Shown here one piece after another: positions 1 to 64,000 of a DNA stretch of 64,000 nt. Numbering within the stretch: position 1 is the stretch's first letter; the number at the start of each line of letters is the position of its first letter. The DNA lies in assembly GCA_018175075.1 (NCBI GenBank), contig GCA_018175075.1_4100.1, one strand, 5' to 3'. Below the pieces are notes generated by a model. It was given only the letters and a program-made list of their open reading frames with translations. It had not been told where the DNA came from and did not search any database. This DNA comes from a phage. The translations under genes and the position numbers were made by a program.

Positions 1-165
1 CCTATTAGGAGTGGCAGTGTGAATAACAAAGAGTGGGAAGATTACCGCAAGAAGTGCCGAGAGTTTGATAAAGAACTCACAGGTGCAGTGAACGGGGTAA
101 TGTGGGTATCTGCAATTATTGCAGTACTTGGTTTGGGTGCTATTATTATTAATAAATTATTGTAA
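1..165 (+). CDS. hypothetical protein, 3' fragment entering window (hydrophobic C-terminus)
   Basis: open frame from position 1, stop TAA 163-165. Confidence 0.35.
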   Translation, partial: PIRSGSVNNKEWEDYRKKCREFDKELTGAVNGVMWVSAIIAVLGLGAIIINKLL

Positions 166-173
166 GGACTAAT

Positions 174-374
174 ATGTTTACTTTATATCTTGCAGTAGTA
201 CTAACTAATGGTGAAATCACTCGCACCGTTGGTGAAGGTGTATATAAAACACCTGATCAGTGTTACTCTGTAACTCATTGGCCTCGTGATGCTGGTGATG
301 AATCTCGCACTGAATACAAATGTATGAAGGTTAAAGGTGACTTTGTAAATCTAAAGGTTATTGAGACTAAGTAA
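174..374 (+). CDS. hypothetical protein, 66 aa
   Basis: ATG with AAGGA RBS about 7 nt upstream. Confidence 0.5.
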   Translation: MFTLYLAVVLTNGEITRTVGEGVYKTPDQCYSVTHWPRDAGDESRTEYKCMKVKGDFVNLKVIETK

Positions 375-892
375 TGGATATTAATGAGTTGTTGAAATTA
401 GTGTTTAATCGTGAACGCCGCGATACAAGACCAATTGAATATCAAGATGTGATACGCATTGAAACTGATTTCTGTTATGGTAAAACAACTCATGACCTTT
501 TGAATCTCTCTGGAAAACGCTATGCTGATGTTTGTTTTTCAGAGAGAAGTGATGGTTCGGAAATAACGAGTACTGATATTGTTTGTTACGCACGCAGTGC
601 TGATAAATCTTATGAAATAGAACTTATATATTCCCCTAGTTCTAAAACAAATCATCACCGCCATATTTTATATGATGTTTACACACCACCTGGTATTGCT
701 GAATATTTTGTTATTGATTATAGTACTGAAGAAAATGTGTTTCAACAAAGTTTGATTCATAACTTTGAGGTGAATGATCCATTAGTACCAAAGTTGTTCA
801 AACTACTTGACACCATAGATGTTGATTTTGAATTTGTTATGTGCATTAGAACTTCTTTATTCAATGAATTCATGGAACTTTTTAATATATGA
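374..892 (+). CDS. hypothetical protein, 172 aa
   Basis: ORF; start overlaps upstream stop (TAATG). Confidence 0.55.
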   Translation: MDINELLKLVFNRERRDTRPIEYQDVIRIETDFCYGKTTHDLLNLSGKRYADVCFSERSDGSEITSTDIVCYARSADKSYEIELIYSPSSKTNHHRHILYDVYTPPGIAEYFVIDYSTEENVFQQSLIHNFEVNDPLVPKLFKLLDTIDVDFEFVMCIRTSLFNEFMELFNI

Positions 893-1110
893 ATAGATAC
901 TATGTTGTGTATGAACACGTCTCTGAATTTAATAACATACGCGGGTTTTCCAGAGTAGTCACCAAGATGGATGTATTCATTCGTGCTCTTAGTGAAGTAG
1001 ATGCACTGTTTAAATTGTTTGATGAAATTACAAAGTATAACACACCTAAAACACACCGCTATGTGGAAACTGTACATAGCATTATGCTAACTGAAAGTGA
1101 TGAGGAATGA
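889..1110 (+). CDS. hypothetical protein, 73 aa
   Basis: ATGA start/stop overlap with upstream gene. Confidence 0.5.
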   Translation: MNRYYVVYEHVSEFNNIRGFSRVVTKMDVFIRALSEVDALFKLFDEITKYNTPKTHRYVETVHSIMLTESDEE

Positions 1111-1113
1111 TAA

Positions 1114-1332
1114 ATGAATTTATATCTAGTTGAAGGTTTAGTACAAGTCTATAAACCAGAAGGTGAAGGTCAACGTTTTTCACACGTAGAAGAATTTAAG
1201 TACGTTGTACAGGCTGATGGTCAGTACGATGCGGAAATTCAAGTAGATGAATCATTCCGTAAGAAAAATGAAATTGGTAAATTTCAATACCAGAACTTAC
1301 AATATAAAGTATGGCCTAGTATAAATGACTAA
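1114..1332 (+). CDS. hypothetical protein, 72 aa
   Basis: ATG with GAGGAA RBS. Confidence 0.5.
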   Translation: MNLYLVEGLVQVYKPEGEGQRFSHVEEFKYVVQADGQYDAEIQVDESFRKKNEIGKFQYQNLQYKVWPSIND

Positions 1333-1540
1333 GATGTGGTGGTGTCATGGTGTATATAACGTGTATGTAAATGGTAGATATAAAATGTCTAGTACCTATG
1401 CAAGACGTGTTAATGCGAACAACCAAGTTGATGCTGCTTGTGAGATCATTGAGTGGTATGCTGAGTTCAATGCACCTGACTATATGTACGAAATAGTTAC
1501 AATAAATGTTGTACAAATCGATACATCTTTGATACAATAA
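1325..1540 (+). CDS. hypothetical protein, 71 aa
   Basis: ORF overlapping upstream 3' end; start uncertain (alternative ATG at 1334). Confidence 0.4.
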   Translation: MTKMWWCHGVYNVYVNGRYKMSSTYARRVNANNQVDAACEIIEWYAEFNAPDYMYEIVTINVVQIDTSLIQ

Positions 1541-1572
1541 CCACATCAAAAAAATTGCATCTGAGGATACTT

Positions 1573-2235
1573 ATGTTAGTTAATCTTAATTTCATCACTT
1601 CACCTGACTGGGCATTACGTGGAGTTTCTTTAAACTTCAAGGAAACTATGTTTGACTACATTGGTGAGTGTACATTGGTAAATGCAACTTTTGATCCAAA
1701 TCATCCGTTTTGGGCTGAAATTCATGATCCAAATGTAAACAACAATACATCTGTTATGACTATTGTCCAGACTAAACATGCAGGTATCCTTGCAGGTTAT
1801 CGACCTGCACATGCAATTGAACACTTCACTGATTACGATGTCGTGGATGAATACCCAATGATCCATGAAGATGGAAGTCTATACACATCTGAAGACTTCC
1901 GTGCTATCTTTAATAGTACTGATGATATTCTACCAAGTGGACGTCCACGTCCTGAGTCTTATCTTATGCATCCATCTTATGGTGTAGCAGATACGCTTGA
2001 ACAGATTATGAATAAGTACAAGAACCTAATTGAAGGTCCAGAAGAAATTGTCCTGTGCTATCACCCAGTACTGAAGTCTGAACAACCAAAGGATGGTGGA
2101 TGGCGTTGGCATAAGAATGGTGATTATATTGGTACTAAACGAAGTAAAGAACGTTTTGAGTACTTGTATGATGAACCAGATGTTGATGTGGTTTTGTGTT
2201 ATAATTTTATTAAGGTGAAAAAGAAATGTATCTAG
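1573..2235 (+). CDS. hypothetical protein, 220 aa
   Basis: ATG with GAGGA RBS; the track ORF at 1555 begins on TTG. Confidence 0.55.
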   Translation: MLVNLNFITSPDWALRGVSLNFKETMFDYIGECTLVNATFDPNHPFWAEIHDPNVNNNTSVMTIVQTKHAGILAGYRPAHAIEHFTDYDVVDEYPMIHEDGSLYTSEDFRAIFNSTDDILPSGRPRPESYLMHPSYGVADTLEQIMNKYKNLIEGPEEIVLCYHPVLKSEQPKDGGWRWHKNGDYIGTKRSKERFEYLYDEPDVDVVLCYNFIKVKKKCI

Positions 2236-2465
2236 TACTAAGTTTTGTTGTTGCACTATTGTTTATGTTTTATCCTACACTAGTAGCATTAGCCACTAAA
2301 CGACCGATTGTAGATATCACTACTGTATTCTTGCTAAACGTGGCATTAGTACTGGTTTCTATTATCATTCCCGTGAGCTTTACTGTTATTGATATTATTT
2401 CGGTATTACTCTTCGTAATCAGTTATCTTATGCTTATTGAAGAAAAACCAGTTGACAACCATTAG
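2226..2465 (+). CDS. small membrane protein, 79 aa
   Basis: hydrophobic throughout; overlaps upstream stop. Confidence 0.5.
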   Translation: MYLVLSFVVALLFMFYPTLVALATKRPIVDITTVFLLNVALVLVSIIIPVSFTVIDIISVLLFVISYLMLIEEKPVDNH

Positions 2466-2525
2466 TAGTACTGTATAATGGTTCCTGTAGTCTGAAACTT
2501 AACACTTAAACTTGAGGTAAAAAAT

Positions 2526-2852
2526 ATGCTATCAGTACTAATTTCAATTCCGTCTTTAATTCTGATTTGGCTTCTGGTTTACGAATGCTTTATTACTGAT
2601 GATAATGATAAAAAAGAGTTCTCTGAGTTGTTTATGCTTGATTCACCGATTGTGCGTATTTTCTATACAGTCGTTGTGGTTTCAGTAATTGTATGGGTTT
2701 TGAGTTTTATCTTCCCACTCGGTGCAGTAGTTAAAACTTTGGATTTAGTTGAGAACTTTGTTGCAATTATGTGGCTAATCAAAGCACTATTTGCAGGAAA
2801 TGTTAAAATTTGGATTGATATTATCAAATTCAAGTTCACGAATAAGATGTAA
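2526..2852 (+). CDS. membrane protein, 108 aa
   Basis: GAGGT RBS; multiple hydrophobic segments. Confidence 0.5.
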   Translation: MLSVLISIPSLILIWLLVYECFITDDNDKKEFSELFMLDSPIVRIFYTVVVVSVIVWVLSFIFPLGAVVKTLDLVENFVAIMWLIKALFAGNVKIWIDIIKFKFTNKM

Positions 2853-2876
2853 CAGTCAAAATACCTCTATAGTATT

Positions 2877-2913
2877 AAATACTTCTGTACATATATATAG
2901 TACAGAAGTATTT
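2877..2913 (+). terminator. long perfect palindrome (14 bp arms around ATATATAT), probable terminator
   Basis: AAATACTTCTGTAC...GTACAGAAGTATTT immediately after gene 2526-2852. Confidence 0.45.
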
Positions 2914-2930
2914 CTCGTTAGAGGTTTGTT

Positions 2931-3290
2931 ATGAAAAGTTATATAAAATTAATAGCACTTGTGTGTGCATTATTTTCATGTTTTAGTTATGGTGCAGCAG
3001 CAGAAACATATTGTCGTAGTACTAAGGGAACGTGGCATGTATTGACTAACGACCCTAGAAATGGTAAAAATATAGTTGTTGATGGCGTGATTTATCGTTT
3101 TAAAGTAGAAAGTATTATTGGTAATAAAAAAATCTCGACTTATAGAGATGATTCTGGTACATTAGCAAACGTAATATTAATTGTAGACCCAAGAACTGGT
3201 AATGGTGATATCTATATAGTAATTTACTTGGACTCATCGGTACGCCGTGACCTAGATATAGATAAATTGAACTTACACTGTGAAATATAG
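2931..3290 (+). CDS. secreted small protein (signal peptide), 119 aa
   Basis: N-terminal hydrophobic signal ending AAA/E; AGAGG RBS. Confidence 0.55.
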   Translation: MKSYIKLIALVCALFSCFSYGAAAETYCRSTKGTWHVLTNDPRNGKNIVVDGVIYRFKVESIIGNKKISTYRDDSGTLANVILIVDPRTGNGDIYIVIYLDSSVRRDLDIDKLNLHCEI

Positions 3291-3301
3291 GACTTAAAAA
3301 A

Positions 3302-3679
3302 ATGGTAAACACTATTTTACTTTTGTTGTTGAATATTCCAATTATTCTGTCTTTTTTAATTTCTATTTTTATGGCAGGATATTGTTTAGTTGCAGTAATT
3401 CATTTTATTTTAACAAACAAATATGTCCTAATTTCTAAGCTTGATTCTATTTTTGCTTGCGATTCAATGGCTTATAACTTATGGTTAATTTGTTCTTGCA
3501 TTATGGGAGTAACTTTCCTTCTGCATGTATTTGATGTCCTTGACCAAAAGTTCGTATACATCAGTACTGGATTGGCTCTTTATCCTGCTACGTGGTACTT
3601 GATTTACGTTGGTGATATATGGTATAGTACTTATAAAGAATATCAGTACAAGAAATCACTTAACGTTGGAGGAAAATAA
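3302..3679 (+). CDS. membrane protein, 125 aa
   Basis: ORF with several hydrophobic helices. Confidence 0.5.
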   Translation: MVNTILLLLLNIPIILSFLISIFMAGYCLVAVIHFILTNKYVLISKLDSIFACDSMAYNLWLICSCIMGVTFLLHVFDVLDQKFVYISTGLALYPATWYLIYVGDIWYSTYKEYQYKKSLNVGGK

Positions 3680-3681
3680 TC

Positions 3682-4032
3682 ATGAAAATTATTTTATTTT
3701 TTGTATGTATGTTAATGTGTGGATTGTCATATGCTGAACCATTGGAAGGTTTAGTTTGTACAGATGGTAATATTAAACATATCTATCAAGGTGATAGTGA
3801 CGATCGAGATATTGTATATATTGATGGACAATCATATACGTTTGTTAAAGAGCATACAGTAGGCGACATTAGCTTCACTGAGTTTTCTAACGACACAGAC
3901 CCTAACTTCTTAGCGTTTATTGAAGTAGATGTATATGAAGATAGTAATGGCACACAATATGCTAAATTAGTTATGATGCGTCGTGGTGCTAAAGAAACTA
4001 GTTTTGGTGGCTTGTGTAAATATAAGGATTGA
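3682..4032 (+). CDS. secreted small protein (signal peptide), 116 aa
   Basis: GGAGGA RBS; signal peptide; similar architecture to 2931-3290. Confidence 0.55.
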   Translation: MKIILFFVCMLMCGLSYAEPLEGLVCTDGNIKHIYQGDSDDRDIVYIDGQSYTFVKEHTVGDISFTEFSNDTDPNFLAFIEVDVYEDSNGTQYAKLVMMRRGAKETSFGGLCKYKD

Positions 4033-4036
4033 TATT

Positions 4037-4228
4037 ATGTTGATTTATCAAAGTGATAATATTCGTGTTATGCAGCATCCCTACTTACAAATCTTTGATG
4101 TGCAGCAGTATATGGAAGGTGATGACCCAAGAACCTATGGTCGTAAGTATGATTACTTCACTGTAAAGCAGTGTAATAATATTAACGAAGTACGACAATT
4201 AGTTCAAGAACTTCAAAACAAAGGTTGA
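4037..4228 (+). CDS. hypothetical protein, 63 aa
   Basis: ATG with AAGGA RBS; stop lies inside terminator stem. Confidence 0.45.
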   Translation: MLIYQSDNIRVMQHPYLQIFDVQQYMEGDDPRTYGRKYDYFTVKQCNNINEVRQLVQELQNKG

Positions 4229-4246
4229 CTTCGGTCAGCCTTTTTT
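4223..4246 (+). terminator. rho-independent terminator
   Basis: GGTTGAC-TTCG-GTCAGCC hairpin followed by TTTTTT. Confidence 0.7.
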
Positions 4247-4282
4247 GTTATAATTCTCTTAATAAATTAGAGGATTTTAATT

Positions 4283-4723
4283 ATGTATGTATATCGTTTT
4301 GAACTTAAATTTAGTTACATTGAACCTAACTTAGATCCTGCACGAACTGTAGGTCCGTTTGCACGGTATTCAACCAGATACAGTACTAAAAATGGATTTG
4401 ACCGTTTGCTCATGACTACACCTTCTCAATTCCAACCTGAACCAACTGAGGATGGGATCTATTCAATCAAAAGTGGATGGGTATTTGGCTGTCAAAGTTT
4501 GAAAGATTTGTTCAGATTCTTCACTATGGACTTAGGTAAATTGCATCGTGCTGGGTTTGCTATATCTGTATATGAAGTTCCAGACCACCATGTAGACATT
4601 GGTCGTAATCAGGTTCAGTACTATTGCGGTAGTGCTAAATTAGTTCGTATCATGTCAGTTAAGGAAGCAAAGGATGAGTTCCGACAAAGTAAAAGAGAAA
4701 CACATGAGGTAATATATGGATAA
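4283..4723 (+). CDS. hypothetical protein, 146 aa
   Basis: ATG with AGAGGA RBS. Confidence 0.55.
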   Translation: MYVYRFELKFSYIEPNLDPARTVGPFARYSTRYSTKNGFDRLLMTTPSQFQPEPTEDGIYSIKSGWVFGCQSLKDLFRFFTMDLGKLHRAGFAISVYEVPDHHVDIGRNQVQYYCGSAKLVRIMSVKEAKDEFRQSKRETHEVIYG

Positions 4724-5060
4724 AACTCAAATAGAATTAAAGAAATTTGTTTCATTCTATCTTCCTGATGACCCACGTAATTCACAAAAAGATATTGAAT
4801 ATTATAATATCCTATCTAAACAGTTAATGAGAAAGTTTCAACAGTGTTTAACTATATTCAATACAGATGGAAGACGTAGATACCGAATCGTTTCAATGAA
4901 TGATGAAAACGCAAATTTCTTTGATTACGATGTGGTTTTTAGAGCATATAATGATGATCGTATAAAATTAAATTATGATCAAATTATACTTGACCTGAAT
5001 GTTATATGTGTTATAATCACTCACGTAGCCGAACTTAATGGTTTTAAAGAATGGTATTGA
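4716..5060 (+). CDS. hypothetical protein, 114 aa
   Basis: ORF overlapping upstream stop. Confidence 0.5.
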   Translation: MDKTQIELKKFVSFYLPDDPRNSQKDIEYYNILSKQLMRKFQQCLTIFNTDGRRRYRIVSMNDENANFFDYDVVFRAYNDDRIKLNYDQIILDLNVICVIITHVAELNGFKEWY

Positions 5061-5074
5061 ATAGAGGATAACAT

Positions 5075-5341
5075 ATGAAGCTTAAATTACAATATAATGG
5101 ATTTACTTTACGTAATGATACTGAATTTATTAATCGTTCTCCTGGTGCTGAACTGTTTTTACGAGAGATGAACATTCCTTTCATCATTACTACAGTGGGC
5201 GACCGTGAAGTTCTACAATACGCAGAGCATCCGATCATTGATGTTCCTTGGTACTCTGAGCATATGTACATGGATATGGCACGTCGCTACAACTGTAAGT
5301 TCGTAGTTGAAGGTGATAAAATTACAGTCGAATTTAAATAA
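5075..5341 (+). CDS. hypothetical protein, 88 aa
   Basis: ATG with GAGGA RBS. Confidence 0.5.
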   Translation: MKLKLQYNGFTLRNDTEFINRSPGAELFLREMNIPFIITTVGDREVLQYAEHPIIDVPWYSEHMYMDMARRYNCKFVVEGDKITVEFK

Positions 5342-5352
5342 GGTAAATTAAA

Positions 5353-5646
5353 ATGATCAGTACTTCAGTTAATGAAAGCATCGTCGCTGACGTAGAAATG
5401 GTTAAAGAATGTGCAGATGAAACTCTTCGTGATATGTACATTAATGATTTAATTACTGAATACGGTAGTCGTGGTGTACACGAATTTATTCGTTTAAGTG
5501 GAGAGTTGATGAAAAATCGAATTCGTATGAAGCTTAACGTACATCCAAAAGCATGGGCATTTACATTAAAATACGCAGAAGATATTGTTAATTTGCGTCG
5601 AACTGAAGTATATGAACGTTTGCACAATGGTATGTTAGATAAATGA
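5353..5646 (+). CDS. hypothetical protein, 97 aa
   Basis: ATG with AAGG RBS. Confidence 0.5.
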   Translation: MISTSVNESIVADVEMVKECADETLRDMYINDLITEYGSRGVHEFIRLSGELMKNRIRMKLNVHPKAWAFTLKYAEDIVNLRRTEVYERLHNGMLDK

Positions 5647-5655
5647 TTGTAAAAT

Positions 5656-5682
5656 AGGAATTCTTAAATGAATTCCTTTTTG
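5656..5682 (+). terminator. rho-independent terminator
   Basis: AGGAATTC...GAATTCCT hairpin followed by TTTTT. Confidence 0.6.
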
Positions 5683-5698
5683 TTTATAAGGTATAGTA

Positions 5699-5920
5699 AT
5701 GAAATATATAGTACTTGTACTGATATTATTCAGTACTGTTGTAAGTGCTAAACAAAAAGAATATGTTAAATGTATAAATTATGAAGAGAAATATGTTGAA
5801 ACATATAAAAAAAGTATAATTAAAAACGTTTCGATTACTAACAGAGCAACAATCATTGTACTTAAAAATGGGTTAATTATGCTATATAAACCACACGTTA
5901 AATGTGAAATTATTAATTGA
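5699..5920 (+). CDS. secreted small protein (signal peptide), 73 aa
   Basis: AT-rich ORF with N-terminal signal peptide. Confidence 0.45.
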   Translation: MKYIVLVLILFSTVVSAKQKEYVKCINYEEKYVETYKKSIIKNVSITNRATIIVLKNGLIMLYKPHVKCEIIN

Positions 5921-5927
5921 GGAAATT

Positions 5928-6500
5928 ATGAATCGTAAAGGTCGTTTTAAAGTATCAAAAAAGAACAAAAGTTCTAGGTTTAAACCTATTGTTTTAACAG
6001 TTAAATCTAACAAAGATTTAACTGCACTTAGTAAAAAGATAATTTCATCTAAGATTGAAGTATCATACGTAAATTCATTAAAATATATGAATGTCAAACC
6101 ACTGGACCAACTCATTTCACTTATATTTGAACGTAATGATTTTGAGATATCAGTAGATGATTATAGAGCCTATAATGCTGGTTTCATTAATGTTACTTGT
6201 AATAAAAAACTAACTGAGTTGGAAAATTTGTCATGTATAATAAATCTAGATAAAGGTGTTGTGAAGTACCATTTTGTACATTTCACTAATATCAATAATG
6301 GAATGGGTGTACAATCCAGACCTATAGTGCCTACGTGTGATGTTACTAAATTAGCAAAGCTCAATGATGAAGAATATTTTCAAGAAAGCATTGTAACTGA
6401 GCATTTAGATGATATAATAGCTACTTACAAAGAATGCATATGGGTGTTGAATGCTATAAAACCTAAATTGTGTTTAATGAATATTGTTCGTGATTTATGA
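5928..6500 (+). CDS. hypothetical protein, 190 aa
   Basis: ATG with GAGGAA RBS; track ORF at 5904 begins on GTG. Confidence 0.45.
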   Translation: MNRKGRFKVSKKNKSSRFKPIVLTVKSNKDLTALSKKIISSKIEVSYVNSLKYMNVKPLDQLISLIFERNDFEISVDDYRAYNAGFINVTCNKKLTELENLSCIINLDKGVVKYHFVHFTNINNGMGVQSRPIVPTCDVTKLAKLNDEEYFQESIVTEHLDDIIATYKECIWVLNAIKPKLCLMNIVRDL

Positions 6501-6513
6501 ATGGGGAATCGTA

Positions 6514-6957
6514 ATGAGTTGGGTAAATGTTAATAGTATTGAACTTAACGAACAAGATATTTTTGCATTTGTAAATTTAACTAATAACACAGTACTAAAA
6601 GGGCGTTTGTTCAGTGCTAGTGATGGGTACAAATGGATCTCTTTGATGGATGATAGTGGTGTGATTTATAATGTAATGCAATTACCCCAATGGGTATATA
6701 GTAACACTGCTGACGATGTTCTTACCGCAGTTATGCGTGAGTTTGAAAAACTCCCAGGTGGTGATATCAAAAACAAAGTTTTTAATGCAGAACGTAAAAA
6801 TTATACAGCACAGCAATTGGAATCCCTTGCCATTGCTGCTTATCAAGCTGCTATTAAGAAGCCAGAGTGCGTTATTCTTAAGTATGTACCAGACTTAAAA
6901 CTTACGTTGGAAAACATGGATGCATTCATTTTTACATCTGAACTTGATCAGTACTAA
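6514..6957 (+). CDS. hypothetical protein, 147 aa
   Basis: ATG with GGGGA RBS; track ORF at 6484 begins on TTG. Confidence 0.5.
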   Translation: MSWVNVNSIELNEQDIFAFVNLTNNTVLKGRLFSASDGYKWISLMDDSGVIYNVMQLPQWVYSNTADDVLTAVMREFEKLPGGDIKNKVFNAERKNYTAQQLESLAIAAYQAAIKKPECVILKYVPDLKLTLENMDAFIFTSELDQY

Positions 6958-6964
6958 TTTAACT

Positions 6965-6994
6965 TTGGGACAACCATTCTTATTATGATATAAT
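6965..6994 (+). promoter_or_regulatory. sigma70-like promoter
   Basis: TTGGGA, 18 nt, TATAAT followed by GTTTTA. Confidence 0.45.
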
Positions 6995-7072
6995 GTTTTA
7001 TGTCATTCGATATAAATGACAACGGAACTATAAATATTATAGTAAAATTTATCTCTTATAGGAGTTATAAAA

Positions 7073-7456
7073 ATGGTTGATAAATGGAATAAGAAAGATC
7101 CATCACATGATGTTGATATTTCTGGTCTAGACAATGCACATAAGCACAAGTATCTAGATTCACTAGGTCTTCTAAAACCAGACCAAAGTCTTGCACATGA
7201 TCGTCCATCCCGTGAAAAAGCATTTAGCCTAGAATCACTAGGTCATGAGCTTAATCGTGTGTTTGAGGATCACCCAATCTATGTACGTGATATTATCGAG
7301 AAACTTAAAGTAACTCCTAAAGAGCACTTTAAAGCAACTGTACACTCTGCATTCCGTGCATTACATGAATCTCTAAAGAAAACTCACAATCTTCGTAAAA
7401 TTCATGATGAAATCGTGAATGCAATCGAAAGTGAAAAACATAAGTTCAAGAAGTAA
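7073..7456 (+). CDS. hypothetical protein, 127 aa
   Basis: ATG with AGGAG RBS; shares SLGLL motif with 8800-10059 product. Confidence 0.55.
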   Translation: MVDKWNKKDPSHDVDISGLDNAHKHKYLDSLGLLKPDQSLAHDRPSREKAFSLESLGHELNRVFEDHPIYVRDIIEKLKVTPKEHFKATVHSAFRALHESLKKTHNLRKIHDEIVNAIESEKHKFKK

Positions 7457-7460
7457 TAAA

Positions 7461-7487
7461 AGGGTTGACTAAGGTCAGCCCTTTGTT
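7461..7487 (+). terminator. rho-independent terminator
   Basis: AGGGTTGACT-AAG-GTCAGCCCT hairpin then T-rich. Confidence 0.65.
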
Positions 7488-7523
7488 GTATCATAACTTC
7501 TCAATATAACTGAGGTATCATAT

Positions 7524-7637
7524 ATGCAAGGTTTGAAATTTGTAGTTGCTGCACTCATCGCTGCTGTTGTAGTGGGTACAGTATGTTATTCAATTGACAC
7601 CTATATCAATACACCTAGTGTTGAACAAACCAAATAA
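7524..7637 (+). CDS. small membrane peptide, 37 aa
   Basis: short ORF with GAGGT RBS and hydrophobic core; below the track size cutoff. Confidence 0.3.
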   Translation: MQGLKFVVAALIAAVVVGTVCYSIDTYINTPSVEQTK

Positions 7638-7645
7638 GGGATATC

Positions 7646-7909
7646 ATGGCTGAAACATTATCACTATATGCGTTAGTACTGTTATTTGTCGGATTTCTTC
7701 CCGCACTCATTACAGCCATTCGTGTTGTTAAACATGAAGCTGCATTGATTGTATGTAGTATTGGGTCGAACATTCTATTGTATTTCTTTTTGACAAATAC
7801 TATTGTACTGTTTGCTTTCTTTATCATGATTCTGTGGGTACTTGTAATTCTCGGATTCTTCATTTGGTCATTGGTTGATCCTAAGAAAAAATCAGGAGAA
7901 GTGAAATGA
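7646..7909 (+). CDS. membrane protein, 87 aa
   Basis: ATG with AAGGGA RBS; two hydrophobic helices. Confidence 0.5.
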   Translation: MAETLSLYALVLLFVGFLPALITAIRVVKHEAALIVCSIGSNILLYFFLTNTIVLFAFFIMILWVLVILGFFIWSLVDPKKKSGEVK

Positions 7910-8202
7910 AATTAATTATAGCAATGATAATGTGTTTGGCTTTCCCTGTACTGGCTACTCCTAATCTGGACTGCACACTGTTGCGTTCAGATGGTGACAC
8001 ACTTGAAATCAACACATATGAACTCTTTGGTCCAAGTGTAGTGGAGAATGAAACCACCTACAATTTCAAAGCTATTGACTTTGAAGGTAATGTTCCAGTA
8101 CTAACTACAATGACTATTGACAAAACTACTTTACTCGGACGAATCACCACACAACGCGGAGAAAGTAAAACATTCACAGCGAAAGCTGACTGTAACTACT
8201 AA
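7906..8202 (+). CDS. secreted small protein (signal peptide), 98 aa
   Basis: ATGA overlap with upstream gene; signal peptide; two Cys. Confidence 0.5.
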   Translation: MKLIIAMIMCLAFPVLATPNLDCTLLRSDGDTLEINTYELFGPSVVENETTYNFKAIDFEGNVPVLTTMTIDKTTLLGRITTQRGESKTFTAKADCNY

Positions 8203-8223
8203 TGGTATAGTACAGTGAAAATA

Positions 8224-8246
8224 GGGTTGACTTCGGTCAACCTTTA
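8224..8246 (+). terminator. rho-independent terminator
   Basis: GGGTTGAC-TTCG-GTCAACC hairpin then TTTATATA. Confidence 0.6.
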
Positions 8247-8252
8247 TATATA

Positions 8253-8795
8253 ATGGAAGAAATAAACATGGAACGTTGGAAATTAATTCCTGATTATGAC
8301 TATTCAATTTCTGATCATGGAAGAGTAAGAAACGAACAAACTGGATATATAAGTTGTGGATTTAAAAATAAAGATGGGTATGTGAAGGTCGATTTGTATC
8401 GCAATTCTGTGAAAAATAGAAAGGCGATTCATCGACTAGTAGCTGAAGCATTTTTACCACCACCCACACAGAAACAGTTACAGTGGGCGAGTAGAACAAA
8501 GAAAAAAGTTGTTCACATAAACCATAAAGATTGTAATAGAAGTAACAATCACTATTTGAATTTGGAATGGAACACAGCATCTGAAAACGTACTATATTCT
8601 TATTCACATGGTAACGCAACAACTAATCGTGGTGCTGCTGTGTTGACATGGGAAATTGTAAGAGAAATAAGAAAAGATTATAATGATAATTATAATGATG
8701 TGATAGAATATGCACGAGAAAATTGTAATAAATACCGTGTATGTAAAAAAACAATACGTCGTATTTTATACAATCAAACATGGATAGAGGATTAA
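8253..8795 (+). CDS. HNH homing endonuclease (NUMOD4-like N-terminus plus HNH motif)
   Basis: N-terminal WKLIPDYDYSISDHGRVRN and HNH-type INHKDCNRSNNHYLNLEW; free-standing between a terminator and the next gene; start may be the ATG at 8268. Confidence 0.75.
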   Translation: MEEINMERWKLIPDYDYSISDHGRVRNEQTGYISCGFKNKDGYVKVDLYRNSVKNRKAIHRLVAEAFLPPPTQKQLQWASRTKKKVVHINHKDCNRSNNHYLNLEWNTASENVLYSYSHGNATTNRGAAVLTWEIVREIRKDYNDNYNDVIEYARENCNKYRVCKKTIRRILYNQTWIED

Positions 8796-8799
8796 AAAT

Positions 8800-10059
8800 A
8801 TGCCACAAGATAATGGGGATATGAAACATCGTAATGGTGGACTAGTACAACACTCGGATAAATGGGCCGACCGAAATCGTCGCAAAAATAGTTATCAAGC
8901 AGGACAAGGTTCACGTGGTTCCAGAAACCAAGGAACGGGACTTGCTGGTAAGGCAAACGCAGAAGCAGGTGAAGTTAAGAGTACTGAGAACATGACTGAG
9001 CTAGAAAAGCTACGTTATGTTAATTCATTGGGACTTCTTAATGCTACACAAAAACAACGTCTAGCTGATATGGAACGTGAAGAAAAAGAAAAGTCTGCTC
9101 CTGCGAAAGAAGAACCAAAACAAGAAGCACCAAAGGCGGTTAACCCTGTCAAAGAACTGTCTGATAAGTTAGGTAAGATTTTTGCTAATAAACCACAACT
9201 TATCCAAGGTATTGTGAAAGAATTGCAATCTGTACCTAAAGAAGAATTAAAAGTCAAAGCACAAGCTGTACTTGATGCAATGAGTGGAAATACCAGTACT
9301 GAACCAACTGAAGTATTCAGTACTATAATGCGTGCACTTGAAGGTACGCAACAAGGTGATGTGCCTGCACAAGAGGAAGTAAGTCTTGAAAGCGTACTTA
9401 AAACATTTGATAGTATTGGTAAAGAAGACCGTGCTAATGCTCAACAAGTTAAGAATGTACTAGCTAAGTTAGAAAACCGTCTGGAAGGTAAAGACGATAA
9501 GATTAAATTAGTATCTGATGCAGTTAACGATGCACTTAAATCTTATGTACAAGGTGAAAAGAGTCGTTTTGTAACTGCAATGGATGCTGCATTCAATACT
9601 ATGAAAAAGTATGAAGCTGATCATGGTGAGAAGGTTACACGAGATGGTTATCTGATGCGTGATGATGAAGAAGGTGCAGTAGAACAGAATGATGTTCATT
9701 CAGACGAAGAAATTGATGACATGGAAGCTGAACTGTCACAAGACCGCCAAATGACTGAAAAATCCCATAACGAACTACAGAAATTAATGCAATGGGTTGC
9801 AGATGTTGGTGAAAAAGCTGGTGCTGATAAGAAGAGTATAAACCGAAATCTTAGTTGGATTAAAGATAAAGTTGGTAACAACGCTCGTAAACTACAAAAA
9901 GCGTGGACTGATGTAGTGAATGGTGCTGTTGACATTGATGTTGAATCCGGTGAGGCATATGATTATGCATTGACTACACTTGATGACTCTTTCCGTGATT
10001 ACGAAAATGGAAATGTAACTCCTTGGGAAAAGGATATCATGAGCAAATACGGTAAATGA
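8800..10059 (+). CDS. hypothetical acidic protein, 419 aa
   Basis: long ORF with AGAGGA RBS; Glu/Lys-rich. Confidence 0.55.
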   Translation: MPQDNGDMKHRNGGLVQHSDKWADRNRRKNSYQAGQGSRGSRNQGTGLAGKANAEAGEVKSTENMTELEKLRYVNSLGLLNATQKQRLADMEREEKEKSAPAKEEPKQEAPKAVNPVKELSDKLGKIFANKPQLIQGIVKELQSVPKEELKVKAQAVLDAMSGNTSTEPTEVFSTIMRALEGTQQGDVPAQEEVSLESVLKTFDSIGKEDRANAQQVKNVLAKLENRLEGKDDKIKLVSDAVNDALKSYVQGEKSRFVTAMDAAFNTMKKYEADHGEKVTRDGYLMRDDEEGAVEQNDVHSDEEIDDMEAELSQDRQMTEKSHNELQKLMQWVADVGEKAGADKKSINRNLSWIKDKVGNNARKLQKAWTDVVNGAVDIDVESGEAYDYALTTLDDSFRDYENGNVTPWEKDIMSKYGK

Positions 10060-10069
10060 TAAAACAAAA

Positions 10070-10096
10070 GGTTGACTTCGGTCAGCCTTTTTTTTG
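10070..10096 (+). terminator. rho-independent terminator
   Basis: GGTTGAC-TTCG-GTCAGCC hairpin then T9. Confidence 0.7.
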
Positions 10097-10131
10097 TAAA
10101 TACAAAAGAGGAATTAAGAAGAGGGATTACA

Positions 10132-10383
10132 ATGAAAAAATATATTATATTTGGAATTGTATTATTTTCCAGTACTGCTTATGGTGCAGATTATCATTGC
10201 TCCGTAGCAAGGCAGGATTTCAGAAATGGGGAGTTCTATACTACCTCATACACAAAAGGAATAATACACGACACCGACAGAACTATTGGATTTAATGTGT
10301 TTGACAACAAAGATTCATATACTTCAGGTATACTATCTGAGCATAAGACTGATGTAATGGGAATAGAAAAAGAGTTCCGGTGA
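10132..10383 (+). CDS. secreted small protein (signal peptide), 83 aa
   Basis: ATG with AGAGGGA RBS; signal peptide. Confidence 0.5.
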   Translation: MKKYIIFGIVLFSSTAYGADYHCSVARQDFRNGEFYTTSYTKGIIHDTDRTIGFNVFDNKDSYTSGILSEHKTDVMGIEKEFR

Positions 10384-10393
10384 TTCAGTAGTA

Positions 10394-10717
10394 ATGTGCA
10401 ATGACATTGAAAGTACTAAAACAATTTATTATAATAATGAACGTAACTATCGTTTTCATAATTTAACCACAAATAAAAGTTTACTATTTTACAATTGTAA
10501 AGAAGTAATACTCCCATCAGACAATAGCTGTACTCCAACTAATCAACCCCCAGCACAATGTAATACTCCCTCTGAACCTGATAAAAATAAAAAAGACAAA
10601 GATAAAGATAAAAAAGAAGACAAAAAACCTTTAAAAGATAAAAAGAAAGATAAAAAACCTAATCCGTTTAAAAATAATAAACCAGCACAACCCGATATGA
10701 CATGTAAAATAAAATAA
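10394..10717 (+). CDS. hypothetical protein with KDK-repeat low-complexity tail, 107 aa
   Basis: ORF with weak RBS; Lys/Asp repeats. Confidence 0.35.
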   Translation: MCNDIESTKTIYYNNERNYRFHNLTTNKSLLFYNCKEVILPSDNSCTPTNQPPAQCNTPSEPDKNKKDKDKDKKEDKKPLKDKKKDKKPNPFKNNKPAQPDMTCKIK

Positions 10718-10726
10718 GGATATATA

Positions 10727-11146
10727 ATGAAAAAGATTTTTTTAAGTATTATTTTAGTACTTTTTAGTTTTAATGTATATGCAGCAGATGCTAAACAGGT
10801 TGCAAATACAGTAAAAGATGTTATAGTAGATAATGCTCCTACATTAGAGGAAATTGGGGTAAAAACTTGTGATATAGTAATATATAATTTAGTTAATGAT
10901 GAACGAGTTATGTTGAATACGTATGAACAAGTAGTCCCATTGGTTGAATCTGGTGATGCTTTTAGCTTTACATATAAAGTTAAATTAACAGGAGGGGTTG
11001 AAGTTAATCTTGACATTGATACCGCTTCAGTACTAAAAGATAAACTAGGATATGTGTTCAATCGTATTCGTGAAGAAGGTCATCTTAAGTATGTTTATGA
11101 AAGTAAAATACTAAAACGTGCAATAGTTATAGAAAACTGTAAATGA
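10727..11146 (+). CDS. secreted protein (signal peptide), 139 aa
   Basis: ATG with AAGGA RBS; signal peptide ending VYA/AD. Confidence 0.55.
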   Translation: MKKIFLSIILVLFSFNVYAADAKQVANTVKDVIVDNAPTLEEIGVKTCDIVIYNLVNDERVMLNTYEQVVPLVESGDAFSFTYKVKLTGGVEVNLDIDTASVLKDKLGYVFNRIREEGHLKYVYESKILKRAIVIENCK

Positions 11147-11154
11147 TAATAAAA

Positions 11155-11179
11155 GGGTTGACTTCGGTCAGCCTTTTTT
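11155..11179 (+). terminator. rho-independent terminator
   Basis: GGGTTGAC-TTCG-GTCAGCC hairpin then TTTTTT. Confidence 0.7.
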
Positions 11180-11215
11180 GTTATGATGTTGGTATTAACT
11201 ACAGAGGATAAAGTA

Positions 11216-11857
11216 ATGACTAAGCAAGACATATTCAAAACTTTAATTGACATTTTGCGTCCATCAAAAACTCGTTGTGCGATGGAGTTTGATATTCCTT
11301 ATGCTGAACGCGTAATCTTTCCACAAGTTAAAGCTGCTGGACTTACTTTGCTTGGAATGGGGATGTACTCTGTAGTAGTTGAACATAAAAACTATCATGG
11401 ACGTGCATTTAAAGTAACCACTTCACGCTGGGATGGTTTTCGTGCTTATGCAAAGTACTGCATTGAAAACGCAGGAACCAAGTTTCTTCCAGTGATCTAC
11501 AGTGCCAACGAACAAGGAAACTTTGGATGGTATGAGATGGACAAGTACTATCCTATAATTAAACAAAAAAATAATTATGATGACTTTGTTAGTACTAAAA
11601 TTGGAGATTTATATTCTTATGCACATGCTGGTCAGTACGCTACTTCAGTGAATGATATGCGTGGAAATTCTGAAGAGATTGCTATTGCAACGGTCGCTGC
11701 TAACATCATGAAAGAGTTTCACGGGCGTTTTGTACCAGACATTCATTCAAGTAATGTGATGATGGATAAAGATGGCAATGTATTCATTACTGATCCTCTT
11801 TCGTGTGATGTACGTAGAGAAATACCAGTTACTGAAGAAGATCCAGTTTTTTATTGA
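11216..11857 (+). CDS. putative atypical protein-kinase-like protein, 213 aa
   Basis: GAGGA RBS; catalytic-loop-like DIHSSNVMMDKDGNVFITD shared in pattern with products of 14993 and 56147. Confidence 0.4.
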   Translation: MTKQDIFKTLIDILRPSKTRCAMEFDIPYAERVIFPQVKAAGLTLLGMGMYSVVVEHKNYHGRAFKVTTSRWDGFRAYAKYCIENAGTKFLPVIYSANEQGNFGWYEMDKYYPIIKQKNNYDDFVSTKIGDLYSYAHAGQYATSVNDMRGNSEEIAIATVAANIMKEFHGRFVPDIHSSNVMMDKDGNVFITDPLSCDVRREIPVTEEDPVFY

Positions 11858-11918
11858 CAGAACTGATGTTCTGGTGTATTCTTAATAAACCATAAAAATT
11901 GCGGTAAAGGATAAAATC

Positions 11919-12200
11919 ATGCGTTCATTTGAAAACTTAATAGGTAAGCATCTTTTATCTGAAATTGATGCAGACGTTAAAGAATTATCCAAATCAAAAA
12001 GTTACATTCATTTGGATGAACTGTTTATTAAGTACGGTGAGATTGGTTTTAAGTCATTATTTGTTTTTACTATGAAAGTACATAGTTTAAAGTACTTCGA
12101 TTTGAGTTCTAAAGATGGTGAACCGAATCTATATTACATGTATTACCTTAAGAACAAAGATGAAGCTAATACATTACTCTCTGAATATATATTGGGGTAA
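11919..12200 (+). CDS. hypothetical protein, 93 aa
   Basis: ATG with AAAGGA RBS. Confidence 0.5.
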   Translation: MRSFENLIGKHLLSEIDADVKELSKSKSYIHLDELFIKYGEIGFKSLFVFTMKVHSLKYFDLSSKDGEPNLYYMYYLKNKDEANTLLSEYILG

Positions 12201-12202
12201 AA

Positions 12203-12541
12203 ATGGAACAATATTTTGAATTAATAAACAAAGTATCATTTTATGTAGTATCTTTGGTTTGGGTGTATTATATGTTTTGCTATATTATTGCATTCTTCCG
12301 ATATACTACTTTATATGAACGTATCTACTATGATGCCCCAATTTCATTCTTGATGTTTTGTGCATGTACGTGGGGAATATTAGAAGTACTGATATGTGGG
12401 TATAGTACTGATGAATTAAATCTGGTATCGGTGTTGACTGGGTTTTCATTTGTTGTTATGATAGCTGCCGTTCCAGTATGGTTGTTCTTTGGACTAGTTC
12501 ATCGCATTGATATATGGCGTTCTAATATCCCTGAAAAGTAA
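12203..12541 (+). CDS. small membrane protein, family A paralog
   Basis: hydrophobic; C-terminal R.N.PE(K/R) tail shared with next two genes. Confidence 0.55.
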   Translation: MEQYFELINKVSFYVVSLVWVYYMFCYIIAFFRYTTLYERIYYDAPISFLMFCACTWGILEVLICGYSTDELNLVSVLTGFSFVVMIAAVPVWLFFGLVHRIDIWRSNIPEK

Positions 12542-12544
12542 GGA

Positions 12545-12892
12545 TTGGAAATGATTTATTACACTAACATGTTTGCCTATGCTGTTGCTTGCATTTACAT
12601 TGTTTACTTCTTATTCGGTGGAGTACTGTGCTTCTTTAAGTACAAAACGTTGTTCAACCGAATGTACCCAAATCATCCAATTGTAGTTGTACTTTTGATT
12701 CTTTCAGTTTCTCAAATAATCGTTGAAACTACAATGGGTATCAGTAGTGTACATTATAGTTTTGGCACTATAGTAATTATTACTATGCTTATTGCATACA
12801 TTTTAGTACTTGGATATGGTATCTTTGGTAATATTGGTATGAAAATGTATCATCGAATTAAAACATTACGTGATAATCTACCGGAGCGTTGA
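12545..12892 (+). CDS. small membrane protein, family A paralog
   Basis: paralog of 12203 gene. Confidence 0.55.
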   Translation: MEMIYYTNMFAYAVACIYIVYFLFGGVLCFFKYKTLFNRMYPNHPIVVVLLILSVSQIIVETTMGISSVHYSFGTIVIITMLIAYILVLGYGIFGNIGMKMYHRIKTLRDNLPER

Positions 12893-12893
12893 T

Positions 12894-13238
12894 ATGTATA
12901 ATTTGAACCTAATCTCATATATTATAACAACACTGTTTACATTCTATGCCTTTGTTGGTATAATCCTACTGTACTTTAAATTTTATAAAGTGTTTAACCG
13001 TTTCTATCCTTCAATGGAGAATGAGTTTTTCTTTGTGTTGTACGTAGGTTACACATTAATGGCTACATGTTTCACTGTAGCCGATGGTGTCATCGGCATT
13101 AAAACTGATTCCCCAAATGGTAGTACGCTGGTTGCATTTATTCTTACTGGATTCCTTGCAACTTATATTGCCTTCATTACAACATGGTCAGTGGTTGAAT
13201 TTCTCTTGCGACTACGAAAGAATATGCCGAATCGATAG
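12894..13238 (+). CDS. small membrane protein, family A paralog
   Basis: paralog; ATG 1 nt after upstream stop. Confidence 0.5.
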   Translation: MYNLNLISYIITTLFTFYAFVGIILLYFKFYKVFNRFYPSMENEFFFVLYVGYTLMATCFTVADGVIGIKTDSPNGSTLVAFILTGFLATYIAFITTWSVVEFLLRLRKNMPNR

Positions 13239-13247
13239 GAGACATAT

Positions 13248-13502
13248 ATGTTTGCGTTGCGTAATAAAAACACTAAAGAATTATTATGTATTGATACCGT
13301 ATGGGATTGTGCGGGATCAACTACAGTTCTTGAAGAAGGAACTGGATATTGCGTGTTTGTTGTTCATGATAGGAATGAACTCGAATTATTACTTGCTGAG
13401 TTCAATGCTGGTGGTAATCCTAACAGTACTGAATACCCTGAGATTATCAATCCAGCACCACCAGGCTCTTATGAAATTCTACAACTGTGGGAGTTGAAGT
13501 AA
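13248..13502 (+). CDS. hypothetical protein, 84 aa
   Basis: ATG with AGGAGA RBS. Confidence 0.5.
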   Translation: MFALRNKNTKELLCIDTVWDCAGSTTVLEEGTGYCVFVVHDRNELELLLAEFNAGGNPNSTEYPEIINPAPPGSYEILQLWELK

Positions 13503-13882
13503 TGCGTCAAATGCACAAAGTAACCGAGCTAAACAAGCGTCTGGTTAAACAATCAATGTTCGAGGATAAAGAGTCTTATTATAACTTTAAACGTGCTGTA
13601 GAGGCTGCTATCCACATTCAGAAGCTTAAAGAACGTGGTTGTATTATTCTGGAAAATGGGTCGGAAGTTGTAACGGATGACTTTAGTGTAGCGTTTGATG
13701 TTTCACCTGACGGGACGCTATCAATGCCCCGCTTAGGAACTGGAAACATGACTGTTTGGGTTGGCTTCACTATGGGGAATGTACCTGGTACTGTGTACGT
13801 AGATGATGCGGAATTGAAAGACAGTTTCAAAAACTTATCTTATCTTGAACCACAATACGCACATGAAATGAATTTATTTTGA
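13502..13882 (+). CDS. hypothetical protein, 126 aa
   Basis: ATG overlapping upstream stop (TAATG). Confidence 0.5.
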   Translation: MRQMHKVTELNKRLVKQSMFEDKESYYNFKRAVEAAIHIQKLKERGCIILENGSEVVTDDFSVAFDVSPDGTLSMPRLGTGNMTVWVGFTMGNVPGTVYVDDAELKDSFKNLSYLEPQYAHEMNLF

Positions 13883-13883
13883 G

Positions 13884-13940
13884 TTGACAAACACATTCAG
13901 TACTGTATAATGCTTATCAAGGGGATGAACTTCTCATCCC
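13884..13940 (+). promoter_or_regulatory. sigma70-like promoter plus leader hairpin
   Basis: TTGACA, 16 nt, TATAAT, then GGGGATGA...TCATCCC hairpin. Confidence 0.55.
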
Positions 13941-13958
13941 TACAATCGAGGAACTACC

Positions 13959-14513
13959 ATGATTACTTTTAAGAAAACTGCTAACCACATCCATGAAATC
14001 TACATTAACGGTCACAAAGCTGGCCTTCTTCGTTTACTCGCCCATCATCCTGATGTTACCGTATCTGATAATGAACCTAAAGATTGGCGTGTATTTTTCT
14101 TTGGAAAGTACAGTGATTTTCAAGTATCAAACCTGAAGAACATTCGTTCAGTATGCACGTTAACTGAAATTAAAGAAAAGTTAGAAAAAGCATTGAAAAC
14201 TAATCCAGATGGTGTTCTTCCACCTGATAACTTTGTAGAGAAAGGTTATGCATTAGCTCATTTCAAAGATGGTACTATTCAATCTATCAGTACTGAATAT
14301 GAATATCAATGGACTGAGTACTTCACTTATGGATCGCGTAATACATTGATGGCTTCACGTAGTAAATTGGAAGAAGTACTGACTCGTATGAATGAACGCG
14401 AACGTCAATTTTATGACAAACCAGAAATGTGGAGTTCAACTTACATTGACCGTATTGACTATGTTATTATGACTCCAATCTTTGACACTGCTTACTATGA
14501 TTCTTTGAAATAA
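13959..14513 (+). CDS. hypothetical protein, 184 aa
   Basis: ATG with GAGGAA RBS. Confidence 0.55.
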   Translation: MITFKKTANHIHEIYINGHKAGLLRLLAHHPDVTVSDNEPKDWRVFFFGKYSDFQVSNLKNIRSVCTLTEIKEKLEKALKTNPDGVLPPDNFVEKGYALAHFKDGTIQSISTEYEYQWTEYFTYGSRNTLMASRSKLEEVLTRMNERERQFYDKPEMWSSTYIDRIDYVIMTPIFDTAYYDSLK

Positions 14514-14524
14514 GGATAACTTAT

Positions 14525-14701
14525 ATGAAACTACGTACTCGTAATCGACTGATGGATGCACTGTACCATGAACAGCTTTCACTGAATGAAGTGAAGCGAC
14601 AGTTAATGTACACATATCTGTTACCCGCTCGCATTGCAAAACAACGTGCTAAAGAATTGCTGAAAGAAGCAATCGAGTACTGGGAATCTGATTCGTACTA
14701 A
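14525..14701 (+). CDS. hypothetical small protein, 58 aa
   Basis: ATG with AAGGA RBS; below track size cutoff. Confidence 0.4.
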   Translation: MKLRTRNRLMDALYHEQLSLNEVKRQLMYTYLLPARIAKQRAKELLKEAIEYWESDSY

Positions 14702-14729
14702 TTGTCACGTTAATTAAGTGAGGCGATAA

Positions 14730-14981
14730 ATGAAAATTTTATTAGTTCTAATACTACTAATTGTTTTACCATTTACGTTAGTATCCCCTGAACTTGCATG
14801 GAATGTGTTTGTGTACTTACTATGTACTATTGTAGTAAATGGTATCTTGTTCTTAGTTCTATTCATAAATGGAATAGGACACGGTGGAGGATGGACCAGT
14901 ACTGCTGATATTGTACATAAAACCACTATGTCTTTATTTGTAGTGTGGAATTTATTCTGGACTTGGTTTGTGTTCTTCTAA
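14730..14981 (+). CDS. membrane protein, 83 aa
   Basis: GAGG RBS; hydrophobic. Confidence 0.5.
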   Translation: MKILLVLILLIVLPFTLVSPELAWNVFVYLLCTIVVNGILFLVLFINGIGHGGGWTSTADIVHKTTMSLFVVWNLFWTWFVFF

Positions 14982-14992
14982 TTAAAAAAAAT

Positions 14993-15364
14993 ATGAATAT
15001 AGATTTGAAAGGTGCAACACGAACTGTCATACTCATTGGGGAATATGCTATCAAGATTCCAACCTTTAAAAGTTGGAAGCTATTCTTAACAGGGATGATA
15101 GCTAACCTCAATGAATGTTCGTGGATGCAGTACTCCAAGCGTAGTAATAGTGGTATCTGCCCTACGTTGTGGTCATCATGTACTGGACTAGTAACTGTAC
15201 AGAAACGTTGTAAGCCAGTACAACATAGGGGTTTATTTTGGGTGGAGTTGTGTGCTTTAGCATTGGATTCAGAGTTAAGTACTGACTTCTTCTATTCAGA
15301 TGCGAAGCCAGAAAACTTTGGGTATCTGTGTGGTAAGTTGGTTAAACTTGATTATGGAGATTAA
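14993..15364 (+). CDS. putative small protein-kinase-like protein, 123 aa
   Basis: AIKIP (VAIK-like) and DAKPENFG...KLDYG (catalytic loop plus DFG-like); weak RBS. Confidence 0.4.
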   Translation: MNIDLKGATRTVILIGEYAIKIPTFKSWKLFLTGMIANLNECSWMQYSKRSNSGICPTLWSSCTGLVTVQKRCKPVQHRGLFWVELCALALDSELSTDFFYSDAKPENFGYLCGKLVKLDYGD

Positions 15365-15365
15365 T

Positions 15366-15635
15366 ATGTACGCACTGTATAATAAAGAAAAGAAACGATT
15401 TGCTAAGGTTGAAATTTCGATTGATACATTTGACATGTTGGAGTACTGTATTGTAACGGACTTATATGCTAACTTGTATTACGTTCTTGATGACGTATCA
15501 GTACTGCAACGATTGCTTGAGAATTCCAAAAGTCAATGCCAGGACATCCATGATGGTTCATCTTATGAAACACCTGAGTGTCCCCACGGGCAACTCGATG
15601 GGTATGAGATTGTTAAGTTGGGAATTGTTGAGTAA
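15366..15635 (+). CDS. hypothetical protein, 89 aa
   Basis: ATG with GGAGA RBS right after upstream stop. Confidence 0.45.
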   Translation: MYALYNKEKKRFAKVEISIDTFDMLEYCIVTDLYANLYYVLDDVSVLQRLLENSKSQCQDIHDGSSYETPECPHGQLDGYEIVKLGIVE

Positions 15636-15641
15636 AAGGTA

Positions 15642-15670
15642 TTGACACCGTACTCATTTAACTGTATTAT
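15642..15670 (+). promoter_or_regulatory. sigma70-like promoter
   Basis: TTGACA, 17 nt, TATTAT. Confidence 0.5.
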
Positions 15671-15700
15671 GTATGTACACCAACTAATGAGGAATCGGAA

Positions 15701-16060
15701 ATGGCATCTTTATCTGAAATCACTGAACTGAATCCACTGGTAATTAGTACTGTTCAACGCACCAAGACGTTTTACTTCCGTCCTGCTGATGGATGGAAAC
15801 GTGGAATGAATGGTGACTATCGAGTACTGGAAGATTCGCTCATCGAGCGTATCAACTCTGAACTACAGAAGTATGAAGGTGTTAAAGTTGTCCGTTCAAC
15901 TTCTCGTTATTTTGAGTACTACATTGAGTCTTCAACTGTAAATGAAAACTCATCATTCTCGGTGGATAACACTGATATTCTTCGCAATGCAGTTGGTTTG
16001 CTATGCAACATTGCAGAAGAAATGGGATTAACTATCACCACAATGAGTGAGTTAGAATAG
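15701..16060 (+). CDS. hypothetical protein, 119 aa
   Basis: ATG with GAGGAA RBS. Confidence 0.55.
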   Translation: MASLSEITELNPLVISTVQRTKTFYFRPADGWKRGMNGDYRVLEDSLIERINSELQKYEGVKVVRSTSRYFEYYIESSTVNENSSFSVDNTDILRNAVGLLCNIAEEMGLTITTMSELE

Positions 16061-16070
16061 AATAAAAAAA

Positions 16071-16095
16071 GGGTTGACTTAGGTCGGCCCTTTTG
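16071..16095 (+). terminator. rho-independent terminator
   Basis: GGGTTGAC...GTCGGCCC hairpin then TTTT. Confidence 0.65.
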
Positions 16096-16130
16096 CTATT
16101 ATATCTATATCGAAACGAAGGAGACAAACC

Positions 16131-16904
16131 ATGACCCGTCAAGAGAAAGCAATCCAAATCGAAAAAAACTTCAATAGCATGATGGCTGCACTGGAATGCC
16201 TTCTTGATACACAAGCTAACTCTATCAACTCTCTGATCGTATCAGGTAAAGGTGGTGTTGGTAAAACTTATAACGTTGACCAACGGTTGCAGAAAGCTGA
16301 TGATAACTTTGAAATCGACTACAAGAAAATCAGTGGTAAAGTAACTACTTTGGGTCTGTACGAAGCACTGTATCGTTCACGTCATGCCGCATCAGTACTG
16401 TTACTTGATGACGTTGATATCTTCTCTGACGAGACTAACATTGATTTGCTTAAAGCTGTGTTGGATACGTCAGAGAAGCGTGTAGTTTCTTACGCGACTT
16501 CTGCTAAGTACCTGGAACAGCAGGGTATCCCTAAGCAGTTTGAATTCCGTGGTAAAGTAATCTTTCTGACTAACAAAAACCTGTCACAGATTGCTAAAGG
16601 TAAAAGCAGCTTAGCACCACACATCGATGCACTGATCACTCGTAGTATCTTTGTTGACCTGCAACTGTTCACCAACGAAGAAGTGATGATTCACATTGAG
16701 AACATCATGAACAAAACTAACATCCTTGAAAACAATGGTGTTAACAAAAATGGTTGTAAAGCAATCCTGAATTGGATGCTGAACAACGAAGAACGTTTGC
16801 GTAGTCCATCACTGCGTATGCCAGTACTGATCGCTGGTTTGTATAATAAATTCCCATACGATTGGGAATCAATGGCAGAGAATATGTTCCTTGAGAAAAT
16901 TTAA
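16131..16904 (+). CDS. P-loop NTPase (Walker A/B ATPase), 257 aa
   Basis: Walker A SGKGGVGKT, Walker B VLLLDDVD; AAGGAG RBS; codon usage unlike neighbours. Confidence 0.65.
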   Translation: MTRQEKAIQIEKNFNSMMAALECLLDTQANSINSLIVSGKGGVGKTYNVDQRLQKADDNFEIDYKKISGKVTTLGLYEALYRSRHAASVLLLDDVDIFSDETNIDLLKAVLDTSEKRVVSYATSAKYLEQQGIPKQFEFRGKVIFLTNKNLSQIAKGKSSLAPHIDALITRSIFVDLQLFTNEEVMIHIENIMNKTNILENNGVNKNGCKAILNWMLNNEERLRSPSLRMPVLIAGLYNKFPYDWESMAENMFLEKI

Positions 16905-16913
16905 TTACATGTA

Positions 16914-16942
16914 TTGACAGTACTACACTATGGTAGTACTAT
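16914..16942 (+). promoter_or_regulatory. sigma70-like promoter
   Basis: TTGACA, 17 nt, TACTAT. Confidence 0.5.
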
Positions 16943-16971
16943 AACTTAATATTCACCACCGGAGATACGAT

Positions 16972-17310
16972 ATGCTTGAGTTTTTTAATTCAGATACAAT
17001 GATTAGTATTACTTTGATTTATCTGTTTGGTTTTTTCTTTTATCATGCACTGGTTGTAGTACTGTGGTATTTTAAAAAGAAAATTGTTTTTAAACTGTAT
17101 CCAGTAAGGAATTCATCACTAGTTCTTTACACACTAGTTCAAGGTTTGTTTGCAATTGTTGGTCTTATGGCACACTTAATTTATTGTGCCAATCCTCACT
17201 TGAACTCAATCTCACAATATATTGTATTCTTTGGGTTGTTCATTTGGTTAGTTGTATACTTAATCCATCTCATTATTCATGGTAGAGATAAAATTCGCGG
17301 AGACTTCTAA
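16972..17310 (+). CDS. small membrane protein, family B paralog
   Basis: first of seven coupled hydrophobic ORFs with basic C-termini. Confidence 0.5.
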   Translation: MLEFFNSDTMISITLIYLFGFFFYHALVVVLWYFKKKIVFKLYPVRNSSLVLYTLVQGLFAIVGLMAHLIYCANPHLNSISQYIVFFGLFIWLVVYLIHLIIHGRDKIRGDF

Positions 17311-17657
17311 TGTTTGAAGCTTATCTTGAGTTTTTAAGGAGTAGTTCAGTTGCACATTCACTTGCAGGGATTATTCTAACAACTTATGTATCATTTTGGG
17401 TAGTTATGTTTCTAGGATGGTATTTTAAACGACAATTCTATAAACGTAATGGTGAAGATTTTATGAATTCTGCCATTAATCAATCGTTGTTTGCATCAAC
17501 ATTGATTGCATGTATTGTAGCAACACTCACAGGAAAGGTACTACCAGCTTTTTCCGCAGTTTACGGCACACTTGGGATGATATGTTTAACTTTTATATTG
17601 ACCATTAAAATTTGTTGTGTTATGATTGAACTTCGAAATAAGATACCGGAGGAATGA
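17310..17657 (+). CDS. small membrane protein, family B paralog
   Basis: start overlaps upstream stop. Confidence 0.5.
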   Translation: MFEAYLEFLRSSSVAHSLAGIILTTYVSFWVVMFLGWYFKRQFYKRNGEDFMNSAINQSLFASTLIACIVATLTGKVLPAFSAVYGTLGMICLTFILTIKICCVMIELRNKIPEE

Positions 17658-17992
17658 TGGAGTACTTTATTGATTTACTGCCGTGGTATATGAAAGTTAG
17701 TACCATGTACTATATTATTAGTGCTGGATTCTACTTTCTGATGTGGTTCTTTAAACGACCAATTTCAGTATTCATCGCTGATAACATGCTGCAATTAAAA
17801 TTACACGCATGGTTTGGTATGGCGATGATTATGCCTATTATTCACTACTCAATGATTAGTAGAGGTTTCCGTTCTAATGGTGAACCAATTGTATTAGTAT
17901 TCTATTGGGGTTCAACTATTGCATATGTAAGTTTGTTGTTGTTCCCAGTCGTTCATAAGTTACGTGCTAAAGTTCCTGATGCGAGGTACTAA
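17654..17992 (+). CDS. small membrane protein, family B paralog
   Basis: ATGA overlap. Confidence 0.5.
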   Translation: MMEYFIDLLPWYMKVSTMYYIISAGFYFLMWFFKRPISVFIADNMLQLKLHAWFGMAMIMPIIHYSMISRGFRSNGEPIVLVFYWGSTIAYVSLLLFPVVHKLRAKVPDARY

Positions 17993-18306
17993 TGGATATA
18001 GTAACATTGATTTACACGTTGTATTCATTCTATTTCATTATGTGTTGGGTTGGATTTTTATTTGTACTCAAGATGTTTGATTATGTTGAAAAACAGATAA
18101 AAGAATTTTGTATTCCTTTTATCGGTTCAACCATTATTAGTGTTTCTTGTGTGTATTTTTTGGTTTTTGATCCACCAGATAACACTGCAATGATTGACTT
18201 GATGTTACTACCAACAACTGTTACTTTTTTATGTAGTCTGATGCCGCCGATTAGCCGTGGACTAACAGAATTTAGACGCAATCAAAAGCGTAAACGAGGG
18301 ATGTAA
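17992..18306 (+). CDS. small membrane protein, family B paralog
   Basis: start overlaps upstream stop. Confidence 0.5.
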   Translation: MDIVTLIYTLYSFYFIMCWVGFLFVLKMFDYVEKQIKEFCIPFIGSTIISVSCVYFLVFDPPDNTAMIDLMLLPTTVTFLCSLMPPISRGLTEFRRNQKRKRGM

Positions 18307-28210: not shown

Positions 28211-29401
28211 TTACAATTGTCTAGGTGTATCCAGTACATATCTATTTGTACGAGGACCACCATCATCATGCGTTCCGGTTGAATATATATTTTTCATATC
28301 AGCAGTTAGGAAAGTACGATACGAACCGCGATATATTTTAATTTTATCATACATAGAATATGTTATTCCTGACGGCAATGGACATGCAGTAAATTTACCA
28401 ATGGTAACATTAGAACCAACACCTAATGTACCAGCATAACCACTCGCATTTAAACCAGTTGCATATACACCTGTACTCGTAACTAGTATACTAGATTGTG
28501 ATGCATATCCAGTATGGATTGAATAATAAGTTCCTGATGGTAATGTAGTACTATTATTCCCTAATACTGCTAGTGCTGTACTATTCGTAGTGTTATTACC
28601 CCATGCCCCATTATTAGCTAATCCACCAACTAGAAACTGACGTGCTCCTGTATTTGGATTCTCCACTAAAGCACTGACAGCACCAAATGAACAAACAGTA
28701 TATTGTAATGTTTTTGTATATGTGGTACTTGGCTTATACAAAGTATATTCATTAAATGGTGTCCATGTGGTACTAGTACTTATGCCAGATGTACTACCAC
28801 CAATATATAAATTATTTTGTGTATCAAAAAACATTGCACAGTAATTTGTTGACTGTATTTGTGCAATATCTACATCTGGTGTTACCGCTTTAACAAATGA
28901 ACCATCTGATATTTGATAAGTAGTTCCTGTACCATCTGCGAATTGTCTAGCACTATTCCACCCTGTACTCCATATTGTATTATTATCCATTAAGAAAGTA
29001 AACCACGTAGTACCTGCATACATCTGTTTAATTGAAGTACTTGAACTTTGTGTGTACAAATTTTCAATATATTGGTTATAACTTAAAAATGATGTAGTAC
29101 TAGTTTCTAAACCAATATGACTACCATATCCACAATAAAAATAATTTAAGTCATTATCTTGTACTAACAAAGTTCCTTGTGTCATCCAGCAATCTTTGAC
29201 ATTTTCTCTAATTAATGTCCACGACCTTACTGCATTATTATTTCCTCTACCAAACTTCCCATAACTATTACTGCCTCGTGCGTATAGTTGACCGTCGGTA
29301 TAAAGTACAACAACCTCAGTATCAGTTGGTATTATTTTCTTAATTTGTAGTGGTACAGGCACAATATTCCCATAATTCATCATTCTTGCAAAAGGTAACA
29401 T
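28211..29401 (-). CDS. RCC1-like repeat protein paralog H, 396 aa
   Basis: MLPFARMMNYGNI; repeats SNSYGKFGRG, GYAGTLGVG. Confidence 0.7.
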   Translation of the reverse strand: MLPFARMMNYGNIVPVPLQIKKIIPTDTEVVVLYTDGQLYARGSNSYGKFGRGNNNAVRSWTLIRENVKDCWMTQGTLLVQDNDLNYFYCGYGSHIGLETSTTSFLSYNQYIENLYTQSSSTSIKQMYAGTTWFTFLMDNNTIWSTGWNSARQFADGTGTTYQISDGSFVKAVTPDVDIAQIQSTNYCAMFFDTQNNLYIGGSTSGISTSTTWTPFNEYTLYKPSTTYTKTLQYTVCSFGAVSALVENPNTGARQFLVGGLANNGAWGNNTTNSTALAVLGNNSTTLPSGTYYSIHTGYASQSSILVTSTGVYATGLNASGYAGTLGVGSNVTIGKFTACPLPSGITYSMYDKIKIYRGSYRTFLTADMKNIYSTGTHDDGGPRTNRYVLDTPRQL

Positions 29402-29472
29402 AATTCCCCTCCTTATTCATTATACTATATTTAATACAAATAAGAAAGCCAGTATCAAGTACTGGCCTATAT
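29402..29472 (-). promoter_or_regulatory. late-type cassette: terminator hairpin, TATAAT, GGAGG RBS
   Basis: GCCAGTA-TCAA-GTACTGGC hairpin plus TATAAT/RBS. Confidence 0.55.
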
Positions 29473-30642
29473 TTAAACTGGCGAATCTAATATAAATTCT
29501 AAACTACTAATGCCACCATATGTGACATCTGTTCCCGTGCTATATACAAAATTACCATCAGTTATATAAGTTCGGTTATAACTACCTGCCATCTGTGACT
29601 TACTATAATCAAACCCATCAGGTACGATTGCTTTGGTATATACTAATGCATTAGTAGATGTACCAATACCTAACATACCAGCTTGTGTAGATTGATTGTA
29701 GCCGCAACAATATATACCATCTGTTGTAGCAATAACTTGGTTATAATATGAAGTATTGTTAGCAATGCTTACTACATCACCAGGTGGCATTAGTGATGCT
29801 GTTTGTACCTCAAATGCTCTATAATCTTTGAGAGAACCATCTTTCCCATCTGCTTGTGCACCAAATATTCTTGAACCACCATTTGCGATGATAGTTTTAC
29901 CAGTGGGATCAGTGCCTATTGCCATTGCCATTGAAGTACCATTATTCACATAGTACTTTATATTAATTGTATTACTTAAGCTGGTAGGAGCACCATAATA
30001 TATATTATATAACTTACTTCCTGAACTTGTAACTGCATTGACTCTTCCTGTATAAAATAACCATCCTTGGTTTGTAACATAACCGTGCATTAAATTACTT
30101 GCAAACAATTTAACAGGTAATTGATTTGCTGCGGTAGGAACAGTACTTTTGACGAATCTACCAGAAACATGGTTAATTGTTGTCCCATCACCCAACTGAC
30201 CATCCGACCCTACTCCAGTACTCCATATTGTTTGGTCTGATAGTAACACACTTGTAGTCTGATAACTAACGGCTATATCTAATATTGGTAATGTTAATGT
30301 ATTGAATATAGGCATAGCAGATGTCCATATTGATACTCCTGACCCTTTCATACCAACAGTTGTTGAACTTCCACTGTACCATATTTCATTATTGCTTTTC
30401 TTAACAACTATCGACGTGGCACCCATCCAAAAATCTTCAACACCAGAAGTACTAAAAGTCCATGTAGTAACAGTATTTTTGTGACCTAAACCCAAAATAC
30501 CATATGCATTATCACCACGCACATATAAATCACCACTGTTTGTTAAAACAGCAACATTATAGTTGTTAGCAAGTATTTTTTTAATATTTGGTTTATCAGG
30601 TGCAATATTCCCGTACTTAAACATCCTCGCAAAAGGTAACAT
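29473..30642 (-). CDS. RCC1-like repeat protein paralog I, 389 aa
   Basis: MLPFARMFKYGNIAP; repeats DNAYGILGLG, SDGQLGDG, TQAGMLGIG. Confidence 0.7.
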   Translation of the reverse strand: MLPFARMFKYGNIAPDKPNIKKILANNYNVAVLTNSGDLYVRGDNAYGILGLGHKNTVTTWTFSTSGVEDFWMGATSIVVKKSNNEIWYSGSSTTVGMKGSGVSIWTSAMPIFNTLTLPILDIAVSYQTTSVLLSDQTIWSTGVGSDGQLGDGTTINHVSGRFVKSTVPTAANQLPVKLFASNLMHGYVTNQGWLFYTGRVNAVTSSGSKLYNIYYGAPTSLSNTINIKYYVNNGTSMAMAIGTDPTGKTIIANGGSRIFGAQADGKDGSLKDYRAFEVQTASLMPPGDVVSIANNTSYYNQVIATTDGIYCCGYNQSTQAGMLGIGTSTNALVYTKAIVPDGFDYSKSQMAGSYNRTYITDGNFVYSTGTDVTYGGISSLEFILDSPV

Positions 30643-30711
30643 ATTTCCTCCTTATTCATTATACTATATTTAATACAAATAAGAATGCCAGTATCAAGTA
30701 CTGGCATTATG
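30643..30711 (-). promoter_or_regulatory. late-type cassette: terminator hairpin, TATAAT, GGAGG RBS
   Basis: GCCAGTATCAAGTACTGGC hairpin plus TATAAT/RBS. Confidence 0.55.
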
Positions 30712-31821
30712 TTATTTTGGTAAATCAATTTTAGTAAAGACTGCAACATCTGCACTTGCACCTGGAATGGCGTAATACGATCCAGTACTATATACATTCC
30801 CGTCTTTGGTTAATAATGATGTTAATCCGTCACTAAAAGCAACATCACTAATCTCACTAACTTCTACAGGTAATTGTAAATTAGCAGCACTATAGATAGC
30901 ACCCGTTTGAGAATTGTTTAATCCCAAACCACGGTTTCCCCCAATACCTTTCTGATATGCACTAGTTAATATAATTTGCGTAGCCGTGCTTGTTGCCTCT
31001 GAATTTGTCATAAACAAAGGTGAATTATTAGGTAAAGTACTTACAGGAACTGCTTTGAATGTAGTTGAATCTGAACTAAGAAAGTTTGGAGTTGTACCAC
31101 ATGTGAAATATGATGTACCATTATAGTAATTGAGTGTATGTCCACCAATAGCTGCATCTATTACACCAGAACTACGCAGTCCCCAAATGTTAACTTGTGT
31201 TCTGTTCCCTGTGCCATGTAATCCACGGTCATTCCACCCTGAACTATATAACTTATTATCTATGCTAATATACATACTATCATTAGGAGTAGACATAACT
31301 TTACGCACATTAGAAGCACATAGTGTTAATGTATATATTGATGAAGAACCAATCCCCAATACACCACGGTATCCATTAGCCCCAGCACCATAGAGTACTG
31401 AACTTGAACTTAGTACAAATATTACACCACTATTGCATACAATATTAGCAATTTGATTCACTGGTATTGTATTTGTAAACCACTCGGTTCTATCAACTAA
31501 TGTAGTACTGTAAGAAGTAGTTGTAGAAGATGTGAACCAGTACGTTTGACCTGATGTCCATATCGTATTATCATTTTTAATAATAACAAGTGTTCGTCCT
31601 CCAGTGAAAAAATTAGAAACATCTGCACTTACTAATATCCATGAAGATACCGTGTTGGTATTACCATTTCCAGATTCACCACCTTGATTTCTGCCTATGT
31701 AATACAATTCATGTGAATCAGTCAATACGAATTGACCTTGAGTAGAAGCACCAACTTTAATTATATTTTTAGGACCAGAGGTAATATTCCCATAATCAAA
31801 TAGTCTTACAAAAGGTAACAT
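30712..31821 (-). CDS. RCC1-like repeat protein paralog J, 369 aa
   Basis: start at MLPFVRLFDYGNI; RBS overlaps stop of K (TAGGAGGGAATATG). Confidence 0.65.
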   Translation of the reverse strand: MLPFVRLFDYGNITSGPKNIIKVGASTQGQFVLTDSHELYYIGRNQGGESGNGNTNTVSSWILVSADVSNFFTGGRTLVIIKNDNTIWTSGQTYWFTSSTTTSYSTTLVDRTEWFTNTIPVNQIANIVCNSGVIFVLSSSSVLYGAGANGYRGVLGIGSSSIYTLTLCASNVRKVMSTPNDSMYISIDNKLYSSGWNDRGLHGTGNRTQVNIWGLRSSGVIDAAIGGHTLNYYNGTSYFTCGTTPNFLSSDSTTFKAVPVSTLPNNSPLFMTNSEATSTATQIILTSAYQKGIGGNRGLGLNNSQTGAIYSAANLQLPVEVSEISDVAFSDGLTSLLTKDGNVYSTGSYYAIPGASADVAVFTKIDLPK

Positions 31822-31829
31822 ATTCCCTC

Positions 31830-33032
31830 CTATTGTTGCCATAACTGCGTTGGCATTAATGTTAGTGTAGTAATACTATAAGTGCCATCAGGCAATCTAC
31901 CACCATTACCATTCCAGCCACCACATGCATATAATTTATAATCTTTAGTAATTATTATGGTTCTGCTCCAATCTTTAGATGCCATAAGAACATTGTCATA
32001 ACCACCACTTATTGCACTAAGATTAAAAATAGCCCAAGTCTTAACTAATGTATTAGTTCCATTACCTTCTTGACCATATGAGTTAGGACCACTACTTCTA
32101 ACATATGGTGCGTATTGTGCCATAGGTGAACCAATTGATGCATTTCCCATATTACTTGGACAAATAAAATTACTGTACTTACTTACATCAACCGTGACCG
32201 ATGTATTCCTAATTGGTGTTAGCTGATTTACTGATGTAGTCGTACCATTACCAGCTTGTCCAGTATTGTTAGACCCACTATAATATACAGGCCCACCAGT
32301 AGTAAACCACCAAGTAACATTGTATGTAGTACTAATATGTTCTACATTACTAATCACGAATTTGTTCAAATATACAACAGAACTACCACCACATCCACTT
32401 TCACCAAAGTTATCCTTACCACAAAACCATGCATCTTTATTTGATTTAATATAGTGCGTTCCTTGTAATGAACATGCCATATCTATAACTTCACCCATAT
32501 TAGTCATAACTGTTAGTGTAGGGATTGAATTTTGATTACCCGACCCACATTCACCATTAGTATTTTTTCCACACGCAATTACTCTACCATCTGTTAATAA
32601 TATTCTAGTACTTTCACCTATATATACACTCTTGATCATATTAGCCATTACGCCAATTTTATTAAATGAAGCAGTAACATCAGTCCATGTTCTCAAATAA
32701 CCACTAACAGGTGTTGCATCTCCATAATCAGAAAATGCACCCACCGACCCAGTGTAGTATATTTTATTATCCAAATCAACCATCAATGAACCATGAACAC
32801 CCAGCCAATAGGCTGCACAGTTACGTGCAAGTACAGTAAATGACGGAACTGCTGCTGAATTCCCAAGACCAAATTGAGACATGTTATTACTACCATAACC
32901 ATATAAAGTATTAGTTGGGCTATGTAGATACATACAGTTTGTATAATGTTGTTGTAAAACATCTGAGAACTCTATAGGTTCTGGCCCTGGTGCAATATTA
33001 CCGTACTTAACCATTCTAGCAAAAGGTAACAT
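31830..33032 (-). CDS. RCC1-like repeat protein paralog K, 400 aa
   Basis: MLPFARMVKYGNIAP; repeats NNMSQFGLG, SYGQEGNG. Confidence 0.7.
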   Translation of the reverse strand: MLPFARMVKYGNIAPGPEPIEFSDVLQQHYTNCMYLHSPTNTLYGYGSNNMSQFGLGNSAAVPSFTVLARNCAAYWLGVHGSLMVDLDNKIYYTGSVGAFSDYGDATPVSGYLRTWTDVTASFNKIGVMANMIKSVYIGESTRILLTDGRVIACGKNTNGECGSGNQNSIPTLTVMTNMGEVIDMACSLQGTHYIKSNKDAWFCGKDNFGESGCGGSSVVYLNKFVISNVEHISTTYNVTWWFTTGGPVYYSGSNNTGQAGNGTTTSVNQLTPIRNTSVTVDVSKYSNFICPSNMGNASIGSPMAQYAPYVRSSGPNSYGQEGNGTNTLVKTWAIFNLSAISGGYDNVLMASKDWSRTIIITKDYKLYACGGWNGNGGRLPDGTYSITTLTLMPTQLWQQ

Positions 33033-33104
33033 ATTTCCCTCCTTTATTCATTATATTATATTTAATCAAAAATAAAAGCCAGTACTTGAGTACTGGCATA
33101 TCAA
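33033..33104 (-). promoter_or_regulatory. late-type cassette: terminator hairpin, TATAAT, GGAGG RBS
   Basis: perfect palindrome GCCAGTACT-TGA-AGTACTGGC plus TATAAT/RBS. Confidence 0.55.
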
Positions 33105-34271
33105 TTACGAAAAACGTGGATCATCAAGAACAAACACGGTACTACTTGGACCACCTTGTGTGGTGACAGCACTAGTACTGTAAAGAAAGTTACCATCTGT
33201 CATATAAGTTCTACGATTCGTACAAATAACTCTTACTTTATTCATATCGATATCAGGATTAGGTAATGGACATGAAGTATACACTGATACATCAGTACTT
33301 GTTCCTATTCCCAGCGTACCTTCATTTGTGGTTGAACCGCTATTCAACCCACTAGCATATATACCACTGCTTGTAATAACAAAAGTGGCGTAGAATGGAG
33401 AACCTTCACCTATATTTAATTTAGTTCCAGGTGGTTGTCTTGCCGCAGCAACCGCACCATATGCTTTCCCACCAGATGTGGCAAGATTACCAAGAGCACC
33501 ATACTGTTGTTGTCCACCATTATACACTGTGTTAGTGCCATCACTGTTAGTGTGGATACCAATAGAATTATAGTTACTGTTGCTATATACTAAAGCGGCA
33601 TTAGAAGTAACTGTATTTCGTGTATATACTTTATATTGTTGGGTAAAATTACCACTAGTGGACGTACCCTGTACAGTTCCAGTGTAGTATATATATCCGT
33701 CTGTACCAATGAATGAGTGCATAACACTACCTGCAAAAATTTTTTCTGGAGTAACACCTGACGGTATTGTTGATTGTACAAATCTACCCACTACATTTGT
33801 TGTTGTATTATTTCCCAATTGACCGGAGTCACCATAACCACTTGACCATATGGTATTGTTCTCAAGAAGAACACTAATTGATAATCTTGATAAAGCTATT
33901 TCTTTAACATCACTTTCTAATGTATCAAAAAATGAAGTACAATTTGTCCAAGTGTTCACTACGCTAGAACTAACACCAATTTGTTTATTATCACCAGAAC
34001 TATAATAATTCCCATCATATGTTTGTATAAGTATAACAGAACCACCAACCCATACTTTATCAACTGAACCAAACGTTCTTGTCCATGTGGTAACTATATC
34101 CCCGCTATTATTACCCAATCCAAAGCAACCACTACTATCTACGCCTCGTACATATAAATCTCCTGAAGTCATCAGAACTGCACAGAATGATTGTGCACCT
34201 TTAACATCTTTAATTGGCTCTGGTTCAGGTGCAACATTTCCATAATCAAACATTCTAACAAAAGGTAACAT
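33105..34271 (-). CDS. RCC1-like repeat protein paralog L, 388 aa
   Basis: start at MLPFVRMFDYGNV; repeats DSGQLGNN, NEGTLGIG; first gene of the cluster. Confidence 0.7.
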   Translation of the reverse strand: MLPFVRMFDYGNVAPEPEPIKDVKGAQSFCAVLMTSGDLYVRGVDSSGCFGLGNNSGDIVTTWTRTFGSVDKVWVGGSVILIQTYDGNYYSSGDNKQIGVSSSVVNTWTNCTSFFDTLESDVKEIALSRLSISVLLENNTIWSSGYGDSGQLGNNTTTNVVGRFVQSTIPSGVTPEKIFAGSVMHSFIGTDGYIYYTGTVQGTSTSGNFTQQYKVYTRNTVTSNAALVYSNSNYNSIGIHTNSDGTNTVYNGGQQQYGALGNLATSGGKAYGAVAAARQPPGTKLNIGEGSPFYATFVITSSGIYASGLNSGSTTNEGTLGIGTSTDVSVYTSCPLPNPDIDMNKVRVICTNRRTYMTDGNFLYSTSAVTTQGGPSSTVFVLDDPRFS

Positions 34272-34373
34272 ATTTCCTCCTTTATTCATTATATCATATT
34301 TACCCCATAAACAAAACCCTTGACAACCTTCCAGTACTGGTGTACTATAGAAGGAATATAAGGAGAACTACAC
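34272..34373. promoter_or_regulatory. divergent promoter region
   Basis: plus strand TTGACA (34320), 17 nt, TACTAT; minus strand TATAAT plus AGGAGG for paralog L. Confidence 0.5.
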
Positions 34374-34601
34374 ATGACAAATACTCTTAAGTACTACATT
34401 AATACTCTAAATGAACTAGAGTACGCGAAGTTTCTCGCGGATAGTTCGTGGCTAATTGAGCTAAAAAATTATAATAGTCCAGGATGCACCCTTATGATGA
34501 ACAATGCAATTGATACCCTCATTGTGAGTATTTTACACAGCAACATCTGCGGGGATAGAAACAAACAATTATCAAAAATCTTAGTACTGCTATCTATATG
34601 A
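34374..34601 (+). CDS. tandem family 1 small protein
   Basis: AAGGAG RBS; YYINTL N-terminal motif, hydrophobic C-terminus. Confidence 0.5.
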   Translation: MTNTLKYYINTLNELEYAKFLADSSWLIELKNYNSPGCTLMMNNAIDTLIVSILHSNICGDRNKQLSKILVLLSI

Positions 34602-34801
34602 ATATCGAACAGTACTACATCGATGCACTACCAACAAAAGGTCTACGTGAAAGCCTACTGCATACACAAACTAATTTCAAACACCTCAAACGTAGCCCTA
34701 AACTCCTGAACTCGTACAGGAATAATAACATAAGAAATGCTTTACAAGGGGTAGAATGTATGCAATACTATTACATCCTTACCCTATTAATCGAGTACTA
34801 A
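34598..34801 (+). CDS. tandem family 1 small protein
   Basis: ATGA overlap; family motifs. Confidence 0.5.
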   Translation: MNIEQYYIDALPTKGLRESLLHTQTNFKHLKRSPKLLNSYRNNNIRNALQGVECMQYYYILTLLIEY

Positions 34802-34802
34802 T

Positions 34803-35012
34803 ATGAATACTGAACATAAAGAATTCTACACCAAATACCTTAGCAACGAAGAACAATTGTTTCTAAGGAGTGTATCACCTGTAAGTACCAATACTCAATT
34901 CGGTAGAGATTGCTTTAATAATTGTATACGTAGTACTCTAGAAGCAATCGAATGCAATAACAAAAATATTATGTACTCAGGTTTAATAGGACTAATATAT
35001 TTCTATGAATAA
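34803..35012 (+). CDS. tandem family 1 small protein
   Basis: near-duplicate of 38188 gene (MNTEHKEFY...). Confidence 0.55.
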   Translation: MNTEHKEFYTKYLSNEEQLFLRSVSPVSTNTQFGRDCFNNCIRSTLEAIECNNKNIMYSGLIGLIYFYE

Positions 35013-35199
35013 TCATAAAGATTTCTATTGTAGTAAACTACCCAAACAAGAACAGCTATCATTCTCTTTAGCACCACCTATGAGAAAGGATAATCTGTAT
35101 TATAATTACGATTTCAGGATGGTGACACGTTATGCAATAGAACATCAGTTCCCTGAAACTAAGTACCGCTCTATCCTGAACCTCATCTTTAAGTTCTAA
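35005..35199 (+). CDS. tandem family 1 small protein
   Basis: related to 38390 gene (MNNHKDFY...). Confidence 0.55.
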   Translation: MNNHKDFYCSKLPKQEQLSFSLAPPMRKDNLYYNYDFRMVTRYAIEHQFPETKYRSILNLIFKF

Positions 35200-35251
35200 A
35201 AGGTACACCAGGGACCGAGTACTTTAATATAGTAAGGCTAATTACATTATA

Positions 35252-35437
35252 ATGAATCATATAAGCTACTACTACCAACAACTATCCGACAGAGACAAGT
35301 ACAGTCACAACTCCCATGTGTGGTACTACAAACGCGGCAGTATAAGAGACAAACAACATTACTTCTGTATTTCTATTAAAGAAGCACTGACAACTAAGTA
35401 CACGTACCGAGCAGTACTTAAACTTATTGAAATGTAA
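35252..35437 (+). CDS. tandem family 1 small protein
   Basis: C-terminal YTYRAVLKLIEM motif. Confidence 0.5.
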   Translation: MNHISYYYQQLSDRDKYSHNSHVWYYKRGSIRDKQHYFCISIKEALTTKYTYRAVLKLIEM

Positions 35438-35447
35438 AGAGAATACT

Positions 35448-35630
35448 ATGAACATTGAATTGTACTTAAGTAAATTACAGCCTGGCGATAGATTCATCTA
35501 CAATAAGTTCGAATTCAACTACAAGAACGGGAGCAACAAATATCGTCGAGGATACCTATATACAAGCACAAGAGATGCACAAAACGAAAAGTACACATAC
35601 AGAGAAGTACTTAAACTAATCTCTATTTGA
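35448..35630 (+). CDS. tandem family 1 small protein
   Basis: start at internal ATG (MNIELY); C-terminal YTYREVLKLISI. Confidence 0.5.
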   Translation: MNIELYLSKLQPGDRFIYNKFEFNYKNGSNKYRRGYLYTSTRDAQNEKYTYREVLKLISI

Positions 35631-35638
35631 GGTAATAT

Positions 35639-35824
35639 ATGAATACATTTGAGTACTATACCAATAAACTATCTATGCCTGAAAGATCTCATCTCTATGT
35701 GTGGAGAAATGCGTATAAAAGCGGCAATAAACTTATACAAAGAAATTCCCTTACAGTGTGTACAAATTTAATTAAAGCAGAGTACCGCACATATATTGAA
35801 GTACTGAAACTAATCTCTATCTAA
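35639..35824 (+). CDS. tandem family 1 small protein
   Basis: MNTFEYY...EVLKLISI. Confidence 0.5.
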   Translation: MNTFEYYTNKLSMPERSHLYVWRNAYKSGNKLIQRNSLTVCTNLIKAEYRTYIEVLKLISI

Positions 35825-35832
35825 GGTACTCT

Positions 35833-36012
35833 ATGCAAGAATTCTATATCTATAAACTTCAGCACAAAGATAGATACAACTATAATAAATTCCAAAGGTA
35901 CTACACAGTCGGGAACAAAAGAGATAAAAAACGATACTTTCTATCATGTACAGTAGAAGCACAAAACGAAAAGTACACGTACAGAGAAGTACTGAAACTC
36001 ATCTCTATGTAA
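35833..36012 (+). CDS. tandem family 1 small protein, 59 aa
   Basis: MQEFYIYKL...YTYREVLKLISM; below track size cutoff. Confidence 0.45.
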   Translation: MQEFYIYKLQHKDRYNYNKFQRYYTVGNKRDKKRYFLSCTVEAQNEKYTYREVLKLISM

Positions 36013-36020
36013 GGAATAAT

Positions 36021-36200
36021 ATGCAAGAATACTATATAGAACACATAAGCATTAAAGACCGTTTCATGTACGACACCTTCGTGAAGTACTACAACCTGGC
36101 AACTAACAGTACTAAAAATATTAATCTCAATAGCTGCATTCATCACGCACTAACAAAAGATAATCCCTTCAGGGAAATCCTCGCACTAGCATCTGTATAA
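36021..36200 (+). CDS. tandem family 1 small protein, 59 aa
   Basis: MQEYYIEH with AAGGA RBS; track ORF 35946 has spurious upstream extension. Confidence 0.45.
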   Translation: MQEYYIEHISIKDRFMYDTFVKYYNLATNSTKNINLNSCIHHALTKDNPFREILALASV

Positions 36201-36210
36201 AGGAAACCAA

Positions 36211-36870
36211 ATGAAACTTAATGCACACAGCAAACAATACCTTAAGCACTTTAAGTACCTCAACAGTATTCAAGCAGAATCTTTTACACCAGCATATACG
36301 TATCACCCAAATGTACTAAAGAAACGAAATAAAAAGAAAAAATCCAGAAATGTTCTCGTATCTAAGAACCTCAAATCGTACTTGAAGAAAAATAATATAG
36401 CTCTTGCTTTTATTAATATCTATAATACTGATTTAAAAGTATTGAGTACTAATACCAGCACAAAAGCACTAAAGAATGCATCTATCTATATACACATGGA
36501 TAATATCCCGTGCACTATAATTCTATCTTTCGGGAATGTATACTTCTTCGGGAATTGTAATAGCACCCATGATATCAGTACTGCACAATTCCAAATCGGC
36601 GATATGTACTGCATGGGTTCAGAAAAAATACACGATAACATGCACTTCTTCCAAAAGCAACGTACTAACGAAACTGATACAGTACTGCAATTCCTCAAAG
36701 AACTAGAACACAAAGAATTATCCGAGGAAGAAGAATTCATGTACAGTACTGTAATCGATAATCCAGAACTCTATAAAAACGCGTACAAACTAACAAAACA
36801 TGTACAGGAACTTATCAGTACTGATAAGAAATTTCATCACCTCATTACGTATATTTCAAACTATGTATAA
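36211..36870 (+). CDS. hypothetical protein, 219 aa, embedded in tandem array
   Basis: AAGGAAA RBS; unrelated larger ORF. Confidence 0.5.
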   Translation: MKLNAHSKQYLKHFKYLNSIQAESFTPAYTYHPNVLKKRNKKKKSRNVLVSKNLKSYLKKNNIALAFINIYNTDLKVLSTNTSTKALKNASIYIHMDNIPCTIILSFGNVYFFGNCNSTHDISTAQFQIGDMYCMGSEKIHDNMHFFQKQRTNETDTVLQFLKELEHKELSEEEEFMYSTVIDNPELYKNAYKLTKHVQELISTDKKFHHLITYISNYV

Positions 36871-37045
36871 AGAATACTACAAAGATAAAATCCCAATGCA
36901 TCTACAACACCATATACCAAACGTTGCATTGGGTATCAAAGATCACGCAAAGATAATGTTCCAACAATGTACTAAGTACACGCTCATATACGATGATAAT
37001 CCATATATGCTGTACTACGTAGTAATGCTAACATTCAGGTACTAA
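36863..37045 (+). CDS. tandem family 1 small protein
   Basis: MYKEYYKDKIP...MLTFRY; start overlaps upstream stop. Confidence 0.5.
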   Translation: MYKEYYKDKIPMHLQHHIPNVALGIKDHAKIMFQQCTKYTLIYDDNPYMLYYVVMLTFRY

Positions 37046-37046
37046 T

Positions 37047-37226
37047 ATGAATACTTATAAAGAATTCTACCTCTCGTACCTTAATTCCGATATAGTAACA
37101 TCCAATACATTCAGTACTAAAATTATCTATAATGAATTAATGAAAGAATGTATTAAAGGTGCTATTAACCCTAAAGATACGTATGACTTGTACTATGCAG
37201 TACTAACCCTTGTTTTCACGAAATAA
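37047..37226 (+). CDS. tandem family 1 small protein, 59 aa
   Basis: MNTYKEFYLSYL...LTLVFTK; below track size cutoff. Confidence 0.45.
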   Translation: MNTYKEFYLSYLNSDIVTSNTFSTKIIYNELMKECIKGAINPKDTYDLYYAVLTLVFTK

Positions 37227-37234
37227 CACATAAT

Positions 37235-37426
37235 ATGAATAACCACAAAGAATACTACATAGAGAAACTCCCAATGTATCTCCAACACCTTGTACCAACA
37301 GAACCATTGGGTATAGAAAAAAACTACGAAAAAGACTACTTCATTCAGTGCACTAAATCCTCGATATATATTGAAGACTATAATCGAGTACTGTATCACA
37401 TCCTTTTACTAATATATAGGTACTAA
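37235..37426 (+). CDS. tandem family 1 small protein
   Basis: MNNHKEYYIEKLP...LLLIYRY. Confidence 0.55.
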   Translation: MNNHKEYYIEKLPMYLQHLVPTEPLGIEKNYEKDYFIQCTKSSIYIEDYNRVLYHILLLIYRY

Positions 37427-37427
37427 T

Positions 37428-37610
37428 ATGCACAAAGAATACTACACACAATTTCTCCCCAGCATTTTTGAACACTACGCCAGATACAAAGTCCCTATGG
37501 ATAACGATTTGGCAGTACTGGGATTCAATAACTGCATAGAACGAAGTATAGAAAATAGTAGTAGTTATGACCAGCTATATAACACTATCCTACTTATATT
37601 CAGGTACTAA
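37428..37610 (+). CDS. tandem family 1 small protein
   Basis: MHKEYYTQFLP...LLIFRY. Confidence 0.55.
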   Translation: MHKEYYTQFLPSIFEHYARYKVPMDNDLAVLGFNNCIERSIENSSSYDQLYNTILLIFRY

Positions 37611-37611
37611 T

Positions 37612-37800
37612 ATGCATAAAGAATACTACACAAAATATTTCCCAATGTACCTCAGTACTAATCTATTAGATAAACCTCGCGGTATCAATGCACAAAACGA
37701 TAAAGTGTATTTTACTATGTGTACTAAAGCATGTATACTAGATTTTGACAGCTACCATCGAGTACTGTATCATACCCTGTACCTAGCTTTCGTATTCTAA
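37612..37800 (+). CDS. tandem family 1 small protein
   Basis: start at MHKEYYTKYF right after upstream stop. Confidence 0.5.
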   Translation: MHKEYYTKYFPMYLSTNLLDKPRGINAQNDKVYFTMCTKACILDFDSYHRVLYHTLYLAFVF

Positions 37801-37809
37801 AAGAACAAT

Positions 37810-37995
37810 ATGCATAAAGAATTCTACTTAAGCCATCTCGATCTAAACTCCCAAATGCTTATACCACTAATCCCAATAGATATCAAGGATAAGAAAAATA
37901 CCGAACAATTCATTTACCATACACAGTGTGCGATCACCCCAAATTACATTCCATATGAATTGTACTACATTATCGCCCTAATATATAGGTACTAA
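37810..37995 (+). CDS. tandem family 1 small protein
   Basis: MHKEFYLSHL...ALIYRY. Confidence 0.55.
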   Translation: MHKEFYLSHLDLNSQMLIPLIPIDIKDKKNTEQFIYHTQCAITPNYIPYELYYIIALIYRY

Positions 37996-37996
37996 T

Positions 37997-38182
37997 ATGC
38001 ATAGAGAATACTACACACAATTTGTTAAAGGGAACTACAAACATGCCGTACCCAGAACCCCTTTAAATTCTCATGACCCAAGTACTATATTCTTGTTTAA
38101 TGACGCAATACGTACAGTACTCAATACTAAAGATGAAGATGTGCAGTACGTATTCTTACTATTACTTATATACAGACACTAA
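37997..38182 (+). CDS. tandem family 1 small protein
   Basis: MHREYYTQFV...LLLIYRH. Confidence 0.55.
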   Translation: MHREYYTQFVKGNYKHAVPRTPLNSHDPSTIFLFNDAIRTVLNTKDEDVQYVFLLLLIYRH

Positions 38183-38187
38183 CTAAT

Positions 38188-38397
38188 ATGAATAAAGAAC
38201 ATAAAGAATTCTACTCCAAATACATAAGCCCCTCAGAACAAATGTTTCTAAGAACTACTCCACCTTTAAGTACTAATACATTTTTCGGCAGAGTATGCTA
38301 CAATAATTGTATTCAAATGACTTTAAACGCAAACGAAGATGGTAACAGTACTAACCTGTACTCAGGTATCATAGGTATACTATTCCTGTATGAATAA
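38188..38397 (+). CDS. tandem family 1 small protein
   Basis: near-duplicate of 34803 gene. Confidence 0.55.
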   Translation: MNKEHKEFYSKYISPSEQMFLRTTPPLSTNTFFGRVCYNNCIQMTLNANEDGNSTNLYSGIIGILFLYE

Positions 38398-38581
38398 TTA
38401 CAAAGACTTCTATTTGAATACACTACCTACTGTACTTTCTCTAAGTGCTCAATGTAAAATCCCGCTGGATAATGCTTACGCCAGATATAGCTATTCCATA
38501 ACTGTTAATCGATGTATAGAGAATCATTGCAGTACTAACACTAGTACTATCATATTAATTAATAGAGAATACTATGTATAA
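38390..38581 (+). CDS. tandem family 1 small protein
   Basis: MNNYKDFYLNTLP; related to 35005 gene. Confidence 0.5.
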   Translation: MNNYKDFYLNTLPTVLSLSAQCKIPLDNAYARYSYSITVNRCIENHCSTNTSTIILINREYYV

Positions 38582-38765
38582 AAACTTCTATATAAGTAAA
38601 CTAAAAGAAAATGAACAAGTATGGATTAGATCTATAATTCCACTGGCATTTAATAGATATGCATTTAACAGATGTACCGAGATTGCTATAGACCCTTATA
38701 ATATTAAAGAGAATGTACAGTATAATCAGTACTACTATATCTTAATGCTTATATATAGAAAGTAA
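38574..38765 (+). CDS. tandem family 1 small protein
   Basis: MYKNFYISKL...LMLIYRK; last member. Confidence 0.5.
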   Translation: MYKNFYISKLKENEQVWIRSIIPLAFNRYAFNRCTEIAIDPYNIKENVQYNQYYYILMLIYRK

Positions 38766-39403
38766 TTAAACACATAGAGACAGGGGAAGCTCCTAGTGAA
38801 CAACCTTTATGTACAGGCGAATTGTTAAAATTCAGCCTGGACAAATGCGATCACTAGGATTCTCCCCAGGCTAAACCCCGTAATCATAGGTAGTCATAAG
38901 TAATCATATATAAACATTTATATGAGCACCGTAGAATCACAGAATGATTATATATGATTCAGTACTGATTAGTATAGACAAGATTGCTCAAGAATGCACG
39001 GAAATGTGTGTGAATGATTCAGTACTGATATCCCACTAAGTAGGCAGAGGAAGTCTGCCGTACTTTGTAGTTTCCAAGCTCCTTTTCCATTTTGCAAATT
39101 ACATCAAATGTAATCAAAAGTAATCACACAATGATTAGTACTGAATTATTACTTTCACCTTAATTACAATTACCCTTTTACCCTTCGGGGTAAAATTCCA
39201 TTACCCCTTGAGGCTCCAGCAAAAAGTTGGTTAGTACTCCATCCTAAATCTCGATCCTAAAAATTTTGGAGTACCTATGAAATAAAAGTTGGATCTTCGA
39301 AAGTTGAAATTTACGTTGGGACGTTTATGATTTGTGGGATATAATGATGTTTGTAGTCGGGTAGTTCTCAAGAATATCAGTACTGAATGATGAAAGAAAG
39401 CTA

Positions 39404-39431
39404 TTGACTTTATGATTCAGTACTGTATAAT
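39404..39431 (+). promoter_or_regulatory. sigma70-like promoter with no ORF downstream (possible ncRNA promoter)
   Basis: TTGACT, 16 nt, TATAAT then GTTTTACAT; followed by about 110 nt non-coding and a T-tract. Confidence 0.4.
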
Positions 39432-39756
39432 GTTTTACATAGAGAGATGAGTTGCCGCAAACAATTCATTCACTCTACTTCCTGTCGTGAGACAGTACAG
39501 AAAGATAGTTCCTCCTATGGGTGGTACATCTTTTAGAACCTCTTTTTTCGTAATATGAACAGTACTGATATTAACAGAATGGTGTCAGTACTGATTTTAA
39601 TTTAATGCATTATGCCACCAGCACAAGCTGGTGGATTCCCTCTAACAGTATTCAGTACTACATGATGGTCTTCATCCTCCTAGGGTAACATAGTGAGGGC
39701 TATGATGGCAGTACTGAATACTCCCTTTCAAAAGATAGATCTATGGTATAGTACTG

Positions 39757-39950
39757 ACGGATTTTGGGCGTAGTTACCCTGGATGGATTTTGGGCGTAGA
39801 TATGTCTAGCCCTCCAGAAGTCTGGAAGTAAAGATGGCTATCCATCTAGACGGCTAAACGGCTAGATTTCTGGATGGCTGGATGGCTAGACGTTTGGACG
39901 GCTAAACGGCTAGATGGTTACACGTCTGGAAGTATAGACGGCTAAATCAA
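39757..39950. repeat. iteron-like short repeat cluster
   Basis: GGATTTTGGGCGTAG twice; at least 7 copies of (A/G)ACGGCTA/GATGGCTA within about 110 bp; TCTGGAAG three times. Confidence 0.55.
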
Positions 39951-40127
39951 AATTTTATTTTGTTTTTTCCAATAGTTCCCCTACCGCGTGGGGATAGTTT
40001 CCCCGCAGTATCTGGTGTTAGATTTTTCTGAATCTGGAATCATTATCTTATAAACTGGGGGCAATGTCAACGGCCTGGACGGATATTTTTAAAAATTTTT
40101 TCAGTACTGAATTTTGGGCGTAACTAT

Positions 40128-40141
40128 GCACCCGGTGGGCT
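40128..40141 (-). repeat. AGCCCACCGGGTGC element, inverted copy
   Basis: GCACCCGGTGGGCT is the reverse complement of the intergenic element found in forward orientation at 49540, 53530, 59062. Confidence 0.45.
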
Positions 40142-40561
40142 GGAGTCTTTCTCGACTTGATGGAACTATTATACAGTACTGGAAAAATAAAGCAATACCC
40201 TGGATGAAAAAAGTTTTAATTAATTTGCTTGCCATCCTGGGCCGGACTATGGTACTATAATTCAGTACTGAGAAAGTGCGTTAACCTGCTAGGGTGCGGG
40301 AGTGTATCCTTTTTTTATATCTTGAATTTTGGGCGTAATTCCGCACCCTCTGGGGTTTCCGCTTTCTCGCGTCTATGTAGTAATTATACGCTTTTTCAGG
40401 ATCAAGTCAATACCTAAAAACAAATAATTGAAAATAATTTAACGCGTTTAAACGGCCCGTAACGCCCTGGAATGATTAGAATGGTGCAAATGTATAGCTT
40501 AGGTGTATTAATGCGTTAGAATGCGTCTGAGGCCGTTTTATGGGGTGTAGTAGTGATTTGG

Positions 40562-40653
40562 TTGATTCAGTACTGAATAATAGTACTCCTATATAGAAAG
40601 ATAGTTCCCCTGGATTGATTCAGTACTGAATAATAGTACTCCTATATAGAAAG
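40562..40653. repeat. 37 bp direct repeat, two copies
   Basis: GATTCAGTACTGAATAATAGTACTCCTATATAGAAAG at 40564-40600 and 40617-40653. Confidence 0.6.
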
Positions 40654-40685
40654 AAAACTATTTTAAAAGTACATGTAGAAAGTAC

Positions 40686-40745
40686 TTGCACCGTACTGAT
40701 AAAAGCGTATAATGTTTTACATCGAGAGCGGGAACACTTCCCGCT
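40686..40745 (+). promoter_or_regulatory. class-I early promoter plus leader hairpin
   Basis: TTGCAC, 16 nt, TATAAT, GTTTTACATC, then AGCGGGAA-CAC-TTCCCGCT. Confidence 0.6.
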
Positions 40746-40768
40746 ACACTTTAAAAGAGATGAAAACG

Positions 40769-41131
40769 ATGGCGACTCAAATCAATAAAATCATGCTTAA
40801 CCTGGTAAACTTCCGCGATGAGATGAAAGGTCTTCCGGCTGAAACTGTAAAAATTCACATTGCAGCTTATCGGGAACTTATTGCAATGTTGCCGCTTAAG
40901 CGTGAACAATACGCCGCTACTTTGATGCTGGATTCAATGATCCATGTAATGATCTCAAATGATTTAACGATGGTTTATCAGTACATGGGAGAAAATTTCG
41001 CGGTGTGTAGTAAGCCAGTACCAGGGATGGCAACTACTGAGGAATTGCACGGTTTAAATTTAAAGCAAGATGCATGGGATAATATGCCTCGTTTCCTGGT
41101 ATGGGCTGACAGTGGCAAAATTTACAAATAA
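40769..41131 (+). CDS. hypothetical protein, 120 aa
   Basis: ATG after leader hairpin with AAAGAG RBS; alternative start 40760; track start 40712 lies in the -10 box. Confidence 0.55.
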   Translation: MATQINKIMLNLVNFRDEMKGLPAETVKIHIAAYRELIAMLPLKREQYAATLMLDSMIHVMISNDLTMVYQYMGENFAVCSKPVPGMATTEELHGLNLKQDAWDNMPRFLVWADSGKIYK

Positions 41132-41145
41132 GTTTAATAAAGTAC

Positions 41146-41202
41146 TTGCAAACTATGTTTAATGGCGTATAATGTTTTACATCAGGTGGGGAATAGTTCC
41201 CC
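41146..41202 (+). promoter_or_regulatory. class-I early promoter plus leader hairpin
   Basis: TTGCAA, 16 nt, TATAAT, then GGGGAA-TAG-TTCCCC. Confidence 0.6.
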
Positions 41203-41224
41203 ACTATATAAGAGGATTAAAAAA

Positions 41225-41464
41225 ATGGCTAAATCAAAAATGTTCTTAGGTCACAAAAACAAAACTCATTGGAATGTAAGCCTGTGGATTAATAACGATG
41301 AGGGATTGTATCGGTTGGCCCTGGATTTTATTAACGACAACACTAATCGCAATGATGCGGCCCGTCATATGATGTTATTTTTAGAACAGACTGGACAAGA
41401 TAAAACACCGGACGGATTCAAATATAGCACTACTGCGATCCGTGCGGCGATGGTTGGAATGTAA
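41225..41464 (+). CDS. hypothetical protein, 79 aa (paralog of 43265 gene)
   Basis: AAGAGGA RBS; shares GHKNKTHWNVSLWINN...PDGFKYSTTAIRAAMVGM. Confidence 0.65.
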   Translation: MAKSKMFLGHKNKTHWNVSLWINNDEGLYRLALDFINDNTNRNDAARHMMLFLEQTGQDKTPDGFKYSTTAIRAAMVGM

Positions 41465-41511
41465 TAGAATAGAATTTATTTAAAGTACTATCGCAAAAAA
41501 TGATAGTACTT

Positions 41512-41517
41512 TATAAT
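41512..41517 (+). promoter_or_regulatory. possible -10 element (weak -35)
   Basis: TATAAT 37 nt upstream of ATG 41555. Confidence 0.3.
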
Positions 41518-41554
41518 AGTGTTTTATTCATACACCAACGATAAGGGCAACAGC

Positions 41555-41818
41555 ATGAATATTAAGTATTTTGCGACGCGTGAACAAGCTCGGATCGCTG
41601 CACGCCAGGACGGGGCAACGTTTAAAGATATGGGCGTACAATCGGAACGTGGTAAACGTTGGGCCATTGTAAAGCGTAGTACCGCCAGATCATTACAGTA
41701 CTGGTTAGCGGCCTTAAAAAGTCCCGATAGTGTATCGCGTCGAGTGGTAGAAATAAAGCTCGACCGAAAGGGCAACCGCGTGACCGTGTACCGTACTAAA
41801 AAGATTGCAGTACTATAA
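41555..41818 (+). CDS. hypothetical protein, 87 aa (paralog of 54831 gene)
   Basis: AAGGG RBS; shares FATREQARIAARQDGA and DRKGNRVTVY. Confidence 0.6.
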   Translation: MNIKYFATREQARIAARQDGATFKDMGVQSERGKRWAIVKRSTARSLQYWLAALKSPDSVSRRVVEIKLDRKGNRVTVYRTKKIAVL

Positions 41819-41826
41819 AAAAGTAC

Positions 41827-41886
41827 TTGCAAACTCTGTTTAATGGCGTATAATGTTTTACATCGAGAGCGGGAACACTTCCCGCC
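41827..41886 (+). promoter_or_regulatory. class-I early promoter plus leader hairpin
   Basis: TTGCAA, 16 nt, TATAAT, then AGCGGGAACACTTCCCGC. Confidence 0.6.
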
Positions 41887-41906
41887 TATAACCTGGAGTA
41901 ATAAAA

Positions 41907-42137
41907 ATGACTAATATGTATATGACTGAAGTTAAAACCGTAAAAGATACTACCACAAATAAAGTTACTTACTTACAGCGGATCTGTGGTGTATGGCAAC
42001 GTATCAGCAAATCAAAGTACTATAAATTAACATCATATGCAAACCGTTCTGATTCATTCAGTACTGAAATAAAAGGTAATAAAGTACACCAATACGGCAC
42101 TTATTATTATTACAGCCTGGACGCGATTGCAGTATAA
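41907..42137 (+). CDS. hypothetical protein, 76 aa
   Basis: ATG with GGAG RBS. Confidence 0.55.
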   Translation: MTNMYMTEVKTVKDTTTNKVTYLQRICGVWQRISKSKYYKLTSYANRSDSFSTEIKGNKVHQYGTYYYYSLDAIAV

Positions 42138-42167
42138 GCAGTTTACAAATCTTTACAATTGCCGGTA

Positions 42168-42196
42168 TTGACTTATTTTGTCAGTACTGGCATAAT
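42168..42196 (+). promoter_or_regulatory. sigma70-like promoter with no ORF downstream
   Basis: TTGACT, 17 nt, CATAAT; downstream is repeat element, not coding. Confidence 0.4.
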
Positions 42197-42219
42197 GTAT
42201 TCATTGGCAGATAAGCCGT

Positions 42220-42247
42220 AGCCCATAGGGTGCGGGAGTGTATCTAT
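42220..42247 (+). repeat. AGCCCA(N)AGGGTGC element, forward copy
   Basis: AGCCCATAGGGTGCGGGAGTGTATCTAT; inverted partner GCACCCGGTGGG at 42279-42290. Confidence 0.45.
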
Positions 42248-42384
42248 AGAAAAATTAGTTTAGTATAGTTACAATTGTGCACCCGGTGGGTTAGCTGTTG
42301 TCATGGGGTATATTATGCCAGTACTGGATAGTGCTGTCAATACTTTTTTAATATTCAGTACTGAAAACTATTTTTAAAAAGTAC

Positions 42385-42412
42385 TTGCAAACTATGTTTA
42401 AAGGCGTATAAT
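42385..42412 (+). promoter_or_regulatory. class-I early promoter driving candidate ncRNA
   Basis: TTGCAA, 16 nt, TATAAT, GTTTTACATC. Confidence 0.55.
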
Positions 42413-42418
42413 GTTTTA

Positions 42419-42502
42419 CATCAGGACGGGGAACGAAATAAGTAACTTCCCGTTAAGTAGCCCAGGAGTAAGGCACACGAAAAACTCCCCTGATAAAATA
42501 GT
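42419..42502 (+). ncRNA. candidate structured RNA, copy 1
   Basis: about 80 nt without ATG; internal hairpin CGGGGAA...TTCCCG and terminal ATCAGG...CCTGAT pairing; near-identical copy at 53635. Confidence 0.4.
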
Positions 42503-42530
42503 TTGACAATTGTTTTTAAAAGCGTATAAT
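42503..42530 (+). promoter_or_regulatory. sigma70-like promoter
   Basis: TTGACA, 16 nt, TATAAT. Confidence 0.55.
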
Positions 42531-42562
42531 ACTTACATCAACTACTGAATGAGGGTTACAAA

Positions 42563-43174
42563 ATGAAAACTATCACTACTACTACTTTCGTTATGGATTT
42601 TTCTGAATTGAACGCAGAACAAAAAACGTCAGCTATCGAACTGGTTCGGGAACGTGAAAAAAACTCAAACGACAATTATTTTTCTGAAAGTGAAATTGAA
42701 TACTATAAAGAAACAGTACTACCGGAATATGGCATTAATGACGCTGAAATACAATTCAGTGGCTTTTGGTCCCAGGGTGACGGTGCATCAATCAGTACTG
42801 ACCACGTTGACGCAGTGAAGTTTTTACGCAAGGTAAGAGCATTAACTAAGTATCGCTCAATCCGTCACCTGCTGAATGAAGATGATTTGGCGATGAGTGT
42901 AAAGCGTTCGCACTCCCACTACTCGCATGAGAATACTGTAAGCGGGTACATTGAATCGGCTTACACTGATTTAACCGCAAAACAAGAAACGTTAGTTAAT
43001 GAGCTTGAGGAACTACTCACTGAAACTATTCGTGAATTGTCCCGCAAGTTGTACCGTGATTTAGAGAATGCATATGAGGATCAATTCACCACTGAAAACA
43101 TTACGGCACTGATTGAGGGTAACGAATATCAATTCAATGTTATTGATGGCGTAGTAGAATCAATCGAATATTAA
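42563..43174 (+). CDS. hypothetical acidic protein, 203 aa
   Basis: GAGGG RBS; acidic; WSQGDGASI and HSHYSHEN motifs. Confidence 0.55.
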   Translation: MKTITTTTFVMDFSELNAEQKTSAIELVREREKNSNDNYFSESEIEYYKETVLPEYGINDAEIQFSGFWSQGDGASISTDHVDAVKFLRKVRALTKYRSIRHLLNEDDLAMSVKRSHSHYSHENTVSGYIESAYTDLTAKQETLVNELEELLTETIRELSRKLYRDLENAYEDQFTTENITALIEGNEYQFNVIDGVVESIEY

Positions 43175-43186
43175 TTTAAAAAGTAC

Positions 43187-43246
43187 TTGCAAACTAAGTT
43201 TAAAAGCGTATAATACTTTATATCGAGGCGGGGAATGGTTCCCCGC
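43187..43246 (+). promoter_or_regulatory. class-I early promoter plus leader hairpin
   Basis: TTGCAA, 16 nt, TATAAT, then GCGGGGAATGGTTCCCCGC. Confidence 0.6.
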
Positions 43247-43264
43247 TCAAACGAGGATTTAAAA

Positions 43265-43504
43265 ATGGCTAGTACTAAAACTTACAACGGTCACAAAAAC
43301 AAAACTCATTGGAATGTAAGCCTTTGGATTAATAACGGTGAGTCATTGTATCGGCTTGCTCAAAGTTGCATCGCACAAAGTAGAACTAAAGATATTGCTG
43401 CGGAATGTATGTACCGCAGATTAAAAGCCAACGGTACTACTACAACGCCGGACGGCTTTAAGTATAGCACTACTGCGATCCGTGCTGCAATGGTTGGAAT
43501 GTAA
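43265..43504 (+). CDS. hypothetical protein, 79 aa (paralog of 41225 gene)
   Basis: GAGGA RBS; conserved C-terminus. Confidence 0.65.
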   Translation: MASTKTYNGHKNKTHWNVSLWINNGESLYRLAQSCIAQSRTKDIAAECMYRRLKANGTTTTPDGFKYSTTAIRAAMVGM

Positions 43505-43517
43505 TATTCAGTACTGA

Positions 43518-43546
43518 GATAATGGCGGGGAATGGTTCCCGCCTTT
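43518..43546 (+). promoter_or_regulatory. degenerate promoter/leader hairpin, may act as terminator
   Basis: GATAAT then GGCGGGGAATGGTTCCCGCC hairpin and TTT. Confidence 0.4.
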
Positions 43547-43561
43547 ACTGAGGGTTATCTA

Positions 43562-43849
43562 ATGAGTAAAGTAATAAAGTACAATGTGTTAAGTAAATCA
43601 TTGTCTATCAGTGAATGCACCGATGGTTTTTGGATGTACGATGAAACGCGTGGCATGAATTTAGCTATGCGTGCAAAAACTGCTGAGGCGGCGTATATTC
43701 AAGCACTGGAATACTACCAGGAACGTTTAAAGGAAGTAGAAGAAGATTATAAAAGCCTCAAAGCGAAAGTAGATCATTTCGTCGGTCAATTCGTGGAAGA
43801 CAACGACGAGGACGGGCACTACTGCGACCGTTGCGGATCTTACAGTTAA
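43562..43849 (+). CDS. hypothetical protein, 95 aa
   Basis: ATG with GAGGG RBS; C-terminal CDRCG. Confidence 0.5.
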   Translation: MSKVIKYNVLSKSLSISECTDGFWMYDETRGMNLAMRAKTAEAAYIQALEYYQERLKEVEEDYKSLKAKVDHFVGQFVEDNDEDGHYCDRCGSYS

Positions 43850-43866
43850 GTACTAAGGATTATATA

Positions 43867-44079
43867 ATGAGTGATTTAATTGAACGTATCAAAGAGCTTG
43901 AAGAAAAAGAATTGCAGTTGATCGGGTTACGGAATAAAGTATTCCATGATTTAGGTGGCTTTATTAATGCCTGGGATAGTGGCGATCCTGATGCGTTACC
44001 TGCTAACCGCCAGGCGATGATCAATGATGTGCGTGGTGTCTTTGAGTATGTTTTAAAAGTACTAGACACTAAGCAATAA
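43867..44079 (+). CDS. hypothetical protein, 70 aa
   Basis: ATG with AAGGA RBS. Confidence 0.5.
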   Translation: MSDLIERIKELEEKELQLIGLRNKVFHDLGGFINAWDSGDPDALPANRQAMINDVRGVFEYVLKVLDTKQ

Positions 44080-44090
44080 AGGCGTATAAT
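44063..44090 (+). promoter_or_regulatory. possible promoter
   Basis: TAGACA, 16 nt, TATAAT overlapping 3' end of upstream gene. Confidence 0.3.
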
Positions 44091-44140
44091 ACTTTATATT
44101 GGTACTGACAAACATTATAAGCGATTCAGGAGCTTTAATC

Positions 44141-44326
44141 ATGACAACATTATCTGAGGTTATCCGCGTTCAAGCTGCAAAGGCTGGAATGACTGTTATC
44201 AATGTAGGGATCAAGATTGAGATCTCCCCTAACGAGTTGCAAGGGATTCCCGATCCTACTAGCTGGGATCGTGCTGGGCGAATGATGCGTAATGCTTCAT
44301 TACTGGACGGTACAAAATTTAATTAA
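44141..44326 (+). CDS. hypothetical protein, 61 aa
   Basis: ATG with AGGAG RBS. Confidence 0.5.
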   Translation: MTTLSEVIRVQAAKAGMTVINVGIKIEISPNELQGIPDPTSWDRAGRMMRNASLLDGTKFN

Positions 44327-44333
44327 AAAGTAC

Positions 44334-44392
44334 TTGCAATTAGTTTTTAGTACTGTATAATGGTTTACATCAAAGGGAGAAATGGTTCTCCC
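44334..44392 (+). promoter_or_regulatory. class-I early promoter plus leader hairpin
   Basis: TTGCAA, 16 nt, TATAAT, then GGGAGAAATGGTTCTCCC. Confidence 0.6.
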
Positions 44393-44411
44393 TGGTAATG
44401 AGGAAAATAAA

Positions 44412-44633
44412 ATGGCTAATATCACTACTCTTTCCCAACTGGAAGCACTGGTTAAATCTATGCGGGAACATGCCGACAAAATCGGCGTACAAGATCCAGC
44501 CGTTTGCTTCTGCGACGAAATGAATGATGATACACTGGTAATAGCAGAAGTCCAGGACGTTTCTAACTATTCCTCGCGTTACACTGGCGGCGTAGCAAAT
44601 AAAGGTGACTTCTGTTTATACCTTACAAAATAA
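44412..44633 (+). CDS. hypothetical protein, 73 aa
   Basis: ATG with GAGGAAA RBS. Confidence 0.55.
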   Translation: MANITTLSQLEALVKSMREHADKIGVQDPAVCFCDEMNDDTLVIAEVQDVSNYSSRYTGGVANKGDFCLYLTK

Positions 44634-44637
44634 CAAC

Positions 44638-44668
44638 GCGGGGAGATAATAACTCCCCGTTACTTTTT
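44638..44668 (+). terminator. rho-independent terminator
   Basis: CGCGGGGAG...CTCCCCG hairpin then TTTTT. Confidence 0.6.
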
Positions 44669-44699
44669 CAGTACTGAATCATTTAATAGACGGATCTCG

Positions 44700-44711
44700 G
44701 CACCCGGTGGG
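44700..44711 (-). repeat. AGCCCACCGGGTGC element, inverted copy
   Basis: GCACCCGGTGGG. Confidence 0.4.
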
Positions 44712-44801
44712 TTAGTGACTGTTTCGTCTTGATGTAGTAATTATGCCAGTACTGGATGCACTTGTCAACAACTATTTTTCAAATACTTTTTATTAAAATA
44801 C

Positions 44802-44856
44802 TTGCAATTAGTTTTTAAACGCGTATAATGTTTTGCATAGGGGGAGCGGTTCCCCT
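44802..44856 (+). promoter_or_regulatory. class-I early promoter plus leader hairpin
   Basis: TTGCAA, 16 nt, TATAAT, then GGGGAGCGGTTCCCC. Confidence 0.6.
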
Positions 44857-44876
44857 GGTAACTAAGGAATAATAAA

Positions 44877-45113
44877 ATGCTTGAACAAATCAAATCAACG
44901 TCTGCGAATGTAACGGGAACGGTAGCACACTTTACTAGTGATGAATCGCGGGGCGTTCCCTATTGTGCTGTACATGTAAACACTGAGGGTAACTACTGGT
45001 TTACGGTTTACGGATCATATTCATTTGGACGGCCTGGACATCAAAAAATTCTGGATAAAGTACAGCCAACGGGTAAAAATATCACTGCTGAAATGTTTTA
45101 TAAAAAATCATAA
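44877..45113 (+). CDS. hypothetical protein, 78 aa
   Basis: ATG with AAGGAA RBS. Confidence 0.55.
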   Translation: MLEQIKSTSANVTGTVAHFTSDESRGVPYCAVHVNTEGNYWFTVYGSYSFGRPGHQKILDKVQPTGKNITAEMFYKKS

Positions 45114-45118
45114 AGTAC

Positions 45119-45178
45119 TTGATAATAGTTTTTAGTACTGTATAATATTTTACATCGCAAGGGGGGAGCGGTTCCCCC
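45119..45178 (+). promoter_or_regulatory. class-I early promoter plus leader hairpin
   Basis: TTGATA, 16 nt, TATAAT, then GGGGGAGCGGTTCCCCC. Confidence 0.55.
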
Positions 45179-45198
45179 TGGTAACTAAGGATAATCAA

Positions 45199-45498
45199 AT
45201 GAAAATTGCAATCATCGCCCTGGCTTTATCTGTTTCCTCTTTCGCTGTTAATGCGTCGTTAGATGTAAGTAGTGAAAAATTCATTCAGTGCACTGTAGCG
45301 ATGACCAATGAAAGTACTGGCGAGATTGTTTTAAAGGATTTAGAGATCCAGCCAGAAGCATTTAAAAACGGGCCGTTCCATGAAGAAGACGAAAAAGGTA
45401 GCACGACAATTTATTACGATGCAAGTACTAAACGCGGTTCGGTCACTGTTATGGATACTGAGAAAGTAACGCATTCCGGCGTTATTAATTGCCGTTGA
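45199..45498 (+). CDS. secreted protein (signal peptide), 99 aa
   Basis: AAGGA RBS; signal peptide ending VNA/S. Confidence 0.55.
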   Translation: MKIAIIALALSVSSFAVNASLDVSSEKFIQCTVAMTNESTGEIVLKDLEIQPEAFKNGPFHEEDEKGSTTIYYDASTKRGSVTVMDTEKVTHSGVINCR

Positions 45499-45519
45499 TA
45501 GATACTACGGGGTAACATC

Positions 45520-45750
45520 ATGACTAAGCGAATTGTTTTACTTAACGAAAGCAGTACTACACAACTACTTAACGCCGTGCATTATGATATTGAAACGAGC
45601 GTTAATCTTATCAGTACTGTAGTACTGTTGGACACTGGAAAGGTCGCCAATGATAAAGCGATTGCAGGTATATTAACGGATCTTGAGCCTGGTAGCAGTG
45701 CACCAATAACGTTAAATGGTAAAGTGTTTAATATTTTACTCACTGATTAA
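45520..45750 (+). CDS. hypothetical protein, 76 aa
   Basis: ATG with GGGG RBS. Confidence 0.45.
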   Translation: MTKRIVLLNESSTTQLLNAVHYDIETSVNLISTVVLLDTGKVANDKAIAGILTDLEPGSSAPITLNGKVFNILLTD

Positions 45751-45756
45751 GTACAT

Positions 45757-45778
45757 AGCCCACCTGGTGGGCTTTTTT
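45757..45778 (+). terminator. rho-independent terminator
   Basis: AGCCCACC-TGGTGGGCT hairpin then TTTTTT. Confidence 0.65.
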
Positions 45779-45832
45779 GTTTTTGTAGTATCGTAGTACT
45801 GAGATACTTTGAAAATAGTTTTAAAAAAATAG

Positions 45833-45860
45833 TTGACATTACCGCAAAAAGGCGTAGAAT
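45833..45860 (+). promoter_or_regulatory. sigma70-like promoter
   Basis: TTGACA, 16 nt, TAGAAT. Confidence 0.5.
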
Positions 45861-45866
45861 ATATTA

Positions 45867-45945
45867 CATCAAGACGGGGAGCACTAAGTAGACCGCCAGT
45901 AAGTCGAACGAAAAACTGGACACGTCGAGAAAACTTTGATACACT
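45867..45945 (+). ncRNA. candidate structured RNA, divergent copy 3 (or long 5' leader of 45984 gene)
   Basis: shares CATCARGACGGGGA, AGTAAG and ACGAAAAACT blocks with copies at 42419 and 53635; no ORF. Confidence 0.3.
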
Positions 45946-45983
45946 AATAAACGTAAACTAAACTTTAATTGAGGATTTATAAA

Positions 45984-46466
45984 ATGGCTAATGTAAAATC
46001 ATTCATCAAAGCACTGGTAGCAAATGAAACTAACGTCGCGGCTGAGATCCTGGCTGAACTGGATAACGATACCATGAAAGCGGTACGCAATAATTTTAAC
46101 ATCGCTTACAGTACTGCGAAAGAACTACAAGCAAATAAAGCGGCAGAAATTGAAGCGGCAAAGGCGGCCCGTGAAGCAGAACTACAAGCAACAATTGAAA
46201 GTATTCAGGCGGCAGTAGTTGGATTGGATCTGGAAGTAGTTACAGAGATGGCACAAAAAGCCCTGGCGAAAAAGTACGGTGAAGATAAGCCAGAAGTAAA
46301 AGCTAAAAAATGGATTCAAGAACGTGTAGCGGTAGTACTTGATAACGGGGAAGAATATCTGATTCCGGTGCGTGGTAACTGCATTGCGGTAGTACTGGAT
46401 GCGATTAACTCCAGTGGTATGACTCGCGAGGAATGGATCGAAGCTCATCGCAAAGTTGAAGCATAA
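45984..46466 (+). CDS. hypothetical protein, 160 aa (Ala/Glu-rich)
   Basis: ATG with GAGGA RBS. Confidence 0.55.
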   Translation: MANVKSFIKALVANETNVAAEILAELDNDTMKAVRNNFNIAYSTAKELQANKAAEIEAAKAAREAELQATIESIQAAVVGLDLEVVTEMAQKALAKKYGEDKPEVKAKKWIQERVAVVLDNGEEYLIPVRGNCIAVVLDAINSSGMTREEWIEAHRKVEA

Positions 46467-46487
46467 CAATTAAAGTACTGAATCATT

Positions 46488-46513
46488 AGCCCACTTATAC
46501 AGTGGGCTTTTTT
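46488..46513 (+). terminator. rho-independent terminator
   Basis: AGCCCACT-TATAC-AGTGGGCT hairpin then TTTTTT. Confidence 0.7.
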
Positions 46514-46667
46514 GTGTTTATCGTTTACCAGGCCACCAGCACCGCCTAGAAACGATTCTAACGTATTAAACTGTTTATCTGATGCATTGCCCTAGCTGGT
46601 GGCGTTAAAGTCGTTAGAATGCGATTGAGTGCGTTTAAAGTATTTTGCAAAAAGTAATAAAAAGTAC

Positions 46668-46725
46668 TTGCACGATTAAGAGATTAGCGTATAATGTTTT
46701 ACATCGAGAGGGGGAAACGGTTCTC
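46668..46725 (+). promoter_or_regulatory. class-I early promoter plus leader hairpin
   Basis: TTGCAC, 16 nt, TATAAT, then GGGGGAAACGGTTCTCC. Confidence 0.55.
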
Positions 46726-46750
46726 CTTCCAAATCAAAGGAATCAAAACA

Positions 46751-46978
46751 ATGGCTATTATCATTACTCGCGTATCTGGTACTACTGGCAACGAACAAGT
46801 AGTTGCAGTCATTACCAACAAGGAAGGTGCGGAATTGCAAAATGCAATGAATACCTGGGCCGTTAATGAGTTCGGTCAGTGGGCAAGTGTAGCATACATT
46901 GAAACCTATCAAGTGCCGTCGATTAGTTTAACTGATTTGGGCGTTGAGCGTATCCTTTGCCTTGATGAATTAAATTAA
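46751..46978 (+). CDS. hypothetical protein, 75 aa
   Basis: ATG with AAAGGA RBS; track start 46694 lies in the -10 box. Confidence 0.55.
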   Translation: MAIIITRVSGTTGNEQVVAVITNKEGAELQNAMNTWAVNEFGQWASVAYIETYQVPSISLTDLGVERILCLDELN

Positions 46979-46986
46979 AAAAGTAC

Positions 46987-47047
46987 TTGCAAAGTAAATC
47001 GAATAAAGTATAATACATTACATCAAGGGGAGAAAATGGTTCTCCCC
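46987..47047 (+). promoter_or_regulatory. class-I early promoter plus leader hairpin
   Basis: TTGCAA, 16 nt, TATAAT, then GGGGAGAAAATGGTTCTCCCC. Confidence 0.6.
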
Positions 47048-47064
47048 ACTACAAGGAAACTAAA

Positions 47065-47208
47065 ATGAAAACTTGTCAATGTGGTCAGAAATCTATTACT
47101 GGTTTAAAGCGGGGCGTTGCTCTTTGCCAGTACCATTATAATTTACAAGTATGGGGTAAAGAATGGGCCGACCAGGTGGAAGCAGCAAAGAAAGCAAAAA
47201 GTAAGTAA
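47065..47208 (+). CDS. small Cys-containing protein, 47 aa
   Basis: ATG with AAGGAAA RBS after leader hairpin; CQCG...CQYH; below track size cutoff. Confidence 0.45.
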   Translation: MKTCQCGQKSITGLKRGVALCQYHYNLQVWGKEWADQVEAAKKAKSK

Positions 47209-47227
47209 AAATATTATCACAGTACTA

Positions 47228-47256
47228 TTGACATAGTTTGATAGTACTGGCATAAT
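47228..47256 (+). promoter_or_regulatory. class-II promoter
   Basis: TTGACA, 17 nt, CATAAT within repeated AGTACTATTGACATAGTTTGATAGTACTGGCATAAT module. Confidence 0.55.
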
Positions 47257-47287
47257 AGATTTTATCAAAACAACTGAGGAAAATAAA

Positions 47288-47500
47288 ATGGCTATCATCA
47301 CTAAAATCAAAGTTAACAAGACTATCGTTAAACTGGCAGAAGTGAAAGAAGGTTATAAAGTATCTTGGTGCGGTATGTATCGGACGTTCGCAGATATAGA
47401 TGATGCAATCAATTACTACACTGACACGGTTAAAAACTTTGTTCGTGCTGATGTGGTTATGGCAGTGGCAACATATAAAGCAGCGAAAGAAAGTAAGTAA
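47288..47500 (+). CDS. hypothetical protein, 70 aa (paralog of 50419 gene)
   Basis: GAGGAAA RBS; MAII..K N-terminus. Confidence 0.55.
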   Translation: MAIITKIKVNKTIVKLAEVKEGYKVSWCGMYRTFADIDDAINYYTDTVKNFVRADVVMAVATYKAAKESK

Positions 47501-47519
47501 AAATATTATCACAGTACTA

Positions 47520-47548
47520 TTGACATAGTTTGATAGTACTGGCATAAT
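47520..47548 (+). promoter_or_regulatory. class-II promoter (duplicate module)
   Basis: TTGACA, 17 nt, CATAAT. Confidence 0.55.
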
Positions 47549-47589
47549 AGATTTTATCAAGACAACATATTAATTTAAGGAATACAAAA

Positions 47590-47913
47590 ATGGCTAAAAC
47601 TATCATTAACACCGTTTCCCTGGCTGCAATCCGTGCAATCAATGTTGACGGTAAACGTTGGACTGATTCATATGGCAATACTTATCATTCTTGTCATGTA
47701 AGCGTTGAACTGGATAACGGTTTGAATGATCTGGCGGTTGAATCATTTACTTATGGCTATGAAGATGCATATCAACAAACGGCGTTATCTCTCTTAAAGG
47801 AATCAGTAGACGGGCTTAATACTGATGAAACCTCCCTTACTCGTTTGTGTAATGATTTGTCTATCCCGTTGCATTGTACTGTACAGAATGTTAAACGCAA
47901 AAAAGATCTTTAA
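47590..47913 (+). CDS. hypothetical protein, 107 aa (paralog of 54412 gene)
   Basis: AAGGAA RBS; shares RWTDSYGNTYHSC...FTYGY...NDVKRKKD. Confidence 0.6.
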   Translation: MAKTIINTVSLAAIRAINVDGKRWTDSYGNTYHSCHVSVELDNGLNDLAVESFTYGYEDAYQQTALSLLKESVDGLNTDETSLTRLCNDLSIPLHCTVQNVKRKKDL

Positions 47914-47993
47914 TTAGCTTTACTTTATGCAGATACTTTGATATAGTGTCTGCATAGGGGAAAGAAATTAAATTAACTTAAGAGGATCGTATA

Positions 47994-48263
47994 ATGAAAA
48001 ATATCAGTACTTTAATCGACGCAGGTACACATGTTCGGCGGTCTATGGTTGCAACCAGTACTACAAAACAAGTAGCGAGCGGTTATCTTGTATTTGTGCA
48101 CGATGGTAAACTCCTGGAACGTTCAATCAATTTTGATGTTAAAAACAATTGCCGTTTTATTATCTTTAAGCGTGAACAATATAAAATCGATTTGCCAGCA
48201 AAGCCCATTAGCGGGGCGTACAACGTGCAATCATTGTTTGAGCGTCAACCTTACACCTATTAA
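47994..48263 (+). CDS. hypothetical protein, 89 aa
   Basis: ATG with AAGAGGA RBS. Confidence 0.5.
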   Translation: MKNISTLIDAGTHVRRSMVATSTTKQVASGYLVFVHDGKLLERSINFDVKNNCRFIIFKREQYKIDLPAKPISGAYNVQSLFERQPYTY

Positions 48264-48314
48264 TCAAAACATCGTTAGCGGTCGTTTTAGGCCGCTTATA
48301 TTGGGGATTATACC

Positions 48315-48587
48315 ATGAACGTTAATCAAGTACTGAATGAGATCGAAAGCATCATTAAACCGATGAAGCGTACTGATGCTATGTTAACACCGGAAGAATG
48401 CCGCCTTTATGAGCGTTACAGCGTCGAACAAGTCCAGGCAATGGCTATGGCTACCCCAGCCGTTAAACCGCCTGAGAATGCGTTACAGGACGTTACAGGG
48501 GATTATATCATCAATCCAGTACTAGGGAAGATGGCTGCAATCACCGAAGATCAACAAGACTACTTAAGCCAGTACTTAAAAGGTTAA
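48315..48587 (+). CDS. hypothetical protein, 90 aa
   Basis: ATG with GGGGA RBS. Confidence 0.5.
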   Translation: MNVNQVLNEIESIIKPMKRTDAMLTPEECRLYERYSVEQVQAMAMATPAVKPPENALQDVTGDYIINPVLGKMAAITEDQQDYLSQYLKG

Positions 48588-48592
48588 TTAAT

Positions 48593-48802
48593 ATGCTTAC
48601 TGTACAGGATAAGATCGACATCTTAAAGGTTAATATGTATGTGATTGATGCAGTACCTGGTAAAGTATTTGCATACGATGACACCACTGTAAGCGATTTC
48701 TACTATAGCCAGGCCGTGGGGGATCTTTCTGTACAGTCGGTTATTGAAAACGTAGTTAATGCAGCGTATGAGCATTTACTTTCAAATAGTACTTGCAATT
48801 AG
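48593..48802 (+). CDS. hypothetical protein, 69 aa
   Basis: ATG with AAAGG RBS. Confidence 0.5.
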   Translation: MLTVQDKIDILKVNMYVIDAVPGKVFAYDDTTVSDFYYSQAVGDLSVQSVIENVVNAAYEHLLSNSTCN

Positions 48803-48852
48803 TTTTTAAACGCGTATAATGTTTTACATGAAGGGGAGAAATGATTCTCCCC
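48793..48852 (+). promoter_or_regulatory. class-I early promoter plus leader hairpin
   Basis: TTGCAA, 16 nt, TATAAT, then GGGGAGAAATGATTCTCCCC. Confidence 0.6.
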
Positions 48853-48871
48853 ACTAATTAAGGAATATGAA

Positions 48872-49018
48872 ATGAAAGCATCAAAAAAGAGTACTAACAA
48901 GAAAGCACGTTCAACCTTAGATGGGGTATTCCCTTTACGTTTCGTTGATGAAGTGGTTTCCTACCCGCCTGGCCTTACTCCTGAGATGGTAGAAAGTTTG
49001 CGTAAATCTAAAAAATAG
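48872..49018 (+). CDS. small basic protein, 48 aa
   Basis: ATG with AAGGAA RBS after leader hairpin; below track size cutoff. Confidence 0.45.
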   Translation: MKASKKSTNKKARSTLDGVFPLRFVDEVVSYPPGLTPEMVESLRKSKK

Positions 49019-49021
49019 TAC

Positions 49022-49081
49022 TTGCAATTAGTTTTTAGTACTGTATAATGTTTTACATGAAGGGGAGAAATGATTCTCCCC
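49022..49081 (+). promoter_or_regulatory. class-I early promoter plus leader hairpin
   Basis: TTGCAA, 16 nt, TATAAT, then GGGGAGAAATGATTCTCCCC. Confidence 0.6.
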
Positions 49082-49099
49082 AATAACAGGAGAAACAAA

Positions 49100-49252
49100 A
49101 TGAAACAATACAACGCTCGGTTTGATGTTACTATCGGTAACGGCAAAGGTCAATTCTCTTTCAGTACTCGCCGCAGTTATACAGAAAACTTCCTGCGTAA
49201 TTGTGCACTGACCGCCGCACAAATTAAACATTACTTTCAGGCTAAAAAATGA
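49100..49252 (+). CDS. hypothetical small protein, 50 aa
   Basis: ATG with AGGAGAAA RBS; track ORF 49070 starts inside hairpin loop. Confidence 0.5.
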   Translation: MKQYNARFDVTIGNGKGQFSFSTRRSYTENFLRNCALTAAQIKHYFQAKK

Positions 49253-49338
49253 AATCATTAGCTTATTACAGTTCGGCCCTGGTCGGTGCATTGATCGCGG
49301 CATTGTTAGTAACCTATCTATTCTTTATGGTGATTTAA
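49249..49338 (+). CDS. small membrane peptide, 29 aa
   Basis: ATGA overlap with upstream stop; hydrophobic. Confidence 0.3.
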   Translation: MKSLAYYSSALVGALIAALLVTYLFFMVI

Positions 49339-49473
49339 ATGAATCCTAACGGTATAATTTACAGTACTCCTAAAACGAAAGCAGACAAGGTAAACGCTAA
49401 AAAAGCGAAAGTAAAGGAGTACATCAAGCAAGGCATGACGCGAAAGGCCGCAGTACTTAAAGCTAAAAAATAA
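49339..49473 (+). CDS. small basic protein, 44 aa
   Basis: TAAATG coupling; Lys-rich. Confidence 0.35.
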   Translation: MNPNGIIYSTPKTKADKVNAKKAKVKEYIKQGMTRKAAVLKAKK

Positions 49474-49484
49474 ATGAAAAAAGT

Positions 49485-49507
49485 GGTTGACTTCGGTCAG
49501 CCATTTT
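49485..49507 (+). terminator. rho-independent terminator
   Basis: GGTTGAC-TTCG-GTCAGCC hairpin then ATTTTG. Confidence 0.65.
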
Positions 49508-49539
49508 GCTATTATATATTCATTGAGAGATAGCTCACT

Positions 49540-49567
49540 AGCCCACAGGGTGCGGAAGTGTATCTAT
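49540..49567 (+). repeat. AGCCCACAGGGTGC element, forward copy
   Basis: AGCCCACAGGGTGCGGAAGTGTATCTAT between terminator and promoter. Confidence 0.45.
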
Positions 49568-49608
49568 TATATAAGTATTGAGTACTGAAAACTATTTTTA
49601 AAAAGTAC

Positions 49609-49668
49609 TTGCAAACTATCTCAATAGGCGTATAATGTTTTACATCGAAAGGGGAAACGGTTTCCCCT
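49609..49668 (+). promoter_or_regulatory. class-I early promoter plus leader hairpin
   Basis: TTGCAA, 16 nt, TATAAT, then GGGGAAACGGTTTCCCC. Confidence 0.6.
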
Positions 49669-49687
49669 GGTAATAAGGAAACAAATC

Positions 49688-50029
49688 ATGACTATTGCAA
49701 TTGCTCAATCTAACTTTGAAAATGAAATCATCGCTCAGACACTGCGTTTAAGTGATGGTCGGGCCGAAATTAATTACGGTTTCAATTCAGGCGGTTGTGA
49801 AAAATATCAGTACTTTGTAACGGCTGATGGCGGTGTCCTGGGTATCAATACAGTTATTGTAAACATACAGAAAATTAATTTCAATGATCCAGACGATAGC
49901 CAGTTTTACATCACAGGCGTAGACGTGAACTATGAGGATGACTCACTAACTGATGATCACACTGGCGAGCGGTTAGAAAGTGCATACGGTGAAGATGATT
50001 ATCAGTCCGGTCCAGAAGATTTCGAATAA
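49688..50029 (+). CDS. hypothetical acidic protein, 113 aa
   Basis: ATG with AAGGAAA RBS. Confidence 0.55.
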   Translation: MTIAIAQSNFENEIIAQTLRLSDGRAEINYGFNSGGCEKYQYFVTADGGVLGINTVIVNIQKINFNDPDDSQFYITGVDVNYEDDSLTDDHTGERLESAYGEDDYQSGPEDFE

Positions 50030-50042
50030 TATAAAAAATAGT

Positions 50043-50102
50043 TTGACAATAGATTATAGTACTGTATAATAGTTTACATCAAGGGGAGAAATGATTCTCC
50101 CC
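50043..50102 (+). promoter_or_regulatory. early promoter plus leader hairpin
   Basis: TTGACA, 16 nt, TATAAT, then GGGGAGAAATGATTCTCCCC. Confidence 0.6.
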
Positions 50103-50122
50103 ACTAACAGAGAGAAAACAAA

Positions 50123-50335
50123 ATGGCTAATATCTGCACTGTACTGAAAAATGCAAAACAAGTTTTATTTTCTGATCACGATCATTTAAACAAGGATATT
50201 ACTGGCGTTCGGAATATCAAAGATGTAAAAAGTGTTATGGGTATCTATTGCAATATGAAACGTGTTGGAACGTTCGGCGACAAAGTACTATACCAGGCAG
50301 GGGATTACAATTTTACACTGACTATCATTAACTAA
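50123..50335 (+). CDS. hypothetical protein, 70 aa
   Basis: ATG with AGAGAG RBS. Confidence 0.55.
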   Translation: MANICTVLKNAKQVLFSDHDHLNKDITGVRNIKDVKSVMGIYCNMKRVGTFGDKVLYQAGDYNFTLTIIN

Positions 50336-50354
50336 AAATATTATCACAGTACTA

Positions 50355-50383
50355 TTGACATAGTTTGATAGTACTGACATAAT
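50355..50383 (+). promoter_or_regulatory. class-II promoter (third copy of module)
   Basis: TTGACA, 17 nt, CATAAT. Confidence 0.5.
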
Positions 50384-50418
50384 AACTTTTATCAACTACA
50401 CTACTAAGGAATTAAAAA

Positions 50419-50598
50419 ATGGCTATCATCGCAAAAACTGAAATCGTTGGTCTGGATTCTATCATCATGACGTTTGAAGATCAAAAAGGTATGTATGTAG
50501 TTTCATATGGTGATTATGTTCGGGAGTATGAAACGGTAGACGAAGCCTTTGAAAGTTATATTCGCCAGGTGAATAAAGCATACGACGACTACCGCTAA
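50419..50598 (+). CDS. hypothetical protein, 59 aa (paralog of 47288 gene)
   Basis: AAGGAA RBS; MAIIAK N-terminus; below track size cutoff. Confidence 0.5.
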   Translation: MAIIAKTEIVGLDSIIMTFEDQKGMYVVSYGDYVREYETVDEAFESYIRQVNKAYDDYR

Positions 50599-50616
50599 AA
50601 TATATTACCAGTACTA

Positions 50617-50644
50617 TTGACAACGTTTGATAGTACTGTATAAT
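50617..50644 (+). promoter_or_regulatory. class-II promoter variant
   Basis: TTGACA, 16 nt, TATAAT. Confidence 0.5.
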
Positions 50645-50688
50645 AAGTTTTATAAACAGTAGTTAACTTAACCTAAGAGAGAAATAAA

Positions 50689-50832
50689 ATGATCGCACTG
50701 GATTCATTCATCGACGCAGTACTGGCAAAAACTGGCGAGGATCTGACCGCAGAACAATACGCAATGATCGAGCAATGCCAGCAAGACGGTAAATCGGTGA
50801 AAGATACTGTTAAGATTATCCGCAAGATGTAA
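50689..50832 (+). CDS. hypothetical small protein, 47 aa
   Basis: ATG with AAGAGAG RBS; followed by terminator. Confidence 0.45.
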   Translation: MIALDSFIDAVLAKTGEDLTAEQYAMIEQCQQDGKSVKDTVKIIRKM

Positions 50833-50838
50833 TATTAT

Positions 50839-50866
50839 AGCCCACTGGTTAACGCTGGTGGGCTTT
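50839..50866 (+). terminator. terminator-like hairpin
   Basis: AGCCCAC...GTGGGCT hairpin then TTTAATT. Confidence 0.5.
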
Positions 50867-50937
50867 AATTCATTACCCTATACAATGCCAGTACTAAACC
50901 GTTTATCTCGTTAGAATGCATTACAGGACGTTTGACA

Positions 50938-51135
50938 ATGATTAGCATGAAATCAGTACAAAAACAAATAGAAACATTATCAAAAATTAAACGTAAACAG
51001 TACTCGTTAGAATATACAATCAATGGTAACTATCATCTAATGAAAGAAAATAATTTTATAGTCATTGATGAATCATTGCAAATCATTAGTATAGTACTGA
51101 AAGCATTAATTAATGATAGAAAAAAATTAAAATAA
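50938..51135 (+). CDS. hypothetical protein, about 65 aa (AT-rich)
   Basis: ORF; start ambiguous (track start 50932 is TTG). Confidence 0.35.
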   Translation: MISMKSVQKQIETLSKIKRKQYSLEYTINGNYHLMKENNFIVIDESLQIISIVLKALINDRKKLK

Positions 51136-51139
51136 TCTA

Positions 51140-51168
51140 TTGACAATATCCTCCAGTACTGGCATAAT
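51140..51168 (+). promoter_or_regulatory. sigma70-like promoter
   Basis: TTGACA, 17 nt, CATAAT. Confidence 0.5.
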
Positions 51169-51228
51169 ACTTACATCAAGACGAGAACGTCACTAACCCA
51201 TAGGGTGCACAAATGTAACTATATAACA

Positions 51229-51305
51229 TCGATCAATAAATGATCAAAAAAGTACTGGATCAATTTAGCATAAGGCGTATAATTCTGATCAATTCTTGAT
51301 CAAAG
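51229..51305. repeat. cluster of five TGATCAA (GATC) sites
   Basis: GATC at about 51231, 51242, 51258, 51287, 51298 in a non-coding leader. Confidence 0.5.
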
Positions 51306-51464
51306 GCAATATACGCAGTTGAATTTATATAGACAGTACAAAGGCGTTACTATCCGTGGTAATGCTGGTGGATATGTAGTATCATGTGGTTTGAATAAGA
51401 TTAGCACTAGTAGTATTATTGTAGCATTACAGTACTATAGTATTTTTATAATGAGGTTAAAATA

Positions 51465-51722
51465 ATGGCAGTAGGATACGCGAAAGACGGGGCCGAACAA
51501 GACGAGATTAACGCAGTGATTCAGGCCGCCGTTAACCACGCTAGAAAGCAAATTAACGCACAAAGAGAATCACTAGTACATTGCCTCGACTGCGGCGATA
51601 AAATCCCTGAGAATCGACGCCAGGCCGTTATAGGGTGCATGTATTGTATTACTTGCCAGGCGGATCATGATAGTACTTTTAAAAGAGATCCGCGTAATTG
51701 TTGGCATAGATCTATGAGATAA
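51465..51722 (+). CDS. TraR/DksA-family C4 zinc-finger protein, 85 aa
   Basis: C-x2-C-x17-C-x2-C (CLDCGDKIPENRR...CMYCITC) with RKQINAQR upstream, typical of TraR/DksA. Confidence 0.7.
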   Translation: MAVGYAKDGAEQDEINAVIQAAVNHARKQINAQRESLVHCLDCGDKIPENRRQAVIGCMYCITCQADHDSTFKRDPRNCWHRSMR

Positions 51723-51729
51723 AAAGTAA

Positions 51730-51757
51730 TTGACAGTACTGAAAGATAGTGTATAAT
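51730..51757 (+). promoter_or_regulatory. sigma70-like promoter
   Basis: TTGACA, 16 nt, TATAAT, GTTTTATATC. Confidence 0.55.
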
Positions 51758-51786
51758 GTTTTATATCTTAAATGAGGATAGAAATC

Positions 51787-52143
51787 ATGGGAATACAACA
51801 TATCACGCGTACTACTGACAATGGCGAGATCACTGGTTATCAGGTACAGGGCAAAGTAGCACAATTGCAGTACTGGTTTGTTAAACGTGGAATCATTGCA
51901 CCGGATCTTGATTATGACCGTGTTGCTTTCATTGATTCTCTTTATGTTGATCCTGATAGTCGGGGCAATGGTGAAGGTAACGAATTAATGAATGCCTTTA
52001 TCGATGCCGCCGATGATTCAGATTGTATCATCTTAGAATGCGATACGGGAGAAGATAACGCCTTTAATCTTAAAGAATGGTACGAAGGTTTCGGATTCGA
52101 GGTATTGATAGATAGTGAATATCCTATCATGATTTTATCATAG
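51787..52143 (+). CDS. putative GNAT-family acetyltransferase-like protein, 118 aa
   Basis: GAGGA RBS; SRGNGEGNELMNAFIDAA and WYEGFGFE resemble GNAT motifs. Confidence 0.45.
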   Translation: MGIQHITRTTDNGEITGYQVQGKVAQLQYWFVKRGIIAPDLDYDRVAFIDSLYVDPDSRGNGEGNELMNAFIDAADDSDCIILECDTGEDNAFNLKEWYEGFGFEVLIDSEYPIMILS

Positions 52144-52146
52144 TAC

Positions 52147-52203
52147 TTGCATTTAGTTTTCAGTACTGTTATAGTACTTACATCAAGGGGAAACATCTTC
52201 CCC
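52147..52203 (+). promoter_or_regulatory. class-I early promoter plus leader hairpin
   Basis: TTGCAT, 17 nt, TATAGT, then GGGGAAACATCTTCCCC. Confidence 0.55.
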
Positions 52204-52221
52204 TACTAAGAGGAAATGAAA

Positions 52222-52410
52222 ATGGAAAACTTATCAAGTATTTTAGTACAAGATGATTTCGGTAATCCTGGAAGTGCTATCATAGTTCGGGGCAATAAAG
52301 CAACGTTTGTTATTGCTGGTGGACCCGTACAGCGTAGCATTAAAAATAATGCTGTTACCATTAATAATGTACGCTATCGCTTAGATAAAGAATTAATTCA
52401 TAAACTGTAA
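52222..52410 (+). CDS. hypothetical protein, 62 aa
   Basis: ATG with AAGAGGAAA RBS (alternative start 52216). Confidence 0.5.
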   Translation: MENLSSILVQDDFGNPGSAIIVRGNKATFVIAGGPVQRSIKNNAVTINNVRYRLDKELIHKL

Positions 52411-52437
52411 TATTAATTTAATAGAGGATAACAATAA

Positions 52438-52761
52438 ATGTACATTCATACTACTATCACAAAGGAAGTCCGTTGCCAGTTCGAAAGTATTCCGGGCGTA
52501 TGTTTCATCACTGGTACGTTTTCCCCTGGTGATCGTGATAATCCAGTACTGTTACAATTACGCCATCCATCATGGGATAAAGCATTTGATCTACCGTTGA
52601 ATGAATTCGCAACTACTGCTGAAAAGTACATTAAAAATATTCGCGAGAATGATCGACTATTCATTAATGCTTTTAGTGATTCCGCGTTAAGCGAGATCCA
52701 CGGTGTATTGGTTGCAATCATGGAATCAATGGAGAAAACTAAATTCAAACAAGGTGAATAA
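52438..52761 (+). CDS. hypothetical protein, 107 aa
   Basis: ATG with AGAGGA RBS. Confidence 0.55.
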   Translation: MYIHTTITKEVRCQFESIPGVCFITGTFSPGDRDNPVLLQLRHPSWDKAFDLPLNEFATTAEKYIKNIRENDRLFINAFSDSALSEIHGVLVAIMESMEKTKFKQGE

Positions 52762-52767
52762 AAACTA

Positions 52768-52827
52768 TTGACAAGATAATCTAGTACTGTATAATAAGTT
52801 ACATGAAGGGGAGAAATGATTCTCCCC
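52768..52827 (+). promoter_or_regulatory. early promoter plus leader hairpin
   Basis: TTGACA, 16 nt, TATAAT, then GGGGAGAAATGATTCTCCCC. Confidence 0.6.
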
Positions 52828-52844
52828 ACTGAGAGGAAAGAAAA

Positions 52845-53057
52845 ATGCAAGGTCAACTAATCGTTCGTAAATGGTCTGATACTAACGCTAAACCGTGGGA
52901 TGTACAATACATCGGCCCCAATGGTGAATCCAGATATCAACCAGGTGTAACGCATAGTACTGAGCAATTCGCCGCCGCTCATCGTGAACGTCTGTTACAA
53001 TCAATGCAGCAAGGTTCCGGTGAAAAATTCATTCAGGATCATTGGCTGAAAGATTAA
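52845..53057 (+). CDS. hypothetical protein, 70 aa
   Basis: ATG with GAGAGGAAA RBS. Confidence 0.55.
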   Translation: MQGQLIVRKWSDTNAKPWDVQYIGPNGESRYQPGVTHSTEQFAAAHRERLLQSMQQGSGEKFIQDHWLKD

Positions 53058-53064
53058 AAAGTAC

Positions 53065-53121
53065 TTGCACAGTACTGAATAAAGTGTATAATGTTTTATA
53101 TCGGAAGGGGAATAGTTCCCC
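53065..53121 (+). promoter_or_regulatory. class-I early promoter plus leader hairpin
   Basis: TTGCAC, 16 nt, TATAAT, then GGGGAATAGTTCCCC. Confidence 0.6.
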
Positions 53122-53143
53122 TCCCAACAAAGAGGAAAGTATA

Positions 53144-53317
53144 ATGATCCAAGTAGAATTATCAGTACTGAAAGATCTGTTTTATCGGTTAGGTACTAAT
53201 GGCGAGTATCCTAAAAGTGATACCGCAAAACTTTTTGTATCACTCGACTTATGGCAACGCGAACAATTAGTAATGTCCTGGCGTAAAGGTAAAGCAGATC
53301 GCGAGGTGAAAGCATGA
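53144..53317 (+). CDS. hypothetical protein, 57 aa
   Basis: ATG with AGAGGAAA RBS; track ORF 53042 extends into the promoter. Confidence 0.5.
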   Translation: MIQVELSVLKDLFYRLGTNGEYPKSDTAKLFVSLDLWQREQLVMSWRKGKADREVKA

Positions 53318-53463
53318 AAGAATTCTTATTCGAAGTAGTGTTTCAAGGTGTCGGTAGTAACCAACTGATTCGATCAAGTGGTTACAATGTCAACCAGGCA
53401 TGGAATAACATTAAACAAATGTACCCGAACGCTATCACCTATCGCAACCCGAAAGAAGTTTAA
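53314..53463 (+). CDS. hypothetical small protein, 49 aa
   Basis: ATGA overlap with upstream stop; followed by terminator. Confidence 0.4.
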   Translation: MKEFLFEVVFQGVGSNQLIRSSGYNVNQAWNNIKQMYPNAITYRNPKEV

Positions 53464-53477
53464 AAATAATTGAAAAA

Positions 53478-53502
53478 GGGATTGACTCCGGTCAGTCCCT
53501 TT
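53478..53502 (+). terminator. rho-independent terminator
   Basis: GGGATTGACTCCGGTCAGTCCC hairpin then TTT. Confidence 0.65.
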
Positions 53503-53529
53503 GCTATTATATACGCATAGAAACAAATC

Positions 53530-53557
53530 AGCCCACCGGGTGCATAAATGTATCTAT
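53530..53557 (+). repeat. AGCCCACCGGGTGC element, forward copy
   Basis: AGCCCACCGGGTGCATAAATGTATCTAT, followed by GCTGGTGG. Confidence 0.45.
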
Positions 53558-53600
53558 TGTTTGCTGGTGGCTAGTACTGAAAACTATTTTAAAAAAGTAC

Positions 53601-53628
53601 TTGCATTGTACTTAGAATAAAGTATAAT
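53601..53628 (+). promoter_or_regulatory. class-I early promoter driving candidate ncRNA
   Basis: TTGCAT, 16 nt, TATAAT, GTTTTACATC. Confidence 0.55.
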
Positions 53629-53634
53629 GTTTTA

Positions 53635-53715
53635 CATCAGGACGGGGAACGAAACAAGTAACCCCGTTAAGTAGTCCAGGAGTAAGACATACGAAAAACT
53701 CCCCTGATAAAATAG
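53635..53715 (+). ncRNA. candidate structured RNA, copy 2
   Basis: near-identical to 42419-42502 with stem changes that keep pairing (CGGGG...CCCCG); no ORF. Confidence 0.4.
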
Positions 53716-53716
53716 T

Positions 53717-53744
53717 TTGACAATAGAAAGTAAACGAGTATAAT
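53717..53744 (+). promoter_or_regulatory. sigma70-like promoter
   Basis: TTGACA, 16 nt, TATAAT. Confidence 0.55.
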
Positions 53745-53777
53745 ACTCACATCAACCACTGATAAGGAAACATAAAA

Positions 53778-54053
53778 ATGCGGATTCTACTGACAGCTAA
53801 CGAAATCGAACAAGTACTGACTACTAACCTGGAAGACTGGAAACGTGAAGCAGATATCCAGGCGGTTCAACAGCTTAACGATGAGTTAACGCCGGATGAC
53901 TTAAGCAAGATTGTAGATCCTCAATTCTACGAAGATATCCACGACACCGCGTTAAGCGTCGAGGATGTACTAGATAAGCACTACATTGATATTGATTTGC
54001 AGGTTTACGGTCGTAAAAACTTTATCACTATTCACGACATTTACAATAATTAA
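53778..54053 (+). CDS. hypothetical acidic protein, 91 aa
   Basis: ATG with AAGGAAA RBS. Confidence 0.55.
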   Translation: MRILLTANEIEQVLTTNLEDWKREADIQAVQQLNDELTPDDLSKIVDPQFYEDIHDTALSVEDVLDKHYIDIDLQVYGRKNFITIHDIYNN

Positions 54054-54056
54054 GTA

Positions 54057-54118
54057 TTGACAAAGTATCTTAGTACTGTATAATAGTTTACATCGAGTGA
54101 GGGGAAACGGTTCCCCTC
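54057..54118 (+). promoter_or_regulatory. early promoter plus leader hairpin (about 90 bp module, copy 1)
   Basis: TTGACA, 16 nt, TATAAT, then GAGGGGAAACGGTTCCCCTC. Confidence 0.6.
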
Positions 54119-54141
54119 CTAACAAAGAGAGAGAAATAAAA

Positions 54142-54324
54142 ATGGCTAAGTGCACTATCTGCAAGAAAGAAATAGTATTAGTTCCAAGTGCCCGTGAACG
54201 TGCCGCTCGGTTCGGTGGCAAAGCGTCAGACTATACAAAAATGTTTACTACCCATGCAGCTTGCCAGGTAGCAAAACGTTCACAAGAAAGCGTAGAATTA
54301 ATGCGTAAACTTTCCAAAAAATAA
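54142..54324 (+). CDS. small Cys-containing protein, 60 aa
   Basis: AGAGAGA RBS; CTIC...HAAC. Confidence 0.5.
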   Translation: MAKCTICKKEIVLVPSARERAARFGGKASDYTKMFTTHAACQVAKRSQESVELMRKLSKK

Positions 54325-54327
54325 GTA

Positions 54328-54388
54328 TTGACAAAGTATCTTAGTACTGTATAATAGTTTACATCAAGTGAGGGGAATGGTTCCCCTC
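54328..54388 (+). promoter_or_regulatory. early promoter plus leader hairpin (module copy 2)
   Basis: TTGACA, 16 nt, TATAAT, then GAGGGGAATGGTTCCCCTC. Confidence 0.6.
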
Positions 54389-54411
54389 CTAACTAAAAGA
54401 GAGAAATAAAA

Positions 54412-54735
54412 ATGGCTATGATCCTTGCCCAGAAAGTAGAATTGAAAATTGTAACCTCATTTGACATTAACGTTAATCGGTGGACTGATTCACACGGCAA
54501 TACTTACCACTCTTGCTACGTGTCTGCGTTAATTGGCGACCGCTGGGAAGACCTGGGACATGAAACCTTTACATACGGTTACGGCACACAAGGCGAATAC
54601 ACGGGCTTGGAGATCATTAAAGAAACCGTTATAGGTTTCAACCCGAAAGAAAAAGTTATTCACCAAATCGAAAAAGAGATTAACAAAGAAATAACAGTTC
54701 GATACAACGATGTAAAACGTAAGAAAGACATGTAA
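54412..54735 (+). CDS. hypothetical protein, 107 aa (paralog of 47590 gene)
   Basis: AGAGAGAAA RBS; conserved motifs. Confidence 0.6.
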   Translation: MAMILAQKVELKIVTSFDINVNRWTDSHGNTYHSCYVSALIGDRWEDLGHETFTYGYGTQGEYTGLEIIKETVIGFNPKEKVIHQIEKEINKEITVRYNDVKRKKDM

Positions 54736-54757
54736 TAGAATCCATTTAAAGTACTAT

Positions 54758-54786
54758 TTGACATTGCCCAGATAGTACTTTATAAT
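54758..54786 (+). promoter_or_regulatory. sigma70-like promoter
   Basis: TTGACA, 17 nt, TATAAT. Confidence 0.55.
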
Positions 54787-54830
54787 AGACTCTAACTTGT
54801 AGTACTAACTTAACTAATAGGATGTATACC

Positions 54831-55226
54831 ATGATTACTAAATTCTACGCTACCCGTGAAGCTGCCCGTATTGTTGCACGCGAGGAAGGAGCAGCATTTA
54901 AAGACATGGGCAAAGATGCACCGAAAGGCCAACGCTGGGCCGTACAGTTCAAAGAGATCTCTGATATTGTGAATTCACCTGAGCCAGTACTAACAGCAGC
55001 AGAACTAAAACGAGCGGATATGCTGGCGGCAATACTTGACGCACAAGATGAGTTTATCGCTGGTTCTGATATCAAAGTACAGGTAAACCACACCGCATGG
55101 ACTCACGCGGATCACCTGGCAAACCTTAAGCGTCCAAGTGAACTGATTCGCAACCAGAAAGAGATCCGACATGATCGTAAGGGTAATCGTGTAACAGTAT
55201 ACAGTAAACGCCGCCAGGTTATCTAA
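54831..55226 (+). CDS. hypothetical protein, 131 aa (paralog of 41555 gene)
   Basis: AGGA RBS; conserved N- and C-terminal blocks. Confidence 0.6.
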   Translation: MITKFYATREAARIVAREEGAAFKDMGKDAPKGQRWAVQFKEISDIVNSPEPVLTAAELKRADMLAAILDAQDEFIAGSDIKVQVNHTAWTHADHLANLKRPSELIRNQKEIRHDRKGNRVTVYSKRRQVI

Positions 55227-55248
55227 TAACTTGCAGTACTAACAACAC

Positions 55249-55273
55249 GGCGGGATCAGTTCCCGCCTTTTTT
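55249..55273 (+). terminator. rho-independent terminator
   Basis: GGCGGGA-TCAGT-TCCCGCC hairpin then TTTTTT. Confidence 0.7.
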
Positions 55274-55287
55274 ATAGGACAAACAAA

Positions 55288-55542
55288 ATGATTAAGGTTC
55301 AACTATATAAAGATAACATCTTACGGGTACACTATAAAGCACCTCAGAGAATCATCACAAAGGCCGTACAGCTTGCTAATGAGTTTATTAATGGTAACCT
55401 ATTACCTAGGAAGTTAAGCAACGGGAAACTGCGTGTAATCGACGTGGACACTAACAACAGGATAGTAATCGAGAACACAGGAAAGATAAACCTTTATGAG
55501 CATCAACAATACAATAAGAAAATAAAACTAATATCACGTTGA
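55288..55542 (+). CDS. hypothetical protein, 84 aa
   Basis: ATG with AGGA RBS. Confidence 0.5.
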   Translation: MIKVQLYKDNILRVHYKAPQRIITKAVQLANEFINGNLLPRKLSNGKLRVIDVDTNNRIVIENTGKINLYEHQQYNKKIKLISR

Positions 55543-55567
55543 CAGTACTCAAATGTTTTAGTACTAT
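55539..55567 (+). promoter_or_regulatory. sigma70-like promoter (module copy 1)
   Basis: TTGACA, 17 nt, TACTAT. Confidence 0.5.
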
Positions 55568-55595
55568 GTACACATACCAACACGGGAGAAACAAA

Positions 55596-55814
55596 ATGAA
55601 ATTATCTAAAATCGAAAAGAAAACTATTGATGAAGCAGTTAAGCACGGTTATACCTTTCGTAATGATTCACATTTTACCAATTTTCAACAAGGGTATCGT
55701 ACTATTAAAAAACTAATTGACAAAGGTTTATTAGTTGAAGTCAATAACGGTAACGGTATCGAGTATCAACCAACACAAGACGCATTTTATTTTAAGAAAT
55801 ATAATATTATCTAA
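55596..55814 (+). CDS. hypothetical protein, 72 aa
   Basis: ATG with GGGAGAAA RBS. Confidence 0.5.
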   Translation: MKLSKIEKKTIDEAVKHGYTFRNDSHFTNFQQGYRTIKKLIDKGLLVEVNNGNGIEYQPTQDAFYFKKYNII

Positions 55815-55843
55815 TTGACAGTACTCAAATGTTTTAGTACTAT
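55815..55843 (+). promoter_or_regulatory. sigma70-like promoter (module copy 2)
   Basis: TTGACA, 17 nt, TACTAT; about 60 bp direct repeat of 55539 module. Confidence 0.5.
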
Positions 55844-55872
55844 ATGTACATACCAACACGGGGAGAAACAAA

Positions 55873-56115
55873 ATGATTACTTTAGAAAAACGTATCAAAG
55901 AAACTACATCGCTGGTGGAACTGTTAACAGTACTGAAATGTAAAACAACACCATTCAGCACGCCGGACTTTATTAATATGGTTGATGTTAATGGTCGCTA
56001 TCGTATCACGGTCGTGAATGGTGCGGCGAAAGTATTCAGTACTAAAAACACTAAGGAAGTGATCCACGCCGTTAATGTTAAAAAAGTAGTTGCCATTGAT
56101 AGTAAAGTACTGTAA
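55873..56115 (+). CDS. hypothetical protein, 80 aa
   Basis: ATG with GGGGAGAAA RBS. Confidence 0.5.
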   Translation: MITLEKRIKETTSLVELLTVLKCKTTPFSTPDFINMVDVNGRYRITVVNGAAKVFSTKNTKEVIHAVNVKKVVAIDSKVL

Positions 56116-56146
56116 GATAGTTTCATTAACTCAAGGAGTAAATGCA

Positions 56147-56731
56147 ATGCGTAATTATACTAAATTCATCCGTACACTGTCAGAAATGGAAACCAACAAA
56201 GAGATCCTTTCAGCTTGTCGGTTAGCTGGCCTGGAGATCATCGGGGCGGGATCTTCCCGTATAGTTTTCGCTTTAAATGATCGGTTAGTGATTAAGGTCG
56301 CGAATTGTGATGCGGGTGTAGAACAAAATGAAACTGAATGTAAGGTATGGAATTTTTTAGACTATGACCGCCCTCAGTTGAAACAGTACTTTGCAAAGGT
56401 GCATATGCATTTATGCGATCCTGATAATATGTTTATCGTTATGGATCGGTTGAGTACTGCAAGCAAAGGCAGTGTGAAGCACGTTAACGCGTGCAATGAA
56501 TTAAAGTACAATATTAAACGTAATGCAATCGAACGCCAGCACCGCTTTGCTGATGCACTACAACACGTTGATGATACATTATCAACACTAACGATAAGAG
56601 ATATCAGAAAACAGAATATCGGCCAGGATCGTAATGGACTTATTAAAGTACTTGATTACGGTTTAACCCGCAATATCTGGAATCAGTACTATAAAAAGCG
56701 TGATGTAGCAGCAAGTAAGGTAACACGATAA
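56147..56731 (+). CDS. putative protein-kinase-like protein, 194 aa
   Basis: AAGGAG RBS; Gly-loop-like IIGAGSSRIV, VIKVA, catalytic-loop-like RDIRKQNIG and LDYG (DFG-like). Confidence 0.5.
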   Translation: MRNYTKFIRTLSEMETNKEILSACRLAGLEIIGAGSSRIVFALNDRLVIKVANCDAGVEQNETECKVWNFLDYDRPQLKQYFAKVHMHLCDPDNMFIVMDRLSTASKGSVKHVNACNELKYNIKRNAIERQHRFADALQHVDDTLSTLTIRDIRKQNIGQDRNGLIKVLDYGLTRNIWNQYYKKRDVAASKVTR

Positions 56732-56746
56732 AAAAGATTAAAAAAG

Positions 56747-56771
56747 GGATTGACTCCGGTCAGTCCCTTTG
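56747..56771 (+). terminator. rho-independent terminator
   Basis: GGGATTGACTCCGGTCAGTCCC hairpin then TTT. Confidence 0.65.
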
Positions 56772-56802
56772 CTATTATATATTCATTGAGAGATAACTCA
56801 CT

Positions 56803-56830
56803 GACCCATAGGGTGCATAAGTGTATCTAT
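56803..56830 (+). repeat. AGCCCA(N)AGGGTGC element, forward copy
   Basis: GACCCATAGGGTGCATAAGTGTATCTAT. Confidence 0.45.
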
Positions 56831-56871
56831 TATATAAGTATTCAGTACTGGAAACTATTTTTAAAAAGTAC

Positions 56872-56931
56872 TTGCATTGTACTTAGAATCAAGTATAATG
56901 TTTTATATCGAGAGGGGGAAATGGTTCTCCC
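56872..56931 (+). promoter_or_regulatory. class-I early promoter plus leader hairpin
   Basis: TTGCAT, 16 nt, TATAAT, then GGGGGAAATGGTTCTCCC. Confidence 0.6.
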
Positions 56932-56953
56932 TGGTACATTAAGGAATAAAATC

Positions 56954-57175
56954 ATGACTACAATGACTTGCATTCACGCTTCAAACCTGCTTAATGATGC
57001 GGCCTTTAATGTTGATTCAGAATATCAATGTTATCGGGATGAAAATAAAAAAGTTTTTGTAGTTGATAATAATGGTTTCCATATTGAATTACAATCCGGC
57101 TTCACTGGTGTTGATGGTAAATCAGTATGGGGCGTACAGGATGATAAAGGTACATATCATTTTAAACGTAATTAA
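56954..57175 (+). CDS. hypothetical protein, 73 aa
   Basis: ATG with AAGGAA RBS; track ORF 56750 runs through terminator and promoter. Confidence 0.55.
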   Translation: MTTMTCIHASNLLNDAAFNVDSEYQCYRDENKKVFVVDNNGFHIELQSGFTGVDGKSVWGVQDDKGTYHFKRN

Positions 57176-57178
57176 GTA

Positions 57179-57237
57179 TTGACAAAGTATATCAGTACTG
57201 TATAATAGTTTACATCAAGGGGAGAATAGTTCTCCCC
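57179..57237 (+). promoter_or_regulatory. early promoter plus leader hairpin
   Basis: TTGACA, 16 nt, TATAAT, then GGGGAGAATAGTTCTCCCC. Confidence 0.6.
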
Positions 57238-57261
57238 ACACCAATAAAAGGAAACAAAATT

Positions 57262-57534
57262 ATGTCCAGCTACTCCGCTACTATGATCATTAAAGATATG
57301 AACGGTAATCCTACTTCTGCTGGTGGATCATTTGGAAACATTAATTTAGATGGTCGGTTATCCATGCAATCAGCCATTGATGCAGCTAAAGAAGTTTTTA
57401 AGAATGAATGTACTGTAAGCAAGCTGGATTATATGGGATTCGCTATCGAGAAAACTAATCGTTTTGTGAACTACAAAAAGCCTATGATGATTGATACTAA
57501 CCTGAAAGCTAACGAAGTGGAATACTTATTATGA
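57262..57534 (+). CDS. hypothetical protein, 90 aa
   Basis: ATG with AAAGGAAA RBS. Confidence 0.55.
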   Translation: MSSYSATMIIKDMNGNPTSAGGSFGNINLDGRLSMQSAIDAAKEVFKNECTVSKLDYMGFAIEKTNRFVNYKKPMMIDTNLKANEVEYLL

Positions 57535-57722
57535 CAGTAGAAGAAGTTAAAAAAGTACTGGCAGTACTACGCTATCATAATCATTGTAAGGTGAAGAATG
57601 ATCCTGATTATCTTGATTCATCCCTGGAGGAAGACACCTTAAACGCGATAAGCTATATGCAAACATTAGCAAAGCGTATGACCGAAAAGAATAGGCCGGA
57701 CTATATAGGAAATAAAATTTAA
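57531..57722 (+). CDS. hypothetical protein, 63 aa
   Basis: ATGA overlap with upstream stop. Confidence 0.5.
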   Translation: MTVEEVKKVLAVLRYHNHCKVKNDPDYLDSSLEEDTLNAISYMQTLAKRMTEKNRPDYIGNKI

Positions 57723-57729
57723 AAAGTAC

Positions 57730-57790
57730 TTGCATTGTAGTTAGATTAACGTATAATGTTTTATATCGAGAGGGGGAAATGGTTTCCCCT
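57730..57790 (+). promoter_or_regulatory. class-I early promoter plus leader hairpin
   Basis: TTGCAT, 16 nt, TATAAT, then GGGGGAAATGGTTTCCCC. Confidence 0.6.
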
Positions 57791-57809
57791 CAAGTCCAGG
57801 AGATACACC

Positions 57810-58073
57810 ATGAACACTATCGAAATCACTATCAATGCACACGTATACGACAACGTAGTACTGCAAACTACTATGACCGCTAATGATACCAGTACTTTGC
57901 GGAATACTGTTATTAGTGCCGTATGTGCTGCAATCGGTGATGTCGCCCTGGAAAATGCAAAACACGTAAACGATGGTTTCACTATGTGCAAACGTGATAA
58001 CGCAAAACATATCATCGTGGAAGGTTACGGCGGTGTAGAATTTAATGTTTATATGAAAAAAGTACTTGCATAA
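57810..58073 (+). CDS. hypothetical protein, 87 aa
   Basis: ATG with AGGAGA RBS; track start 57756 lies in the -10 box. Confidence 0.55.
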   Translation: MNTIEITINAHVYDNVVLQTTMTANDTSTLRNTVISAVCAAIGDVALENAKHVNDGFTMCKRDNAKHIIVEGYGGVEFNVYMKKVLA

Positions 58074-58122
58074 TAACTAAAACAAAGTATAATGTTTTGC
58101 ATAGGGGGAGATATCCTCCCCC
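58066..58122 (+). promoter_or_regulatory. class-I early promoter plus leader hairpin
   Basis: TTGCAT, 16 nt, TATAAT, then GGGGGAGATATCCTCCCCC; -35 overlaps upstream stop. Confidence 0.6.
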
Positions 58123-58140
58123 ACTAAAAGGAGTAATAAA

Positions 58141-58365
58141 ATGGCTAACTTTGATGAACTGATGCGGGAAGTAGCTACCCTGGCAGAAGAGAAGAAATCA
58201 TTCGATTCTATCTATAACACCGCTCACCGTGATTCAGTACTGGCATGTACTCAGGATCAAAAAGATGAACTAATCGCCACCTATCATGAAGCATGGAAGT
58301 ACTACCGCCAATGGGAGAAAGAAGAAAGCGAGTCTACCATCAACGGCATCAATAATCTAATCTAA
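58141..58365 (+). CDS. hypothetical protein, 74 aa
   Basis: ATG with AAGGAG RBS. Confidence 0.55.
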   Translation: MANFDELMREVATLAEEKKSFDSIYNTAHRDSVLACTQDQKDELIATYHEAWKYYRQWEKEESESTINGINNLI

Positions 58366-58384
58366 AAGTTTTATTTCAGTACTA

Positions 58385-58413
58385 TTGACATAGCTTGATA
58401 GTACTGATGTAAT
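58385..58413 (+). promoter_or_regulatory. class-II promoter variant
   Basis: TTGACA, 17 nt, TGTAAT. Confidence 0.45.
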
Positions 58414-58441
58414 AACTTTACTAACTACAAGGGGAAACATC

Positions 58442-58699
58442 ATGGAACAATTCACACAATATCGGGTAAATCCTCAAGCTATGGCCTACGTAGAAGACCA
58501 TAAAACGTTACCAGTACTGCAACCAGTTAAAGGCCATATCTATCGTGGCCTTGCCTGGGATACGGCCCAGGATGGATATAAAACCGTCGCAGTGGGGATG
58601 TATTGCGGGAATGGTGAATGGTTTGATCCTAACAATCCGATTGCACTTGACAGTACTGAAAAAATGAAATGGGCCGACTACATCGAAGATATTTCATAA
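58442..58699 (+). CDS. hypothetical protein, 85 aa
   Basis: ATG with AAGGGGAAA RBS. Confidence 0.55.
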   Translation: MEQFTQYRVNPQAMAYVEDHKTLPVLQPVKGHIYRGLAWDTAQDGYKTVAVGMYCGNGEWFDPNNPIALDSTEKMKWADYIEDIS

Positions 58700-58706
58700 A
58701 AACTAT

Positions 58707-58767
58707 TTGACAGTACTAACCAGTAATGTATAATGTTTTACATAGAGCGGGGGAATAGTTCTCCCGC
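58707..58767 (+). promoter_or_regulatory. early promoter plus leader hairpin
   Basis: TTGACA, 16 nt, TATAAT, then GCGGGGGAATAGTTCTCCCGC. Confidence 0.6.
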
Positions 58768-58789
58768 CAATAGTTTGGAGTAAAACATT

Positions 58790-58990
58790 ATGTCTATCGC
58801 TATCGCCCTGGTTGAAGTACTGAAAGAAGCTAAAGCCAACCTTATCGATGTACAGATTAAGGAATTGCAAAACGGCTTAATCGGCTGTACTTGTACCGCT
58901 GGCGGTGCGGCAGACTATCGAGAACACGAATCACTCGAATCACTGGTTCGGTATCTTACCATGATCGTTGATGATTGGAGAATCATCTAA
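58790..58990 (+). CDS. hypothetical protein, 66 aa
   Basis: ATG with GGAG RBS. Confidence 0.55.
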   Translation: MSIAIALVEVLKEAKANLIDVQIKELQNGLIGCTCTAGGAADYREHESLESLVRYLTMIVDDWRII

Positions 58991-59009
58991 CAAAAAAAGA
59001 ATAAAAAAA

Positions 59010-59034
59010 GGGATTGACTCCGGTCAGTCCCTTT
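59010..59034 (+). terminator. rho-independent terminator
   Basis: GGGATTGACTCCGGTCAGTCCC hairpin then TTT. Confidence 0.65.
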
Positions 59035-59061
59035 GCTATTATATACGCATAGACAAAAACT

Positions 59062-59087
59062 AGCCCACAGGGTGCATAAGTGTATCC
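59062..59087 (+). repeat. AGCCCACAGGGTGC element, forward copy
   Basis: AGCCCACAGGGTGCATAAGTGTATCC, followed by GCTGGTGG at 59122. Confidence 0.45.
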
Positions 59088-59156
59088 AAAATATATAGTT
59101 AATAACGGTGAGTAACTATCTGCTGGTGGAGTGAAAACTATTAATAAAAAAAAGTA

Positions 59157-59185
59157 TTGACAAAGTATATCAGTACTGCAATAAT
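59157..59185 (+). promoter_or_regulatory. sigma70-like promoter
   Basis: TTGACA, 17 nt, AATAAT. Confidence 0.45.
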
Positions 59186-59238
59186 GTATCTCGTAGGGCG
59201 GCAATGGTGCGACGGCCCACAAAGTTAGGAGATTCAAA

Positions 59239-59571
59239 ATGACTACTTCAATCGCTATCGTTAAAGCTTTCATCCGTACTAATGTTTCCTCTGTATTCAT
59301 CGACGGCCTCGACCGTAACGTAGAATACTCAATCATTATCGCACAAACGGCAAACGGTTCTCGGTACATCCTGAATGATAGTGAAGCAAATCACTACTAC
59401 TTCACTAAAGCCACTGGCTTTAAACGCATCGATGCTGATGTAGTATACGCTAAGATGAATAAGCTGGTAGACAAGATTAACGCGAAAGGTACTATCGATT
59501 TACAGTACTGGACCGAAACCGATCCAGAATATGGATCTCACCGCTACCTGAATCCAGGTATTAAAATGTAA
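59239..59571 (+). CDS. hypothetical protein, 110 aa
   Basis: ATG with TAGGAGA RBS. Confidence 0.55.
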   Translation: MTTSIAIVKAFIRTNVSSVFIDGLDRNVEYSIIIAQTANGSRYILNDSEANHYYFTKATGFKRIDADVVYAKMNKLVDKINAKGTIDLQYWTETDPEYGSHRYLNPGIKM

Positions 59572-59578
59572 AAAGTAC

Positions 59579-59638
59579 TTGCATAGTACTTAGAATCAAG
59601 TATAATGTTTTACATAGAGAGGGGGAAATGGTTCTCCC
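59579..59638 (+). promoter_or_regulatory. class-I early promoter plus leader hairpin
   Basis: TTGCAT, 16 nt, TATAAT, then GGGGGAAATGGTTCTCCC. Confidence 0.6.
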
Positions 59639-59660
59639 TCCTACTTTAAGGAGTATTATC

Positions 59661-60062
59661 ATGACCTTCACTATCACTTCTTACGCTGACGTTTTAGTAC
59701 TGGCCCGGACTTTTGGTAAAGCTGGCCTTGAACACGCTGTAAGTAATGGTCATATGCACCCTGAATATTGCCGCATCATTGGAAGCTGTAAACGTTGGGC
59801 CGTGTCCCGTAACATTGAGATTGAAAACTTCAATGACGGTAACAACGAATATACAGTTGATGCAGTATTCGAATCCGTTGATCTCGGCGGTATCTATAAC
59901 ACTAACCTGAATGATGTGCGTATCGTTCGCACGGGGTTCGGTGCTTATGATGTATCTATCCGTGAAGCTATGGACAAGGGATACATTAGCAAGGACCAGT
60001 TAGCTTACATCATGCAGCAAACTAAGGAACGTAACGAAGCACGTACTATCTTAGGGCTGTAA
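59661..60062 (+). CDS. hypothetical protein, 133 aa
   Basis: ATG with AAGGAG RBS. Confidence 0.55.
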   Translation: MTFTITSYADVLVLARTFGKAGLEHAVSNGHMHPEYCRIIGSCKRWAVSRNIEIENFNDGNNEYTVDAVFESVDLGGIYNTNLNDVRIVRTGFGAYDVSIREAMDKGYISKDQLAYIMQQTKERNEARTILGL

Positions 60063-60086
60063 GCAATACACATCACCAAACATCAT

Positions 60087-60106
60087 AGGCCGCTCTCTAG
60101 CGGCCT
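60087..60106 (+). terminator. terminator-like hairpin (no T-tract)
   Basis: AGGCCGCT-CTCT-AGCGGCCT. Confidence 0.4.
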
Positions 60107-60130
60107 TAACTATATCAGGAGGGCATACAT

Positions 60131-60340
60131 ATGTTCTATACAGTATACAGCGTTCTAGGCACTATTGCAGGCGTACATGATAACGTCAATGATGCTATGC
60201 GTACAGTACTGCAACAGGTTCCACTAAAGCCTAAGACCATTAAGCAGATGACAGCACGACTAACCAGGGCGACCGATGGCGTGGAAGTATGGCAGGACTA
60301 CGGGGATACACAGATAATCGTTAGCGTAACGAAGGATTAA
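60131..60340 (+). CDS. hypothetical protein, 69 aa
   Basis: ATG with AGGAGGG RBS. Confidence 0.5.
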   Translation: MFYTVYSVLGTIAGVHDNVNDAMRTVLQQVPLKPKTIKQMTARLTRATDGVEVWQDYGDTQIIVSVTKD

Positions 60341-60531
60341 TGCGTAAAGGGATCTAGTACTGATTCAGAAAAAAGTCAAGGCGTTTTTAAAATTATGCGT
60401 TAAAAAAATGCATAGGTAATCCCTTGACTTTTTTGAAATAAAAGGGATTGGACTATGGCAAAATGCGTAGGGGGCTAAAGGGCGGGTAACCTTAGCGACT
60501 TCGATAAAGGGGTATTACGAATAAAATGTTA

Positions 60532-60559
60532 TTGACTTTTTATATGAATCGTATAAAAT
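60532..60559 (+). promoter_or_regulatory. possible promoter for tandem family 2 array
   Basis: TTGACT, 16 nt, TAAAAT; preceded by inverted repeat GAAAAAAGTCAAGG / CCTTGACTTTTTT. Confidence 0.35.
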
Positions 60560-60589
60560 ATGATTGATATTAATTTTAAGGGAGTCCCT

Positions 60590-60787
60590 ATGCGTATTTT
60601 AACTAAAGAACAGCACCACGAAAGACTTATCAATAACATGGCTATGATAATGTATAAGTCCCATGACCGTGGTATTGCCTATAAGCGTGAATTAATTATG
60701 GCACTATTCATTGGAACTAACTTTCAGGAAAGGTATGTCAACGATTGGATTTGGTATTTAATTGAAGATATAACGAGTAAACTATGA
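60590..60787 (+). CDS. tandem family 2 small protein
   Basis: AAGGGAG RBS; IGTNFQERY motif; first member. Confidence 0.55.
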   Translation: MRILTKEQHHERLINNMAMIMYKSHDRGIAYKRELIMALFIGTNFQERYVNDWIWYLIEDITSKL

Positions 60788-60984
60788 AAATGCGTATTTT
60801 AAATAAAGAAGAATATCAATCACTGTTACGTAAAAACTACGTAAAGATTTACAACACAGACACACATGTAGAACGAATGGAGTTATACCTTTTGATTACA
60901 TTGGGAACAAACTATCAGGGTAGATGGGTGTGGCAATATATGGATACATTGAAAAATAAAATATTGTCCACGAGGAAACAATGA
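60784..60984 (+). CDS. tandem family 2 small protein
   Basis: ATGA coupling; LGTNYQGRW motif. Confidence 0.55.
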   Translation: MKMRILNKEEYQSLLRKNYVKIYNTDTHVERMELYLLITLGTNYQGRWVWQYMDTLKNKILSTRKQ

Positions 60985-61190
60985 AAACTATAACACGAAC
61001 CCAATCATACGGTCTTATCTTGAAATACATGGACTTAATGGTGGATATCAGCAAAGACCTGCCTAAAACTGAAATTGAAGTTGCAAGAGCAGAGATCCGC
61101 ATGTTGGCTGTACTGAACACAAACCATCAGGAAGAGTATGTTCAAGATTGGATTCGATTTTTAATAGAAGATATTAAGAGTAAACTATGA
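60981..61190 (+). CDS. tandem family 2 small protein
   Basis: ATGA coupling; family motif. Confidence 0.55.
   Translation: MKTITRTQSYGLILKYMDLMVDISKDLPKTEIEVARAEIRMLAVLNTNHQEEYVQDWIRFLIEDIKSKL

Positions 61191-64000: not shown

Follow-up and report, generated by a model that had tools for sequence, protein, structure and literature searches.

The gene at positions 51465-51722 encodes an 85-aa C4 zinc-finger protein of the TraR/DksA family, which belongs to a phage clade of the YbiI-like subfamily and not to TraR proper. [quoted passage not shown] We infer RNA polymerase binding, the direction of its effect and the early timing: the zinc-finger protein probably binds the host enzyme, although part of the motif on which TraR depends is missing, and binding in the secondary channel combined with a shift away from host promoters is plausible. 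The window, i.e., the whole stretch of 64,000 nucleotides that was analysed, is Asteriusvirus DNA, from a jumbo coliphage of the 121Q/PBECO4 type. Over the 1.4 kb that surround the gene, the identity is 97.9% to Escherichia phages WPEC5, Ecwhy_1, fEgEco12 and JNE01, and 92% to 121Q. The gene is already known, being publicly annotated in near-identical GenBank genomes under the labels 'DksA-like zinc-finger protein', 'TraR/DksA C4-type zinc finger protein' and 'C-4 type zinc finger protein', the last of which is that of 121Q gene 294.

The gene and its product have the following features:

51465-51722, + strand: zinc-finger gene, ATG start, TAA stop, 85 aa; TraR/DksA-family (YbiI-like) C4 protein.
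51453-51456, + strand: Shine-Dalgarno sequence GAGG of the zinc-finger gene, read from the sequence, 8 nt 5' of the ATG.
51465-51500, + strand: N-terminal motif MAVG(Y/F)AKDGAEQ, subfamily-specific, occupying the place of the TraR DxxDxA tip.
51582-51656, + strand: C4 zinc ribbon (C40, C43, C61, C64), including IPENRR at 51603-51620.
51678-51719, + strand: basic C-terminal tail FKRDPRNCWHRSMR, specific to the phage clade and invariant in the alignment; TraR has none.

The coordinates and strand that the first-pass annotation gave for this ORF are exact, and the C4 finger that it described, with IPENRR between the cysteine pairs, is present. The complete product is MAVGYAKDGAEQDEINAVIQAAVNHARKQINAQRESLVHCLDCGDKIPENRRQAVIGCMYCITCQADHDSTFKRDPRNCWHRSMR. 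Its cysteines are arranged as C40-x2-C43-x17-C61-x2-C64, which is the spacing of TraR, the stretch I47-P-E-N-R-R52 lies between the two pairs, and all four cysteines are invariant among 49 homologs. The GAGG sequence is kept in all relatives that bear the 330-bp upstream cassette described below. Five Asteriusvirus copies of the gene gave dN/dS values of 0.09-0.22, and the comparison to T4-like copies showed saturation of synonymous sites; the gene is under purifying selection. The reading as a chance ORF, or as a decaying functionless remnant, has the small size and nothing else in its favour and is exceedingly improbable: the HMM E-values are strong, the full length is preserved in Asteriusvirus, in other jumbo phages and in several T4-like genera at 62-94% identity, dN/dS is far under 1, and the ATG is preceded by a good Shine-Dalgarno sequence. 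We dropped this reading as effectively refuted already by the HMM, conservation and dN/dS evidence.

The placement in the TraR/DksA family, which had also been proposed beforehand, withstood both the profile and the fold tests. The Pfam model PF01258 (zf-dskA_traR) matched residues 39-68 with 36.4 bits (E = 5.3e-9), above its curated gathering cut-off of 24.9 bits, and PHROG_54 'DksA-like zinc-finger protein' matched with E = 1e-18. The top NCBIfam model was the YbiI equivalog NF008243/PRK11019, with 79.3 bits over residues 1-73 and a cut-off of 96 bits that was not reached. The scores also stayed below the cut-offs of TIGR02419, 'phage/conjugal plasmid C-4 zinc finger, TraR family' (C4_traR_proteo; 48.7 versus 59.7 bits), of the TraR equivalog NF010268 (33.6 versus 108 bits) and of the DksA_like model NF033459 (12.3 versus 105 bits); therefore, the zinc-finger protein lies under every curated subfamily threshold. 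Among PDB sequences, YbiI (2KGO) matched with E = 1e-11, followed by RNA polymerase-bound TraR (5W1S and 6N57) with E = 2e-6. The AlphaFold2 (AF2) model, for which the 49 homologs served as input and which has a mean pLDDT of 71, predicts a helix (residues 6-29), a C4 zinc ribbon and a second helix (62-72), to be compared with the three elements of TraR at 2-27, 28-57 and 58-73. The Foldseek search of this model against the PDB ranked YbiI 2KGO first, followed by TraR 6N57_M, two 5W1S chains, chlamydial Dks and DksA; the probability was 0.99-1.0 for YbiI 2KGO and TraR 6N57/5W1S, and the DksA match was marginal (E ~0.3). The weak, sub-threshold Pfam matches to Cystatin and KDM6_GATAL were rejected as noise, and a PADLOC match to the candidate defence-system model PDC-S64 (14.5 bits) was treated as insignificant.

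Homologs with 62-73% identity were found in the jumbo phages Klebsiella fENko-Kae01, Salmonella PHA46 and Erwinia Hallingskeid, as well as in T4-like phages of Citrobacter (Moon, Merlin), Escherichia (dhaeg, VR5), Yersinia (MHG19, fHe-Yen9-01), Enterobacter and Kosakonia. In Merlin and dhaeg, the homolog lies in the tk-rI-mobD small-gene region and overlaps the stop of the preceding small ORF. Bacterial YbiI-type proteins (88 aa) are 42-58% identical to the phage protein. When 1.8 billion cluster representatives were searched with a profile, 2427 relatives were found at E <= 1e-3 and only one representative of the phage clade at E <= 1e-30; therefore, the phage clade is compact. In the 50%-identity library, this clade is the single representative P0029 (E = 1e-38), and the 88-aa YbiI-type proteins come next (E ~1e-29).

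By both sequence and structure (PRK11019, 2KGO), the closest known protein is E. coli YbiI (88 aa). It shares with the phage protein the MAxG(F/W/Y)AxDGAxQ start, the CxxC-N17-CxxC finger, the IPExRR motif and a conserved basic tail that ends in ...S-x-(L/M)-R; however, the identity of the two proteins is only 38%, the tail reads RNCWHRSMR in the phage protein and NRRGSKDSQLR in YbiI, and YbiI is encoded on the bacterial chromosome, whereas the zinc-finger gene is carried by virulent phages. Overexpression of YbiI rescues the amino-acid auxotrophy of delta-dksA, a result given as data not shown by authors who suspected a role of YbiI in iron metabolism (PMC2613031). This rescue is the only functional datum for the YbiI-like subfamily. 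With DksA (151 aa, ppGpp cofactor), the phage protein shares the Pfam zinc-finger family and the presumed site on RNA polymerase; it has no ppGpp-binding residues to speak of, and the features of DksA proper are absent from its 85 aa, which contain one N-terminal helix and no two-helix coiled coil of ~150 aa with ppGpp site 2 residues.

The third comparison is to TraR and its tested phage homologs (lambda Orf73, P2 Orf82, VP882 Orf61, VHML Orf8 and X. bovienii Gp34). Three functional elements are distinguished in TraR (PMC9239242, PMC6970531): (i) the N-terminal helix, which places the DxxDxA tip at the active site, and in which D3 and D6 are needed for activity, while being dispensable for binding; (ii) the zinc globular domain, in which R48 contacts the beta' rim helices, whereas E46, R49 and K50 contact Si3; (iii) the C-terminal helix, which touches beta lobe-Si1. 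All five tested phage homologs of TraR bind RNA polymerase, and DxxDxA is required in TraR and in lambda Orf73, where D3N and D6N lower the activity (PMC9239242). X. bovienii Gp34, a TraR homolog without D3, binds RNA polymerase and is active but weaker, and the same study stresses that DksA-like action is not general among C4 zinc-finger homologs (PMC9239242). The predicted architecture of the phage protein is that of TraR, in that the C4 zinc globular domain follows a long N-terminal helix and precedes a C-terminal one, and, as in the TraR group, its gene is located on a mobile element or phage amid small early genes. It differs in the absence of a strict DxxDxA, with an aromatic or unalignable residue at the position of the first Asp, in a shorter C-terminal helix followed by an additional invariant tail, and in its carrier, which is an obligately lytic jumbo phage here and a temperate phage or plasmid in the TraR group.

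In the globular domain, hhalign placed residues 21-71 on TraR 18-68 with no gaps and 98.5% probability, so that E49, R51 and R52 correspond to TraR E46, R48 and R49. Among the 49 homologs, R51 and R52 are invariant and E49 is nearly invariant. This element of TraR is thus conserved in the zinc-finger protein.

The N-terminus is different. The strict DxxDxA, searched for as D..D.A on the N-terminal side of the zinc finger, is absent from the zinc-finger protein and from 163 of the 167 C4-bearing family sequences examined, and hhalign found no TraR alignment for residues 1-20. Only D8-G-A10 is kept of this motif, its counterpart being TraR D6-E-A8; D8 stands 31-33 residues ahead of the first cysteine, compared to 31 for TraR D6, and the position of TraR D3 would correspond to the aromatic residue 5. 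The motif that takes this place is strongly conserved in its own right: M1, A2, G4, G9 and Q12 are invariant, and A6, K7, D8 and A10 nearly so, in the 49 sequences. In the form MAxG(F/W/Y)A(K/R)DGA(V/E)Q, the N-terminus is nearly invariant throughout the YbiI-like subfamily, and MAxG(F/W/Y)AxDGAxQ is present in 104 of the 167 family sequences, the zinc-finger protein included. The N-terminus is four residues longer than that of TraR and contains the invariant G4 and G9; these additions could alter the reach of the tip to the active site. The AF2 confidence at the tip is low (pLDDT about 52). Because the globular contacts are present and DxxDxA is not, TraR-like function is likely but not assured. 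The suggestion in the first-pass annotation that the protein could reprogram host transcription through the secondary channel is thus reasonable, though on weaker ground than it implied.

This combination bears on the first of two alternatives to a TraR-like mechanism, namely that the protein binds in the secondary channel without acting like TraR: with its aromatic-Asp tip and basic tail, it would mainly occupy the channel and exclude DksA, GreA and GreB from it, or it would be a general host shut-off factor with a different mode of polymerase inhibition. Such an action is compatible with the conservation of the rim-helix binding residues and the lack of the active-site tip motif, given that the tip aspartates of DksA are needed for function and not for binding (PMC9239242). 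Moreover, the N-terminal motif and the C-terminal tail are invariant and subfamily-specific, and therefore imply a distinct, constrained interface. Conversely, the reported complementation of delta-dksA by overexpressed YbiI suggests DksA-like activity over mere blocking, and we regard this alternative as distinctly unlikely.

At the other end of the protein, the predicted C-terminal helix comprises 11 residues (62-72) versus 16 in TraR, with confidence dropping along the helix, and is followed by a conserved non-helical tail. This tail, FKRxPRNCWHRSMR, is invariant throughout the phage clade. The YbiI tail GYNRRGSKDSQLR is not present in the zinc-finger protein, which has FKRxPRNCWHRSMR instead; from the sequences, the phage tail looks like a variant of this equally conserved YbiI tail. 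Among the 167 family sequences with the C4 motif, 38 have RNCWHR, 56 have RRGSxDS and 73 have other tails.

The second alternative is that the protein is a YbiI-like zinc-ribbon protein with a target other than RNA polymerase, so that the likeness to TraR would reflect shared ancestry only, and the basic tail might be a binding site for nucleic acid or for a different protein of the host or the phage, or the protein might have a metal-related role. The scores below the equivalog cut-offs of all curated TraR and YbiI models fit this possibility, as do the missing functional tip motif, the faint PDC-S64 match of 14.5 bits and the lack of an established physiological role for YbiI; in addition, according to the literature, C4 homologs show no DksA activity if both DxxDxA and the C-terminal helix are missing. 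However, the TraR residues E46, R48 and R49, which contact RNA polymerase, are exactly preserved, the protein matches TraR in its three-element architecture and in helix length, and YbiI complements delta-dksA. We consider a target other than RNA polymerase possible, although on the whole unlikely.

The TraR-like reading, which we prefer, also draws on the genomic context of the gene. The locus lies ~11-12 kb within a direct terminal repeat of ~21 kb (vB_Ec-M-J, and fEgEco12 with ~11.5 kb), which has been verified experimentally by restriction mapping in fEgEco12. Asteriusvirus genomes are reported to have a phage sigma factor, and no RNA polymerase has been reported for them; therefore, it is presumed that they depend on the host core enzyme during the whole infection. 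The zinc-finger gene belongs to a block of short + strand genes, nearly all of which have their own near-consensus sigma-70 promoter of the type AAAAAGTACTTGCA-N16-TATAAT or TTGACA-N16/17-TATAAT; most of these promoters precede a 5'-UTR hairpin of the form GGGGAGAAATGATTCTCCCC. We counted 36 near-consensus sigma-70 promoters between 39.4 and 63 kb, and their 7-nt discriminators have an average GC content of 27%. The phage promoters include those at 51140 and 51730. Promoters that are sensitive to DksA or TraR have GC-rich discriminators and short-lived open complexes. From this general knowledge, a TraR-like factor is expected to inhibit rRNA and ribosomal-protein promoters, and the phage promoters should resist it or be stimulated by it. 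Our search of the literature for early promoters or transcriptomics of Asteriusvirus and for 'DksA-like' proteins in jumbo phages found nothing useful.

In the proposed mechanism, the protein would be expressed early by the host sigma-70 RNA polymerase from the gene block in the terminal repeat. Its long N-terminal helix would enter the secondary channel of E. coli RNA polymerase, and E49, R51 and R52 would hold its zinc ribbon on the beta' rim helices and on Si3. Open complexes would be destabilised at kinetically fragile host promoters, such as those of rRNA and ribosomal proteins, and the near-consensus phage promoters with AT-rich discriminators would escape this effect or gain from it. 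Resources would thereby be diverted as demonstrated for TraR and lambda Orf73; lambda Orf73 has been shown to divert transcription from host ribosome synthesis to the phage, and the same has been proposed for further phage homologs. It should be noted that we counted the family, the fold, the contact residues, the spacing of D8-x-A10, the activity of Gp34, the rescue by YbiI, the RNA polymerase binding of the tested phage homologs, the presence in the phage group of a sigma factor only, the surrounding promoters, the terminal-repeat location and the dN/dS values for this mechanism, and the missing DxxDxA, the unalignable first 20 residues, the N-terminal extension with its two glycines, the short C-terminal helix with its different tail, the sub-cut-off TraR, TIGR02419 and YbiI scores and the caution on C4 homologs in PMC9239242 against it.

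The DNA 5' of the gene was analysed separately. The gap at 51136-51464 (329 bp) is the longest in the gene block; in vB_Ec-M-J, whose annotated homologous block served as a yardstick, half of the gaps are shorter than about 85 bp (median). The first-pass annotation had described an unusually long leader containing a GATC cluster; the length stands, whereas the notion of a simple untranslated leader does not, since the segment has one or more promoters and an ORF of its own. It contains the following features:

51127-51135 (left) and 51457-51465 (right), + strand: 9-bp direct repeat TTAAAATAA flanking the cassette.
51140-51168, + strand: P1, a sigma-70-type promoter TTGACA-17-(TG)CATAAT, 11/12 consensus positions, extended TG; predicted transcription start near 51175.
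51190-51222, + strand: promoter-proximal conserved box (repeat family D20), with the core CCCATAGGGTGC at 51197-51208.
51247-51283: second promoter-like site, a copy of repeat family D6, with the -10 TATAAT at 51278-51283; predicted transcription start near 51290.
51231-51301: GATC cluster, five GATCAA, straddling the second promoter-like site.
51319-51465, + strand: candidate 48-codon ORF, TTG start, with a stop that overlaps the zinc-finger ATG (TAATG).

In phAPEC6, ECO103 4-12-1 and Sharanji, the match to the window is limited to the coding part and the cassette is absent. In phAPEC6, there is a single TTAAAATAATGG junction, at which the stop of a 65-aa upstream gene overlaps the start of the zinc-finger gene (TAATG). 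From these sequence comparisons, the 330-bp segment is an insertion/deletion polymorphism among sister phages. The strong promoter P1 stands at the start of the cassette and is kept in vB_Ec-M-J, ELP-22 and SD-2_S15. The conserved box, CCCATAGGGTGC-N2-AAATGTAACTAT, is located about 30 nt 3' of P1, and a regex census found about 10 copies of it in the window, on both strands, each behind a sigma-70-like promoter. Two copies run directly into intrinsic terminators (window - strand, 44711; Klebsiella phage RaK2) and look like stand-alone units of about 100 nt. RNAalifold of 11 box copies showed only an invariant 4-bp hairpin and no compensatory changes; we found no support for the box as a structured RNA, in the absence of covariation and of an Rfam match. 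Rfam searches of the whole window at gathering thresholds, and of 51000-51800 at E up to 10, gave nothing relevant, the tRNA/tmRNA search found none, and a consensus scan of 50500-52500 detected no intrinsic terminator. Folding of the 300-nt upstream region gave z = -2.7 compared to shuffles, a value that is suggestive and not diagnostic.

The GATC cluster reported in the first-pass annotation is real: it is the densest in the window, with five GATC sites in 70 bp, a number that was not reached in any of 300 first-order Markov simulations. One of the sites is at the -35 position (TGGATC here, the better TTGATC in ELP-22), and two form the arms of a 7-bp hairpin, TGATCAA-TTC-TTGATCA (51286-51302), which stands where other genes of the block have the 5'-UTR hairpin. 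The diverged ELP-22 haplotype keeps four GATC sites in 35 bp. The Asteriusvirus group encodes an N6-adenine methyltransferase. Methylation-dependent control via the cluster is speculation.

The start codon of the 48-codon ORF is TTG in the window, and ELP-22 and SD-2_S15 have GTG. No stop interrupts its frame in any of the four haplotypes despite a nucleotide identity of 75%, compared to 5-7 stops in the other two frames; 19 of the 37 differences fall in third codon positions, and dN/dS is 0.32. The ORF has a full-length match to phrog_38664 (E = 3e-32) and a poor ribosome-binding site (AAGG ~12 nt from the start). On these sequence features, that the ORF is a small gene is plausible but unproven. 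A role of its product as a partner of the zinc-finger protein is conceivable, because the TraR homolog of VP882 works in a complex with QisA, a small co-encoded protein (bioRxiv 10.64898/2026.07.27.740977). The upstream neighbour varies between phage groups, which we counted against such a role: we looked for a conserved upstream partner, and inspection by eye showed no relationship among the proteins encoded upstream in Merlin, dhaeg, fENko-Kae01 and the window; therefore, there is no conserved two-gene cassette across the phage groups.

A more far-reaching reading, which we consider quite improbable, is that the phage clade (Asteriusvirus and related jumbo phages, and T4-like phages such as Moonvirus and Dhakavirus) would form a functionally distinct, YbiI-derived effector class of obligately lytic phages, marked by the aromatic-Asp tip and the invariant basic tail RNCWHRSMR. 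In some Asteriusvirus genomes, the gene would have gained the 330-bp segment as a mobile expression cassette, and with it a promoter sensitive to Dam/GATC and a 48-aa partner coupled to it in translation. The target would be the host RNA polymerase or another one, acted on in a manner unlike that of TraR; the partner part of this reading follows the analogy with the complex of QisA and TraR(VP882).

The gene itself is a routine, already-annotated family member. The added value of the analysis lies in its being YbiI-like rather than TraR-like, and in the identification of the 'leader' as an indel cassette with one or more promoters and a candidate small ORF. If the protein is TraR-like, ppGpp-independent hijacking of the host RNA polymerase would extend to obligately lytic jumbo phages and T4-like phages, and the phage protein would offer a handle on the function of the widespread bacterial YbiI subfamily, which has the same non-canonical tip.

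Nearly all small genes on the + strand between 44000 and 60000 share a single expression cassette, in which an A-tract is followed by AGTACTTGCA (the -35 element), a 16-nt spacer, TATAAT, GTTTTACATC, a hairpin in the 5'-UTR, a Shine-Dalgarno sequence and ATG. The 5'-UTR hairpin is GC-rich (GGGGAGAAATGATTCTCCCC), and the cassette is present in at least 18 copies, which belong to the repeat families D1-D5, D14 and D18. Another promoter-containing repeat, family D9, consists of two copies that are 99% identical and 292 bp apart; judged from the sequence, this pair suggests that a promoter or gene unit was recently duplicated in tandem at this locus. The repeated and neighboring elements are as follows.

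Promoter and gene elements
49015-49102: example of the small-gene expression cassette
47198-47274 and 47490-47566: 77-nt promoter-containing copies, family D9
49467-49559, 53462-53554, 56730-56822 and 58994-59086: 93-nt module, present four times
51787-52143: small GNAT-family acetyltransferase gene, directly downstream of the zinc-finger gene (Pfam Acetyltransf_1, 37 bits)

The early-promoter consensus, AAAAAGTACTTGCA and AGTACTGTATAAT, includes the palindromic hexamer AGTACT (ScaI site), which is also frequent outside this consensus. Across the 64 kb, we found 283 occurrences compared to approximately 22 expected from base composition, i.e., an excess of about 13-fold. The density is highest at 36000-62000, and enrichment is found in all 4-kb bins except for the last one (60-64 kb).

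Upstream of the TraR/DksA-family zinc-finger gene, a 330-bp segment (51127-51465) lies between copies of the 9-bp direct repeat TTAAAATAA. This segment is found here and in the related phages vB_Ec-M-J, ELP-22 and SD-2_S15, and is precisely absent from phAPEC6, ECO103 4-12-1 and Sharanji. The acetyltransferase gene has its own predicted consensus promoter (51730-51757); it appears to be missing from Salmonella phage SD-2_S15, because the annotation of that phage has a hypothetical ORF of 189 nt in its place.

The 93-nt module has a terminator-like appearance, because its T-rich stretch is preceded by the perfect hairpin AAAGGGATTGAC-TCCG-GTCAGTCCCTTT. The -35 element (TTGACT) of a promoter with the -10 element TATTAT also lies within it, and therefore it looks like a terminator and a promoter combined in one sequence.

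A further family, the promoter-proximal boxes, includes approximately 10 members on both strands of the window. The box is CCCAYNGGGTGC followed by N2-AA(G/A)TGTA(T/A)CTAT, and each copy is located approximately 25-35 nt 3' of a sigma-70-like -10 element.

Promoter-proximal box starts
42222, 49542, 51197, 53532, 56805 and 59064: + strand
44711, 42290, 40354 and 40139: - strand

At 42192-42320, two boxes on opposite strands face each other with 68 nt between them, each preceded by its own predicted promoter. Transcripts from these promoters would be antisense to each other, and a read-through transcript is predicted to fold into a long hairpin (-41.6 kcal/mol).

Comparison of the boxes to Rfam yielded no match, and a search for covariation in them found none. 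Intrinsic terminators directly follow the 44711 (-) copy and one that Klebsiella phage RaK2 carries (L008, about 669), suggesting small transcription units of approximately 100 nt. The promoter-proximal box is a candidate for an sRNA, or for a nut-like or other regulatory site.

Follow-up and report, generated by a model that had tools for sequence, protein, structure and literature searches.

The three repeats identified in the 64,000-nt stretch of phage DNA analysed here (the window; GenBank assembly GCA_018175075.1, contig GCA_018175075.1_4100.1) are copies of one compactly folded RNA element, for which our literature searches found no earlier description. The window comes from an Asteriusvirus, a 121Q/PBECO4/G17-like jumbo coliphage of about 350 kb, and each copy starts at the predicted +1 of the first sigma70 promoter after a terminator. 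The same element is located between the A1 and A2 promoters of phage T7 and in several hundred other enterobacterial phages, and it probably acts on a host component at the start of infection, although this function is inferred only.

Three copies in the terminal repeat of a jumbo coliphage

The 551 nt surrounding copy 2 are 93-98% identical to about 40 Asteriusvirus genomes. Window position 39039 corresponds to coordinate 1 of the 21.5-kb direct terminal repeat of phage vB_Ec-M-J, and the region from 39 to 60 kb is therefore the leading part of the terminal repeat, in which the three copies lie 3.4-14.6 kb from the end. This region is packed with more than 24 early promoter cassettes of one design, AAAAAGTACTTGCA, 16 nt, TATAAT, GTTTTAC, then ATCGAGAGGGGG..., with a GC hairpin, a ribosome-binding site and a small ORF. 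The spacing from the -10 to the start and the first transcribed bases equal those of the T7 A1 promoter, whose start is annotated at nt 498. The features of the three loci are given in the table.

Features of the three loci, in window coordinates
Feature	Position	Strand	Sequence or pairing	Remarks
Copy 1, upstream promoter	42385..42412	+	TTGCAA-16-TATAAT	
Copy 1, RNA element	42420..42494	+		75 nt; 59.1 bits
Copy 1, P1	42420-25 with 42489-94		AUCAGG/CCUGAU	
Copy 1, P2	42426-33 with 42447-53			one bulged G
Copy 1, J2/3	42454-64			
Copy 1, P3	42465-69 with 42484-88			
Copy 1, PK2	42460-62 with 42472-74		GCC/GGC	
Copy 1, second promoter	42503..42530	+	TTGACA-16-TATAAT	consensus; 9 nt after the element
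Copy 1, following ORF	42563-43174			203 aa; phrog_5162; function unknown
Copy 3, terminator	45757-45773			just before the copy 3 promoter
Copy 3, promoter	45833..45860	+	TTGACA-16-TAGAAT	
Copy 3, RNA element	45868..45940	+		73 nt; 44.1 bits; no P2 hairpin
Copy 3, outer helix	45868-72 with 45936-40		AUCAA/UUGAU	read by eye
Copy 3, inner closing helix	45873-76 with 45923-26		GACG/CGUC	read by eye
Copy 3, J2/3	45885-95			
Copy 3, P3	45896-900 with 45915-19		CCAGU/ACUGG	
Copy 3, PK2	45891-93 with 45903-05		GAC/GUC	
Copy 3, following ORF	45984..46466	+		160 aa; phrog_27871; function unknown; syntenic with the element in Munch and Hallingskeid
Copy 2, terminator	53475-502			
Copy 2, upstream promoter	53601..53628	+	TTGCAT-16 nt-TATAAT	predicted start A53636, 7 nt after the -10; promoter repeat families D1/D4/D8 (our labels)
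Copy 2, RNA element	53636..53708	+		73 nt; 65.7 bits
Copy 2, P1	53636-41 with 53703-08		AUCAGG/CCUGAU	
Copy 2, P2	53642-47 with 53662-67		ACGGGG/CCCCGU	
Copy 2, J2/3	53668-78		UAAGUA-GUC-CA	
Copy 2, P3	53679-83 with 53698-702		GGAGU/ACUCC	
Copy 2, PK2	53674-76 with 53686-88		GUC/GAC	
Copy 2, second promoter	53717..53744	+	TTGACA-16-TATAAT	12 of 12 match to the consensus; 9 nt after the element
Copy 2, following ORF	53778..54053	+		91 aa; phrog_14947; function unknown; the same gene follows the element in phage muut

The observation on which this study was based proved to be correct, in that all three copies are present at the predicted places. Copy 1 (42419-42502) and copy 2 (53635-53715) are 91.7% identical (77 of 84 columns), each is about 64% identical to copy 3, and the sequence blocks predicted in copy 3 (CATCARGACGGGGA, AGTAAG and ACGAAAAACT) are present. 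The motif AAGTAG-N5-9-TAAGNCNNACGAAA occurs three times in the window, against none in 100 shuffles, and because the next best hit of a covariance model of the core (model R1; scores in the table) reaches only 8.5 bits, the window holds exactly three copies. However, the hairpin difference that the original prediction regarded as a change preserving pairing (CGGGGAA..TTCCCG to CGGGG..CCCCG) is a single 2-nt indel (TT) and not a pair of substitutions, and copy 1 also requires a bulged G. The true compensatory change between copies 1 and 2 is located elsewhere, in AGCCCA...AAGGCA versus AGTCCA...AAGACA, which is the middle pair of a 3-bp pseudoknot, and P3 of copy 3 is a double compensatory swap (GGAGT/ACTCC to CCAGT/ACTGG). 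Similarity between copies 1 and 2 does run into both flanking promoters at 70-80%, but it peaks at 90-95% exactly over the element.

The interpretation originally offered, that of a small family of candidate ncRNAs, is only partly supported. The three copies are indeed a family selected at the RNA level, because their helices covary, G·U pairs occur only on the sense strand, and the element is better conserved than its flanking promoters. The alternative that had been set in advance as a refutation, that the copies are merely part of a duplicated promoter block, fails, because the same element occurs behind unrelated promoters in T7-like, Munch-like, Erwinia, Vequintavirinae and Stephanstirmvirinae phages. 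In contrast, an independent ncRNA product was not shown: no terminator-like site or other defined 3′ end lies between any copy and the next gene, so that what is shown is the 5′ leader of read-through transcripts from the upstream promoter. Nor is the family small; it is a large class that crosses phage families, with 485 phage records for the T7-type alone.

Copy 3 is followed by a weak promoter-like site rather than by a consensus promoter, and then by a gene. The genes downstream are all of unknown function and differ for each copy, and are therefore uninformative. A second promoter follows the element in T7-likes, Munch, Hallingskeid, A73, muut and LIMEzero, at distances of 2 to more than 40 nt.

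Distribution and covarying structure of the element

A blastn search with copy 2 found the element in every Asteriusvirus record and, at 88-95% identity, in eight coliphages of about 140 kb, including A73 (Vequintavirinae) and muut (Stephanstirmvirinae). In muut, the second promoter and the downstream gene came along with the element, whereas in A73 a different gene follows it. A blastn search with copy 3 found its 35-nt core at 91% identity in the T7-like Yersinia phage phiA1122 (nt 553-587), and at 86-89% in Salmonella phage Munch and its relatives, Klebsiella phage fENko-Kae01 and Erwinia phage Hallingskeid. In T7, the same core (UAAGUA-GNC-NG, stem, UAA-GN′C-NNNN-GAAAA, stem) lies at nt 536-593, or +39 to +96 of the A1 transcript, between the annotated Escherichia coli promoters A1 (498) and A2 (626). 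A T7 query found one copy in each of 485 phage records, which by organism name infect Escherichia, Klebsiella, Salmonella, Yersinia, Enterobacter, Citrobacter, Serratia, Erwinia, Pantoea, Pectobacterium, Providencia and Aeromonas; the listed records are about 37-45 kb, and those inspected are T7-like. Three pattern scans of IMG/VR gave about 60 distinct sequences, and in Pantoea phage LIMEzero the element lies between two annotated host promoters near the left end. No match was found in 5,426 complete E. coli genomes at E<=1. An incomplete scan of bacterial genomes with too loose a pattern, which does not establish absence from bacterial chromosomes, returned mostly chance matches; one hit was a T7-like contig in a MAG, and two Bacteroidales look-alikes fail the PK2 pairing.

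Across all classes, the conserved core reads [helix]-UAAGUA-GNC-(A/C)G-[P3 5′ strand]-(A)UAA-GN′C-NNNN-GAA(A/C)A-[P3 3′ strand]-[closing strand]. We define the class (the T7 A1-leader pseudoknot element) by this junction followed by a hairpin of 4-6 bp carrying this loop, by complementarity between GNC and GN′C, by a closing interaction of the 4-7 nt that follow P3 with either the 5′ end or the P2 loop, and by a position within about 100 nt downstream of a sigma70-type early promoter on the transcribed strand. All three window copies show each of these features, the position being judged by analogy with the annotated T7 A1 start. For the closing interaction, the covariation comes from other class members.

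Helix P3 covaries as GGAG/CUCC, CCAG/CUGG, CCUG/CAGG and CUUG/CAAG, plus a U·G variant. On an unfitted MAFFT alignment of 28 sequences from all classes, 92% of cells pair, four of six pairs show changes on both sides, no shuffle in 500 reaches the observed covariation score, and slid registers fall to 35-47% paired. The GNC of the junction pairs with the GN′C of the P3 loop to give a 3-bp pseudoknot (PK2), the middle pair of which is A-U in 20 sequences, U-A in 5 and C-G in 3, with no exception; all 56 distinct instances are complementary, and the three window copies carry the three different versions. In the T7 class, the loop of hairpin P2 pairs with the 5-6 nt that begin two nt after P3, giving a second pseudoknot (PK1) with the variants GUCAA/UUGAC, GAUUAG/CUAAUC, GUCGGU/ACCGAC, GUCAC/GUGAC and GUCAUC/GAUGAC. 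All five core pairs of PK1 have double changes, and at most one sequence in 32 is unpaired at any of them. In T7, the 3′ strand of PK1 is the -35 hexamer of A2, and where that hexamer has drifted the loop has changed with it, so the RNA pairing is selected in its own right.

Because MAFFT could not align P2 between classes, P2 was counted only on a model-fitted alignment of 36 distinct T7-class sequences, which leans towards the structure of the model. On this alignment, 93.4% of the cells of all four helices are paired, 12 of 20 pairs are compensatory, none of 500 shuffles reaches the observed value on any of the five measures, and slid controls give at most 37% paired. G·U pairs are frequent, for example 13 of 36 at the outer P3 pair, and because they would be A·C mismatches on the other strand, the structure belongs to the transcribed sense strand.

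In the jumbo-phage classes, the strand after P3 pairs with the 5′ end instead of the P2 loop, giving a nested three-way junction. The closing helix is AUCAGG/CCUGAU in copies 1 and 2, muut and A73; CGGC/GCCG, GCGGC/GUCGC and CGGC/GCUG in the Munch group; and ACCGAA/UUCGGU, AUCGAA/UUCGGU and CAACGAA/UUCGUUG in LIMEzero and three similar contigs. RNAfold recovers P1+P2+P3 as the minimum-free-energy fold of copy 2 (-20.9 kcal/mol, z = -3.1) and of copy 1, muut, A73, Munch and the loci that we labelled L055 and L064. The closing helices of copy 3 are only partly recovered by RNAfold, which returned the inner helix but the outer one only in part, and the z-score of this copy is not significant.

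Several other identities were considered and rejected. No tRNA or tmRNA was found in the window. No Rfam 15 family (including the pistol, twister, hammerhead and HDV-like ribozymes, riboswitches and sRNAs) matched at the gathering score in the whole window, at E<=5 on six loci, where the only three weak hits lie on an upstream terminator in the A73 locus, or at E<=10 on the bare elements. A small protein-coding gene is not supported, because the only + strand ORFs over copies 1 and 3 start inside the promoter hexamers (42411 in the -10 and 45833 in the -35), copy 2 has none because the 2-nt indel breaks the frame, and the frames are not conserved between copies. In copy 3 and phiA1122, AAGUCGAACG is identical to a segment of 16S rRNA, but we treat this as coincidence because those loop positions vary across the family (AAGNCNNNNGAA). 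A CRISPR-repeat mimic and a hammerhead-like core (CUGAUAA..GAAA) were dropped because the essential positions and stem lengths do not fit.

Possible role of the element at the start of infection

How might this element act? Our analysis establishes that the repeats are copies of one conserved RNA domain of about 55-75 nt, which host sigma70 RNA polymerase (RNAP) would transcribe from the first early promoter of a transcription unit; that its core is an H-type pseudoknot in which an A-rich strand (GAAAA) closes the P3 loop, flanked by hairpin P2 and closed by a helix; and that the same domain occurs in at least five phage lineages of Enterobacterales, near the left end of the linear genome records checked. 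What follows is inference. Because unrelated phages that share essentially no proteins keep the unpaired nucleotides nearly invariant, we infer that the partner is a conserved host component rather than a phage protein. The element is always promoter-proximal, sits at the genome end that enters first in T7, and is almost always followed by a second strong sigma70 promoter and sometimes by boxA. We speculate that it folds co-transcriptionally and acts in cis on the RNAP that made it, as the put RNA of HK022 does, which would make the first elongation complexes resistant to pausing, backtracking or termination as they run through downstream promoter complexes, -10-like pause signals and the early operon. 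We place a probability of about 0.95 on the structured-RNA family but only about 0.35 on this mechanism, for which functional data are lacking. Several observations count against it: model R1 does not hit putL or putR and the fold differs (a three-helix pseudoknot against a V of two stems), transcripts from A2 and A3 of T7 lack the element yet express the same genes, a simple scan found no internal terminators within the three window units, the spacing from the element to the next -10 varies (about 20, 31 and 60 nt), which argues against a fixed-distance anti-pause role, and only 3 of the more than 24 early promoters here carry the element.

A dedicated upstream promoter followed by the gene's own promoter fits a trans-acting RNA equally well, and this is the main rival, although we consider it somewhat less likely. 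In this view, processing, for example by RNase E at the AU-rich tract just 3′ of the element or as part of the RNase III 'initiator RNA' in T7, would release the folded domain to bind and titrate a host protein or a small molecule, as a decoy, sponge or aptamer made before any phage protein exists. The discrete domain closed from +1 by P1 in copies 1 and 2, the riboswitch-like anatomy of variable stems with invariant junction and loop nucleotides, the sharing of conserved unpaired bases by phages with no common proteins, and the location near the genome end that enters first in T7 are consistent with this possibility; however, the absence of a defined 3′ end, of any demonstrated processing site and of any known ligand or partner speaks against it, and one to three copies per genome may be too few to titrate an abundant target, although the promoters are very strong. 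Less likely still, the pseudoknot might be a mechanically stable 5′ cap that blocks RppH and RNase E entry or scanning and so stabilises the first long early transcripts, as an elaborate version of the plain GC hairpin of the other cassettes. The element occupies the position of that hairpin, which P2 resembles, the closing helix of the nested classes starts at or near the predicted +1, and in T7 a 5′ hairpin paired from +2 precedes it; yet a simple hairpin does this job in the other cassettes, the T7 element is internal (+39), and about 20 near-invariant unpaired nucleotides kept across phage families point to specific recognition and not just stability.

A new self-cleaving ribozyme that frees the RNA or leaves a 5′-OH mRNA appears very unlikely. 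The compact double-pseudoknot fold with invariant junction nucleotides loosely resembles the pistol ribozyme, in which a hairpin whose loop forms a pseudoknot is followed by UUAAAUAG, and small ribozymes are common in phages, but no Rfam ribozyme family matched even at E<=10 on the bare element, the order of the helices differs from pistol, HDV-like and twister folds, and although the T7 A1 template is a standard substrate for in vitro transcription studies, our literature searches found no report of self-cleavage of its transcript. The least likely explanation is that there is no RNA function, the copies being a duplicated promoter block, a DNA-level signal such as an UP element or operator, or the decayed remnant of a small-gene cassette. 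This might be suggested by the similarity that extends through both promoters of copies 1 and 2, by the A-tract just upstream of the A2 -35 in T7-likes and the overlap of PK1 with that -35, and by GGAGT plus 8 nt plus ACG in copies 1 and 2, which resembles a Shine-Dalgarno sequence and a dead start codon when compared with neighbouring cassettes. It is contradicted by compensatory changes in four helices that preserve pairing and not sequence, by the restriction of G·U pairs to one strand, by the variable distance to the next promoter, and by the stronger conservation of the element than of the promoters around it.

We consider it more likely than not that the element represents a new class of host-directed regulatory RNA, and the first functional product of infection in T7-like and several other virulent enterobacterial phages, whether as a protein-independent modifier of host RNAP with a fold unrelated to put, as an aptamer or decoy that neutralises a host factor or immune signal before any phage protein exists, or as a new ribozyme. 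If so, it would have gone unnoticed for 40 years within the A1 leader of T7. The T7 early promoter region is one of the most used pieces of DNA in molecular biology, yet the segment between A1 and A2 carries no annotated function, and our analysis shows that it encodes a doubly pseudoknotted RNA that is kept by several hundred phages, including 350-kb jumbo phages that share almost nothing else with T7. A vague candidate ncRNA thereby becomes a precisely defined object, with known helices for which compensatory mutants can be designed, in a tractable model phage. Whatever its target, it would be an RNA-only host-takeover or transcription-control device acting in the first seconds of infection, and it may also affect in vitro experiments and engineered phages that keep or delete this segment.

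Comparison with known leader RNAs

The putL/putR antiterminator RNA of HK022 is likewise a folded RNA of about 70 nt, which starts within 3 nt of the 5′ end of an early sigma70 transcript (at +3), acts without phage protein, and binds the beta′ zinc-binding domain of RNAP to suppress pausing and termination (PMC9378689). The present element shares the promoter-proximal position in an early transcript made by host RNAP, but binding and antitermination are only inferred by analogy. There is no sequence relation: model R1 found no match at putL or putR in the whole HK022 genome (putL lies on the minus strand at about 28300-28230 of L062, our label for that sequence), and a weak 14-nt look-alike (AAGUCGUUCGAAAA, E=5.3) about 100 nt downstream of putL was dismissed because it has no stem. 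Rfam itself contains no put model. In the cryo-EM model, put is a V of two long stems with a triplex, the A3-G7:C15-U19 duplex and the conserved G35, U28 and A64, and has neither a closing helix nor a GNC:GNC pseudoknot.

The lambda nut and rrn boxB-boxA leaders are also promoter-proximal leader signals. T7 has boxA at 805-817, and in LIMEzero and the contigs that resemble it boxA follows the element by 15-35 nt. However, no boxA consensus (GCTCTTTAACAA) lies within the three window units, the single exact match in the window being at 3842-3853 on the other strand; the element is not a boxB-type hairpin; and in T7 the element and boxA are 200 nt apart and separated by two promoters. The H-type pseudoknot aptamers and ribozymes (preQ1-I, SAM-II and pistol) have a short stem, a loop-to-flank pseudoknot with an A-rich third strand, invariant junction bases and variable stems, but the present element has no expression platform, that is, neither a terminator nor a sequestered ribosome-binding site. 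The plain 5′ stabiliser hairpins of the neighbouring early cassettes have the same promoter type, the same +1 context (ACATC...) and a GGGG..CCCC hairpin in the same place as P2, but they lack the junction, P3, both pseudoknots and the second promoter, and model R1 scores none of them above 8.5 bits.

The T7 A1-A2 inter-promoter leader, part of the A1 'initiator RNA', is the same element, although the T7 record annotates only the promoters. The junction UAAGUA-GAC-AG, the P3 hairpin CCUG...CAGG with its loop AUAA-GUC-GCAC-GAAAAA, and the P2 hairpin all match, and the core of copy 3 is 91% identical to the phiA1122 homologue. T7 differs in having an extra 5′ hairpin before the element, and in T7-likes the closing helix is a pseudoknot between the P2 loop (GUCAA) and UUGAC, whereas in the window copies it is a nested helix starting at +1.

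The genome end and the early region

How is the early region placed in the genome? We found that window position 39039 aligns with coordinate 1 of the 21.5-kb direct terminal repeat of phage vB_Ec-M-J. Therefore, the window spans a genome end, and the early region lies inside the terminal repeat. About 0.8 kb from this inferred genome end, there is a degenerate tandem array of 8-nt units of the GACGGCT / GGATGGCT type. More than 24 early promoter cassettes share one design, in which the first transcribed bases (ATCGAGAGGG) equal those of the T7 A1 promoter, and each cassette has a GC 5′ hairpin before the ribosome-binding site.

Coordinates of the features in the window and in the compared loci
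Location	Strand	Feature
window 39039 onward		alignment with the terminal repeat of vB_Ec-M-J
window 39845-39944		degenerate tandem array
window 39397-59628		early promoter cassettes
window 49467-49559, 53462-53554, 56730-56822, 58994-59086		composite terminator and promoter signal
window 42312-42340	minus	leftward promoter near copy 1
L007 (Salmonella phage Munch) about 395-455		conserved block upstream of the element
window 3842-3853	minus	boxA core
window 22478-34318	minus	ten gene starts of the paralogous array
window 45984-46466; L006 869-1451; L007 858-1436		gene phrog_27871
L155 1098-1156; L199 276-337		Bacteroidales look-alikes
L002 (T7) 640-715; L003 (phiA1122) 625-700		block between A2 and A3

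Other signals and repeated genes in the window

At four places in the window, we observed a composite signal that combines a terminator hairpin (AAAGGGATTGACTCCGGTCAGTCCCTTT) with an embedded promoter (TTGACT-17-TATTAT) and is followed by a conserved block, AGCCCACNGGGTGC, which may be another small transcript or a binding site. An exact boxA core (GCTCTTTAACAA) was also present, although it lies far from the copies of the RNA element. In addition, ten gene starts spaced about 1.2 kb apart share their 5′ ends and upstream regions, which belong to the repeat families designated D6, D9 and D10; this is a tandem array of paralogous genes.

Neighbourhood of the RNA element and comparison with other phages

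A near-consensus leftward promoter (TTGACA-17-CATAAT) lies just upstream of copy 1 of the RNA element, and the same block is conserved upstream of the element in Salmonella phage Munch, which suggests a divergent small transcript. The gene after copy 3 (phrog_27871), whose product is of unknown function and has an alanine/glutamate-rich middle and a conserved C-terminal part, stays next to the element in three jumbo-phage lineages, represented by the window and by loci L006 and L007. Two Bacteroidales genome segments (L155 and L199) that score 28–30 bits with the core model of the element overlap gene starts and fail the GNC:GN′C pairing, and they are therefore chance look-alikes. Finally, T7-like phages also conserve a block between the A2 and A3 promoters (GTCTTCTAGGTGACTTAAGCGCACCACGGCACATAAGGTGAAAC), as seen in T7 and phiA1122; this block has hairpin potential and may be a second leader structure.
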